Positions 1 to 55,058 of a stretch of 55,058 nucleotides of DNA are shown here, piece after piece; the first letter of the stretch is position 1, and each line of letters opens with the position of its first letter. The notes under the pieces are model-generated. The model ran no database searches. It was given only the letters and a program-made list of their open reading frames with translations, and was not told where the DNA came from. This stretch comes from Chloroflexota bacterium. Its GTDB lineage: Bacteria > Chloroflexota > UBA11872. The position numbers were made by a program, and so were the translations under genes. The stretch is from the NCBI GenBank assembly GCA_047516685.1, contig JAKZUJ010000062.1, forward strand, positions 1 through 55,058, read 5' to 3'.

Positions 1-148
1 CTACATGGATGCCTACCTCTCGGCGGATCTGGTCCTTCGCCGCTTCCTCGAACCCGTCCCGCCCGACGACCGCCTGCGCGATAACCCACGCTACGAAGAC
101 TGGTACCGCATCCCCGAATTCACCGTCATGCGCTGGCAAAAACCCTAG
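1..148 (+). CDS. 3' end of a gene, probably a class I SAM-dependent methyltransferase (partial)
   Basis: Frame 2 reads YMDAYLSADLVLRRFLEPVP...EDWYRIPEFTVMRWQKP*, with TAG at 146-148. It resembles the EPxP...RxPxF tail of small methyltransferases. Confidence 0.45.
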   Translation, partial: YMDAYLSADLVLRRFLEPVPPDDRLRDNPRYEDWYRIPEFTVMRWQKP

Positions 149-269
149 CCCCGCATCGTCGCGTCCGCTCAGCGTCAACAGGCGTCACCGAATCCCCAAG
201 TATTCGTCATAGCTCGAGCAGCCATCCCACGCATTGCAAGGCTGACCGATGCGGCCGACTGCCGGGCGG

Positions 270-1400
270 ACATATCATGCCTACACGGACAGGAGGAAAC
301 GTACGATAGCCAAGCGCAAGGGTATACACCGATTCGGACACATTTGGCATTCTCCCCATACCCAGCACTGGGACCTGCAAGCCTTTGAACACATTCACCG
401 CGCCCGCTCAAGAGCCGCATAGAAACCAATCGGGCGCGTGAACGTCGCACCAGAAGAATGCGCCATAGGCCGTGGGCTCGCCTGCATCTGGCCACGGAAC
501 GAACGCGACGCGCGATTCTTGGAGTTCGCACTTCGGAACCTGGAAACACACTGGACGACGATTGAAGGCAGTGGGTCCGTATTCGGCAATGCGACCAGGC
601 GCTATCTTGAATCCCTTCAACTTCTCTGGCCTTCCGAGCGGAATGCCATTGCCCACATCCTCGGCACCCTGGGACGACAAGATCGAACTGAAACGCCGCA
701 TGAGCAAGACCTTTGAGGAAATGGCCCGCGCCCTGTGCAAATCCTGGTTCATCGCCTTCGGCCCCGTCCGCGCCAAAATCACCGGCCACTGATGCCCCGG
801 CCAAACCCTCCCCGGGCTCCCCGCCCACCTCTACTACCTCTTCCTCAACCGCCTCGTCACCTCCGAGCTCGGCGAAATCCCGGCAGACTGGAAGACTGGA
901 TGTCCCAAACACGAATTTCTGTTCATGCAATAGCGCAGGTCATGGTGTTCCGTTCTATCAAGGCCGCACAGACTTCGAGTTTCGTTTCCCGCGACCCGTG
1001 TGTACTGCACCGCGCCCACGCGCACGGCACGCGCTGATCAGCGTGCGTGCACCGGTGGGACATGCAAACATGACGCTAGAGAATTGTGCCATCGGCAGCG
1101 ATGTAGCAGCAGCGTGCAATGGGAGCGGAAGTGTCTTATACACATGTGCTTTTATGCACTCACTCAGTGAGAGTTTTTCTCTTTTCAAAGATGAAGCACC
1201 AGTATTTGGACCCATAAACAAGAACGATCCCCGGAGTATCCCGTGCACTATTCCACCAACTGATATCGTGATAAAGTTTGAGCAAATTTCCAGATCAATT
1301 GAATCGCGCATCAAGACCTCTGAAGTCGACTGGCCCAATCTAATCGATCTGCGCCGCAGGTTACTGCACCAACTCGTATCGCAAATCTGTGCAAGTCACT
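270..1400 (+). pseudogene. hsdS: Type I restriction-modification specificity subunit, frameshifted and with internal stops
   Basis: Fragments in shifting frames: [16 protein letters not shown]...AIAHILGTL / [35 protein letters not shown] / TSELGEIPADW / VPFYQGRTDF...ISVRAPVG...LIDLRRRLLHQLVS. These match the HsdS conserved helices and two TRDs. Boundaries are approximate. Confidence 0.85.
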
Positions 1401-1427
1401 TTGTCAATCCGCAAGAAACAGCCTAAT

Positions 1428-2795
1428 ATGAGGATACTCAAAAGTCACGGATTGAATAAATCAGAGGGCTATTTGGCCAACGTATGCAATAGAACTTTTT
1501 TGTCAATGTGGAGCTATCCTAATTTATACCGTGAAAATGGGAAGGAATTAGCAGATTTGATTGTCGCATTTGGTGAACATATTCTCATCTTCTCTGATAA
1601 GGACTGCGCGTATCCTACCATGCATGTCCCAGAATCAAACTGGCGCAGGTGGTTCAGAAGAGCCGTGAAAAAATCAGCTCAACAACTCTGGGGAGCAGAA
1701 AGATGGATTCGAAAGTACCCTAATCGAGTTTTCCTTGATAGAGATTGCACCGAACGTTTTCCATTCGAAATAGACGCAGCCAATGCTCACATTCACCTTA
1801 TAATGGTCGCTCATGGAGCCTCCAACGCCTGTAAGGAATTCTTTGGTGGGGGTAGCGGAAGCATGATGCTTGAGAGTCCCGTAATAGGACTAGATGCACA
1901 TACGAGACCTTTCGTGATTGGCGACCTTGAACCCACGAAGACCTTCATTCATGTCCTGGACGATACAACTCTAGACATCGTGATGGCGGCACTCGATACC
2001 ATCTCTGACTTCGTTTCGTATCTTTCTAAGAAGGAAGAACTATTCCGTTCAGACAAGGACATCTTCGTAACAGGCGAGGAGGATTTGCTACCCTTCTACA
2101 TGACAAAGATGAAGGGGGAGGAACACGATTTTGATTTCCCAGACGAATACAGTGGGGTCTTCATTCCCGAGGGACACTGGCAAGAATTCTGTGAAAACCC
2201 ACAAAGAAAAGCCCAGATTGAGGAAGACAAGATAAGTTACTCTTGGGATGAATTGATTGAAGCATTTAACACTCATGCACTTGAAGGAAGTCAATACTGG
2301 GTTGATCAGGGAGGGATAAGGTCGTCGGAGAAAGTGATGAGATTTCTCGCCAGTACAACTAGGTTTGAGAGAAGAGTATTATCAAAACAGTTCCTAGGTC
2401 TAATTGCAAAAACTAAGGTAGATCTTTGCGGCCGAAGAGTACATATACCCACTAGGGAAGGTTTGCCATTTTACGTTTTCATTGCCTTTCCCAAAAACCA
2501 CGTCTGGACTCAGGAAGATTATCGTGAACTTAGACTCAGACATTTGATGGACTGCTGCATGGTTATCAGGTCAATGTATCCGGATGCAAAAGATATTGTT
2601 GGATTAGCCACGGAATCCGGGACTGACCCAGTGTTGAGGTCTGAAGATTCTCTGCATCTCGACGGAAGGTTTTGGAATGAAGAAATACAAAAAGAGGCCG
2701 AAGAAGTGCAGCGTAGTCTCGGTATCTTTGCCAAGCAGAACTACTATAGAATACAAGAGTCTGAGTTCCCAATCGTCGCAAAGGAAACGTCGTGA
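1428..2795 (+). CDS. Low-GC hypothetical protein, putative NERD/PD-(D/E)xK-like nuclease
   Basis: 455-aa ORF from ATG 1428. Motif KELADLIVAFGEHILIFSDK...SAQQL is reminiscent of a PD-(D/E)xK core. Sampled 60-nt lines are 37-50% GC versus ~70% in a sampled dprA line. Confidence 0.6.
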   Translation: MRILKSHGLNKSEGYLANVCNRTFLSMWSYPNLYRENGKELADLIVAFGEHILIFSDKDCAYPTMHVPESNWRRWFRRAVKKSAQQLWGAERWIRKYPNRVFLDRDCTERFPFEIDAANAHIHLIMVAHGASNACKEFFGGGSGSMMLESPVIGLDAHTRPFVIGDLEPTKTFIHVLDDTTLDIVMAALDTISDFVSYLSKKEELFRSDKDIFVTGEEDLLPFYMTKMKGEEHDFDFPDEYSGVFIPEGHWQEFCENPQRKAQIEEDKISYSWDELIEAFNTHALEGSQYWVDQGGIRSSEKVMRFLASTTRFERRVLSKQFLGLIAKTKVDLCGRRVHIPTREGLPFYVFIAFPKNHVWTQEDYRELRLRHLMDCCMVIRSMYPDAKDIVGLATESGTDPVLRSEDSLHLDGRFWNEEIQKEAEEVQRSLGIFAKQNYYRIQESEFPIVAKETS

Positions 2796-3174
2796 TGTCA
2801 TACCGTTGCACCACAGGATCGTTGGACACTCCCGCCACCATTACGACACTGGACGGGACTGTCGTACATCCAATCTGCCACAACCTCTGCATCCATCTGG
2901 CGCTGTCGACCATGGCGATGCCACGTCCGATACTGGCCGGCACTAGATCAGCCTTGTCGCCCCCTGGTGTGCGAACAGATTTTCGGCCTGCGCTAGCCCT
3001 GGCCGCGTGAAGCTGCTAGCAGCCGCTATTTCCGGCTGACCGGCTACCCGCGCCCGGAGCCAGCAACTGTTTTGGTAACCAGCGAGGTATGGCCGAGGTA
3101 TCCGCCACGACCCTCAAACATATCCTGATGCACCCGCGGAATGGGTTTGCCGTCCAGAAGCCGAACGGGCGGGC

Positions 3175-3199
3175 AACCACTAAGGATTTCTTAGGAGTT
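3175..3199. repeat. 25-bp palindromic cassette 1 (AACCACTAAG-GATTT-CTTAGGAGTT)
   Basis: 8 of 10 stem positions pair, 5-nt loop. Confidence 0.75.
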
Positions 3200-3273
3200 C
3201 GGACTCAAGGCGAAGGCTCAGCTAGACAGGCAATCCAATTCACCGTTACGCCGGCAGGGAATCATCCAGAGGC

Positions 3274-3298
3274 AACCCGTGCAAAATCTGCACGGGTT
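3274..3298. repeat. 25-bp palindromic cassette 2 (AACCCGTGCA-AAATC-TGCACGGGTT)
   Basis: Perfect 10-bp stem, 5-nt loop. Confidence 0.9.
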
Positions 3299-3403
3299 CC
3301 ACCCGGGACAACCTAGCGAACAGCTGGTCTGCACAGCGCCGCTCAGGGCCGCGGCCGGGCGCGGATGTATCGTACAGGCGCCCACCGCGCAGCCCCCGAT
3401 CCC

Positions 3404-4411
3404 ATGAGCGCCGTAGCTCCGGCAACATCCCCCGGCGGCCAGGTCATCGTCTACGAGGTTGAGGGCGGCGAGGCGCGCGTCGATGTTCGCCTCGACCGGG
3501 ATACCGTCTGGCTGACCCAGCGGCAGATGGCTGACCTGTTCGAGACCTCAACCGACAACGTCAGCCTGCATCTGAGCAACATCTTCGGCTCCCAGGAGCT
3601 AGAGCGGGAGTCAACTACCGAGGATGTCTCGGTAGTTCGAACCGAGGGCAGTCGTCGGGTCCATCGGACTCTCACTCACTACAACCTGGACGCCATCATC
3701 TCCGTCGGGTACCGCGTCAATTCTCGGCAGGGCGTGCGCTTTCGCCAATGGGCCACCCGCACGCTACGCCAGCACCTGGTCCGAGGCTTCACCCTGAACC
3801 AGCGCCGGCTGGCCGAACGCGGCCTCCAGGAGGCCCGCGACACCCTGGACCTGCTGGCCAGCACGTTGCGAAACCAGGCGCTGGTGGATAGCACCGGACA
3901 GGAGGTGCTGGACCTCATCCGCGGCTACGCCGACACCTGGCGGCTGCTGCTGGAATACGACGCAGATCGGCTCGCCGCGCCGCCCGGCGGCCAGCCGTCG
4001 CGCGGTGTGCTGCGCCATGACCGCGCCGTCGGGGTCATCGCCGAGTTCAAGCGCGAACTCACGGCGCGCGGCGAAGCGTCCGCCTTCTTCGGCAATCCGC
4101 GGGGCGACGCCTTGGAAGCCATCCTCGGCAACATCGAGCAGACCATGTTCGGCCAGCCGCTCTATCCCTCACGCGAGGCAAAGGCGGCCAATCTGCTCTA
4201 TATCCTCGTCAAGGACCACCCCTTCACCGATGGCAACAAGCGCATCGGCTCCTTGTTGTTCCTGCTCTATCTGAAGCAGGAAGGCGTGGAGCACCGGCTC
4301 AATCCTCAGGCGCTGACCGCTCTGACGCTGCTCATTGCCGAGAGCGCGATGGCCAGCAAAGACCTGATGATCCGCCTCATCATCAACCTGCTGGCGGAAC
4401 CCGCCGCATGA
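3404..4411 (+). CDS. RhuM-family domain fused to Fic/Doc domain
   Basis: N-terminal TVWLTQRQMADLF and HYNLDAIISVGYRVNS...FRQWAT (RhuM); C-terminal Fic motif HPFTDGNKR. Confidence 0.92.
   Translation: MSAVAPATSPGGQVIVYEVEGGEARVDVRLDRDTVWLTQRQMADLFETSTDNVSLHLSNIFGSQELERESTTEDVSVVRTEGSRRVHRTLTHYNLDAIISVGYRVNSRQGVRFRQWATRTLRQHLVRGFTLNQRRLAERGLQEARDTLDLLASTLRNQALVDSTGQEVLDLIRGYADTWRLLLEYDADRLAAPPGGQPSRGVLRHDRAVGVIAEFKRELTARGEASAFFGNPRGDALEAILGNIEQTMFGQPLYPSREAKAANLLYILVKDHPFTDGNKRIGSLLFLLYLKQEGVEHRLNPQALTALTLLIAESAMASKDLMIRLIINLLAEPAA
3613..3637. repeat. 25-bp palindromic cassette 3 inside rhuM (AACTACCGAG-GATGT-CTCGGTAGTT)
   Basis: Perfect 10-bp stem, 5-nt loop; encodes STTEDVSVVR. Confidence 0.9.
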
Positions 4412-4544
4412 CCACGCGCACCGCAACCCAGGTTGACCGCTTCACCCGTGACTGGCTGATCAGCCTTGGCAGGTGCGCCGCCCACGGCTCGCATAGCGCG
4501 CCGCAAACCACTCGCTGACCACTCCTCCGACGCTAAGCTGAGGC

Positions 4545-5711
4545 ATGGCCAGCCGCGACACTCTGTCCCCGTTTGCGGCCGACCGACTACCTGCGCCCAC
4601 CGGGCGCACACCGGAAGACCTGGCCGCGTGGGTGGCGCTGAGTTCGGTACCCGGGCTTGGGTCGGCCACGCTGTGGAGCCTCATCCGCGCCTTCGGTGAC
4701 CTCAGTCTCGCCTGGAGCGCAAGCGCCGCCAGGCTTCGCGCGGCGGGTGTTTCGCCCGCCGTCGTCAAGGGAATCGAGAGTGCACGGCAGCAGAAGTCAG
4801 CGGACGACGCCCTGGAAGAACTGACCAAACACGACGGTCGCGCCATCGCCTGGCATGACCCGGCCTACCCCTCGCAGCTGCGCGAGATCCCCGACCCACC
4901 ACCATTGATTTATGTCAAGGGAAATCTGGACTGCGCCGACTACCAGCGCACCGTCGCCATCGTCGGCACGCGCCGCATGACCGCCTACGGCAAACAGGTC
5001 ACCGCTCAGCTGGCTGGAGTCCTGGCGCGTGCGGGGCTTTGCATCGTGAGCGGCATGGCCGCCGGTATTGACGGCGAAGCGCATAGGGCCGCGCTGGATG
5101 CCGACGGCACTACCGTCGCCTGTTGGGGCACCGGACTGCACGAGGTCTACCCACGCTCAAACCGCCGGCTCGTTCCGCGCATTCTGGAGCGCGGCGCAAT
5201 CGTCACCGAGTACCCGATCGGCATGCGCGGCCTGCCCGAGAACTTCCCTCAGCGCAATCGCATCATCAGCGGCCTGTCCCTGGCCACCATTGTGGTCGAG
5301 GCCCCGCTGGAAAGCGGCGCGTTGCACACGGCCCGCTACGCCATCGAGCAGAATCGTGAGATCCTGGCCGTCCCGGGCAGCGTCTTCGCCGCCGCCAGCC
5401 GCGGGACGAACCGCCTGATCAACCGCGGAGAGGCCCGCGCGGTCACCTCGGCCACGGATGTGCTGGAAGCCCTGCAGATCGCGGTCAGCCCGGAGCAGTT
5501 GGAAATGCCCCAGCTGGTCAAGCCCACCAGCGAGGAACGCGCCCTGCTTCGCCACCTCACCACCGATCCAATCCACATCGACGAACTGGTGCGCCTGGCC
5601 GCGCTGCCCGCGTTCCGCGTCTCGGCGCTCTTGGCCGTCATGGAGGTCAAGGGCATCGTCCGCAACCTGGGCAGCGCCCACTACGTCAACGCCCATCCCT
5701 CGGGTGACTGA
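4545..5711 (+). CDS. dprA: DNA-processing protein DprA
   Basis: YPSQLREIPDPP, AIVGTR, VSGMAAGIDGEAH, FPQRNRIISGLS, VEAPLESGAL, plus a C-terminal winged helix. Confidence 0.96.
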   Translation: MASRDTLSPFAADRLPAPTGRTPEDLAAWVALSSVPGLGSATLWSLIRAFGDLSLAWSASAARLRAAGVSPAVVKGIESARQQKSADDALEELTKHDGRAIAWHDPAYPSQLREIPDPPPLIYVKGNLDCADYQRTVAIVGTRRMTAYGKQVTAQLAGVLARAGLCIVSGMAAGIDGEAHRAALDADGTTVACWGTGLHEVYPRSNRRLVPRILERGAIVTEYPIGMRGLPENFPQRNRIISGLSLATIVVEAPLESGALHTARYAIEQNREILAVPGSVFAAASRGTNRLINRGEARAVTSATDVLEALQIAVSPEQLEMPQLVKPTSEERALLRHLTTDPIHIDELVRLAALPAFRVSALLAVMEVKGIVRNLGSAHYVNAHPSGD

Positions 5712-5770
5712 CGCTCAACCGGCGCTCGCACGTATGATCAGCGCTGGTTCCGCAGGAGATCACTAAGTCC

Positions 5771-7078
5771 GTGCGCAGACGTCAGTGGGCCACGCTTGCC
5801 TTCATCGCCGTCATCTTCGGCTTTGCCCTCTACGTGGCGCTGCCCGGCACGCCCGGCCTGCCCATCGAAATAGCCGGACGCGATTTGTCCGACCTGCGCT
5901 TCCGACAGGGCCTGGACCTGCAGGGCGGTCTGCACGTGCGCTTCCAGGCCAGCCTCCCGCCAGACCAGCAACTTCAGGACGGCGACATGGATGCCGTCAA
6001 GCGCATCATCGAGAACCGCGTCAACGCGCTGGGCGTCGCCGAGCCGCTCATCCAGATTGAGGGCGACAACCGGCTGATCGTCGAACTACCCGGCGTTGCG
6101 GACCCGGAAGAGGCCATCCGCCTCTTCCGCCAGACCGGGCAGTTGCTGGTCATCAACACCGGGTTCGATTTCATCGACGAAGGGACGCGGCTTCCCGCCG
6201 ACCCCTCCCAAACCGTGCTCCGCGGACGCGATCTGCGCGACGCCCGCGTCGGTTTCGACACGCTCGGCTCGCCCTTGATCGAGTTCGATCTGCAACCCGA
6301 CGCCGCCAATCTATTCCAGACCTACACGGCCAGTCACCTCAACGAGGTCCTCACCATCACCGTTGACGACCTGGTCATCAGTTCGGCGCGGATCGAAGCC
6401 GCGATCCGCGAAAGCGGAGTCATTCGCGGCACGTTTACGGCCGACGAAGCCCGCAACGTCGCAATCCAGCTTCGTTACGGCGCCCTGCCCGTCCCGCTGG
6501 AGGTCGTTGAGACGCTCAGCGTCCGACCCACACTCGGTCAGGAGTCCTTGGAAGCCAGTCTGCGCGCCGGCGTAGTCGGCGCGCTCCTGGTCCTGATCTT
6601 TATGGTCGCCTTCTACCGCGTGCCCGGCATCGTGGCCGCGGTGGCCCTGATTGTCTACACCTCCGTGGTTTTCGCCGTCTTCAAGCTGATTCCGGTCACG
6701 CTCACGCTTTCCGGCGTGGCCGGATTCATCCTCTCCGTCGGCGTGGCGGTCGACGCCAACATCCTGATATTCGAGCGCACCCGCGAGGAACTGCGCGCCG
6801 GCCGCGCCATCCGCGGCGCTGTCGAGTCTGGCTTCAACCGTGCGTGGACCTCAATCCGCGACTCCAACATTTCCACCCTCATCATCTGCGCCGTGCTCTT
6901 CGGCTTTGGCAGCGGCGGCGTGCGCGGCTTCGCTGTCACCCTGGCCATCGGGGTGGCCGTCAGTATGTTCAGCGCCATTACGGTCAGCCGGAACTTGCTG
7001 CGCCTGGCCATCACCTGGCGGGCGCTCACCCGCCCGCGCCTTTTCGGCGCCGGCGCCGCCGCGAGAGTCAAGACCTGA
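5771..7078 (+). CDS. secD: Protein translocase subunit SecD
   Basis: GLDLQGG, RVNALGVAEP, YGALP, GVAVDANILIFER, IRDSN; GTG start. Confidence 0.96.
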   Translation: MRRRQWATLAFIAVIFGFALYVALPGTPGLPIEIAGRDLSDLRFRQGLDLQGGLHVRFQASLPPDQQLQDGDMDAVKRIIENRVNALGVAEPLIQIEGDNRLIVELPGVADPEEAIRLFRQTGQLLVINTGFDFIDEGTRLPADPSQTVLRGRDLRDARVGFDTLGSPLIEFDLQPDAANLFQTYTASHLNEVLTITVDDLVISSARIEAAIRESGVIRGTFTADEARNVAIQLRYGALPVPLEVVETLSVRPTLGQESLEASLRAGVVGALLVLIFMVAFYRVPGIVAAVALIVYTSVVFAVFKLIPVTLTLSGVAGFILSVGVAVDANILIFERTREELRAGRAIRGAVESGFNRAWTSIRDSNISTLIICAVLFGFGSGGVRGFAVTLAIGVAVSMFSAITVSRNLLRLAITWRALTRPRLFGAGAAARVKT

Positions 7079-8016
7079 TGTTCGCCATTACGTCCCGCCG
7101 CGGCTGGTGGTACCTGCTGTCGCTCGCGCTGCTGCTGCCCGGCGTCGTCGCGCTGTTGACCGGCGGTCTCAAGCCCGGCATTGACTTCACTGGCGGTTCT
7201 CTCATCCAGCTCCGCTTCGACCAGGAGATCAACCAGCAGGCCGTCCAGGCCGCCGCGGTAGCCGGGGGCTACCCGGGGGCGACAGTTCAACTGACCGACG
7301 ACCGCGGCGCCTTGGTACGCACGCCGCCCTTGGACGTCGAAGCCAAGGACGCGCTGGTCGCCACGATCTTTGAGCAGGCCGGACCCGGCCAGGAGCTCAG
7401 CTACTCCGCCATCGGGCCGGTTGTGGGCGCTGAACTCACACGCGCCGCGGCCATAGGCGTGGCGGTGGCCTCCGTCCTGATCCTGCTCTATGTCATGTGG
7501 GCCTTTCGCCGGATGGAGCGGCCGCTTGTGCTCGGTCTGGCCGCCATCGGCGCGCTCTTGCACGACGCCCTGTTCCTGCTGGGACTGTTCGCCCTGCTGG
7601 GCCATGTGGCCGGAGTTCAGGTGGACGCGCTGTTTGTCACAGCAATCCTCACGGTCATCGGCTTCTCAGTGAACGACACCATCGTCGTATTCGACCGCAT
7701 TCGCGAAAACCGTCAGCGCCACTTGCGCATGACGGATGCACAGCGACCAAGCTTTGAGCAAACAGTCAATTTCAGCGCCAATCAGAGCCTCACGCGTTCG
7801 CTCAACACCTCGATCACCGCGCTCTTGGTGTTGCTGGCGCTGATCGTGTTGGGCGGCCCCACCATCCAGCTGTTCGTCATCGCGCTGGCGGCCGGGTTCC
7901 TGATCGGAACTTACTCCTCGATTTTCGCGGCCTCCTCGGCCTTGGTTTCCTGGGACCGCCGCGACATTCCGCGCATCTGGGCGCGATTCAAACCGAGACT
8001 GACGCTCGTCCGTTAG
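7078..8016 (+). CDS. secF: Protein translocase subunit SecF
   Basis: GIDFTGG, IGFSVNDTIVVFDRIRE, RSLNTS, GTYSSIF. The ATG overlaps the secD stop (TGATG). Confidence 0.96.
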   Translation: MFAITSRRGWWYLLSLALLLPGVVALLTGGLKPGIDFTGGSLIQLRFDQEINQQAVQAAAVAGGYPGATVQLTDDRGALVRTPPLDVEAKDALVATIFEQAGPGQELSYSAIGPVVGAELTRAAAIGVAVASVLILLYVMWAFRRMERPLVLGLAAIGALLHDALFLLGLFALLGHVAGVQVDALFVTAILTVIGFSVNDTIVVFDRIRENRQRHLRMTDAQRPSFEQTVNFSANQSLTRSLNTSITALLVLLALIVLGGPTIQLFVIALAAGFLIGTYSSIFAASSALVSWDRRDIPRIWARFKPRLTLVR

Positions 8017-8462
8017 TCCGCGTCCGCACTCCGTCGAACTTCCGCCAGCGGCTGCCCGTATTCCACGACCTCGCCGTCGTGCACCGGCAACCGCTCAATC
8101 ACACCGTCAACCGGCGCGCACACGTCGTGAGCCACTCCCAGCACGTCCACATATCCCAGGGTCTGGCCCTCATCCACGGCGTCGCCGACCCGCACCGGCG
8201 GCGGCGCGCCGGGTTCGGTCAGCGCCATGAACACGCCAACCTGCTCCGACGTCACAACCACCAGGCCCTCGTCCGCCGATTCCGCGTCGTCGGTCAGCGC
8301 CGTTTCGGCGGCCAGCAGGCCCAACGTGCTGGCCCGCCGCATCCGGATCGTCCGACCGGCGTCGCCAATTTCAATCTCCTCGGCGCCCGTCTCTCGCAGC
8401 AATCGCGCGAGCCGAGGAACGTCCTCATTGAGCGTGGTTTCCCACTCCGGGTCGGTGGTCAT
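8013..8462 (-). CDS. Biotin carboxyl carrier protein (AccB)-like protein lacking the biotin-acceptor lysine
   Basis: VGVF...PGAPPPVRVGDAVDEGQTLG...APVDG...VHDGEVVEYGQPL gives the biotinyl fold, downstream of efp. EAMK is replaced by DVLG. Confidence 0.85.
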   Translation of the reverse strand: MTTDPEWETTLNEDVPRLARLLRETGAEEIEIGDAGRTIRMRRASTLGLLAAETALTDDAESADEGLVVVTSEQVGVFMALTEPGAPPPVRVGDAVDEGQTLGYVDVLGVAHDVCAPVDGVIERLPVHDGEVVEYGQPLAEVRRSADAD

Positions 8463-8480
8463 CGAGGACTCACGCGGCCG

Positions 8481-9038
8481 CTAGACGCGCGTCTGGTACT
8501 CGCCGCTGCGCGAGTCGATGCGCAGCACGTCGCCCGTCTGCACGAAGAGCGGTACCTGCACCTCCAGGCCGGTGGCCACTTTGGCCATTTTGGTGGCGCC
8601 GGTGGCCGTGTCGCCCCGAATCCCAGGCTCGGTCTCCACCACTTCGATATCCACATTGATCGGCACTTCCACACCCAGCGGCGCGCCCTCGAACGACGTG
8701 ATCTCCAGATCCAACCCATCCGTCAGGTATTGGACGGCCCCGCCAATCGCGTCCTGCGTAAGCGTCATGTCCTCGAAGGTTTCCATGTCCATGAAATGAA
8801 ATTCGGACGCGTCACGGTAGAGGAATTGCACCTTGTGCGTGTCCAGGATCACCCGTTCGAAGCGCTTGGAGGCCTGAAAGGAACGGGCGGTCGTGGACCC
8901 GCTGCGAATATCGCGCAGCCGCAGCCGCACGTTGGCCGACCCGCGGCCAATCTTCTGGTGTTGAAAGTCGATAACCTGGCAGAGAGCGCCGTCCATTCGC
9001 AGCACCCAGCCTCGTCTCAGTTCTCCCGCGTCAATCAC
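8481..9038 (-). CDS. efp: Translation elongation factor P
   Basis: KIGRGSA loop, QFLYRD, FMDMETFE, TEPGIRGDTA, VPLFV, DSRSGEY. Confidence 0.97.
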   Translation of the reverse strand: MIDAGELRRGWVLRMDGALCQVIDFQHQKIGRGSANVRLRLRDIRSGSTTARSFQASKRFERVILDTHKVQFLYRDASEFHFMDMETFEDMTLTQDAIGGAVQYLTDGLDLEITSFEGAPLGVEVPINVDIEVVETEPGIRGDTATGATKMAKVATGLEVQVPLFVQTGDVLRIDSRSGEYQTRV

Positions 9039-9095
9039 GCCCCGGCCTCCTTAGACCATGATGTGTCGGTTCGTGCGCCGGGTCGCCGGCGCCGC

Positions 9096-10157
9096 TCACT
9101 TTTGAGCCTGGGTCAGCACCTCGACGCCTTCGGCGCCGACCACGACCAGGTCTTCAATCCGCACGCCGCCCCAACCCGGCAGATAAATGCCCGGTTCGAC
9201 CGACACCACCGCACCAGCATCCAGCACGTTCCCGCCCCGTGGCGACAGCGTGGGCGCCTCGTGAATCTCCAGCCCCACGCCGTGGCCCGTGCCATGACCG
9301 AAATTCCCGCCGTAGCCCGCGTCGGTTATTACCTGGCGAGCCAGCGCGTCGGCCTGGCGCCCCGTCATTCCCGCGCGCGCCCCTGACTCCGTGGCCGCTT
9401 GCGCCTCCAACACGATTCCGTAAATCTCGTCGAACCGACCGTCGGCGCCGCCCGCCGTAAACGTCCGCGTGATGTCCGAGCAGTAGCCGTCCAGCCGCAC
9501 CCCAAGGTCGACAATCACCGGCTCGCCCGCCCCAATGGGGCGCATGCCTGGCGAGTGGTGCGCCATCGCCGCATTGGGTCCGCCGGCCACGATCGTCGGA
9601 AACGACGGACCGTCGCCGGCTTCGCGAATCAAGCGCTCCAATTCCAGCGACAGATCACGCTCGGTCATCCCGGCCGTCACCGTCTCGCCCGCCGCCGCCA
9701 TCACCTCGTCCGCCAGTCGCACCGCTGCACGTAGAAGAGCAAGCTCGCCCTCGTCCTTCACGATGCGTTGATTCTCCACCAGACCGTCCAGCGGCTTCAC
9801 TTCCGCGGTCCGCGACTCCCTGGTCAGACGCTCGAGAAGCTCACGATGCTGCTTCAGCGACGTGTGCTCGGATTCGACCCCAAGCCCATTGATGTCGCGC
9901 TCGCCGACCCAGGCCGCCACCACGCCAAGCGTGTCCACGTTCTCGATCACGTCGAAACCCGGGGCTTGCTGCTTCGCCTGCACGGTGTAGCGGGAATCCG
10001 TCACCAGCCGCCGATCCTGCGTCGAGATCAGCAACGTCGCCGCCGTCCCGGTAAATCCGCTCACGTAACGCCGGTTGGCCTCGCCGGTCACCAGCATGGC
10101 GTCCACGCCAAGCTCGTCCAGGCGCGCGGCCAGCCGATCAGTCCGAGCGGCCGTCAG
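9096..10157 (-). CDS. Xaa-Pro aminopeptidase / M24 family peptidase
   Basis: NRRYVSGFTG, TDSRY, DLG...GYCSDITRT, HGTGHGVGLEIHE, EPGIYLPGWGGVRIED. Start is uncertain (CTG at 10157 proposed). Confidence 0.93.
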   Translation of the reverse strand: MTAARTDRLAARLDELGVDAMLVTGEANRRYVSGFTGTAATLLISTQDRRLVTDSRYTVQAKQQAPGFDVIENVDTLGVVAAWVGERDINGLGVESEHTSLKQHRELLERLTRESRTAEVKPLDGLVENQRIVKDEGELALLRAAVRLADEVMAAAGETVTAGMTERDLSLELERLIREAGDGPSFPTIVAGGPNAAMAHHSPGMRPIGAGEPVIVDLGVRLDGYCSDITRTFTAGGADGRFDEIYGIVLEAQAATESGARAGMTGRQADALARQVITDAGYGGNFGHGTGHGVGLEIHEAPTLSPRGGNVLDAGAVVSVEPGIYLPGWGGVRIEDLVVVGAEGVEVLTQAQK

Positions 10158-11203
10158 TTCAGATAGCGCTCGATGTTGCGTGTGTGTTCCTCCAGGGTGT
10201 CGGAAAACGCGTGCGAACCGTCCCCGCGCGCGACAAAGAAGATGTAGGACGACGATTCGGGTCGGGCCGCCGCAATGATCGAGGCCAATCCGGGCGCGGC
10301 AATCGGCCCCGGCGGCAGCCCGTTGATCACGTAGGTATTGTACGGAGACTGCGTGCGCAGGTCGTCGCCGTTGATATCCGGCTTCCACCACCTGGATCCC
10401 AGGCCGGTCTGGCCAATCGCGTACTGCGCGGTCGGATCGGCCTGCAGCGGGATACCCCGCGCCAGCCGGTTGTGGAAGACACTCGAAATCAGCGCCCGCT
10501 CGCTATCCAGCACGGCCTCCCGCTCGATGATGGCAGCCAGCGTTATCAGTTCATGCACCGACAGCCCGTGGTCCGCCGCGTCCGCTCGAATCTCCGGCGT
10601 GACGACCTCGTCGAACCGCCGCAGCATGCGCTGCATCAGATTCCGGGCATTCGACGACCCGGCGATCTGGTAGGTGTCTGGAAACAGATAGCCCTCCAGC
10701 GACTGCCCGGGCGGCATGCCGGCCAGGAAGTCGAAGTCAGCCGCGAACGCCGCCCCATCGCGCGCCAGCCGCAGGAACTCCAGGTCATCAATCTCGGTCT
10801 GCTCCGCCAGCCGCTCGGCGATCTCCTCCAGCCGCCATCCCTCGGGAAACGTCACCGTCTGGTCCACGGCAGCGGCCGTGCTGAGCGTGCGCACGATCTC
10901 ATCCAATGTCATGTCCGAGCGCAGCAGAAACGTGCCCTGTCGAAAGGCCCCTTCCAGTCCTCGGCGCTCCACCAACACTTGAAACAGGAGATCGCTGCGG
11001 ATCAGGCTTGCCTCGCTTAGCCCCTGCGCGACGTCCGACGCGGTTGCGCCCACTGGGATCGTGAACGGTACCGTGCGTGCGGCCACTGCCGCCGGCGACT
11101 CGGCAAATCGGGCCGCAGCCGAATAGGCCAGCAACAGCACCCCTGCCAGCGTCAGCAGCCCGATGCCAAACGCCTGCGAAATCGCGCTGACGCGGCTCAG
11201 CAT
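10154..11203 (-). CDS. mltG: Endolytic transglycosylase MltG
   Basis: N-terminal TM; TFPEG, LEGYLFPDTY, AAIIERE, VFHNRL, LQADPT, SPYNTY, GLPPGPI. Confidence 0.96.
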   Translation of the reverse strand: MLSRVSAISQAFGIGLLTLAGVLLLAYSAAARFAESPAAVAARTVPFTIPVGATASDVAQGLSEASLIRSDLLFQVLVERRGLEGAFRQGTFLLRSDMTLDEIVRTLSTAAAVDQTVTFPEGWRLEEIAERLAEQTEIDDLEFLRLARDGAAFAADFDFLAGMPPGQSLEGYLFPDTYQIAGSSNARNLMQRMLRRFDEVVTPEIRADAADHGLSVHELITLAAIIEREAVLDSERALISSVFHNRLARGIPLQADPTAQYAIGQTGLGSRWWKPDINGDDLRTQSPYNTYVINGLPPGPIAAPGLASIIAAARPESSSYIFFVARGDGSHAFSDTLEEHTRNIERYLN

Positions 11204-11664
11204 GACGTCTCGCTCCTCAGGTAATCCAGCAGCAGAATCTCCGCGGCGCGCGCGTCCACGTTGGCGTCGTCGGCGCCTGCCTGCTGGGCGGCCTGTGTAG
11301 TCAAATACTCGTCCTTCCAGATGACAGGCTCGCCGCGGCCTTGCAAGAGCTGTGCAGCCCAGCGGCGACTGCGCGCGGCCTGTGTGCCTTCGCTTCCGTC
11401 CTTATTCAACGGCAGGCCGACCACAAGCGTTGCGCCGGGATAGACGTCCAATATGGCGCCCAGCGCCGTTCGATCATTGCTACCGCCAGTTCGCTTCAGA
11501 ACTCGCCGCATCGTCACGAACGATCCACCCGCGTCCGTCATGGCAAAGCCTATCCGGCGTTCACCCAGGTCCAGCGCCCCCACTCGCCGTCCCAGCGCGG
11601 GTGGCGGGAGCTCGGGATCATGCGCCCGAGCTGGAGATTGGTTGCGGCGCTTCGACTTGGACAT
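11197..11664 (-). CDS. ruvX: YqgF/RuvX family nuclease (pre-16S rRNA maturation)
   Basis: ALDLGERRIGFAMTD, VVGLPLNKDG, DEYLTT, VDARAAEILL. Start is uncertain (11664 or 11583). Confidence 0.92.
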   Translation of the reverse strand: MSKSKRRNQSPARAHDPELPPPALGRRVGALDLGERRIGFAMTDAGGSFVTMRRVLKRTGGSNDRTALGAILDVYPGATLVVGLPLNKDGSEGTQAARSRRWAAQLLQGRGEPVIWKDEYLTTQAAQQAGADDANVDARAAEILLLDYLRSETSC

Positions 11665-13024
11665 CAATACGAAACCCGATCCTCGGAAAGTTCGACGTGT
11701 CGACTGGATCATGGGTCACCGTCACGCGGTCGACGCCCGGCAGTGCCCGTAGCGCCTGCAGCCCTTCGCCCAGCGACTGCCCGGCCACCGTCTTGCGTAC
11801 CTGGTCGTGGTCGATGGTGTCCACCGCCTCGGCGATCGCCTGCACACGCAGATCAAGCACGCCCTGGCGTTCACCCAGCACCTCAGTGTCCACCACCCGC
11901 ACCGAGTCGATCTCAAACCCCTGGCCATCCAGCGAGTCCCGCAGGCGCTGCCGCAGCACGGCTTCCAAGTCCTCCGTGGAGAACGCCGTGCCCAGTGCTC
12001 GAATCTCCATTGACAGCGTAAGTTCCGCCGCGTGGTCATCGGGATCGGCGCTGAACTCGCGCCGCAGTATCTGCGGGTTCCCGGTCGCGGGCGACCAGAC
12101 AATTAGCGTCTGATTGGTCGGGCGGTCACGCCGCAGATGTTCGGTGGCCGCGCTCTGCAGGCGCTCGCTAAGCAGGTCGCTAAGTTCGGTCAGGTCGCGC
12201 TGAGACACCAGCGTGACTTCCCGCTCGGAGCCGCCTTCCAGCGGCTGCGGGTTGAACGCCTCCAGCGCGCCGCCAAAAGGACCGGCCACCGTGGTGATCG
12301 CCAACGCCGGCGCATTCCCCGCCAGACCCGCCGCCTCGGCCGTCACGGCCACGATGGCCTCCCCAGGCACATCACGTCCGCCGACCTGCAGCGTGGGTGG
12401 CACCAGAAACTCAGCGTCCGTCAGGAACCCTGTGCCGTCGGCGGTCATCACTCGCGACCCTACCGGTAACACCACGGCCTGACGCGTCCGATTGCGAATC
12501 GTGACCAAGCCCCGGGCAACTCCCTGAGCCTCGCGCCGTCGGCCCGTCGTTGGCTTGGTCAGTGAGTCCTGAACGGTGGCGTCCATGACAGTCGCCGGCA
12601 CTATGCCTCGCTCGATGTCAAGCGAGCCGGCGTCCGGATCAATCCGCACCGTTGCGTCAATCGGCAGCCGCTTGACGTTCGGGACCACCACAACCGTGCT
12701 GGACGGCGCAATGAAGTATTGAAAGGCCACGACCAGGGCCAGTACCGCCGCCAGCCCACCCACAAGCGCCACCAGAGTCTGTCGCGACATTGGCTCCCGC
12801 CAGAGACGAGTGGGCACGACGGTCGAGCGTGGAAGTCGCCAACTGGTGAACCTCGCAGTCGAATCGTCGGTCTGAAGCCGCTCGAACACCGCGCCTCGGC
12901 TGGTGCCGGCTGATCCATGGTCGCTCCGCCGGGATTTGCGGGAGACCCGCCAGTCGCGGTTCGTGGATTCCGCGCGGTGCACGCGCCGCGCCACACCGGA
13001 ACGACGGTCCCTTACGGCGCGCAT
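11618..13024 (-). CDS. Membrane-anchored protein with baseplate J/gp47-like domain
   Basis: One TM helix, then ARGLVTIRN...LPVGSRVMTADGTGFLT...VTAEAAGLAGN...NPQPLEGG, the baseplate-J-like signature. Alternative start at 12790. Confidence 0.65.
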   Translation of the reverse strand: MRAVRDRRSGVARRVHRAESTNRDWRVSRKSRRSDHGSAGTSRGAVFERLQTDDSTARFTSWRLPRSTVVPTRLWREPMSRQTLVALVGGLAAVLALVVAFQYFIAPSSTVVVVPNVKRLPIDATVRIDPDAGSLDIERGIVPATVMDATVQDSLTKPTTGRRREAQGVARGLVTIRNRTRQAVVLPVGSRVMTADGTGFLTDAEFLVPPTLQVGGRDVPGEAIVAVTAEAAGLAGNAPALAITTVAGPFGGALEAFNPQPLEGGSEREVTLVSQRDLTELSDLLSERLQSAATEHLRRDRPTNQTLIVWSPATGNPQILRREFSADPDDHAAELTLSMEIRALGTAFSTEDLEAVLRQRLRDSLDGQGFEIDSVRVVDTEVLGERQGVLDLRVQAIAEAVDTIDHDQVRKTVAGQSLGEGLQALRALPGVDRVTVTHDPVDTSNFPRIGFRIDVQVEAPQPISSSGA

Positions 13025-15642
13025 GTCTCACCCGCCGCGTCCGACACATAGGCGCGTCCAGCCTCCAGCGCCGCCGGGATTCGTGATGGGTCCCTGCCGC
13101 CGGCCATGGCCAGCTCAGGCCGGCCGCCGCCGCCGCCGCCCGCCGTCTGCGCCATTGCTCGGGCGAGCGCGCCGGCGTTCACGCCCAACGTCACGGCCTC
13201 GTCCGACGCCGCCGCCACAAACGCTGGCCGTTCTTCAATAGTGGCCGCCAGCACGATCACCCAGGGAGTAGCCAGCCGCTGACGCAGATCGTCGCTGAGC
13301 CCACGCAATCCCTCGCGGTTCGTAACCGACGTGTGAGCCGCAACCAGCGAGATGGGGCCCACGGATATCGCTTCGGACGCCAGGCTGGCGGCCTGCCGCC
13401 GAGCGTCGGCGCGTTCTGCCGCCTGCAATCGCCGCCGCAGGTCCGCCTGCTGCTCCAGGAGCCGTTCCACGCGCTCAGGCGCCTCGGCGGGCGCGGACTC
13501 AAGCTGTCGGGCAACCCCCGCCAGGAGATCCTGGCTTCGCTCCACAAACGCAACCGCCCCGGCACCGGTCACCGCCTCAATCCGGCGAACCCCCGCCGCA
13601 ATCCCGGACTCCTGCACGATCGCGAACAGTCCGATCTGGTTGCTGGAGAGGCAGTGCGTCCCACCGCACAGCTCCCGGCTGATCCCACCCATCGCGACCA
13701 TTCGAACCTCTTCGCCATACTTCTCGCCGAAAAGCGCCATCGCCCCGGCTTCAACAGCCTTCTGCACTTCCGTCAGCTCGGTCACCAGCCGGTGGTCGCG
13801 CAGGATCTGCGAGTTCACCCAGCTCTGAATCTCACGCAGCTGGCCGTCGGTCACTGGCGCCGGATTCGTGAAGTCGAACCGCAGCCGGTCCGGCGCCACC
13901 AGTGAGCCCGCCTGGCGGACGTGATCGCCCAGCGTGCGCCGCAGCCCGGCGTGCAGCAGGTGGGTCGCGGTGTGATTGCGCATGATGTTGAAACGCCGCT
14001 CGCGGTCCACCCGCGCCGTCACGCGCTCGCCCACCGCCAGGCGGCCGTGCGCCACCTCGCCAACGGCAATGACAGTGCCCTCGGGATTCTTGAGCGTGCC
14101 CGTCACGCGGGCGGCGCCGTTCGGACCTTCCAGCAGGCCGGTGTCGCCCACCTGACCGCCGGACTCCCCGTAGAACGGCGTCTGGTCCAGCACCACCATC
14201 ACCTGGCCGTCCGGCGTGACGCCGTCCAGCAACTCGCCGTCGCGAGCCAGGGCCACGATCGTGCCCGATCCCTCGGTTACAAAGTCGTAGCCCAGGAACA
14301 CGGTCTCCCCAAAGCCGGACGGCAGATCGCGTGCCTGTCCGTCGGACTGCGCGGCGCGGCTGCGCGCCTGCTGTTCGGCCAGCGCGGCGTTGAAACCCGC
14401 TTCGTCAACGCCCACCCCGCGGGTCGCCGCGATGTCCTTGGTGATATCCGGCGGGAAGCCAAACGTGTCGTACAGCTCGAACATCCGCGCGCCGGCCACC
14501 CGGCCGCCCGGCGGAACGCTGGCCAGCAGGTCGTCCAGCCGCGCCACTCCCGCATCCAACGTCCGGCGAAATCGCTGCTCCTCGTCGCCGACCACGCTGC
14601 GGATGAAGTCCGCCCGCGGCAGCAGGTCCTCGTACCCCTCCTCGCACATGACATCGATGGCTGAGGCGACCACGGGCGCCAGGGCGTCCGACTCGATACC
14701 CAGCTGCCGCGCGTGCCGCACGCCCTGCCGAATGCCGCGCCGCAGGATGTAGCCGCGGCCTTCGTTGCCCGGCATCACCCCGTCGCCAATCAGAAACGCC
14801 GCCGCCCGGCTGTGTTGGGCGATTACCCGCAGCGAGCGCCCGCTCTCCCGGTCGGCCTCGTACGCCAGGCCCGCCCGGCCCGCCGCCGTCTGCAGCAGCG
14901 GCCACCATGTGTCTGTCTCGTATATCGAATTGACGCCCTGCAGCACCACCGCCCAGCGCTCCAGGCCGGCCCCCGTGTCCACGCCGTGCTGCTCCAGCGG
15001 CGTCAACTCGCCCTCCGCAGATTTGAAGTACTGGTTGAACACCAGGTTCCAGATTTCGAGATACTGCTCAGGCGCCGCCAGCGGTCCCACGTCGGGCAAA
15101 TCGGGCCGCAGATTCACGTGAAGCTCGGATGTCGGCCCGCAGGGGCCGCTGTCGCCGGTCGGCCCCCAGAAGTTGTCCTCGCCGGCGTAGGCAATGCGTT
15201 CACGCGGATGCCCCAGGTCCGCCCAGATATCCGCCGCTTCCTCATCGCGAGGCACGCCCGGGCTACCCTCGTACACCGTGGCCCAGACCCGGTCGGGCTC
15301 GATCCCGATCACGTCCTGCACCAACTCGCGCGCCCAGGCAATCGCCTCCTCCTTGAAGTAATCGCCAAAGCTGAAGTTGCCCAGCATTTCGAAGAACGTG
15401 AGGTGACTCAGGTCGCCCACTTCGTCCAGGTCCGTCGTTCGGAAGCACTTCTGCACCGTGGCGATCCGCGGAAAGGGCGAAGCGCGTTCGCCGCTGAAGT
15501 ACGGCTTGAACTGCTGCATGCCGGCAGAGGTCAGCAGCACGCTCGGATCGCCAACCGGTACCAGCGAGGAACTGGGCAGCACGCGGTGCCCGCGCTCGGC
15601 AAAGAACGTCAGGAAGTGGTCGCGGATTTCGGCGGTGGTCAT
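13012..15642 (-). CDS. alaS: Alanine-tRNA ligase
   Basis: HLTFFEMLGNFSFGDYFK, EIWNLVF, DTGAGLER, editing-site NHTATHLLH and ELCGGTH, C-terminal GGGGGRP. Confidence 0.98.
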   Translation of the reverse strand: MTTAEIRDHFLTFFAERGHRVLPSSSLVPVGDPSVLLTSAGMQQFKPYFSGERASPFPRIATVQKCFRTTDLDEVGDLSHLTFFEMLGNFSFGDYFKEEAIAWARELVQDVIGIEPDRVWATVYEGSPGVPRDEEAADIWADLGHPRERIAYAGEDNFWGPTGDSGPCGPTSELHVNLRPDLPDVGPLAAPEQYLEIWNLVFNQYFKSAEGELTPLEQHGVDTGAGLERWAVVLQGVNSIYETDTWWPLLQTAAGRAGLAYEADRESGRSLRVIAQHSRAAAFLIGDGVMPGNEGRGYILRRGIRQGVRHARQLGIESDALAPVVASAIDVMCEEGYEDLLPRADFIRSVVGDEEQRFRRTLDAGVARLDDLLASVPPGGRVAGARMFELYDTFGFPPDITKDIAATRGVGVDEAGFNAALAEQQARSRAAQSDGQARDLPSGFGETVFLGYDFVTEGSGTIVALARDGELLDGVTPDGQVMVVLDQTPFYGESGGQVGDTGLLEGPNGAARVTGTLKNPEGTVIAVGEVAHGRLAVGERVTARVDRERRFNIMRNHTATHLLHAGLRRTLGDHVRQAGSLVAPDRLRFDFTNPAPVTDGQLREIQSWVNSQILRDHRLVTELTEVQKAVEAGAMALFGEKYGEEVRMVAMGGISRELCGGTHCLSSNQIGLFAIVQESGIAAGVRRIEAVTGAGAVAFVERSQDLLAGVARQLESAPAEAPERVERLLEQQADLRRRLQAAERADARRQAASLASEAISVGPISLVAAHTSVTNREGLRGLSDDLRQRLATPWVIVLAATIEERPAFVAAASDEAVTLGVNAGALARAMAQTAGGGGGGRPELAMAGGRDPSRIPAALEAGRAYVSDAAGETCAP

Positions 15643-15675
15643 CGGGTGGTCCCCAGGCCGGCCCGGCCCGCAACA

Positions 15676-15712
15676 CAAAGAAAGACCGACGGAAGCTGCC
15701 TCCCGATCAGCC
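15676..15712 (-). terminator. Possible intrinsic terminator upstream of alaS
   Basis: Minus strand GCTGATCGGGAGGCAGCTTCCGTCGGTC can form a GU-rich hairpin and is followed by TTTCTTTGT. Confidence 0.3.
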
Positions 15713-15746
15713 TTAAAACACTTGCGAGCCGTGGGTCATGCCAGCG

Positions 15747-15866
15747 CTATGTCAAGTCCTCCATCGGTTGATCGGTCCCATTCGCGGAGCGCATCACGAC
15801 CAGGGCGTATCCCGCCGCCAGTCCGATCAGAAACCCCAGGATCAGTTTCGCCAATCGGACAACCAT
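15747..15866 (-). CDS. Small single-TM protein, 39 aa (below the ORF-track cutoff)
   Basis: MVVRLAKLILGFLIGLAAGYALVVMRSANGTDQPMEDLT*; GGAG/GGGG purine tracts upstream of the ATG; co-oriented with its neighbours. Confidence 0.6.
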   Translation of the reverse strand: MVVRLAKLILGFLIGLAAGYALVVMRSANGTDQPMEDLT

Positions 15867-15974
15867 TGTCCGAGTCCCCAGTCTCCATCGTGTACGAAAA
15901 AGCTAGCACAGTTTTCAGGGCGGCCACGGCCGAGTTTAGGCGCCCGCCGTACGCACCGAGCCACCCGGCCGCGG

Positions 15975-16241
15975 TCAAGTCAGCACCAGATGCGCAACCA
16001 GCAAACCCACCAGGCAGCCCACGAATGCGCCGAGGATCGGCAGGCCGCCAATCGCCAGATACGTGGCGCCAATAGCTCCGGCGGCCAGCGCGCCACCGGC
16101 GAACCCGGCAACCCCGAACGGCCAGTAAAAAAACCCCGACTGCTCCCGCCGTCCCACCACGGCGTGAAACGTGAAGCTCACGAACGTTGCCAGCAGCAGG
16201 CCCAGATACACGGGCAGCGGAATCAAGAACAGCAAGTCCAC
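15975..16241 (-). CDS. Small hydrophobic membrane protein (~3 TM)
   Basis: GTG start 2 nt after the iscS stop; 88 aa, almost wholly hydrophobic and Gly-rich. Confidence 0.75.
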   Translation of the reverse strand: MDLLFLIPLPVYLGLLLATFVSFTFHAVVGRREQSGFFYWPFGVAGFAGGALAAGAIGATYLAIGGLPILGAFVGCLVGLLVAHLVLT

Positions 16242-16243
16242 GC

Positions 16244-17425
16244 TTACACCGACCCTCGCGCCGTGGCTGGCATGGCTTGCAGCTCCCGTGCATGGCCCAC
16301 AATCGCGTCGCCGGCCCGGGCCACGTCGCCCAGCGTCGTGGCCCGCCCCACCGTGCAGCGCAGCGAACCTCGTCGGTAGGCTGCCGGCAGCCCCAGCGCC
16401 TCGATCACGTGCGACGGCTCCAGCGAACCCGATGTGCACGCGGCGCCGCTGGACACGGCAATTCCCTCCAGGTCAAGGCGGATCAACAACGACTCGGCGT
16501 CGATACCCGGAAACGCAAACGGCGCAAACGCTGGCAGCCGCCGCTCCGGATCGCCGGTCACACACACCTCCGGACACCCGGCCGCCACCCGCGCTATCAG
16601 CGCCGCGCTCAGCGCGCGCATGTCGGCGGTCCGACATCCGCGCGTGGCTTCCGCGCGGTCCACGGCCTCGCCCAGCCCCACGATTCCCGGCACGTTTTCG
16701 GTCCCCGCCCGGCGGTCGCGTTCCTGCGCACCGCCAAAAGACCTCCGCTCCACGTTCACGCCTGCGCGCGTGTACAACGCGCCGACCCCTTTGGGACCGT
16801 AGAGCTTATGCGCGGACAAACTTAACAGGTCGACTTCCAGCCGATCAACACTTATGTCGAGTTGTCCGGCCGCCTGCACCGCGTCCGTGTGCACGCGGGC
16901 GCCCGCGTCATGCGCGATCCGCGCAAGCACCGGAATGTCCTGAATCGTGCCGACCTCGTTGTTCGCCAGCCCAATGCTGACCAGCACCGTGTCGGGGCGA
17001 ACGGCGGCCGCGAGGTCACCCGGATTGACGCGGCCGGTCTGATCGACTGCAAGCTCGGTCACCTCAAAGCCGCGCGCCCGCAGCGAACGCGCCGCAAACA
17101 GCACCGCATGGTGCTCGATCGCCGTGGTCACCACGTGCCGCCCGCGCGCCGACCCGGCCAGGGCGCCACCGATAACCGCCAGGTTGTCCGCCTCGGTGCC
17201 GCCGCTCGTAAAAACAATCTCGCCCTCGCGGCAGCCCAGCACATGGGCAACCTGCTGCCGTGCCGTATCCACGGCTTCGCGGGCCCGCCGCCCGGGCCCA
17301 TGCACGCTCGACGGGTTGCCGGCGTCGGTCCAGAAGTACGGCCGCATGACCTCGAACACCGCCGGATCCAGCGGCGTCGTCGCGGCGTGGTCGAGGTAGA
17401 TGTGCCTACCGGCTCGCTGCGTCAC
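16244..17425 (-). CDS. iscS: Cysteine desulfurase (IscS/NifS type)
   Basis: IYLDHAATTP, GNPSS, FTSGGTE, HTDAVQ, SAHKLYGPKG, SSGAACTS; GAGG RBS before the GTG. Confidence 0.95.
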   Translation of the reverse strand: MTQRAGRHIYLDHAATTPLDPAVFEVMRPYFWTDAGNPSSVHGPGRRAREAVDTARQQVAHVLGCREGEIVFTSGGTEADNLAVIGGALAGSARGRHVVTTAIEHHAVLFAARSLRARGFEVTELAVDQTGRVNPGDLAAAVRPDTVLVSIGLANNEVGTIQDIPVLARIAHDAGARVHTDAVQAAGQLDISVDRLEVDLLSLSAHKLYGPKGVGALYTRAGVNVERRSFGGAQERDRRAGTENVPGIVGLGEAVDRAEATRGCRTADMRALSAALIARVAAGCPEVCVTGDPERRLPAFAPFAFPGIDAESLLIRLDLEGIAVSSGAACTSGSLEPSHVIEALGLPAAYRRGSLRCTVGRATTLGDVARAGDAIVGHARELQAMPATARGSV

Positions 17426-17575
17426 AACCTCAGTATCCCGTCGTTTAGTCAAGCGTCTGACATTCGCGCCCACCCGGCACAATCTTCACGCGTGGGCAAC
17501 ACGGCAACATGCGCATTGAAAATTCCTGTGAGGTTTGTAACGTAAACGGACCAATGAGGCGTTAACCTAGCGGCC

Positions 17576-19405
17576 ATGCCACGACAACTGTCACGACGTG
17601 ACCTCGGCCGCGCCGTCGCGCTCGGCGCTGCCGGCCTCGCCACGGCCCCGGCTTCGCGCGCGCTTGCCGATGTTGCGGCCGTGTCGGACGCCGCCATCGA
17701 TCCGCTGTTCGAAAACTTCGTCGAGACCGCGGGCGGCGTCACGGTCGTCGGCGAACCGCTGACCGAGCGCTTCGAACGCAACGGCCGCACGGCGCAGCTC
17801 TTTGCCAACTTCCTGCTGGAGTACTGGCCCGATAACGCCGGCACGCCCTACGAAGTGCAGCCGGCCTTGTTGGGCGAACTGGTCTCTGGCGGACGCTACT
17901 TTCACCAGATCGCACCGTTCCGCGGCGAGTCGACGGTGGAGTACGTCTGGCAGACCCGTCACTCGGTTCGTTTGGGCTTCCTGGACCTGTGGAAGCGCCT
18001 GGGCGGGGCCGATCTGCTCGGGCTGCCAATCTCCGAGGAAGTCCCTGAAGCCGGCGGTATCACCGCGCAGTTCTTTCAACGCGGCAAGCTCAGCTTTCTC
18101 GCCACGCGCGCCGTTCCAATTCAGATCGAACCGCTCGGGCGCGCCTACCTGGCAGCGCTCACTGACGGCATCCATGCCAGCTACAGCGTCGATCCCATCG
18201 CCCCTCGGCCACCGGGCGAATCCACCACCGTGCGGCTCACGGTCGAAAACACCGGCGCTGCGACGTGGGCGGCCGCTGGCGACGACGCCGTCCAGCTTGG
18301 TGTGCGCTGGGCCGACTCCCTTAGACCGTCCTCGCGCGCCACGCCGGACCTGACGTCGCTGCCACACGACATTGCGGCAGGCGGCTCGGCCACGCTCGAC
18401 ATCGCGGTCCAGATGCCCGCCGTCCCTGGTCCTTTCCGGCTCCAGCCGGATCTGCAAACCGGAGGCCAGTGGTTCAGCGCCCGGGCCGTTCCCACGCCAA
18501 TCGTGGACGCGCCGGCCCACTTGGCCACACCGAACATTCGAGTCGGACTTCTCGACATCAGTCACGACAACCCGGGCGTCGACCAGGCCACCATCTTCTC
18601 AACCGCCGGTCTGAAGGTGAGCGACGAAGGCGGCACGGTCCTGGCCCAACTCGGCGAGGACGAGCGCGTCGCCATCCGCCGCGACATCCCCAACGAGCTA
18701 CACGTGGTCGACCTTCCGGATGGCACGCAGCTCCAGACCGTTGGCAAAGTGTTCATCGATCCTGTTGAAGAGTCCCTGCTGCGCCTGGAAGAAACAGCTC
18801 CGCGGCGGACGTATCGCGGGTCGATGGAATTCGCCTGGCTTGCCAGCTATCAGAGCGCCTGGGTCGTCAACAGCCTGCCCATGGAGGACTACCTGTCGGG
18901 CCTCGTCGAGCAAAACGACACGATTCCCTGGGAAGCGCTGCGGGCCTCGGCCATTGCCTTTCGCACTTACGCCTACACCGTCCGTGGTGGGCGCCGGGCA
19001 CGCGGCGCTCTCTTCGATGTCGCCGCGTCTACCCGGCACACCCCCACGCTCTTCACTCGCGATCAGGTCTACCACGGCTACGCCCGTGAACTCTCGGGCA
19101 CGCGCCTGCGCGACGCGGTTCACGACACGCGCGGCTGTGTATTGACCTACCAGGGAAGTACCATCCACGCCGTGTATTTCTCACGCGCCGACGGCCGTAC
19201 CCGGAGTTGGCATGTGGAATGGGGCGGTCGCCTGAAGCCCTGGGCCGTGGCGGTTGACGATCCCTATAGCCAGGGGCAAACCCTGCTGGGACACGGGATC
19301 GGACTACCCTTGCACAGCGCCAACGCCATGGCCGCCGCCGGCGCCAACGGCGAGCAGATTCTCGCCGCCTACTACACAGGCGTCGACTTTGAGCACCTCT
19401 ATTGA
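17576..19405 (+). CDS. Tat-exported SpoIID/LytB-domain protein with N-terminal repeats and an Ig-like domain
   Basis: SRRDL twin-arginine signal; two G.P(L/I)(T/S)E...QxF repeats; Ig-like VENTGAATW; SpoIID motifs EDYLSGL, EALRASAIAFRTY, DQVY, GHGIGL, ILAAYY. Confidence 0.88.
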   Translation: MPRQLSRRDLGRAVALGAAGLATAPASRALADVAAVSDAAIDPLFENFVETAGGVTVVGEPLTERFERNGRTAQLFANFLLEYWPDNAGTPYEVQPALLGELVSGGRYFHQIAPFRGESTVEYVWQTRHSVRLGFLDLWKRLGGADLLGLPISEEVPEAGGITAQFFQRGKLSFLATRAVPIQIEPLGRAYLAALTDGIHASYSVDPIAPRPPGESTTVRLTVENTGAATWAAAGDDAVQLGVRWADSLRPSSRATPDLTSLPHDIAAGGSATLDIAVQMPAVPGPFRLQPDLQTGGQWFSARAVPTPIVDAPAHLATPNIRVGLLDISHDNPGVDQATIFSTAGLKVSDEGGTVLAQLGEDERVAIRRDIPNELHVVDLPDGTQLQTVGKVFIDPVEESLLRLEETAPRRTYRGSMEFAWLASYQSAWVVNSLPMEDYLSGLVEQNDTIPWEALRASAIAFRTYAYTVRGGRRARGALFDVAASTRHTPTLFTRDQVYHGYARELSGTRLRDAVHDTRGCVLTYQGSTIHAVYFSRADGRTRSWHVEWGGRLKPWAVAVDDPYSQGQTLLGHGIGLPLHSANAMAAAGANGEQILAAYYTGVDFEHLY

Positions 19406-20382
19406 GACCTAACGCCACGGCCGCCGACCTGCGCGGCTGCGACTTTCTGACGCTGGCTGACCTCTCCCCCGCCCAGATTCAGCGTCTCCTGGATCGCGCG
19501 GCCCAACTCAAGGACATGCAGGCAAGCGGGCAGTCCCATCCGCTCCTTTCCGGCTACAGCCTCGCGATGCTCTTTGAGAAGTCCTCCCTGCGCACCCGCA
19601 CCACCTTCATGGTCGGCATGTCCCAGCTGGGTGGCTTCGCTATCGACCTGATGAACGAACACACCCAGATCGGTGTCCGCGAGTCGATTCCCGACATTGC
19701 GCGCAACCTGGAACGCTGGGTCCACGCGCTGATGGCTCGCGTGTACGAGCACCGCACGCTTGAGGCGTTGGCCGCCTGGGCCGACCTTCCAGTCATAAAC
19801 GGACTCAGCGACCTCGCGCATCCCTGCCAGGCCCTGGCGGACCTCCTGACCGTCCGCGAGCACCTTGGCGGTCTCGCGGGTCGGCGGCTCGCCTATGTCG
19901 GCGACGGCTTCAACGTCTGCAACTCGCTGCTGTTTGCCGGCGCACTGACGGGCATGCACGTCCGCGTTGCCGCACCCGTCGGCTACGAGCCCGACGAAGA
20001 CATGCTGGAGCGCGCCCAGGAGATTGCCGATGAGGGCGGCGGAAGCATCGAAATTGGAAACGACCCTCAGACCGCCGCGACTGGCGCCGAGGTGGTCTAC
20101 ACCGACGCCTGGGTCAGCATGGGCCTCGAACACGAGGCCGCACAGCGACGCGAGGTCTTTGCCCCGTTCCGTGTGGACGCTGCGCTGATGGCGCGCGCGG
20201 ACCCGCAAGCCATCTTCATGCACTGCTTGCCCGCCCACCGCGGCGAGGAAGTGACCGACGCCGTTCTGGATGGACCCCAGTCGGTGGTCTTCGACCAGGC
20301 CGAGAACCGTCTGCACACGCAGAAGGCCCTGTTGGTGGCGGTCATGCGCGGCGACGCCGCGTTCGACGAGCTGGGAGCCTAG
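19402..20382 (+). CDS. argF: Ornithine carbamoyltransferase
   Basis: FEKSSLRTR, HPCQALAD, YTDAWVSMG, HCLPAHRGEE, QAENRLH. Confidence 0.96.
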   Translation: MRPNATAADLRGCDFLTLADLSPAQIQRLLDRAAQLKDMQASGQSHPLLSGYSLAMLFEKSSLRTRTTFMVGMSQLGGFAIDLMNEHTQIGVRESIPDIARNLERWVHALMARVYEHRTLEALAAWADLPVINGLSDLAHPCQALADLLTVREHLGGLAGRRLAYVGDGFNVCNSLLFAGALTGMHVRVAAPVGYEPDEDMLERAQEIADEGGGSIEIGNDPQTAATGAEVVYTDAWVSMGLEHEAAQRREVFAPFRVDAALMARADPQAIFMHCLPAHRGEEVTDAVLDGPQSVVFDQAENRLHTQKALLVAVMRGDAAFDELGA

Positions 20383-20423
20383 GTAAACTGAACCACCGTC
20401 GGCGTTGACGATAAGCGGCTCGC

Positions 20424-21257
20424 GTGGAACAGCTTGAGTACCTTGCAGGTGAGTTTGACTTTGGCGCCGCGATCCAAATATTGCTGGTTGCGTTCCTCTT
20501 CAACGCAGTACTCACGCTGATTCGCGGAACTCAGGCCGATCAGTTGCTCCGCGGCTTGCTGGTGGTAGCGGTGGCCTTGTTCGTCATTGGCCGCGTGCTC
20601 CAGCTTGATCTCGTCAACTGGATCCTGGACCAGGGAGTGCTGGTCGCGACCTTCGGACTGTTCGTGGTCTTTCAGCCCGAGTTGCGCCGCCTGCTCGAAC
20701 GCGTCGGGCGCACCGGCTCGCTGGTCGCGCATCCCTTTGGAATGGTCACGCCCGAGCAGACGCAGCAGATGATTGCCGCGGTGGTTGGCTCGGCCGAGGA
20801 ACTCTCGGCCCGACTCTGGGGCGCACTGATCGTCGTGCAACGTCAAGGCGGGCTCGATGAATTCGCCGGTACGGGCACGCGCCTCGAAGCCAGCCTGTCG
20901 CGCAACCTGCTGGTCACGGTTTTTCATCCCGGCTCCGAACTGCACGACGGAGCGATCCTGGTCAACGGCACGGAAGTCGTGGCCGCGCACGTCATGCTCC
21001 CGCTCAGCGACGAGCTGGGCCCCCAGGATCACGTGGGCACTCGACACCGCGCCGGCCTGGGCATTACGGAAGCCACCGACGCCGTAGCCGTCATCATTTC
21101 CGAGGAAACAGGCGGCATCTCGATGGCTGTTGACGGGCGCCTCGAACGTCATCTCACGCCGGACCAGTTGGGCCGCCGGCTCGAATCGTCGTTCCGGCTT
21201 CACACGCGCGGTGCGGGCCTCCAGGGCCTGCCCGCCTGGATTTCGCGCAATAGGTGA
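20424..21257 (+). CDS. cdaA: Diadenylate cyclase CdaA
   Basis: Three N-terminal TMs; FQPELRR, HDGA, GTRHRA, SEETG. Confidence 0.95.
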   Translation: MEQLEYLAGEFDFGAAIQILLVAFLFNAVLTLIRGTQADQLLRGLLVVAVALFVIGRVLQLDLVNWILDQGVLVATFGLFVVFQPELRRLLERVGRTGSLVAHPFGMVTPEQTQQMIAAVVGSAEELSARLWGALIVVQRQGGLDEFAGTGTRLEASLSRNLLVTVFHPGSELHDGAILVNGTEVVAAHVMLPLSDELGPQDHVGTRHRAGLGITEATDAVAVIISEETGGISMAVDGRLERHLTPDQLGRRLESSFRLHTRGAGLQGLPAWISRNR

Positions 21258-22636
21258 ACGCCTCCCGGCGCCGGCGCGCCCGTCACATCATCCTGGCGCG
21301 CCGGTTTTTCTCGCGAACGCTTGGCGTGCGCTTTCTCGTGGCGCTGGCCTTGTCCGCCCTGGTGTGGGTCGTCTGGACGATCGAGCAGAATCCGGACGAC
21401 CAGAAACTCTTTAGCGACGACATCCTGGTCGACGAAGTAAACCTCGGCCCCAGCCTCGTGCTGGCCAGCCCGATCGAACCTGTGCTCGTCACCGTGAGCG
21501 GACCAAAAGAAAATCTGGGACAAGTCACGGTGCGTCACTTCTCAGCGCGCGTGAACCTGGCCGGCATCGGCGCCGGAGTCCACCAGATTCCGGTGGAAGT
21601 AGCGGTGGCGGACGCCGCGATCGAGGTGGTTCAGGTCACGCCCGAAACGGTAACCGTCCAGATTGACCCGTTCGAGGTCCGCGCATTTGAAGTCACCGCA
21701 CGTTTGGACAGCGCCCCGGCCGTCGGGTTCCTCGCTGAACTCAGCGAGGTCGTCTCCAGTCCTGCCAGCGTGCAGGTGAGCGGGGGAGCGTCCGACGTCG
21801 ACGAGGTCGCCGCGGTCGTCGTCAACCTAAGTCTGGAAGGCGCCACCAGCGACGTCTCCACGCAGGCCCTGCTGGTGCCGACGGATCGAAGCGGCAATGA
21901 AGTCGAAAACGTCCACCTTGATCCGCAGACCGCCGAGGTTCGCGTTCCGATCACTCGCATCACCAGCCGTAAACGCGTTCCGGTCCTCGCCGAAGTTACG
22001 GGCAAGGTTGCCCAAGGCTTCTTCGTCACCGATATCAGCGTTGTGCCGACTACCGTGGAGATCCACGGTCAGCCCGACGACATCGAGCGGGTCAGCGCCG
22101 TCAGTACCGTCGCCTTGGATGTCGATGGCGCGCGCGGAGATGTCGAAGGCAACGTCGCCTTCGACATCCCGGTTGGGGTCCGAGTGCTGAGCGACGAGCC
22201 CACGGCCGCGATCGTCGTCGTCGTGGAACCCCTCGCCGACACCACCACCATCCAGGCGGCCGTCGTGGCCGTCAACGTCGCTCCAGATATCAGCGCCGTC
22301 GTGTCGCAGCCCTCCGTCCAGGTAGTCGTCGGCGGCACCGTCGAAACGCTCCAGGAGTTGCGGGCCGGCGATGTCGTTGCGGAACTGGACCTCGCGAACC
22401 TAAGCCCCGGTCGTCATCAGCTTCGTCCGGTAATCACGGTTCCGCCAGGCATCGAAATTACGCAGGTGTCCCCGCCGGTGCTGACCGTGGAGTTGCAGCT
22501 TGACCAGGACTCCGGCCCGGCGCCCCGGAGCGAGGCCCTGATCGGACCGGGTGGCGCCGTCGCCACTCCCACACCGACCGCCACGCCGACGATCCCAGCC
22601 GCACCTCCGCCAATCCGAACGTCGCCAATCAGCTGA
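21254..22636 (+). CDS. cdaR: CdaR/YbbR-family regulator
   Basis: Directly follows cdaA; TM anchor ending in LVW, repeated YbbR beta domains (PxxVxVxG), Pro/Thr-rich tail. Confidence 0.9.
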   Translation: MNASRRRRARHIILARRFFSRTLGVRFLVALALSALVWVVWTIEQNPDDQKLFSDDILVDEVNLGPSLVLASPIEPVLVTVSGPKENLGQVTVRHFSARVNLAGIGAGVHQIPVEVAVADAAIEVVQVTPETVTVQIDPFEVRAFEVTARLDSAPAVGFLAELSEVVSSPASVQVSGGASDVDEVAAVVVNLSLEGATSDVSTQALLVPTDRSGNEVENVHLDPQTAEVRVPITRITSRKRVPVLAEVTGKVAQGFFVTDISVVPTTVEIHGQPDDIERVSAVSTVALDVDGARGDVEGNVAFDIPVGVRVLSDEPTAAIVVVVEPLADTTTIQAAVVAVNVAPDISAVVSQPSVQVVVGGTVETLQELRAGDVVAELDLANLSPGRHQLRPVITVPPGIEITQVSPPVLTVELQLDQDSGPAPRSEALIGPGGAVATPTPTATPTIPAAPPPIRTSPIS

Positions 22637-23866
22637 TCACGCACGCGCTTTCGCGGCGCGCGCCACCGCGCCCTCGTAGAGCCCGGTCAGTGGCGCCGTC
22701 AGTCGTTCCCACGAAAGCTCCTCGGTTGCCCGCGCCGAGGCTCGGTCGCGTACGTCCGCCTCTCCCTCGGCCGCCAGCGCGCGCATCACGGCATCCGCCA
22801 CGGCGTCCGGAGACGCGTCGGCGGCCACGAACCCCGTATCGCCATCGCTGATGAAGGTCAGGGCCTCACCCACGGGCGTTGTCACAACCGGTACGCCGGC
22901 GTACATCAGGTCGATATAGCGCGGCGAGCACTTGGCCCGGTTGGCCACGGTGTCAGCCAGCGGCAGCAGCGCCAGATCCACCGCTGCCAGCGCCGACGGT
23001 ATGTCCGCAAACGCCAGCCAGCCCAGAAACGACATGCGTTCGGCCAGTCCCGAGATACGCATGTCGGCCGACAGGTCGCGTTCCTGGCCGAATTTCCCGG
23101 CCCCAAGCACCAGAAAACGTGTCCGTGGCGCCCGCCCGGCAATGGTCCGGATCAGCCTGGCCCACTCCTCGAGGCCATAGTCGAAGAATCGCGTATAGAT
23201 CAGGATGAGACGCTCGTGGCTGCGAACGCCCAGCGAGCGGCGGAAGGCGCTGCCAGCTCGATCCGGCGCCCAGTTCTCATAGGCCGCCGGGTCGAATCCG
23301 TTCGGGAGATGGAGCACTGGGCAGTCCGCGGCAACCGTCCCCGCACGCTCGGCCAGCAGCCGGCTGGCCGCCGTAACGGCGTCGCAGCGCCGCATGCCCA
23401 GGCGCTCCTGAATCTCGAACAGTTCCACCAGCGGCCGCGCGTAGTCCTCGTTGCGGCTCCAGCCGTCCCGCCCCTCCCAGTCGTCCATGTCCAGCACGAT
23501 GGCCGGCCGGTCCCGCCGCCGGGCGATCAGTGTCTGCGCCAGCCCCGACACCGCCTTCGGCTTGAAAACATGCACCAGGTCCGGACGCCACTCCGCCACC
23601 AGGTCCGCGGCCGCCCGAGCCAGCCGCCACTGCGTCCAGGCGGCGCCCACCAGACTCGTGCCGTCATAGCGCGGGCGCGGCAGGCACAACACTTCCACCC
23701 CGTCGTCCTCCCACTCGTTCCCGTAGGTGTTGGGATCGTCGTACGGCGGCACGATCACGCGCACGCGGTGTCCAACCGCGGCCGCCGCCCGGGCCATGGG
23801 CATCACCCGCCGGCCCGTCGTGTTCTTGGGCGCAAACCCGAACGGCGCGATGTAAACGGCGTACAT
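22637..23866 (-). CDS. GT4 family glycosyltransferase
   Basis: RPDLVH, DMDDWE, LPNG, AGVPVVTTPVG, LSWE (GT-B fold). Confidence 0.9.
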   Translation of the reverse strand: MYAVYIAPFGFAPKNTTGRRVMPMARAAAAVGHRVRVIVPPYDDPNTYGNEWEDDGVEVLCLPRPRYDGTSLVGAAWTQWRLARAAADLVAEWRPDLVHVFKPKAVSGLAQTLIARRRDRPAIVLDMDDWEGRDGWSRNEDYARPLVELFEIQERLGMRRCDAVTAASRLLAERAGTVAADCPVLHLPNGFDPAAYENWAPDRAGSAFRRSLGVRSHERLILIYTRFFDYGLEEWARLIRTIAGRAPRTRFLVLGAGKFGQERDLSADMRISGLAERMSFLGWLAFADIPSALAAVDLALLPLADTVANRAKCSPRYIDLMYAGVPVVTTPVGEALTFISDGDTGFVAADASPDAVADAVMRALAAEGEADVRDRASARATEELSWERLTAPLTGLYEGAVARAAKARA

Positions 23867-23869
23867 CGG

Positions 23870-26791
23870 CTATCGACGCCGGCCGCGGACCCACGCCGCG
23901 ACCGCGCCCAGGCACAAGGCCGCCAGGCTGACTAAGGACACGACCCTTCCCACCTCAAACGGCAGTGATCGGTAGGTGAACTCCACCAGGTGCTCGCCCG
24001 CCTCCCGGATCAACACCGCGCGGTGCCCCACGTTCGCCTGCCAAATCGGCTGCTCGACCCCGTTCACATGCGCCTGCCAGCCCGGATACGGTGCGTCCGG
24101 CAGCACCAGCACCCGCGGACCCGAAGTTCGCACGCGCAGGCTCACCCGCTCCGGCTCCTCCACAAGCGATTCGACGGTTTCGGCGTCTAACCCGCCAACG
24201 GTCCCCGCCGAAGCCAACGCCCGCAACTCCGTGGCGGACGTCGCATCCACCTGTCCCGCGGTCGCGGATGGTCGAAGCAGGCCAATAGCGCGCGCCGCCT
24301 CGGCCAGTACGCCCCCGCCGGACTCGATGTCGGCTGCGACCTTCAGCACCGCCCTTCGATCCGGAGCAAAGTCAGACCCGCCAACCAGGTCGCGGGCCTC
24401 CGCCTCATCGCGTGCCAGCCGCACGTCGGTCACCAGCCACGCACGCGGTACGGACGTGCCTCGGCGCGACACCACCACCTCGCCCGCCCGCCGGCTCAGG
24501 GCCGCCGCCTCGGACCGCAGAGCCAGTGACGTCGATCCGCCGTCCGCATGCAGAAGCGCCATCCCCCGCAGGTCGAATGGCCTTCCGGTGGCGGCAACGA
24601 CCACTCGCCGTACGTCGATCGGAGCCTCCAATGTGGCCCGGCTCAAGTACGACGGGCGATCAAGACCCGTGCGCGTCGACACAAGGTGCCCCGGACCCAG
24701 CACAACCCGCTCCGGGCGCTCGAGGCGACGCGTCAGAGGCAGCGTCACCGTCGTTCCATCTGCCGCGTGCAGCTCAACCCGGCCCGCCGGTCCGGCTGCG
24801 ACGTCCAGCGGCGCATCAGTCACCACCGCCACCCCCAGCACGTCGTCCAGGATGATTTCGTCGCTTCGCCCGGCCTCGTCGATCCGCCGCCAATAGCCCA
24901 GGTCCAGCGTCGCCGCCTCCACCCCCAGCATCGCGTCGGGACTACGAATCACCGACCGCACCCCCAGTCCGTCCAGCACGCGGTCCGCTGGGATGTCCGT
25001 AAGCGCCTGCTGGATCAGCAGGTCGGGCGTCGCGCCCGTTCCGGGCAACAGCAGATCGCGAAACTCTACAAAGCTGCGCAGTGGCAAGACCCCACCGTCA
25101 TAACCATCCGCGGTCGCCAGACCAAAGGCCATGACCAAATTTGGGTTCAGGATCGCGGCGTTCTTCAGCGAAACCAGCAACTCGCGAAACGAGCGCTCCC
25201 CCAGGCGGTCGAACCATTCCTCGGCCAGGCGCGCGCGCGCGGCCTGGCTGATCTCGAACGACGGCCGTGCCAGGCTCAGCACGCGGCCATCCCATCCCTG
25301 CGTATCCAGCGCGGCTCGTACGCCGGAATCTTCGACATACGCTTCCGGCGGCACGGCCAGTCGCGCCGGCGCGGGCCCCGAAGCCACCACCAGCTCCCCG
25401 ATCACCAACACCAGAACAAGCCACCGCGTCCATGCCCAGGATGACGTGTACGCCGCCCCCACAACCACCAGCGCCACCAGCCCGGCCACAACCCACGGCT
25501 GCCAAATGTCCTCACGTACGGGATGCACAACTCCCAGCACCGCCAGCGGCACGCCCACCGCAACCAGGCCCAGCGCCGCGCCCGCGCCCCGCCGCACGTG
25601 GTTGGCGGCCAACCCGCGACGCCCCAGCAATTCAGCCCCCTGCGCCCCCAGCAACGCCGCCGCCAGGATGCCCGGCAGCAGCCAGCGCGGCGGCACGCGG
25701 AACAGATCGAATCCTGGAATCAGGCGGTGCGCCAGCGTGAACAGCGGCGTGGCCGGGCCAACCGCCAGAATCAGCGTCGCGGCCAGCGTTGCAACAAACA
25801 ACAACGTGCGCGCCCGTCGCGGCCGCGCCGCCACCCCCAGCACTGCCAGGATGATCCCGGTCAACCCGATGTGCGCCACGAATTCCGTGCTTGACGGCAA
25901 TGTCGTGAACGTCGGCAGCAACGCGCCCAGGAACTCGTCCCCCGGCAGCGAAAACGATGCCGCTTCGTGTAGCGGCAGTCCCCCCGACCGAATGCCATGA
26001 CGCGTGACCTCCAGCGTCGGCAACAGCTGCACCGCCGCCAGCAACACGCCGCCAACCCCGGCCGCCGCCCACGCCAGCAAGCCGCGCGCGGCCCCCGCCA
26101 GCCGTCCGCGCCGTGATCGGTCGCCGTCCGCTCCTCCCGCGGTCAGCGCGTAGACCAGCCCAAACACCAGGCTCATGTACGCCACCTGTGGATGCCCGGC
26201 CAGCAGCAGCAGCGCGGTCACGGGCGGCAACGCCAGCCAGGCCCGGCGCTCTCCCGCCACCGCACGGTCCAGTGCCAGCAGCAGCCACGGCAGCCAGGCC
26301 GCGGCCGACACCTGGTTCACGTGGCCTGACTGCGCGACGAAGTAGCCGCCGAGCGCAAACACCGCCGCCCCGGTCGCCGCCGCCGGCCAGCTCAGACGCA
26401 ACCCTGTCCGCGCCAGCGCCAGCGTTCCCGCGGCCGCCCAGCCCACGTGGAGCACCAGCGCCACGCTGATCGCCCGCTCGGGACTCAAGCCCAGCAACAA
26501 CCAGTTCGGCAGATAGAAAACGGCCGCCTGCGGGTTCGCCAGGAACGGAGCGCCCATGAACAGGTCCGGGTTCCACAACGGAATCCGTCCAGCGCGCAGC
26601 GCGTCGAACACCCCGGCCCAGTAGGGATAGAAATAGGTCTGCGTGTCGTAGCCGGCCACGACCAGACCTTCGAAAATCAGTCGGCTGTAGGTGAGCAGCA
26701 AACCCGCCGTCAGCAGCGCGGCCGCCAGCAACGGCGCTCCCAGCGAGTGGGGGATTCGAAGGCGCAGCCCCCGGGCAAGAACGCCCTGCAT
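23870..26791 (-). CDS. YfhO-family membrane protein (GT-C-like)
   Basis: PLWNPDLFMGAPFLANPQ, LAGHPQ, AVQLLP, FRVPPR, C-terminal YPGWQAHVNG...GEHLVEFTY. Confidence 0.9.
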   Translation of the reverse strand: MQGVLARGLRLRIPHSLGAPLLAAALLTAGLLLTYSRLIFEGLVVAGYDTQTYFYPYWAGVFDALRAGRIPLWNPDLFMGAPFLANPQAAVFYLPNWLLLGLSPERAISVALVLHVGWAAAGTLALARTGLRLSWPAAATGAAVFALGGYFVAQSGHVNQVSAAAWLPWLLLALDRAVAGERRAWLALPPVTALLLLAGHPQVAYMSLVFGLVYALTAGGADGDRSRRGRLAGAARGLLAWAAAGVGGVLLAAVQLLPTLEVTRHGIRSGGLPLHEAASFSLPGDEFLGALLPTFTTLPSSTEFVAHIGLTGIILAVLGVAARPRRARTLLFVATLAATLILAVGPATPLFTLAHRLIPGFDLFRVPPRWLLPGILAAALLGAQGAELLGRRGLAANHVRRGAGAALGLVAVGVPLAVLGVVHPVREDIWQPWVVAGLVALVVVGAAYTSSWAWTRWLVLVLVIGELVVASGPAPARLAVPPEAYVEDSGVRAALDTQGWDGRVLSLARPSFEISQAARARLAEEWFDRLGERSFRELLVSLKNAAILNPNLVMAFGLATADGYDGGVLPLRSFVEFRDLLLPGTGATPDLLIQQALTDIPADRVLDGLGVRSVIRSPDAMLGVEAATLDLGYWRRIDEAGRSDEIILDDVLGVAVVTDAPLDVAAGPAGRVELHAADGTTVTLPLTRRLERPERVVLGPGHLVSTRTGLDRPSYLSRATLEAPIDVRRVVVAATGRPFDLRGMALLHADGGSTSLALRSEAAALSRRAGEVVVSRRGTSVPRAWLVTDVRLARDEAEARDLVGGSDFAPDRRAVLKVAADIESGGGVLAEAARAIGLLRPSATAGQVDATSATELRALASAGTVGGLDAETVESLVEEPERVSLRVRTSGPRVLVLPDAPYPGWQAHVNGVEQPIWQANVGHRAVLIREAGEHLVEFTYRSLPFEVGRVVSLVSLAALCLGAVAAWVRGRRR

Positions 26792-26811
26792 GGGGGTTGA
26801 GCGGGCCTCCC

Positions 26812-27384
26812 CTAGATCTCTTCCGCCAGAATGATCGCCTCGGCGATATCTCGCATCGAGCGGCGCCGGTCCATGCTCAGCTTCTGAATCCGCTTGAATG
26901 CGTCTGGCTCCGAGAGCCCCAGCCGCGTCATCAGCAGCCCCTTGGCCCGTTCCACCACCTTGCGGGTCTCCAGTTGCTCCGTCAGGCTCTGCACATCGCG
27001 GCTAACCGCCTCGAACTCACCGTACCGAGAGATCGCCACGGCGATAGCTGACTCCAGGTCCCGGTCGCGCAGGGGCTTCAGCACGTACCCAATCACCCCC
27101 ACCTCGCTGGCGCGTTCCACCAGTTCCCGCTCACTATGCGCCGTCACCAGCACCACCGGCGCAATGTGCTCCGCGGTGAGCGCCCGCGCCGCTTCGATTC
27201 CGTCCAGCCCGGGCATTTTGATGTCCATCACCACAAGGTCGGGTCGCAGCTCGCGAGCCATTCGCACCGTGCTCTCGCCGTCCCCTGCTTCACCAACAAC
27301 CTGATGCCCGGAGGCCTCCAGCCGCTCCTTGAGGTCGAGCCGGATGATCGTTTCGTCTTCAGCGACGATGACTCGCAAACTCAA
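26812..27384 (-). CDS. ANTAR-domain response regulator
   Basis: REC domain (AEDE, MDIKMP, KP) plus ANTAR (RKVVERAKGLLM...SEPDAF..IQKLSMD). Confidence 0.95.
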   Translation of the reverse strand: MSLRVIVAEDETIIRLDLKERLEASGHQVVGEAGDGESTVRMARELRPDLVVMDIKMPGLDGIEAARALTAEHIAPVVLVTAHSERELVERASEVGVIGYVLKPLRDRDLESAIAVAISRYGEFEAVSRDVQSLTEQLETRKVVERAKGLLMTRLGLSEPDAFKRIQKLSMDRRRSMRDIAEAIILAEEI

Positions 27385-27490
27385 GCGAGTTCCTTTCCCG
27401 TGAGTCAGCGCCCGCGCGCCCGGCGGACGTGTCAGGCAAGCCTACCAGCGACGACACCTCAGTCGGACACGACCCGCGGGCGCCCCCGCA

Positions 27491-27520
27491 TTGACCGCCG
27501 ATTGGCACTACATCTAGTAT
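27491..27520 (+). promoter_or_regulatory. Putative sigma70 promoter of dnaN
   Basis: TTGACC-N18-TAGTAT about 90 nt upstream of the GTG start. Confidence 0.45.
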
Positions 27521-27610
27521 CCGCTCACTGCGGCGCCCAACATGTGCGCCAACTCTCGCTCGGCGGGCCCGCGCCACCGGTTTCGTCGCCAGGACTTCGG
27601 AGATCGTCGC

Positions 27611-28765
27611 GTGAACGTTACCTGCCTGCAAGAAAACCTCAACCGCGGGTTAAACCTCGTCAGCCGGGCCGTCGCCGCTCGCAGCCCGCTGCCTGTGCTC
27701 AGCAACGTCTTGCTGGCAACCGAGGATGGCGGCCTCAAGCTTGCGGCCATGAACCAGCAAATGGCCATCTCCGTCTGGACTGGTGCCAGCATCCAGACCG
27801 AAGGCGCCATCACCGTCCCCGCGCGCCTGCTGTCGGACTTCATCGGCCAGCTGCCGGAAGGCGTCGTCGCACTGGAACTGGACGCTGAAACCGACACCCT
27901 CAAGGTGTCGTCCGGACGCTTCCGCGCCAAAATCAAAGGCATCGACGCCGACGAGTTCCCGCCCATCCCGGAAGGCGACACCGAACGCGAACTCGAAATG
28001 CCCACCAGCGTCTGGACCTCCATCATTGAGCAAGTCGTCGTGGCGGCGGCCCAGGACGACAGCCGGCCAGTGCTCGCCGGCGTCAGCCTGACGCTGGGCC
28101 CCGACTACGTAGAACTGGCCGCGGCGGACGGCTACCGCTTGGCCGTGCGCCGGGTCGCCGCCGAGACCGGACTCACGGAAGCCACGCAGATCGTTGTGCC
28201 CCGTGCCGCGATGGTGGAACTCTCGCGCATCCTGACCGACGACCCGGGAGCCGTCACCATCGGCCTTACGGCCAACTCCTCTTCCGTGCGCTTCAGCACT
28301 CGCGCCGTTTCGCTCGTCTCACAGCTCATCGATGGCCAGTTTCCCGCCTACCAGCAACTGGTTCCGGATTCGGACAACATGGAGACCCGGGTCGTCGCGG
28401 ACACCGCGGCCGTCACACAGGCCACCCGCATCGCCGCCCTCTTCGCCCGCGACGGTCAGAACGTCATTAGGGCCTCGATCGAAGGCGACGACGACGGCGG
28501 CCGCCTGGTGCTCTCCGCAAACTCGGTGGAACTCGGCGAGAACCAGGGCGAAGTCGAGGCCGAAGTCTCCGGCGACAAGACCAACGCCCAGATCGCTTTC
28601 AACTACCGCTTCCTCTCCGATTGTCTGGGCACGGTCAAGTCAGAGCGCGTGTCAATCTCGCTGGCCGGTCCCACCAGTCCGGGTCTGGTCCGCCAGGTGG
28701 ACAAGGACGGCGAGGACATGCCGTCGTTCAGCCACGTCATCATGCCCATGCACACGGTGTCGTAG
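27611..28765 (+). CDS. dnaN: DNA polymerase III beta sliding clamp
   Basis: QENL, LPVLSNVL, TVPAR, DEFP, RPVLAGV, AADGYRL, LIDGQFP, IAFNYRF, VIMPM; GGAG RBS. Confidence 0.96.
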   Translation: MNVTCLQENLNRGLNLVSRAVAARSPLPVLSNVLLATEDGGLKLAAMNQQMAISVWTGASIQTEGAITVPARLLSDFIGQLPEGVVALELDAETDTLKVSSGRFRAKIKGIDADEFPPIPEGDTERELEMPTSVWTSIIEQVVVAAAQDDSRPVLAGVSLTLGPDYVELAAADGYRLAVRRVAAETGLTEATQIVVPRAAMVELSRILTDDPGAVTIGLTANSSSVRFSTRAVSLVSQLIDGQFPAYQQLVPDSDNMETRVVADTAAVTQATRIAALFARDGQNVIRASIEGDDDGGRLVLSANSVELGENQGEVEAEVSGDKTNAQIAFNYRFLSDCLGTVKSERVSISLAGPTSPGLVRQVDKDGEDMPSFSHVIMPMHTVS

Positions 28766-28824
28766 GTCGGCGCCATTCCACCAGCCGCCGACGCCGCGCA
28801 CCGAACCAGCCTAAGTCTCCCCGC

Positions 28825-30423
28825 GTGACCGCCAACCTTCGCTGGACCACGCAGCGCGTGCCCGTTGTGGGCGCTCGAGCCATGATCTCCAGCGGGCACC
28901 CGCTCGCCACGGAAGCCGGCCTGCGCACCCTGCGCGACGGCGGCAACGCCTTCGACGCCGTAGTAACCGCCGCGGCCGTCATTGCGGTGGTCGAGCCCGG
29001 CACCAACCACGTCGGCGGCGATGTGTTCGCCATCTGCTTGCCGGCCGGCGCCCAGGACCCGGACGCCATCAACGCCAGCGGCCCTTCGCCCGCTGGCCTC
29101 ACCGTTGACGCCTTTGACGACGAAATCCCGCCGTTCGGCATCAACTCGGCCACCGTCCCCGGCGCGGTCAGCGCCTGGGAAACGATCCTTGACCGCTACG
29201 GCTCAATCAGCCTGGCCGATGCCCTCGGTCCCGCCATCGAATACGCCCGGACCGGGATGCCCGTCGACCCTGACACCGCCCAGGCCATTGCGGACGCGGG
29301 CCCCGCGCTTGCCCAATACCCCGCCAGCGCGCGCAGCTTTCTACCCAACGGCGCCCCACCCCGGCCCGGCTCGCTGCTGGTGCAGCCCGACCTGGCCGAA
29401 ACGCTGCGGCAAATTGCGCACGGCGGCGCCGACGGCTTCTACAAGGGACCGTTCGCCGACGCCCTGGTTCGGGCCTCGGCCCGCGAGGGCGGCGCCTTCA
29501 CCCATCGCGACCTCGCCGCCTACCGTTGCGAGGTGCTGCCACCGCTCCGCACCTACTACCGAGGCCTCGAAGTCCTGGAACAGCCCCTGCCCTCGCAGGG
29601 ATTCCTGGTGCTCGAGCAACTCAACATTGCCGAGGGCTTCGAACTGGCCGCCTTCGAGTTCGGCAGCGCCGATGCCCTCCACATCATGGCCGAGTGCAAA
29701 AAGGCCGCCTTCGCCGACCGCCTGGCGCACGTCGGCGATCCGCACTGGAACCAAATCCCCATGGAGCGGCTGCTCAGCAAGGAATTTGCCGCCCAGCGCC
29801 GCATGTCCATCGACCCCGTCCGAGCCGCCCAACACGTGTCGGCTGGCGATCCCAGCGCCGTCGGCGGCGACACCACCGCCATCTCGGCCGTCGACGCCGC
29901 CGGCAACGCCATCACCTTCATTCAGAGCGTGTTCACCAGCTTCGGCTCGGCCTACGTGGTACCCGGAACCGGCGTCCTGCTCAACAACCGCATGCGCGGC
30001 TTCTCGCTTGATCCCGCCAGCCCCAACGTCTTCCAGGGCGGCAAACGGCCCATTCACACCCTCAACACCTACATGGTTCGGCGCGAAGACCAGCTGGTCC
30101 TGCTGGGCTCGTCGCCCGGCGGTCAGTACCAGGTCCAAACCAACTTCCAGGTAATCTCCAACGTCTTCGACCACGGCATGCACTGGCAGGCCGCCATCGA
30201 CGCCCCTCGCTGGTATCACAACGAGGACACCGGTGATCTGATGCTCGAAGACAGATTCGATGCCGACGTGCTGACCGATCTGGAGAACCGCGGACACTCA
30301 GCCCGACGCGAACTGCCGTTCACCGTCTTTTCACGCGCCCAAGGGGTTATGCTCGACCCGGATACGGGCGCGCGGATCGGTGCGACCGACCCGCGCTGGC
30401 ACGGCCAGGTGCTCGGGTTCTAG
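28825..30423 (+). CDS. ggt: Gamma-glutamyltransferase family protein (no signal peptide)
   Basis: GGNAFDA, VVEP, TVPG, GDTT nucleophile, LNNR, KRPIHT, SPGG, DPR. Confidence 0.92.
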   Translation: MTANLRWTTQRVPVVGARAMISSGHPLATEAGLRTLRDGGNAFDAVVTAAAVIAVVEPGTNHVGGDVFAICLPAGAQDPDAINASGPSPAGLTVDAFDDEIPPFGINSATVPGAVSAWETILDRYGSISLADALGPAIEYARTGMPVDPDTAQAIADAGPALAQYPASARSFLPNGAPPRPGSLLVQPDLAETLRQIAHGGADGFYKGPFADALVRASAREGGAFTHRDLAAYRCEVLPPLRTYYRGLEVLEQPLPSQGFLVLEQLNIAEGFELAAFEFGSADALHIMAECKKAAFADRLAHVGDPHWNQIPMERLLSKEFAAQRRMSIDPVRAAQHVSAGDPSAVGGDTTAISAVDAAGNAITFIQSVFTSFGSAYVVPGTGVLLNNRMRGFSLDPASPNVFQGGKRPIHTLNTYMVRREDQLVLLGSSPGGQYQVQTNFQVISNVFDHGMHWQAAIDAPRWYHNEDTGDLMLEDRFDADVLTDLENRGHSARRELPFTVFSRAQGVMLDPDTGARIGATDPRWHGQVLGF

Positions 30424-30489
30424 CGCCGTCCACGACAATACGCTGCCCGTATCGGATCCCGAGCCGCCCCCGCTGAGTTGAGGAGCCGC

Positions 30490-32061
30490 GTGTCGACCAC
30501 GACCGACCCGCAATCGCCGCCGGCCATGGGCAACGCTCGCACCTGGCTGGTGCTCACGGTCGCATTCTTCTCCGGCATGTCAGTGCTGGCCGTGGAGATC
30601 AGCGCCTCACGGCTGCTGGCCCCGTTCTTTGGAACCAGCATCATCATTTGGTCCGTCGTCATCGGACTCACGCTGCTCTATCTGTCCATTGGCTACTGGA
30701 TCGGCGGACGCCTCGCCGACCGGCGGCCAGACGAAAACATTCTGTACAACATCGTCGGAATCGCATCGTTTCTCGTCGGGCTGGTTCCGTTCATGTCAAA
30801 GCCCGTGCTCTCGGTGTCGTCCCAGGCCATCGCCTCCCTCAACGGCGGCCTCTTCTTCGGTTCGCTGGTCGGTGTCCTGCTGCTGCTCGCGGTCCCCCTC
30901 ACCATGCTCGGCATGGTGTCGCCCTTCGCCATCCGCCTGGTCACCACCGACGTGCGGCAGGCCGGCAAACGCGCTGGCCAGGTCTTTGCCGTCAGCACCA
31001 TCGGCAGCATCCTTGGCGCCTTCATACCCGTGCTGCTGCTGATCCCCACGGTCGGCACGCGCTCAACGTTCCTCATTTTCGCGGTGCTGCTGTTGAGCCT
31101 GGCGCTCATTGCTACAAGCATCGGCCGGCGCCGCCTCCTATACGGTGCGCTGCTTGCAATCCTTGTCGTTCTCTGGATCGCGGTGGACCCCGGCCCCGTC
31201 CGGCCCGCGGACGGCCTGCTGGTGGAAGGCGATTCCGCCCTTCAATTCTTCCAGGTCATCGACAGTCCCGCCGTTGGTCGCCGCCTCGTCCTGAACGAGG
31301 GCATCGGCACCCACTCGATCTATCACCCCGACCGCCTGCTCACCAACGGTCCCTGGGACTACTTCCTGCTCGCCCCCATGATCGGCGGGCAACAGCCGCG
31401 GGAGGTCGATTCACTTCTGATCATCGGGCTGGGCGGCGGCACGGTTTCCAAGCAATTCACGACGGTCTACGGCGCTGACGTGGCCATCGACGGCGTTGAG
31501 ATCGACGACCGAGTGATCGACCTCGGTCGCAAGTACTTCGACATGAACGAACCCAACCTCAAGACCTACGCGGAGGACGGCCGAACCTTCCTCCAGCGCG
31601 TGGACCGCCGCTACGATGTCATCGCCGTGGACGCCTATCGGCAGCCGTACATCCCGTTCCATCTGGTCACCCAGGAGTTCTTCCTCGCCGCCCGTGACCA
31701 CCTCAATGAGACCGGCGTCCTGGCCCTCAACGCCGGCCGAACCGCCACCGACTTCCGCCTGGTGGAGGTGTTATCGGAAACCATGCGCTCGGTGTTCCCG
31801 CACGTCTACGTCATCGACCTGCCCTCGGGCTTCAACAACAGCCTCGTCTACGGCTCGCTGCACCCCATAACCGGAGCTGAGGTTCGCGCCGGCGCCCAGG
31901 TTGATCCCAGGCTTGCCGAGATCGCCGCCCGCCCCTGGGAGCTGCGCGAAGTCAACCGCGCCGACACCGTGTACACCGATGATCTGGCGCCCGTCGAGCG
32001 CCTCATCGATGACATCGTCGTTCGCGAAGCGCTGCACGGCGCGGCCGGTCGCCGCCGCTGA
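30490..32061 (+). CDS. Fused membrane domain / spermidine-synthase-like protein
   Basis: About 7 TMs (LAPFFGTS, GGRLAD, STIGSILG), then IGLGGG, VEID, DGR, VDAY, TQEF, YTDD. Start is uncertain. Confidence 0.9.
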   Translation: MSTTTDPQSPPAMGNARTWLVLTVAFFSGMSVLAVEISASRLLAPFFGTSIIIWSVVIGLTLLYLSIGYWIGGRLADRRPDENILYNIVGIASFLVGLVPFMSKPVLSVSSQAIASLNGGLFFGSLVGVLLLLAVPLTMLGMVSPFAIRLVTTDVRQAGKRAGQVFAVSTIGSILGAFIPVLLLIPTVGTRSTFLIFAVLLLSLALIATSIGRRRLLYGALLAILVVLWIAVDPGPVRPADGLLVEGDSALQFFQVIDSPAVGRRLVLNEGIGTHSIYHPDRLLTNGPWDYFLLAPMIGGQQPREVDSLLIIGLGGGTVSKQFTTVYGADVAIDGVEIDDRVIDLGRKYFDMNEPNLKTYAEDGRTFLQRVDRRYDVIAVDAYRQPYIPFHLVTQEFFLAARDHLNETGVLALNAGRTATDFRLVEVLSETMRSVFPHVYVIDLPSGFNNSLVYGSLHPITGAEVRAGAQVDPRLAEIAARPWELREVNRADTVYTDDLAPVERLIDDIVVREALHGAAGRRR

Positions 32062-32128
32062 TTCAGACCTCCGTGCAACAACTCGCGACGGGCGTTGCTC
32101 GTCCCTCAATCGCAGGAGAGTCCCACCA

Positions 32129-32971
32129 ATGCCCTCGCTGATCCCCGCCCTGCACCCAGCCACTGTTGCCCAGGTCAACGACCTCGTCGCCTTTCTTGCC
32201 GCCGCCGCCGCCGCCGGATTCCGAGCGGCCGACTTCAGCATGCCGAACGCCCGAACGCTCGAGATCGCCGACGGCCGTGACGCCGTCATCGAAGCGTTCG
32301 AGTCCCGTGGCATTCAACCCGGCGCCTGGGGCTCTGGCGCCCAGATCATCGGCCCGCACGCCGAGTTCGACGCCAGCCTCGCCACCGTGGCCGACAACGC
32401 GTCGCTCGGCGCCGCGCTGGGTGCGCGCGTCACCGCCGTGGTTGTGCCCAACCGGACCGATATGCCCCGCGACGAGGCGCTCGACCTGCTCGCCATGCGT
32501 ATTGGCGACGTGGCCGACACCGCCGCCGGTGAGGGTGTGGCGCTCAGCCTCGAATTCATCGGCCCAAACATATGGCCCGAGCAGCCGTTTGAGTTGTTCT
32601 CCGGCATTCAGGGAACGCTGGACCTGATCGAACGCGTGGGCCGCGTGAACGTCGGCATCCTCTTCGACACCTACCACTACCACTGCGGTGACAGCGAGCT
32701 TGCGGATATCGCCGCGGCCGGCCGCGCCATCAACCACGTCCACCTCAATGACGCCCCACCGGGCGATGCAAGCACGTTTGACGACTCGGTGCGCCGCCTG
32801 CCCGGCGATGGCGTCATGGACCTTGCAGCCATCACGACAGCCCTCAAAGCCGCGGGCTATCGGGGTCCGGCTGGTGTCGAAATCTTCAACGACGACCTGC
32901 GTGCATTACCCCTGGCCGAAGGCGCCGCCCGCGTCGCCGCCGCCTGCCGCCGCGTCTTCGGTCAGCCCTAA
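32129..32971 (+). CDS. Sugar phosphate isomerase/epimerase (xylose isomerase-like TIM barrel)
   Basis: LEF, DTYH, HVHLND, RRLPGDG, GYRG..VEIF; AGGAG RBS. Confidence 0.9.
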   Translation: MPSLIPALHPATVAQVNDLVAFLAAAAAAGFRAADFSMPNARTLEIADGRDAVIEAFESRGIQPGAWGSGAQIIGPHAEFDASLATVADNASLGAALGARVTAVVVPNRTDMPRDEALDLLAMRIGDVADTAAGEGVALSLEFIGPNIWPEQPFELFSGIQGTLDLIERVGRVNVGILFDTYHYHCGDSELADIAAAGRAINHVHLNDAPPGDASTFDDSVRRLPGDGVMDLAAITTALKAAGYRGPAGVEIFNDDLRALPLAEGAARVAAACRRVFGQP

Positions 32972-33011
32972 CGACTCGTTGAACGCCGAGGCGTAGGGAC
33001 GATCGCGCCAA

Positions 33012-33428
33012 TCAGCCGCCGGTCGCTGGACCCAAGAGCCGATCCACCGCAACGAGAACGCCGGCGGCAACGCTGACGACCAGCACCGTCCACTGCATTG
33101 TGCGAATCTGAACCTGGCTGATGGCTGCCGTGAGCCGGATTTCGAGATCCTTGATGTCGGCCTGCGTCGAGGTCCTGTGGTCAAAAAGTGTCTCCTGGAT
33201 CGCCGCCCTGAATTCTCTGGATTCCGCCGCCAGCGCCGACCTGAACTCAACGAATTCGGTCTGTATCGCCGACCTGAACTCAGCGAACTCGGTCTGCATC
33301 GCCGACCTGAAGTCAGCGAATTCGGTCTGCGTAGCGGCCGTGAACTCGGCAAGTTCCGCCTTTGTCGCGACATGTTCATAGTCACCTTCAAGACGGATGA
33401 CGCGTTCCTCAATAGACACCGCTGTCAT
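33012..33428 (-). CDS. Membrane-anchored coiled-coil protein (DUF1640/CCDC90-like)
   Basis: ATKAEL neck motif, 11-aa repeats, ADIKDLEIRL, C-terminal TM starting at W. Confidence 0.75.
   Translation of the reverse strand: MTAVSIEERVIRLEGDYEHVATKAELAEFTAATQTEFADFRSAMQTEFAEFRSAIQTEFVEFRSALAAESREFRAAIQETLFDHRTSTQADIKDLEIRLTAAISQVQIRTMQWTVLVVSVAAGVLVAVDRLLGPATGG
33202..33366. repeat. Five 33-bp tandem repeats (coding)
   Basis: Units of about GCCGACCTGAACTCAGCGAATTCGGTCTGCATC start at 33202, 33235, 33268, 33301 and 33334. Confidence 0.85.
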
Positions 33429-33504
33429 TCCAGCGTCCCCTGTCCGCCCGTTTTGTAACGTGCACGATGCCCAATTCTAAACGGCGCTGGGACTGTTCTG
33501 GAAG

Positions 33505-33783
33505 CTAGTGGGGTCGCGAGCCGAGACAATCGGAACGGCGTCCGCGATCCCGATCCTCCCGAATCGGTGCTTTCGATGGGATCCGCGGTCCAGCGCCCGG
33601 CTCGGCTCGCAGTCGCTCGGTCAACGCCCGAAATGCCTGCATCCGTTCGCGCATGCAATCCTCGCTGGCCTGGTCGACGAATTCGCTGACTCCATTCTGC
33701 TGGGATACCGGCCGTGCGGCGGGAATGCGCTTCAATCGTCCTTCGCCGTCAGCATCCATGCGGGCCACCCGGAGATTCCCAAT
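33505..33783 (-). pseudogene. Decayed FitA-like ribbon-helix-helix antitoxin
   Basis: (I)GNLRVARMDAD..GRLKR..AA..S...AFRALTERLRAE...PSKAPIREDRDRG resembles antitoxins ending in S..LIREDRD. The start codon appears as ATT, after a purine-rich tract. Confidence 0.45.
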
Positions 33784-33985
33784 TGGGGTTTCCCTTCGCC
33801 TGCTCGCAATACACGAGACGCACGGGCTGGCGAAGACGCCGTCAACCGGTCGCAAAGACGAATGTCGTGCGACCCAACCGTTGCGCACCGCACGTGCCAG
33901 CGAATAGTTCCGTTGCATCGCCCACCGCGTCCACCGCATCCTGTATCAGTCCTCAACGGTCCATCCCGAAAGGCACGCATCGCGT

Positions 33986-35278
33986 ATGCCTAGTCCGGCA
34001 CACATTTCCAGGCGCCGCCTGGCCGCGCTCCTGGCCAGCGGAAGCGCCGTTCTGATTGCCGGCTGCGGAGAATCCGCACCTCCCGCGTCGACGCCGACAC
34101 CGGGAGCGCTAGGCGCACCGACGACTACGACACCGACAACACCACCCGCGCGGACGGCGAGTTCGCCGACGCCTTCGGCGCCCGTCACCGTCGCCGCGGC
34201 CCCGTCAGCCGCCACCGCCGCGCCTGCAACGCCGCCCGTCGCACCGGTTGCCACCGTTGCCGCCCCGCGACCTACCCGAACACCGCCGACGCAGACCGAG
34301 GCGCGCACCGCCACGCCACCGCCGGAACGGACGCCGACACCCACGCCCAGCCCCTCGCCAACCCCGCCGCCCCTACGTTCACCGCTGACCGGTCTCGAGA
34401 TCAGCCCCGAGGCCAAAGCCCTGCGCGTCGTGGCGGTCAAGATCGACAACGCGATCGAAGCCCGTCCCCAAAGCGGCCTCAGCACGGCCGACATCGTTTA
34501 CGAGCACGTCACCGAGGCCTCGGTCACCCGCTACACCGCCTTCTTTCTGGACAGCGACGTCGAGCGCGTCGGCCCGATCCGCAGCTCCCGCTTCGTCGAC
34601 CGCGACCTGGTCCAGCAGTTCGACGCGCTTCTCGCCCACGTGGGCGCAAGCCCACCGGTGATGAATGACCTGCGTTCGTCCCCGGCGGCCGACGTGGACC
34701 AGTTCTTCTATGACGAGACTCGCCCCTACTTCCGAATTCCCAGCCGACCCGCCCCCTTCAACATGTACGCCAGCCTGCCCGCGCTGCGCGATGTCGGCGC
34801 CCGGCGCCATCCCGAACGGCGCGAGATTCAAGGCTTCCTCTTCTACGACGCCGACCCAAAACTCGGCTCGCTCACGCATCTCACCATTCCGGCCGGGCCT
34901 CGAAACAACTATCAGGCCGAGTACGTATTCAACTCGTCCACGCGCCGCTGGCGCCGCTCACTCGGGGGCGCGCTCGACATCGACGCCTTCACGGGCGAGG
35001 CTCTCGCGGTGGAGAACGTCATCGTTCAGTGGGTTCCGGCCCGTCTCACCGAGTTCGACGAAGACGCCTACGGCAACAAGTCGCTCTGGATCGGCACCAC
35101 CGGCGAAGGTCCCGTGTCCGTCTTTCGCGACGGCTCGCGCTTCGACGGAACCTGGCGCCGGGCCTCGGAGACCGACGTGACCGAGTTTCTGAAATCTGAC
35201 GGTTCCCCGCTCGAACTCCGCCCCGGCCGAACCTGGATACATCTACTGACCGGCTCTGAGGCTGTGGAAGCCCTGTGA
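33986..35278 (+). CDS. DUF3048-family Tat lipoprotein
   Basis: SRRR plus lipobox LIAGC; long Pro/Thr/Ala linker; SPLTG, VKIDN..ARPQSGL..ADIVYE, GPIRS, APFN. Confidence 0.92.
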   Translation: MPSPAHISRRRLAALLASGSAVLIAGCGESAPPASTPTPGALGAPTTTTPTTPPARTASSPTPSAPVTVAAAPSAATAAPATPPVAPVATVAAPRPTRTPPTQTEARTATPPPERTPTPTPSPSPTPPPLRSPLTGLEISPEAKALRVVAVKIDNAIEARPQSGLSTADIVYEHVTEASVTRYTAFFLDSDVERVGPIRSSRFVDRDLVQQFDALLAHVGASPPVMNDLRSSPAADVDQFFYDETRPYFRIPSRPAPFNMYASLPALRDVGARRHPERREIQGFLFYDADPKLGSLTHLTIPAGPRNNYQAEYVFNSSTRRWRRSLGGALDIDAFTGEALAVENVIVQWVPARLTEFDEDAYGNKSLWIGTTGEGPVSVFRDGSRFDGTWRRASETDVTEFLKSDGSPLELRPGRTWIHLLTGSEAVEAL

Positions 35279-35323
35279 CAGCCAAACATGTTCCTGCCAC
35301 CGCCGACCCGAGAGGAATGACCG

Positions 35324-36337
35324 ATGCCTGACCTTCCAAGAGTCTTCGTACCGCTGCAGCACGCCCACCGCTTTCTCCCTTATGTCCACGTCGTTGAGGA
35401 GGCCGGCGGTCAGGTTGACTTCGCCGACATGACCAACCCGGAGACACGCCGAACTGCTTTGGGGCGCGCCACTGCCGGCGCGGTCGGTCTCGATGCGTTT
35501 AACGCCGAGGACTTCGCCATCGCCCCGCAACTGCGCGCCATCGTGACCTGCACCACTGGCGTCGATCCCATCGACCTGCAGGCGGCCACGGACCACGGCG
35601 TCATGATTGGCAACACACCCGACCTTTGCATTGAGGAAGTCGCCGACCACACCCTCATGCTCCTGCTGGCCTGTTACCGACGCCTGCCGCGCACCATCCA
35701 CCTGAGCCGCTCGGCTGCTCCCAGTCGCACCGGCCTGATCGACCCGAAGAGTCCCTGGCCGCGCCTCCGCGGTCAGGTAGCCGGTTTGCTGGGCTTCGGC
35801 AACATCGCCCGTGCCGTGGCGACGCGCTGCCAGCCCTTCGGTTTGCGCGTCATCGCCTACGACCCGTACGTCGACCCGGCGATTGCGGAAGACCTAGGCG
35901 TTGAACTCGTCGGCTTCAACGACGTGCTGGCGGAGGCGGACTATCTCTGCGTCCACCTGCCGCTCAACCCGGCCACCCGCCACTGCGTCAATGCAGAGGC
36001 CTTCGCGCGCATGCAACCCACAGCCTTCGTCATCAACACCGCCCGCGGCCCCCTGATCGACGAGGCGGCCCTCGTCGCCGCGCTCCAGGCGGGCACACTC
36101 GCCGGCGCCGGGCTGGATGTGACGGAGACCGAGCCAGTCACCGACGACAATCCACTGTTGGCGATGTCCAACGTGCTGGTCACACCGCACTCGGCCGGCC
36201 ATTCGCGCGAATCGTCGGCCTGGGGGCCCGAAAGCGCCCTGCGCTGCGCCGCCGCGGTCATCCAGGGTGGCCGGCCGCGCTCGATTCAGAACCCCGCCGT
36301 GCTGGACCGGCTCGAAGCCTCGCCCCCGCCCGCGTGA
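35324..36337 (+). CDS. D-2-hydroxyacid dehydrogenase family (CtBP/SerA-like)
   Basis: EEVADH, GFGNIA, AYDPY, HLPL, NTARG, AGLDV..EP, TPHSA. Confidence 0.93.
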   Translation: MPDLPRVFVPLQHAHRFLPYVHVVEEAGGQVDFADMTNPETRRTALGRATAGAVGLDAFNAEDFAIAPQLRAIVTCTTGVDPIDLQAATDHGVMIGNTPDLCIEEVADHTLMLLLACYRRLPRTIHLSRSAAPSRTGLIDPKSPWPRLRGQVAGLLGFGNIARAVATRCQPFGLRVIAYDPYVDPAIAEDLGVELVGFNDVLAEADYLCVHLPLNPATRHCVNAEAFARMQPTAFVINTARGPLIDEAALVAALQAGTLAGAGLDVTETEPVTDDNPLLAMSNVLVTPHSAGHSRESSAWGPESALRCAAAVIQGGRPRSIQNPAVLDRLEASPPPA

Positions 36338-36348
36338 ACCGCTTGCCT

Positions 36349-36463
36349 CCCGTTCGCGGTGAGTGCGTCGCCCGTTCATGGTGCGCGTGTCACCCGCTCG
36401 TGGTGAGCGCGTCGCCCGTTCGTGGTGCGCGTGCCGCCCGCTCGTGGTGAGCGCGTCGAACCA
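36349..36463. repeat. Five 22-bp tandem units of a REP-like element
   Basis: Units start at 36349, 36371, 36393, 36415 and 36437; consensus CCCGYTCGTGGTGMGCGYGTCG; the array ends in GTCGAACCA. Confidence 0.9.
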
Positions 36464-36503
36464 TGAAGTCTCCGGCCCGAAACCTCGCCGGCGCTAGCCG
36501 CTA

Positions 36504-38087
36504 ATGCCCGTTCGCTTCACCGCCTACGGCGGGGCCCACGAAATCGGTGGCAATAAGCTCCTGCTCGAGGACGGCGACTGGCAGGCGCTCTTCGATTTCG
36601 GGATGTCGTTCGGTGCGCTCGGCAAGTACTTCGAGGAGTTTCTGAGGCCCCGCACCGTCCGCGGGCTGTCGGACTACCTCTTGGCCGACCTGCTCCCGCC
36701 GCTGGAGGGGCTCTATCGCGACGACTTGAACGCGCTGCCGGAGCACGCCGCGATCTGGAGCCGTCTTCGCGACCGGCCGGCCTACCGCGACGACCTGGAC
36801 CCCCGCGCGGTTCTCCTCAGCCACGCCCACGCCGACCACGTCGGCTACATCTCCCTTCTCCGACCCAACATCCCCGTGGTGACCGGCGCCCTGACTGCCG
36901 TGATTGCCAAGGCCATGCAGGACGGCGGACAGAGCAGCGATGACGGACAAACCGTCTTCTACCGCCCTCGCACGCCCAGGGACGACCTCCTGGTCACCGA
37001 CCCCAAGGCCGCTTATCAGCAACGCCCCTGGGAGATGCTTGCCGGCAACGAATGGACGCCCGACGCGGCTGCCTACTGGGCACGGCGCTATGCCAAGTCA
37101 GGCCCCGAACCCCGTACGTCCGCCGTAGCCACCGGAATCCGCGATGTTGACGGCCACCAGGTCCGCGCGTTTCCTGTTGACCATTCCATCCCCGGAGCCC
37201 ATGGCTTTGCCGTCGAGACCTCGGCCGGCTGGGTGGGATACAGCGGCGACATCCGCATGCATGGCCGCCACGCCGACAAGACCTGGGCCTTCGCCCACGA
37301 ACTGGCCAGGCTCGACCTGGTTGCCCTCATCTGCGAAGGCACCCAGGCCGCCAGGCCGCGCGGCGCCACGGAATCCGACGTACGCGCTCGCGCTGTTGAC
37401 CGCGTCCGGCAGACCCAGGGCCTGGTCGTCGCCGATTTCGGCCCCCGCAACATTGAGCGGTTGGTGATCTTCCTTGCCGCCGCCCACCACGCCGATCGCC
37501 GGCTCGTCGTCCTGATGAAGGACGCGCTGCTCCTCAAGGCCATGCACACCGTCGACTCCGCAACGCCTCTGCCGTCGGCCGCGGCGGGTCTCCTGATCTA
37601 CGACGACCGACGAGCCATGTCCACCGCCTGGCAGGATGAAGTCACGGATGAGTTTGCGGACGCCCTGATCTCTCCGTCCGCCATCCGCGCAGACCCCGGC
37701 TTATACGTCCTTTGCCTCAGCTTCTTCGACGTGACCCGCCTGCTTGACCTCGGCGAAATGTCGTCCGGCGCCTGGATCTACTCCTCCAGCGAGCCTTACG
37801 ACGAAGAATCTCAGCTCGATATGCGGCGCCTGCGCAACTGGACGAACCTCCTGGGGCTGGATTTTGTCGGCGGCGCGTCGGAATCCGAGGCCGAAGCCGC
37901 CGGCTTCCACGCCTCTGGCCACGCCAGCGGCCCCGACCTTCAGCGCTTCATCCAGATCGCAAACCCGCGCGCGCTGATCCCTGTTCACCTCCAGGCAGAT
38001 GGCATGAATTTCTACCGCCAGGCCTTCCTCAATTCGTCCATTCAGGTCCTCGAAACGCGCTGGGGAGAGCCGTTGATCATTGGCTAA
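36504..38087 (+). CDS. MBL-fold beta-CASP hydrolase, RNase J-like
   Basis: EIGGNK, DFG, SHAHADH, DHS, SGD, EGT, HASGHA, PVH. Confidence 0.88.
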   Translation: MPVRFTAYGGAHEIGGNKLLLEDGDWQALFDFGMSFGALGKYFEEFLRPRTVRGLSDYLLADLLPPLEGLYRDDLNALPEHAAIWSRLRDRPAYRDDLDPRAVLLSHAHADHVGYISLLRPNIPVVTGALTAVIAKAMQDGGQSSDDGQTVFYRPRTPRDDLLVTDPKAAYQQRPWEMLAGNEWTPDAAAYWARRYAKSGPEPRTSAVATGIRDVDGHQVRAFPVDHSIPGAHGFAVETSAGWVGYSGDIRMHGRHADKTWAFAHELARLDLVALICEGTQAARPRGATESDVRARAVDRVRQTQGLVVADFGPRNIERLVIFLAAAHHADRRLVVLMKDALLLKAMHTVDSATPLPSAAAGLLIYDDRRAMSTAWQDEVTDEFADALISPSAIRADPGLYVLCLSFFDVTRLLDLGEMSSGAWIYSSSEPYDEESQLDMRRLRNWTNLLGLDFVGGASESEAEAAGFHASGHASGPDLQRFIQIANPRALIPVHLQADGMNFYRQAFLNSSIQVLETRWGEPLIIG

Positions 38088-38160
38088 GGCCAACGAGCTA
38101 TTGACGGGGCAGGCCCCCGCGCCCCACCATCGACCAAACCGCCACCCAAACCCAAGGCTG

Positions 38161-38955
38161 ATGTCACGCCGCGTCATTGACTGCACCAAGGTTCTTCGGC
38201 ATGGCGCCGCCGCGGGCTTTACCGCCCGCGAGTTCGAGCGCGCCGGCGAGCCCCAAACGCTGGTTCACCGAATCGAAATGGACGCCGACATCGGCACCCA
38301 CGTCCTGGCCCCGCGTCGCTACGCCCGCTGGGGATCCGACTTGGCAGACCTGGCCCCTGAGTCGTTCTTCGGCGAAGGCCTCGTCGCGCACATCGAAGTC
38401 ACCGCCGACGCGCCCGACATTGACTCCAACCGTCTTGAAGACGCCTGTGGCCGCGACCTCCACAGCCGCGACATCGTCGTCATCGCCGCGCACGGCGAGG
38501 GCGTCGTCCCCTGCTTCACGGCCCAGGCCGCCCAATGGCTGTTTGTCCGTGGAGCCAAGCTGGTGGCGCTGGCGGACGGCGTCTGCGTTGGACGCGAAGA
38601 GGATCCCAACGACGAGCGCGTAATCCTTAGCACCCTGCTCGAAACCGATGTCCCCGTTGTGCGCGGACTCGTCAAGACCGACCAGCTCAGCACCGAGCGC
38701 ATGGCCTTCATGGCCCTCCCCGCGCCCGCCGCCGACGTCACCGCCTGGCCCGTTCGCTTCATCGCGCTCGACCCCGGCCTCGCTCCCGCCCCTGAAGCCT
38801 CATCCGAGGATGCCGACGCAGACGAAACCGAAGCCACCGACGAGCTGGCGGACCCCGAAACCGCCGACGACCCGGCCGACGACGCGGCCGGCGCCGCGCC
38901 CGTGGCATCGACGGAACCGACCGAACCAACCGAACCAACCGAACCAACCGAACAA
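38161..38955 (+). CDS. Cyclase (kynurenine formamidase)-like protein with degenerate metal site and acidic tail; 3' end apparently truncated
   Basis: GTHVLAP, AAQWL, ALP...PVRFIA fold motifs. No stop before the junction; the frame runs on 470 nt antisense into parC. Confidence 0.7.
38911..38955. repeat. Five 9-bp tandem repeats (ACCGAACCA, encoding TEP)
   Basis: ACGGAACCG ACCGAACCA ACCGAACCA ACCGAACCA ACCGAACAA. Confidence 0.95.
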
Positions 38956-39016
38956 TTTGCTCATCCTCACTACCTCCAAGGCCATGCACACTACCGATGT
39001 ACCGGCCAACCAACGA

Positions 39017-41260
39017 TCACGATGTCCGCGATTCTGCATCCAGCGCGTCCACTTTGCGATAGCCACGGGGCAAGACGAGCCCGCGGCTCCCTCGCGGTCC
39101 GATGTACTTGCGCAAGGCGATCGGTCGCAGCCGCATGTACCTCTGACCGGAATCAACTCTCACCAGCTGGCGCTTGGCGAACGCACATACAGCCACCAGG
39201 TGCAGGCCCTCGCCAGCGGGCAACCCGAGAATCTTGTTACCCCGCCCCCGCGCCAGCTCCGGGAGTTCATCCAGGGGGAACGCAAGCAACCGCCCGTCGC
39301 TGGACACGGCCGCGAGATATTCCTGTTCCGGCTCGATCTTCACTGCCGGCAAGACATCGCCACCCCCGGGAACGCTCAGCACCGCCTTGCCGGCCTTGGT
39401 CCGGGAGTGCAGGTCGCTCAGTTTCACGACAAAACCATAGCCGGCCGTGGTGGCGAGCACCCAGCGGTCCTCGGGGTCGCCGATGAGTACCGTCTTGAAA
39501 CTCGAACCGTCGGGCGGATTGAGCCGTCCGGAGAGCGGCTCGCCCTGCCCCCGGGCCGAGTGCAGCGTGTGGGCCGGCAGGCTGTACGCGCGGCCCGTAC
39601 TGTCCAGAAATACCGCCAGTTGATTGCTGCGGCCCTTGACAGCGGCGAGGAACCCGTCCCCTGAACGGTAGTTCAGCGCCGTGGGGTCCACCTCATGCCC
39701 CTTGGCCGCCCAAACCCAGCCGTGCTCGGAAAGCACCACCGTAACCGGCCCGCTGGCGACCAGATCCGACTCGCTGATGACCTGGGCCGCGTCCTGTTCC
39801 TCGACCCTGGTGCGCCGCGGGTCGCCGTGTTCCTTGGCCAGTGCCGATAACTCGTCCTTGATCAGTGTCGTTAATCGGTCGCGAGATCCCAGAGTCTCCT
39901 CCAGGGCGGCGCGTTGTTCCGCCAGCGTGGTCTGCTCGCCGCGAATCCTGACCTCCTCAAGCCTCGCCAGGTGGCGCAACCGCAACTCCAGCACCGCTTC
40001 GGCCTGCGCATCGCTGAGCTGAAACCGGGCCATCAGCACCGGCTTCGGCTTGTCCTCGGTGCGAATGATCTCGATGACTTCGTCGATGTTGAGATAGGCT
40101 GTCAGCAAGCCATCGAGGATGTGCAGGCGCTGTGTGACGCGTTCGAGCCGGTGGTGAAGCCGCCGTTTGACCGTATCGGTGCGGAACTTGAGCCACGCTC
40201 CAAGCAGACCCTTGAGTCCGAACACGGCTGGCAGGCCATCCAGTCCGATGACGTTGATATTTACCCGCACGGTCCGTTGCAGGTCGGTCGTCGCGAACAG
40301 ATGCCCCATGAGCGGTTCGATGTCGACGCGGCTGGAGCGGGGCACGAGGACAAGTCGCGTTGGATTCTCATGGTCCGATTCGTCGCGAAGATCCTCCATC
40401 ATGGGGAGCTTCTTCGCGCGCATCTGCGCGGCAATCTGTTCCAGCACCTTGGCCCCGGACACCTGGAAGGGCAGTTCCGTAATGACGATATCGCCGTCCT
40501 GCACCTCGTACCGGGCGCGCAGCTTCACTCCACCCGTACCGGTACGATAGATCGCGGCGATGTCTGCGGGCGGCGAAATCAACACGCCGCCGGTGGGGAA
40601 ATCCGGGCCCTTGATGTGCCGCATGAGCTGGTCAGTGGTGGTTTCCGGGTGATCGAGCAACCTGATCAAGGCGGCCGCGACCTCACGAAGATTGTGCGGC
40701 GGCACGTCCGTGGACATGCCCACGGCGATGCCGCTCGTTCCGTTCAACAGCAGATTCGGGAGCTTCGCCGGCAGCAGCGTGGGTTCGCGGAGCGTGCCGT
40801 CGAAATTTGGCGCCCAATCCACGGTGCCCTGATCCAGTTCCGCGAGCAGTACCTGCGCATAGCGGGTGAGGCGCGCTTCGGTGTAGCGCATGGCTGCGAA
40901 CGACTTGGGATCGTCCTGGGAACCCCAATTGCCGTGTCCGTCGACGATGGGATGGCGGCAGGCAAACGGCTGGGCCATGTGCACCATGGCTTCGTAGCAG
41001 GCCGAATCGCCGTGGGGATGAAATTTGCCGATGACGTCGCCCACGGCCCGCGCCGCTTTCTTGGGCTTGGACGACGCGGACATCCCGAGATCGCTCATGG
41101 CGTAGACGATGCGGCGCTGCACCGGTTTGAGGCCGTCGCCGATGTGCGGCAGCGCCCGGTCCAGGATCACGTACATGGAGTAGTCCAGGTACGCTTTCTC
41201 CGAAAATTCCGCCAGCGGGACCCGTTCGATCCCCTCGAAATTCAATTCCTGTTCAAGCAT
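39017..41260 (-). CDS. parC: DNA topoisomerase IV subunit A
   Basis: [52 protein letters not shown] (gammaproteobacterial type). Confidence 0.97.
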
Positions 41261-41332
41261 CGACTCATCCTCGTTTGGCTCGCACGCCTGTCCGCATTCG
41301 GCCTCGTATCGGCGGGGGTTGACATCGGTGCG

Positions 41333-43345
<2,013 letters not shown>

Positions 43346-43369
43346 TCAGGGGCCCCGGGGTCGAAGCAA

Positions 43370-44272
43370 TCACAGCGTATCAGTCAGTTCGCGTAGCGTT
43401 TCCGCCAACAACTGGAAGTCCTCGGTTTTCAACGACGTCTGGCGCCAAGCCAAGCCAATCTGGCGGGAAGCGGGCACCCCAAGCCGTGCGAGTGAGATAC
43501 CCGTCCCCTGGGTGATATTGGCGTCGACCGCTAGCCGCGGTATGAGAGTGACGCCAATACCCGCCGCAACCATTTGTACCAGCGTCTGCAAACTACTGGC
43601 CTCGAACTGTGCCCGCGCCCTCCTGTCGCCCATTCCGCAGACGTCCAGCGTGTGACCGCGCAGACAGTGACCTTCCTCCAGCAGCATGAGGTGTTCGCCC
43701 GCAAGCGCTTCGAGCGAAACCTCGTCGGCGCCGGCGAGCGCGTGATTCCGGTTGCAGGCGAACAGAAACTCATCTTCCATGACCACATCGACGCTGAGGT
43801 CCTCGGTATCGTAAGGCAGCGCAATCAAGGCGGCGTCCAGCTCGCCATCTTCCAGCCGGGCGAGTAGCGGGGCCGTCTGCTCCTCTCTCAGGTAGATCGT
43901 CAACTCCGGGAATCGCTCCCTCAGCACCGGAAAGACGCGCGGCAGGACGAATGGGCTGATCGTCGGGATGACCCCGAGGCGCATCTCGCCCGTCATCGGA
44001 GAGCGAGCGGCCCTGGCCACCTCCATGACCTCTGCAGCTTCCCGCAATACCGCCTTTGCTCTCTCGGCAATCTGCACGCCGACACGCGTCATCAGCACAT
44101 GCCGGTTCGATCGTTCCGCGACCGCCGTTCCGAGCACCGACTCGAGATCGCGAATGCCCGCACTCAGTGTCGATTGGGTGATATGGCAACGCTGTGCCGC
44201 ACGGCCAAAGTGTTGCGTGTCAGCCAGCGCCACCAGGTATTGAAGTTGTTTCATCGTGGGCAAGCGCTTCAT
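43370..44272 (-). CDS. oxyR: H2O2-sensing LysR regulator OxyR
   Basis: LysR HTH; LEEGHCLRGHTLDVC keeps both redox cysteines; divergent from katG. Confidence 0.93.
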   Translation of the reverse strand: MKRLPTMKQLQYLVALADTQHFGRAAQRCHITQSTLSAGIRDLESVLGTAVAERSNRHVLMTRVGVQIAERAKAVLREAAEVMEVARAARSPMTGEMRLGVIPTISPFVLPRVFPVLRERFPELTIYLREEQTAPLLARLEDGELDAALIALPYDTEDLSVDVVMEDEFLFACNRNHALAGADEVSLEALAGEHLMLLEEGHCLRGHTLDVCGMGDRRARAQFEASSLQTLVQMVAAGIGVTLIPRLAVDANITQGTGISLARLGVPASRQIGLAWRQTSLKTEDFQLLAETLRELTDTL

Positions 44273-44290
44273 CGGATGGTTCCAGGTTGG

Positions 44291-44332
44291 AATATATGGA
44301 AAATACGATTATTACATTCGATATTAATCGTT
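44291..44332. promoter_or_regulatory. Probable OxyR operator and divergent promoter region
   Basis: AT-rich tract ATATATGGAAAATACGATTATTACATTCGATATTAATCG between oxyR and katG, with loosely spaced ATnG/CGAT tetramers. Confidence 0.5.
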
Positions 44333-44432
44333 GTACACGACGACTTGCATCTTCTACGCTCACCGTGAACAGTCGAGTCGGCTGTCGTCAGGACAAAGTG
44401 CTTTCCACGGAACTCGCCATGGCCGTCGATGA

Positions 44433-46643
<2,211 letters not shown>

Positions 46644-46652
46644 CCTCATTGG

Positions 46653-46687
46653 GGAAGGTCCTCGACTGGACATGTTGAGGACCTTCC
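46653..46687 (+). terminator. Stem-loop after katG
   Basis: GGAAGGTCCTCGAC-TGGACAT-GTTGAGGACCTTCC: 14-bp stem with one GU pair, no clear U-tract. Confidence 0.6.
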
Positions 46688-46887
46688 TGACCTGATTCCC
46701 GAAAACTCGATGACTTCGTGAACCGAGAACCGGGGCCCGTGCCGCACGGGCGCCAGTGACGGCGCGCACCATCCGCTGACAGGGAAATGATCCATTCATC
46801 TCGCCTGTGCGACATCTTCGCTCCCTGCGTTTGACCCCTGTGACGGCGCTGTGTACGGTGAGCCGTCCCGATGAGGAGACTCAATCC

Positions 46888-47127
46888 ATGACGGCGGAAC
46901 AAGGCGTTGCCGGGCTCGAGAAATCGCTCGAAGAACTGGAAGCATTGCTCAAGGAACTGGAGAGCGGCGAACTGTCCCTGGAGGCAGCGCTGGAGCGTTT
47001 CGAACGGGGTGTCAAGCTGACGCGGCAGTGCCAGCAGGCGTTGCGTACCGCGGAGCAAAAGGTGGAGATCCTGTTACGCAAGACGCCGGATGGCGAACCC
47101 GAACCCTTCGACAACCCCGCCGACTGA
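46888..47127 (+). CDS. xseB: Exodeoxyribonuclease VII small subunit
   Basis: LEELE...LESGELSLE..LERFERGV.L...CQ..L..AEQKV; GAGGAG RBS. Confidence 0.95.
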   Translation: MTAEQGVAGLEKSLEELEALLKELESGELSLEAALERFERGVKLTRQCQQALRTAEQKVEILLRKTPDGEPEPFDNPAD

Positions 47128-47291
47128 CACCGGTCCGCCTTTCTCACCAATGAGCGCGCGGGGACAGACTTGCTCGTTTCCCTGTCTTGTTCTTCTCGGT
47201 GTTGGTTGACCAAACCAGTCGTTGGGCATTGATTGCGGGTCTTGGGAAAACGCACCCACCGGCGCGCTTTGGTGAGGCGAGCGAGCTTGAC

Positions 47292-47771
47292 CTATGCAAC
47301 GACCGTGCGCACGAGCAACAGGCACGCTACTGTGAGACCCGCCGCCGCCAGGTCATCGAGCATGATGCCGATCCCGCCGCCCACGCGCCGGTCCAGGTAT
47401 CCGATGGGCCACGGTTTGACGATATCGAAGACCCGAAACAGGGCAAAGGCGGCCGCCCACCATGGAAATTGCGGTGGAAGAACGAGCGTGACGGCCAGGA
47501 AACCGACGATTTCGTCCCAGACGATTGCCGAATGGTCGTGCTCCCCAAGCCGCCGGGCGCTCTCCCCGCAAATCCAGATACCGGCTAGCGCCAGGGCTGC
47601 CACAAGCGCGTATCGAACCGTTGCGGGAAGAGGCACTAGCCACCAACCCGCGATCGCCGCCAGGAGCGTTGCAGCCGTCCCCGGGGCTCTGGGCGCCAAT
47701 CCGACACCGAAGCCCAGGGCGAGCAGATGGACCGGTTGCCTCAGCAAGGCGAATGCCGGGACCGCGCTCAC
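47292..47771 (-). CDS. pgpA: Phosphatidylglycerophosphatase A
   Basis: GFGVGLAPRAPGT, HDHSAIVWDE, FRVFDIVKPWPI, GIMLDD. Confidence 0.96.
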   Translation of the reverse strand: MSAVPAFALLRQPVHLLALGFGVGLAPRAPGTAATLLAAIAGWWLVPLPATVRYALVAALALAGIWICGESARRLGEHDHSAIVWDEIVGFLAVTLVLPPQFPWWAAAFALFRVFDIVKPWPIGYLDRRVGGGIGIMLDDLAAAGLTVACLLLVRTVVA

Positions 47772-48823
47772 TCGCTGTCGCGACCCGCGCGTTGCGCCGC
47801 GCCCCGACGCGGGGCCTTGGGGTCGCCGAGCCCATCGCCGAAGTGCGAATAACCTGCCCCCGATGGCGGCGACACAGGTTTACCGCGGCGCCGGCATTGC
47901 ACCCCGTCACCGGCGGTGAGCCGCCCGATGCGCCGCGCCGCCGTTCCGCTCCCCGACAGCGACTGCCGGATGGCTTCCCGGTGCGCCGGCGGCGCCGTAA
48001 AGCAGAGTTCATAGTCGTCACCGCCGCTCAAGGCCCAGGCCTCTACCGTGGCCGCCGGGAACAAGGCGCGCGCCTCGGCGGAAATCGGCAAACGCTCCAA
48101 ATCGATCGCAGCCGCGCATCCGCTGGCCCGGCAGAGATGACCCACGTCGGCGAGCAGACCATCGGAGACGTCGATCGCTGAACTTGCAAGGGTTCGCAAG
48201 GCAAGCCCCGCCTCGACGCGTGGCGTCGGCTTGAGAAACCGGGTCCGCAGTGCCTCGTGGGCCGCGCTCGTACCCGCTTGCGCTTGCGCGACCAGGGCGA
48301 GCCCGGCGGCGCCATCCCCCAGGGACCCGGTGACGTAGACGTCATCACCCTCGTGGCCGCCTCCACGCGTGAGCATGTGCTCCCTGTCGACATCGCCGAT
48401 CAGATGCACGGTCACCGTCAACGGCCCACGAGTCGTATCGCCGCCCACGAGATCCACTCCATGGGTCTCGGCGAGCGCGAAAAACCCCAGTGAAAATGCT
48501 TCCAACCAGCGGTGATCCACGCCGGGCAGCGTCAGCGCCAGCGTGCACCATCGCGGTTCCGCCCCCATCGCCGCAAGATCGCTCAGGTTTACCGCGAGCG
48601 CTCGATGACCCACGGAATCCCCCTCGAGGCCCGCGGGGAAATGGACCCCCGAGACCAACGTGTCGGTCGCGATGGCCATGGCGCCGATGGCGTCGACTAC
48701 CGCAGCGTCGTCGCCAATTCCGAGGACGACTCGAGGGTCTTCGCAACCGCGGGCGAAGTACCGCTCGATGAGCTGAAACTCGTCCGGATTCAACCGTTCG
48801 GGGTCAGACGCCACGACTTTCAA
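47768..48823 (-). CDS. thiL: Thiamine-monophosphate kinase
   Basis: EFQLI, GIGDDAA, NLSDLAAMG, GGDT, DVSDGL, GGDDYEL. Confidence 0.96.
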   Translation of the reverse strand: MKVVASDPERLNPDEFQLIERYFARGCEDPRVVLGIGDDAAVVDAIGAMAIATDTLVSGVHFPAGLEGDSVGHRALAVNLSDLAAMGAEPRWCTLALTLPGVDHRWLEAFSLGFFALAETHGVDLVGGDTTRGPLTVTVHLIGDVDREHMLTRGGGHEGDDVYVTGSLGDGAAGLALVAQAQAGTSAAHEALRTRFLKPTPRVEAGLALRTLASSAIDVSDGLLADVGHLCRASGCAAAIDLERLPISAEARALFPAATVEAWALSGGDDYELCFTAPPAHREAIRQSLSGSGTAARRIGRLTAGDGVQCRRRGKPVSPPSGAGYSHFGDGLGDPKAPRRGAAQRAGRDSE

Positions 48824-49247
48824 CGCGTTTCGCCGCGCGGTCCAGAACCGCGTTCACGAATCGGAAGCAATCCGTCGGGCCGTAGCGCTTCGCCAGTTCC
48901 ACGGCTTCGTTGATGATGACCTTGGTCGGGACATCGCCGCGGTGATGCAACTCGGCCATACCCAGCCACAGCACGGCTCGGCTGATGGGGTCCATGTGCT
49001 CCACGACCCGGTCCGCCTGTGCGGCAATCTGCCGGTCCAGTGACTCGGCATGTCGCAGCACCACCGCCAGAATCTCCCGGAAGTACTCCTGGTCCGCCGT
49101 CGCGTATTCGGGCATTTCGGCAAATTGCCGGCGCAATTCCACTTCGCTGTGGTCGGCAAGCTGCCACTGGTAGAGCACCTTGACGAGCAACTCCCGCGCG
49201 CCACGCCGGGCACGGATCGCCGACGTTTCTCCAGCCAGACTGCTCAC
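48804..49247 (-). CDS. nusB: Transcription antitermination factor NusB
   Basis: RRGARE..V..LYQW, VPTKVIINEAVELAKRYG, FVNAVLD. Confidence 0.95.
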   Translation of the reverse strand: MSSLAGETSAIRARRGARELLVKVLYQWQLADHSEVELRRQFAEMPEYATADQEYFREILAVVLRHAESLDRQIAAQADRVVEHMDPISRAVLWLGMAELHHRGDVPTKVIINEAVELAKRYGPTDCFRFVNAVLDRAAKRVESRGV

Positions 49248-49289
49248 CAATCTTCTACCGCGGCCGCAGGGCCGCTCGTGGCCAGCGCA

Positions 49290-49769
49290 TCAACGCGCCA
49301 GCCGCCGCAGCAGATTCGCCATTTCGATGACCGCAAGTGCCGACTCCACGCCCTTGTTGCTCGCTTCCGGCCCGGCTCGTTCCATGGCTTGCTCGATGGT
49401 GTCCACCGTGAGAACGCCGAATCCCACCGCAACCTGGTGGGCCAGGCTCACATGGGTCACGCCGCGGCTGGCCTCGCCCGCCACGTAGTCGAAATGGGGT
49501 GTGGCGCCACGGATGACGCATCCGAGCGCGAGCAGCGCGTCGTAGCGCTTGCTTGCCGCGAGTTGGTTGAGCGCCAGGGGAATCTCGAAAGCGCCAGGCA
49601 CACGAATCACATCGATATCCGCCGGGTCGGCGCCGGACTCGATCAACGTGCCAACGGCGGCGTCCAGCAGCCGGTCCACGATGCAGTCGTTGAATCGGGA
49701 GGCGGCAATCCCGAAACGAAGCCCCTTGGCACCGAGTTCGCCCGATACCTGTTTGACCCGATCGTCCAT
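49290..49769 (-). CDS. ribH: 6,7-dimethyl-8-ribityllumazine synthase
   Basis: SRFN, VPGAFEIP, LGCVIRGATPHFDYV, FGVLT, NKG. Confidence 0.97.
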   Translation of the reverse strand: MDDRVKQVSGELGAKGLRFGIAASRFNDCIVDRLLDAAVGTLIESGADPADIDVIRVPGAFEIPLALNQLAASKRYDALLALGCVIRGATPHFDYVAGEASRGVTHVSLAHQVAVGFGVLTVDTIEQAMERAGPEASNKGVESALAVIEMANLLRRLAR

Positions 49770-49774
49770 GAAAC

Positions 49775-50929
49775 TTACCCGGCTGCCTCGTCGTCGGACA
49801 CGTACTCCACCACCTCCAGACCGAATCCGGAGATGGCCTGCATCTGCTTGGGCGCACTCAGCACGCGCATGCGTCTTACGCCCAACGCCCGGAGAATTTG
49901 CGCACCGATTCCATACGTCCTCAGTTCGCTGGCCCGGTCGCGGGGAATCACCCGGTCGTCCTCGCCGAGCTGGAGCTCGCGGACCGCTTTCATCAAGTCC
50001 CTGGGGAGCTCGGTCTGGCGAAGTATGACGATCACGCCACATCCCTGTGCGGCGATCAACTCGATCGTGCTGCGCAGCGGCCAACCCAGACGGCTGTCCT
50101 GAATGCCAACCACATCGCTCAAGGTATCCTGCACGTGCACGCGGACCAATGTGGGGGTGCCGGGCTCAGGCTTCCCGCGCACCAGCGCCAGGTGCACGGT
50201 CTTGTTGATATGGTCCTCCATGCAAACCACGCGGAAGGGTCCGAATTCGGTTTCCACTTCGAGGTCGGCGATGGCTTCCACGGTTTCTTCTTTCGCCAGC
50301 CGGTAGCTGATCAGGTCCGCGATGGTGCCGATCTTCAGCCCATGCCGGTGGGCGAAGCGCTGCAGATCGTCCCGCCGCGCCATCGAGCCGTCTTCGTTGA
50401 GGATTTCGACGATCATGGCGGCGGGCTCCAGTCCGGCCAGCCGTGCCAGATCGCATCCGGCCTCGGTATGCCCCGCGCGCGTGAGCACGCCGCCCGGCTG
50501 GGCGCGCAGCGGGAACACGTGGCCGGGCTGCTGCAGATCCTCGGGCTTCGCATCCGGCGCCACCGCCGCACGAATGGTACGCGCCCGGTCGTGGGCGGAG
50601 ATTCCCGTGGTGATCCCTTCGGCGGCTTCGATCGACACCGTAAAGTTCGTACCGCGAAGCCGCTCGGTCTCGCTGACCATGAGCGGCAACCGCAATTGCT
50701 CGCAGCGTTCCCCGGTGAGCGTCAGGCAGATCAGACCCCGGCCGTAGCGCGCCATGAAATTGACATCGGCCGCGCGCGCCTTGCTGGCGGCCATGATCAG
50801 GTCGCCTTCGTTCTCCCGGTCCTCGTCGTCCATGACGATGACCATCTTGCCGGCGCGCAGATCGGCGATGATCTCTTCGGTCGTGTTCAGCCCGCCGAGG
50901 GCGGGGGTCGCCGGTGATAGCGTGACCAT
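49775..50929 (-). CDS. ribB: DHBP synthase fused to a degenerate GTP cyclohydrolase II-like domain (RibBX type)
   Basis: DDEDRENEGD, PGHVFPL, RAGHTEA. The C-terminal domain has RVHVQDT without the Zn cysteines. Confidence 0.93.
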   Translation of the reverse strand: MVTLSPATPALGGLNTTEEIIADLRAGKMVIVMDDEDRENEGDLIMAASKARAADVNFMARYGRGLICLTLTGERCEQLRLPLMVSETERLRGTNFTVSIEAAEGITTGISAHDRARTIRAAVAPDAKPEDLQQPGHVFPLRAQPGGVLTRAGHTEAGCDLARLAGLEPAAMIVEILNEDGSMARRDDLQRFAHRHGLKIGTIADLISYRLAKEETVEAIADLEVETEFGPFRVVCMEDHINKTVHLALVRGKPEPGTPTLVRVHVQDTLSDVVGIQDSRLGWPLRSTIELIAAQGCGVIVILRQTELPRDLMKAVRELQLGEDDRVIPRDRASELRTYGIGAQILRALGVRRMRVLSAPKQMQAISGFGLEVVEYVSDDEAAG

Positions 50930-51547
50930 TCAAGCATCCTTGTCCGGGGCCGGCAGGCCGGCCGCGGCCAGCCGTTCCAGATAGCGTGCGATGATATCCA
51001 CTTCAATATTAACAGCCGTCCCGGGCCGATAGCCGGAAATGACGGTGATTTCACGGGTGTGGGGGACGATATTGACCTCGAACGCGCCGGAATCCACCGC
51101 ATTGACCGTCAGGCTGACGCCATCCACGGCCACCGAACCCTTGCGGGCGACATAGGGCATTAACGGAGCATCCGCTGCGATGCAGAGCTTCACCGATCGT
51201 GCCTCCCGTTCCACGCTGACAATACGACCCACTCCGTCCACGTGCCCGGTGACCAGGTGACCGTCAACGGTATCGCTCAACCGCAGCGCGCCTTCCAGGT
51301 TGACGGGGTCCCCGTCCCGAAGTCGGCCCAGGGTGGTCCTGGAGAGTGTTTCCAGCGAGACATCGGCACTGAACTGCCCGTCGCCGCCACCGACCATGGT
51401 CAGGCAGACGCCGTTGACCGCGATACTGCAGCCAGGCGACAACCGCGGCAGAACCGCATCTCCGATGCCGATGGTCAGGCGCCGGTCCCCCGCCAGCTCC
51501 TCGCGGCGAAGGAGTCGACCCGTGCCCGTTACGATTCCGCTAAACAT
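50930..51547 (-). CDS. ribE: Riboflavin synthase
   Basis: MFSGIV, SIAVNGVCLT, GHLVTGHVD, KGSVAVDGVSLT, VNIEVD. Confidence 0.97.
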   Translation of the reverse strand: MFSGIVTGTGRLLRREELAGDRRLTIGIGDAVLPRLSPGCSIAVNGVCLTMVGGGDGQFSADVSLETLSRTTLGRLRDGDPVNLEGALRLSDTVDGHLVTGHVDGVGRIVSVEREARSVKLCIAADAPLMPYVARKGSVAVDGVSLTVNAVDSGAFEVNIVPHTREITVISGYRPGTAVNIEVDIIARYLERLAAAGLPAPDKDA

Positions 51548-52629
51548 GCCGTGATTCTAAGGTCCCGCCCGACGCGGCGTATGTCTTCATACTTGAGCGC
51601 GACGCGCCGCTCAAGGCTCACCAGCGGCTCCATGGCGAACATGCCCCGGGCGTCGGCCCCGAGCACGGCGGGCGCGAGGTAGATCACCAACTCGTCGATC
51701 AGGCCGGCATCGAGCAGCGCACCGTTCAGCCTTGCGCCCGCTTCCACCCATACTTCGTTGAATTCCATTTCCCCGAGCCGGGTCATCACGCTGGCAAGGT
51801 CGCAGCGAGCGTTTCCCGGGACCGACTCCACCCGCGCTCCCGATTGGCGGAGCGCCTGGGCAGCCCGCCGCGCTCCCCGCGAAGCGAAGACGATGACGTC
51901 GCCGGGCGAGTCCAGGAGTTTCGCCTGCGGCGGCGTGCGCAGGCGCGAATCGAGCACCACCCGCGCCGGTTGCACGATGGCTCGTTCGGTGTCCGGAGGC
52001 CGGGCGTCGAGCCCCGGGTCGTCGGCGAGCACCGTGCCGATACCCGTCAGAATCGCGCTGGAGCGCGCTCGCCACCGGTGTACGTCGCGGCGGGCCGCCG
52101 CACTCGTGATCCACTGGCTGGCCCCGTTCGCGAGCGCCGTACGCCCGTCCAGACTGGCTGCGAGCTTGCTGCGCACCAGTGGCCGCCCCCGGGTCATGCG
52201 CGTCAGGTAACCGGGATTCAGGCCGGCGGCGGATGCCTCGAGCACCCCCGTGGCGACGTCCACCCCGGCTTCCCTGAGACAGCGTATCCCGGCGCCGCGG
52301 ACCAACGGGTTGGGATCGGAGCCGGCGCATACGACGCGCGCCACCCGCGCGGCGGTCAGCGCTTGCGCGCAGGGCCCCGTGCGCCCGGTATGGTTGCACG
52401 GTTCCAGGGTGACGAAGGCGGTGGCTCCCGCGGCGTTGCCACCGGCCCGATCGAGCGCCATCCGCTCCGCATGCGGGCCACCCGCGGGCTCGGTCCAGCC
52501 TTCACCGACGATTTCGCCTGCCTTGACCAGCACACAGCCCACGCGAGGATTCGGGTCGGTGGAATAGAGGCCCCGCCGCGCCAGGCGCACGGCTCTGGCC
52601 ATGAAGAACTCGTCCGACGGAGCCGTCAC
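51529..52629 (-). CDS. ribD: Bifunctional riboflavin deaminase/reductase
   Basis: PNPRVGC, HAE, TLEPCNH.GRTGPC, SLDG, SQWIT, VEAG. Confidence 0.97.
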
Positions 52630-53129
52630 TTGTGGTCGTCCGGCAATAGCGACAACTGCTCGCGGTCGATCGGCAGCGGCAGCGACTGGAGCCGCTCGAC
52701 CTCCTCCCGGAACTCGGCGATGTCCTGAAAACTGCGATACACCGATGCGTAGCGCACGTAGGCAACCTGGTCCAGACCGCGCAATTCCTGCATCACCATG
52801 TCGCCGATAACCCTGCCGCTGACTTCGCGTTCGCCCATGGTCTGGAGACTGTGGAGCAGCCGATCGATGCCCTCCTCGACTGCCTCGCTCTCGATAGGCC
52901 GCTTCTCCAACGCCCGGGCAATACCGGCGCGCAGTTTCGCCTCATCGAAAGGTTCACGCCGCCCGTCGCGCTTGACGACGCGGGGCATGACCAGCTCCGC
53001 CGTTTCGAATGTCGTATAGCGCTCCCGGCAATCCTGGCACTCGCGACGGCGGCGCACCTGGCGACCTTCACCGGCCAACCTGGAATCGATGACCTTGGTT
53101 TCGTCGTGATTGCAGAATGGACAATGCAC
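52626..53129 (-). CDS. nrdR: Transcriptional repressor NrdR
   Basis: CPFC, VIDSR, RRRREC..C, ATP cone, [10 protein letters not shown]. Confidence 0.97.
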
Positions 53130-53147
53130 AGCTGCCCGGGCTCTCCT

Positions 53148-54425
53148 TCACCCGATCGCCGCAGAATAAACCGGGAAGCGGCTTGACAATTCCCGCACTC
53201 CGGCGCGCACCCGGTGCACGACGGCCTCGCGGGCCACGTCATCGTGCATGGCATCCAGGATGTCGGCAATCCAACCACCCAGTTGCTCCGCCTGCGCCTC
53301 CACGAATCCGCGGGTGGTGATCGCCGGCGTACCGATTCTCAGGCCGCTCGTGACCCTGGGCGGTCGCGGGTCGTTGGGCACCGCATTCCGGTTCACGGTG
53401 ATGTTGGCCTGGCCCAGGGCTTCTTCCGCCGCCTGGCCGGTAATCCCCTGCCTGATCAGATCCACCAGCATCAGGTGATTGTCGGTCCCGCCGGAGACGA
53501 TCTTGTAGCCCCTGTCCATGAGCGTGGCTGCCATGCAGCGCGCGTTTGCCAGCACCTGGATCTGGTACGCCCTGAACTCCGGCCGCGAGGCTTCGGCGAG
53601 CGCCACCGCCTTGGCAGCGATCACGTGCATCAACGGGCCGCCCTGGGTACAGGGAAATACCTGGAAATTGATTCGCTTGGTCAGCTCGGGATTGTGCCGC
53701 GCAAGAATCAGCCCGCCGCGCGGCCCGCGCAGGGTCTTGTGGGTGGTCGTGGTGGTGATATCTGCGATAGTCACCGGGTTGGGATACACGCCGGCCGCCA
53801 CCAATCCCGCCACATGGGCCATGTCCACCAGCAGATAGGCCCCGACGTCGTCCGCGATCTCGCGGAATCGCTGCCAATCCACCACGCGCGAATACGCCGA
53901 GAACCCGGCGACGATCACCTTTGGGCGATGCTCGCGGGCCAGTTCCGCAACCGCATCGTAATCGATCTCCCCGCTCTGCCGGTCCACACCGTATTGGACG
54001 GACCGAAAGACCCTGCCGGAGAAGTTCACCTTCGCGCCGTGCGTCAGGTGACCGCCGTCGGGCAGGCTCATGCCCAACAAGGTGTCGCCCGGCTCCATCA
54101 TCGCAAGGTACGCGGCCATGTTCGCCTGGGATCCGGAATGGGGCTGCACATTCGCAAAGTCGGCGCCGAAAAGTGACTTGGCCCGCTCGATCGCCAGCCG
54201 TTCCGCCACGTCCACGTACTCGCAGCCCCCGTAGTAGCGGCGTCCGGGGTAGCCCTCGGCGTACTTGTTGGTCAATACCGAACCCTGGGCCTCGAGCACC
54301 CGGGGACTGGCAAAATTCTCCGAGCCGATCAGTTCGATGTGCTCTTCCTGGCGGCGGCGTTCGCCTTCCAGCGCATGGAAGAGTTCCTCGTCAAAGCCCT
54401 GAATCCTGTGTGTCTCATCGAACAT
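53148..54425 (-). CDS. glyA: Serine hydroxymethyltransferase
   Basis: [41 protein letters not shown]. Confidence 0.98.
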
Positions 54426-54586
54426 TGACCGCGTCCGTTAACGGGGGTGCGCATTGTAACGCTTCGCCCGAATCTCTCACCAACCTTCTTCGGCGGCCAC
54501 ATCTTCCACGGCGGACGCGCGACGGCTCACTTCGAGCGCCATTGAAAAATGCGGGCTACACCGAATGCTTGCGCCTGCCGGAAAGA

Positions 54587-55058
54587 TCAGAGCAGTTCCC
54601 GGGCCGACGCGGGATCGGCGAATCCTTCCACCAGCCGCGTCCAGGCCCGCGCCAGATTGTTGCGGTTGTAGCCCCCGGCGCCCATGCCGAGGATGCGGCC
54701 GCCGCAGTAGCGATCGGCCAGCTCCCGCATGCGCGCCGCCGCGTGGCCGTGGGCGTGCTCGCTGTACTGCAGGTGCGTGATGGGATCGCCGGCAAGGGAA
54801 TCGGCGCCGCCATTGAGCAGCATCAACTGGGGTTTCGTGTCCTCGAGATAGGCCTCGACTTCGGCCCAGGCGCCCAGAAACGCCTCGTCGCCCGATCCCG
54901 GAGCCATGGGGATATTGAGCTTGGTCCCCGCCGCGGCGCCGCGGCCGGTTTCGTTGCGCGCGCCCGTGCCCGGGTAGAGAAAGCGGCCATCCTCGTGGAT
55001 GTCGGCAAAGAGCGCCCTCGGTTCGGTTTCGAATCCGTAGAACACGCCGTCGCCGTGG
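54587..55058 (-). CDS. Histone deacetylase / AcuC family protein (5' truncated by the window edge)
   Basis: HGDG, IHE, YPGTG, LNIP, GADSLAGDP, GGY. Confidence 0.92.
   Translation of the reverse strand, partial: HGDGVFYGFETEPRALFADIHEDGRFLYPGTGARNETGRGAAAGTKLNIPMAPGSGDEAFLGAWAEVEAYLEDTKPQLMLLNGGADSLAGDPITHLQYSEHAHGHAAARMRELADRYCGGRILGMGAGGYNRNNLARAWTRLVEGFADPASARELL

Follow-up and report, generated by a model that had tools for sequence, protein, structure and literature searches.

A covarying 25-base palindrome inside RhuM genes, far wider than the Chloroflexota locus where it was first noted

Few passengers are as common in defence islands and type I restriction-modification loci as RhuM genes. 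One RhuM-domain gene, PDC-S05, is reported in a preprint to lower T7 and T5 plating ∼1000-fold in E. coli (bioRxiv 10.1101/2024.09.26.614923). The window analysed here, a stretch of 55,058 nt from a Chloroflexota bacterium, carries a rhuM-fic gene, in and upstream of which a preliminary description had pointed out three 25-base palindromes with dissimilar arms. The locus raises the question of whether a constraint acts on the nucleic acid itself in a short stretch that varies and encodes part of a putative DNA-binding domain, and to what end. We found that this core idea of a variable segment with co-varying arms generalises across RhuM genes, and that the conserved palindrome is far wider than the one locus first suggested. 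A nucleic-acid element shared across phyla inside an open reading frame (ORF) offers a concrete and cheap handle on the RhuM defence mechanism, and its stem can be broken and restored by synonymous mutations that leave the protein untouched.

The rhuM-fic locus and its three palindromes

The features at the locus, in window coordinates, are as follows.

3080..3211, + strand: decayed rhuM fragment carrying palindrome C; ungapped tblastn alignment to RhuM residues 52-95
3175..3199, + strand: palindrome C, orphan and degraded, 8/10 paired, inside the decayed rhuM fragment
3274..3298, + strand: palindrome B, orphan, 10/10 paired, 66 nt upstream of the ORF start (3365)
3365..4411, + strand: rhuM-fic ORF, 348 codons; Pfam RhuM at residues 83-155, Fic at 243-303
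3425..3874, + strand: N-terminal module, residues 21-170, winged-helix-like in an AlphaFold2 model (mean pLDDT 81)
3613..3637, + strand: palindrome A, in-gene, 10/10 paired (10-bp stem, 5-nt loop), from the third base of codon 83 to codon 91 of the 348-codon ORF; peptide (S)TTEDVSVV

These are the only three AAC-N19-GTT palindromes of the window (anchored matches, at least 8/10 paired), and the positions first given for their AAC...GTT ends proved exact, as did the pairing. The spacings from C to B (99 nt) and from B to A (339 nt) are both divisible by 3, and each palindrome begins at the third base of a codon; reading of the sequence and its frames confirmed the shared register and the peptides ATTKDFLGVR (C), ATRAKSARVP (B) and STTEDVSVVR (A). 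A scan of the whole 2,730,863-nt assembly, as had been proposed, returned 12 anchored matches with at least 8/10 pairs, three of them at the rhuM-fic locus, and the genome's two 10/10 palindromes are B and A. Five block shuffles gave means per genome of 3.6 matches at 8/10, 0.8 at 9/10 and none at 10/10. Only the three at the locus are of the RhuM kind, and all three differ. Folded as RNA, B reaches -21.5 kcal/mol (z -3.9; 0/200 shuffles as good), A -19.4 kcal/mol (z -2.8; 1/200) and the degraded C -8.9 kcal/mol (z -0.5), a ranking that DNA folding parameters leave unchanged.

The rhuM-fic product matches Pfam RhuM (PF13310) with E 2.6e-24 (86.3 bits; cut-off 33.7) and Fic with E 4.6e-10 (40.6 bits; cut-off 24), as well as the PADLOC candidate defence families PDC-S23 (E 1.6e-114) and PDC-S05 (E 8e-73); its relatives mostly begin at the ATG equivalent to 3404 (335 aa). 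Palindrome A had been placed within the intact RhuM domain, and the Pfam domain indeed starts at residue 83, the codon at which the palindrome begins. The AlphaFold2 model of the N-terminal module has helices at 32-38 and 43-55, strands at 65-74 and 77-86 and a long helix at 101-149, the palindrome-coded residues being model residues 64-71. Palindrome A is accordingly modelled as encoding the first strand of a beta-hairpin wing in a winged-helix-like module, with the long helix after it. The best structural matches, of middling score, are winged-helix DNA-binding domains (Z 7.4-5.2), including those of partition proteins (Z 7.4-6.7), which together with the model bears out the view that the variable segment belongs to a putative DNA-binding domain. 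Foldseek against the PDB gave no match at E <= 0.001, and in PDB sequences searched by profile the Fic/Doc part alone found counterparts. An earlier model from 13 sequences (pLDDT 48) was too poor and was left out.

We considered whether the hairpin might mark a programmed frameshift or split of the protein, since among the PADLOC RhuM profiles there are short ones ending near residue 100 and one beginning at residue 80. Searches gave 225 matches for shorter RhuM proteins (E <= 1e-5, 230 candidates) and 7875 of 8000 candidates for near-length ones; lengths of the shorter proteins ran from 76 to 190 without a peak among the 120 matches listed. They read as fragments, and the idea was rejected. 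Elsewhere in the window, the ORFs at 2-148, 438-716, 472-792 and 713-1426 had no Pfam match; a single motif hints at a decayed hsdS there.

The same site across RhuM genes

The RhuM site is palindromic in essentially every gene examined, from many bacterial phyla, its arms giving a 10-bp stem around an A/T-rich loop of 5 nt over codons 84-91. All 80 loci of a first set, drawn from many phyla, are palindromic there. In 73 of them 75 sites were mapped and scored out of 12 pairs: 11 sites reached 12, 18 reached 11, 30 reached 10, eight reached 9, four reached 8 and four scored 3-5, three of the latter having the same palindrome offset by ∼2 nt. The seven unmapped loci each carry a hairpin with at least 9/10 pairs at the expected place. 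A second, independent set of metagenome and viral contigs comprised 172 sites in 160 loci, of which 165 sites are palindromic (stems of 10/10 in 99, 9/10 in 63 and 8/10 in three, against seven with 7 or fewer). The palindrome is also present in 11 of 12 RhuM genes without Fic and in E. coli rhuM. Homologs therefore do have excess complementarity at this position: the site averages 10.05 of 12, versus 3.19 for 67,744 other in-gene windows (10 or more in 0.01%), and it is its gene's best 25-nt palindrome in 61/73. Perfect 12-1-12 forms are common among relatives.

The sequence itself is far from constant, with at least 40 stem types. Most copies begin with AAC and end with GTT, the outer pairs being swapped in 16/89. 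Stem class tracks the helix sequence before a conserved His, xCCGAG occurring with S/T-x-D-N-[VI]-[GS]-L, GTTGCA with DKS[VT]ISR and ATCCGG with D[VI]RT[VI]NE; this correlation may instead reflect co-inheritance within subfamilies. As a side observation, the two arms code for mirrored peptides, in which T pairs with V, R with R, A with A, E with S and K with F or L.

Stem pair cells are paired in 94.3% of cases versus 68.7% in shuffles, and double-change cells number 270 versus 82, none of 500 shuffles reaching either value. In slid registers 14-45% are paired. Compensatory changes occur in nine of the ten stem pairs, and pairing ends sharply outside the 25-mer (next position out paired in 20/86). 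Pairs at third codon positions are complementary in 53/53 and 52/53 unique sequences, each pair occurring in two or three types. Where x-[IV]-R-x-F-R is encoded (36 sites), the two arms make matching synonymous codon choices in 36/36 for both pairs tested. In all lineages examined the RhuM palindrome is kept at the nucleic-acid level while its sequence and peptide change by paired substitutions, so that the covariation of arms proposed for three palindromes holds in hundreds of genes, synonymous sites included. An origin by chance, or as a side effect of codon usage and conserved amino acids, is practically inconceivable: the conserved end residues Thr and Val do happen to have complementary codons, but genome-wide rarity, in-gene controls, shuffles, slid registers and the 36/36 synonymous agreement refute it. 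The element is a clean natural case of a protein code overlapping a nucleic-acid-structure code.

A second family may follow the same rule. In a distant Bro-N subfamily (IPSPKAEPFK) 8/8 genes have a palindrome at the corresponding aligned position, in a different codon register. With respect to Bro-N homology of the N-terminal module, profile-profile alignment (hhalign of A3 against A5) gave a probability of 39% (E 3e-4, 60 columns), with the two palindrome-coded peptides aligned; Pfam Bro-N had no match to the window protein. If this lead holds, the rule would take in a large family of DNA-binding proteins from phages and defence systems.

The preliminary description knew of no mechanism for such an element, and we found none in the literature or in Rfam. 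Rfam 15 gave no family for window positions 2500-4600 (best E 0.12, an unrelated sRNA outside the palindromes) and no gathering-score match in four other loci (L242, L276, L054 and L085); among the matches listed for rhuM with palindrome, inverted repeat or hairpin, no title concerned a hairpin in rhuM.

Orphan palindromes and decayed alleles

The segment 3040-3316 aligns to RhuM by translated search through the fragment at 3080-3211 (16/44 identical, E 1e-6 against a 569-nt target; E 0.33 in a genome-wide search). Because this fragment aligns without gaps to RhuM residues 52-95, palindromes C and A are at homologous positions. Decayed rhuM had been proposed around both orphans: for C it stands by tblastn, and for B it does not emerge from the window alone but is supported by relatives, in which B is followed by a decayed RhuM-domain start. 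Intact genes elsewhere (L034, L038, L045 and L054) have the B stem type at their canonical site, and B appears to have held that site in a now dead rhuM allele of the ATCAKFARV type. Both C and B are thus orphans of the RhuM palindrome, left by earlier alleles at the locus, and the 'spent cassettes' first suspected upstream are remnants of other rhuM alleles.

B is present in 9/9 aligned genus loci, where no 25-column windows of the decayed region are better conserved than B and C (column identity 0.86 each versus 0.41 for the region; within groups 0.86-0.97 versus 0.65-0.86). In these nine loci four different left flanks abut the 5' edge of C within ∼5 nt, and on the right of B two flanks part ways after 1-2 nt. 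At A, homology to relatives begins 0-1 nt before the palindrome. In one Actinomycetes and one Desulfuromonadales locus 3-4 orphan hairpins, all different, form arrays with spacings of 9-107 nt, several further loci have single orphans 250-380 nt upstream of the main site, and 5' rhuM fragments are stacked upstream of intact genes in three genomes (G003, G017 and G021). A scan for adjacent hairpin pairs (at least 8/10) was too noisy for counting arrays, with 186 observed versus ∼172 expected. An intergenic orphan shared by L242 and L276 is 10/10 paired in both despite four compensated pair differences, and sits 5 nt before a promoter-like motif. Orphan hairpins are useful in annotation too, as markers of dead rhuM alleles that have lost all protein homology.

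The upstream fragments carry stop codons common to the genus and are therefore old and inert, which speaks against their having been gene-conversion donors, the 'donor cassettes' first suggested. The suggested recombination hotspot fared unevenly: junctions do fall at hairpin edges, but the hairpin was rejected as the mosaic boundary in live genes, since L008 and L009, which have a foreign N-part, switch identity 45-75 nt past the hairpin start (one mappable boundary).

Possible roles and known counterparts

The constraint acts at the nucleic-acid level, most likely on DNA. The reading we prefer, tentatively, is that the palindrome would form a hairpin or cruciform in cis and be recognised by the winged-helix (Bro-N-like) module whose coding sequence it is part of. 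If the palindrome is recognised by its own module, protein and site are inherited as one unit, and the rhuM gene could control or mark itself. A side effect would be fragility: illegitimate joins would arise where the hairpin extrudes or stalls, leaving truncated alleles and orphans stacked on the upstream side of the live gene, which offers an explanation for their accumulation at these loci. Several points count against self-recognition. The window's own genome has no other A-type site, hence no cognate second copy in a promoter, and the orphans belong to classes other than that of the resident gene. The L054 genome yielded no other RhuM module (1 match). A strictly sequence-specific reading therefore leaves the pairing of the orphans unexplained. 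Arms of 10 bp with a 5-nt spacer are also short for cruciform extrusion.

A hairpin acting only in the transcript, by slowing ribosomes after the helix-turn-helix part, by altering mRNA stability or as a double-strand RNase site, and so holding a toxic defence protein low, is possible but rather unlikely. A and B form stable RNA folds of RNA-like stem-loop geometry, and the loop has no pairing constraint beyond composition (sense-strand loops lean to A, 218 versus 174 T). The unpaired intermediates of orphan B are T.G in six loci at two positions and C.A in none; the loci are related, but this pattern would be expected of a sense-strand hairpin such as RNA. An RNA role is possible because RNA-library contigs cover 3125-3319 (C and B) and 3531-3919 (A), a weak hint from Logan contigs; none of the three RNA runs covers 2000-3071, although gaps between contigs prove nothing. 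Against this, mismatches in 148 unique sequences are A.C in 31 cases, G.U-type in 29 and other in 27, so that stems have no wobble preference; flipped loops are tolerated, three pairs of exact reverse-complement versions occurring as sense strands; orphans are still paired outside ORFs, that of L242 and L276 apparently upstream of a promoter; and the alignment has no U-tract or slippery site nearby, nor is there an Rfam family. A terminator was rejected, as the 3' flank is a conserved coding stretch (V-[QR]-x-E-G) without a T run, and a selenocysteine insertion signal likewise, no in-frame TGA preceding the hairpin; E. coli rhuM adjoins tRNA-Sec. A LexA-type or other known operator, to which the palindrome may bear some resemblance, was dropped.

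It is unlikely that the hairpin is a structure-specific recombination site at which alleles or defence cargo are exchanged, the orphans being insertion scars. Within the genus locus the edges of hairpins coincide with junctions at three or more separate places, array spacers of 9-107 nt would hardly be left by random deletion, and the distance of orphans from the main site and the stacking of 5' fragments are recurrent. However, a passive fragile palindrome also gives clustered junctions, no recombinase adjoins the few loci inspected, a mid-gene position is odd for a cassette boundary, and the mosaic boundary, 45-75 nt downstream at the YNLD box, is as ordinary homologous exchange gives.

Quasi-palindrome correction is an established mutational process, and a palindrome maintained without function by template switching or arm-to-arm correction, the protein being merely tolerant, would fit the common perfect 12-1-12 forms, the loop flips and the pairing of orphans in a pseudogene context. 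We consider this very improbable: palindromes are normally lost, not kept, and it does not explain the same codons in all phyla sampled, nor a second family in another register.

The DNA-level reading has a bolder form, doubtful at present, in which the wing-strand DNA is the putative ligand of the very domain it encodes, in RhuM and in at least one Bro-N subfamily. If true, specificity and site would co-evolve as one 25-nt unit, branching into dozens of classes through paired substitutions, the hairpin would also be a break-and-join point driving allele turnover in defence islands, and orphan hairpins would be kept as extra cis sites.

Among known systems, REP/BIME elements are likewise short palindromes that can form small arrays, whereas REPs are many per genome, extragenic and alike, and the RhuM palindromes here number three in the genome, at one locus and all different. 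Quasi-palindrome and template-switch hotspots share mutually corrected arms, flipped loops and rearrangement endpoints at the hairpin foot; they are transient, whereas the RhuM palindrome is held at one homologous site across phyla. RNA hairpins in coding regions include recoding signals and the autogenous translational operators of phage proteins. They too are stable, covarying stem-loops within an ORF and possibly bound by its own product, but the RhuM element lacks an adjacent stop codon or slippery site and a G.U preference, and has copies outside ORFs.

Integron attC sites are single-strand hairpins used by the integrase, which bound exchangeable units and occur in arrays. The RhuM element resembles them in keeping structure while sequence varies, in its arrays and in the AAC/GTT ends of most copies. 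It differs in being 25 nt long with a continuous 10-bp stem without bulges, as opposed to an imperfect palindrome of 57-141 nt, in that pairing runs inward from AAC/GTT, not outward, and in its place within an ORF (codons 83-91), where attC sites follow promoterless cassettes arrayed beside an integrase gene. The scanned flanks of L054 and L085 hold an ATPase, hsdR, hsdM and DUF6933, and no integrase. Sites of DNA-protein contact inside coding sequence include the partition site in parB/spo0J, the second lac operator in lacZ and the internal gal operator. Like these, the RhuM palindrome is a dyad-symmetric site of ∼16-25 bp inside an ORF, which for parB is the gene of its binder, and its dyad symmetry is of a size to fit a dimer (10+5+10, often 12+1+12). 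Those sites are constant in sequence, whereas the RhuM palindrome varies over the same wing-strand codons with all ten positions complementary.

Palindromes of the rhuM-fic locus

The preliminary description had reported three palindromic elements in and upstream of rhuM-fic, and all three were recovered when pairing was scored over a 10-bp stem with a 5-nt loop, anchored as AAC-N19-GTT. The features of the locus are as follows:

3175-3199, palindrome C, an orphan (a copy outside the intact rhuM), 8/10 paired
3274-3298, palindrome B, an orphan, 10/10 paired
3365-4411, rhuM-fic ORF, RhuM-Fic fusion
3613-3637, palindrome A, within the live rhuM-fic, 10/10 paired
4545-5711, dprA, downstream of rhuM-fic

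These are the only AAC-N19-GTT sites of at least 8/10 in the window. The genome scan proposed earlier returned 12 sites of at least 8/10 in the 2.73-Mb assembly, with both 10/10 sites at this locus; ∼4.4 anchored sites, and none at 10/10, are expected in a shuffled genome. B and A fold stably; C is degraded. The third element had been placed inside the RhuM domain, and the Pfam RhuM match starts at the same codon as palindrome A.

The assignment of C and B to decayed rhuM fragments also holds. Positions 3080-3211 give an ungapped alignment with residues 52-95 of RhuM (16 of 44 identical), so that C occupies in a dead rhuM copy the position that A has in the live one. In four relatives, the frames around B can be read as a decayed start of the RhuM domain with stop codons common to the relatives, and the B-bearing remnant is, judging from these frames, an old pseudogene. 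Since the stem type of B is the canonical-site palindrome in intact genes of other phyla and C aligns to the live site, C, B and A are one element from three rhuM alleles, and the window holds one live copy (A) and two fossil copies (C and B). The order C-B-A of the same three types is repeated in same-genus genomes, where the copies are often perfect 12-1-12 palindromes. An RNA-library contig of another community organism (run X16, record 15) matches 33 nt of the C element (window 3172-3204) with three differences and runs upstream into a seemingly intact RhuM N-terminal end, implying that a live C-type allele is present in that community.

Further upstream, an A+T-rich ORF of 468 codons (1389-2795; genome 66% G+C) had phrog_18195 (unknown function, E 1.4e-63) as its sole match, with none in Pfam, NCBIfam or PADLOC; positions 2000-3071 had no cover in any of three RNA runs and were covered by the DNA run. 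This ORF looks like recently acquired cargo beside the rhuM remnants. Positions 400-1400 hold overlapping broken frames, with a peptide stretch of a kind presumably characteristic of HsdS subunits of type I systems; four ORFs of this region had no match in Pfam.

Conservation and covariation of the element

The nucleic-acid element, which overlaps codons for the wing in a widely distributed family of defence genes, is real and strongly selected. Among 80 RhuM-Fic loci from many phyla (40-87% protein identity), the codon-aligned site had at least 8/12 pairs in 71 of 75 mapped sites and at least 10 in 59; three of the four low scorers carry the same palindrome shifted by ∼2 nt, and the seven unmapped loci also bear it. 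It was found in 11/12 non-Fic RhuM genes of Chloroflexota and, at 8/10 or better, at 165 of 172 sites (160 loci; 99 perfect) in an independent set of metagenome and viral contigs. The rhuM adjoining tRNA-Sec in E. coli ST131 carries it at 9/10, and the search query had matches in 843 of the 5426 genomes of E. coli. On the ST131 chromosome (locus L281, 3731-4915), this canonical 345-codon rhuM lies 52 nt after tRNA-Sec in a two-gene islet between yicJ and yicL, and codon 70 supplies, with its third base, the start of the palindrome.

Pairing is confined to positions 3-12, counted from the centre, where it is 78-100% Watson-Crick against 13-37% outside; at the two innermost positions it is no higher than base composition predicts. 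The arm covariation suspected earlier was borne out in 89 distinct sequences: 94.3% of cells were paired, compared with 68.7% in shuffles and 14-45% in slid registers, both-sided changes occurred at nine of the 10 pairs, and double-change cells numbered 270 against 82 in shuffles. In 61 of 73 genes, no other 25-nt window of the gene scored as high as the canonical site. Selection on the protein cannot account for this, because opposing third codon positions are complementary in 53/53 and 52/53 unique sequences, alternating T-A and C-G, and synonymous codon choice in the two arms is concordant in 36/36 sites coding the same kind of peptide. As the palindrome is offset from the codon frame by one base, the peptide is mirror coded (partners V-T, R-R, A-A, E-S and K-F/L), for example TTEDFSVV, TVAKNATV, TIRKFRIV, TVSILETV and TCAKFARV.

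A hairpin of similar style lies in a Bro-N gene adjoining one rhuM locus (L072:780-804). The best hairpin of at least 8/10 lay 112-148 nt into the match in 11 of 27 Chloroflexota Bro-N matches, 17 of which were inspected more closely. All eight members of a subfamily with the motif IPSPKAEPFK (loci L285, L302, L288, L289, L304, L295, L299 and L308) have a palindrome of 8-10/10 at ∼123-148 nt, in a codon register unlike that of RhuM and coding E-L-x-T-x-C-x-Q-L; seven DinD-like Bro-N genes lack it (5-7/10). The program hhalign pairs the Bro-N peptide with that of RhuM (probability 39%, E 3e-4), and a shared palindrome is a lead suggested by these alignments. The Bro-N and rhuM genes of L072 adjoin a fragment of a Cas7 gene (L072:1-591, E 6.7e-56), placing this locus in a mixed defence island.

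Junctions at the hairpin feet

REARRANGEMENTS

In nine loci of the genus, the 5' foot of C is the meeting point of four unrelated left flanks, two unrelated right flanks split within 1-2 nt after B, and homology of a third fragment starts 0-1 nt ahead of A. Truncated rhuM 5' pieces lie immediately upstream of intact genes in three same-genus genomes (G003, G017 and G021). Four rhuM-type hairpins, all different, lie within ∼170 nt upstream of the gene in one Actinomycetes locus, whose genome has no second RhuM module. A Desulfuromonadales array (681-705, 719-743 and 753-777; spacers of 13 and 9 nt, one frame) precedes a RhuM fragment and adjoins a truncated hsdM; in other loci, a single orphan precedes the main site by 250-380 nt. 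In locus L085, the N-terminal domain of hsdM is present as a truncated copy (306-746) upstream of the orphan-hairpin array, and a full hsdM (2478-3956) follows rhuM-fic, which suggests that an older whole type I system decayed in place.

Hairpin feet are thus favoured ends of illegitimate joins. The proposal of a recombination hotspot agrees with this, although the feet do not evidently serve a dedicated exchange system. In the live genes of L008 and L009, by contrast, a foreign N-part meets the common C-part within the box of highest conservation, 45-75 nt past the hairpin, as ordinary homologous exchange would give.

Level of action and relation to known systems

A purely mRNA-level structure would agree with the intermediates of orphan B, which are T.G and never C.A (two positions in six related loci), with the bias of sense-strand loops to A, and with the coverage of both orphans and in-gene site by RNA-library contigs. 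However, a selected RNA helix is expected to favour G.U, whereas stem mismatches at 148 unique sites comprise 31 A.C, 29 G.U-type and 27 others. Whole-palindrome flips also occur, orphans outside ORFs are still paired and, within the decayed region, stand out as its most conserved windows, and an intergenic orphan in two viral contigs (L242 and L276) keeps 10/10 across four compensated differences. These observations argue for a strand-symmetric, translation-independent constraint, and favour DNA over RNA, though not strongly. In the same contigs, the ∼150 nt from orphan hairpin to rhuM start (L242:2824-2975, L276:2823-2975) are ∼99% identical and the coding parts ∼73%; this stretch contains what are presumably promoter-like motifs of Bacteroidetes type and has no Rfam match.

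The N-terminal 150 residues, modelled from 60 sequences (pLDDT 81), are predicted to form a pair of short strands, then a helix-turn-helix, a long beta-hairpin and two helices, the second of 49 residues, with the palindrome-coded segment as first strand of the beta-hairpin. The best structural matches, rated middling (Z 7.4-5.2), were DNA-binding domains of the winged-helix kind from partition proteins, TFE-alpha, RacA and Xis; Foldseek gave no significant match for the module. Stem classes accompany distinct sequences of the helix ahead of a conserved His, an association that would fit specific recognition and descent equally. We infer that the palindrome may act at the DNA level and be recognised by the gene's own module, hairpin fragility being a probable by-product.

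The element is apparently undescribed: Rfam had no match to it, and the portions of the literature reached by a targeted search held no report of a palindrome in RhuM genes. RhuM-like proteins have been put forward as toxin domains carried within restriction-modification loci (PMC3710099) and are enriched beside genes with programmed inversions (PMC9881135), and a PDC-S05 RhuM-domain gene confers phage resistance on E. coli (bioRxiv 10.1101/2024.09.26.614923). Some rhuM loci are flanked by repeated G+C-rich hairpins of a single type, in which a short loop joins a C/T-rich arm to a G/A-rich arm, spaced 79-101 nt apart:

L094:829-1117, 2165-2271 and 3157-3260, G+C-rich repeated hairpins
L023:296, the same
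L044:738, the same
L149:6161-6221, the same

These hairpins look REP-like and are unrelated to the rhuM palindrome.
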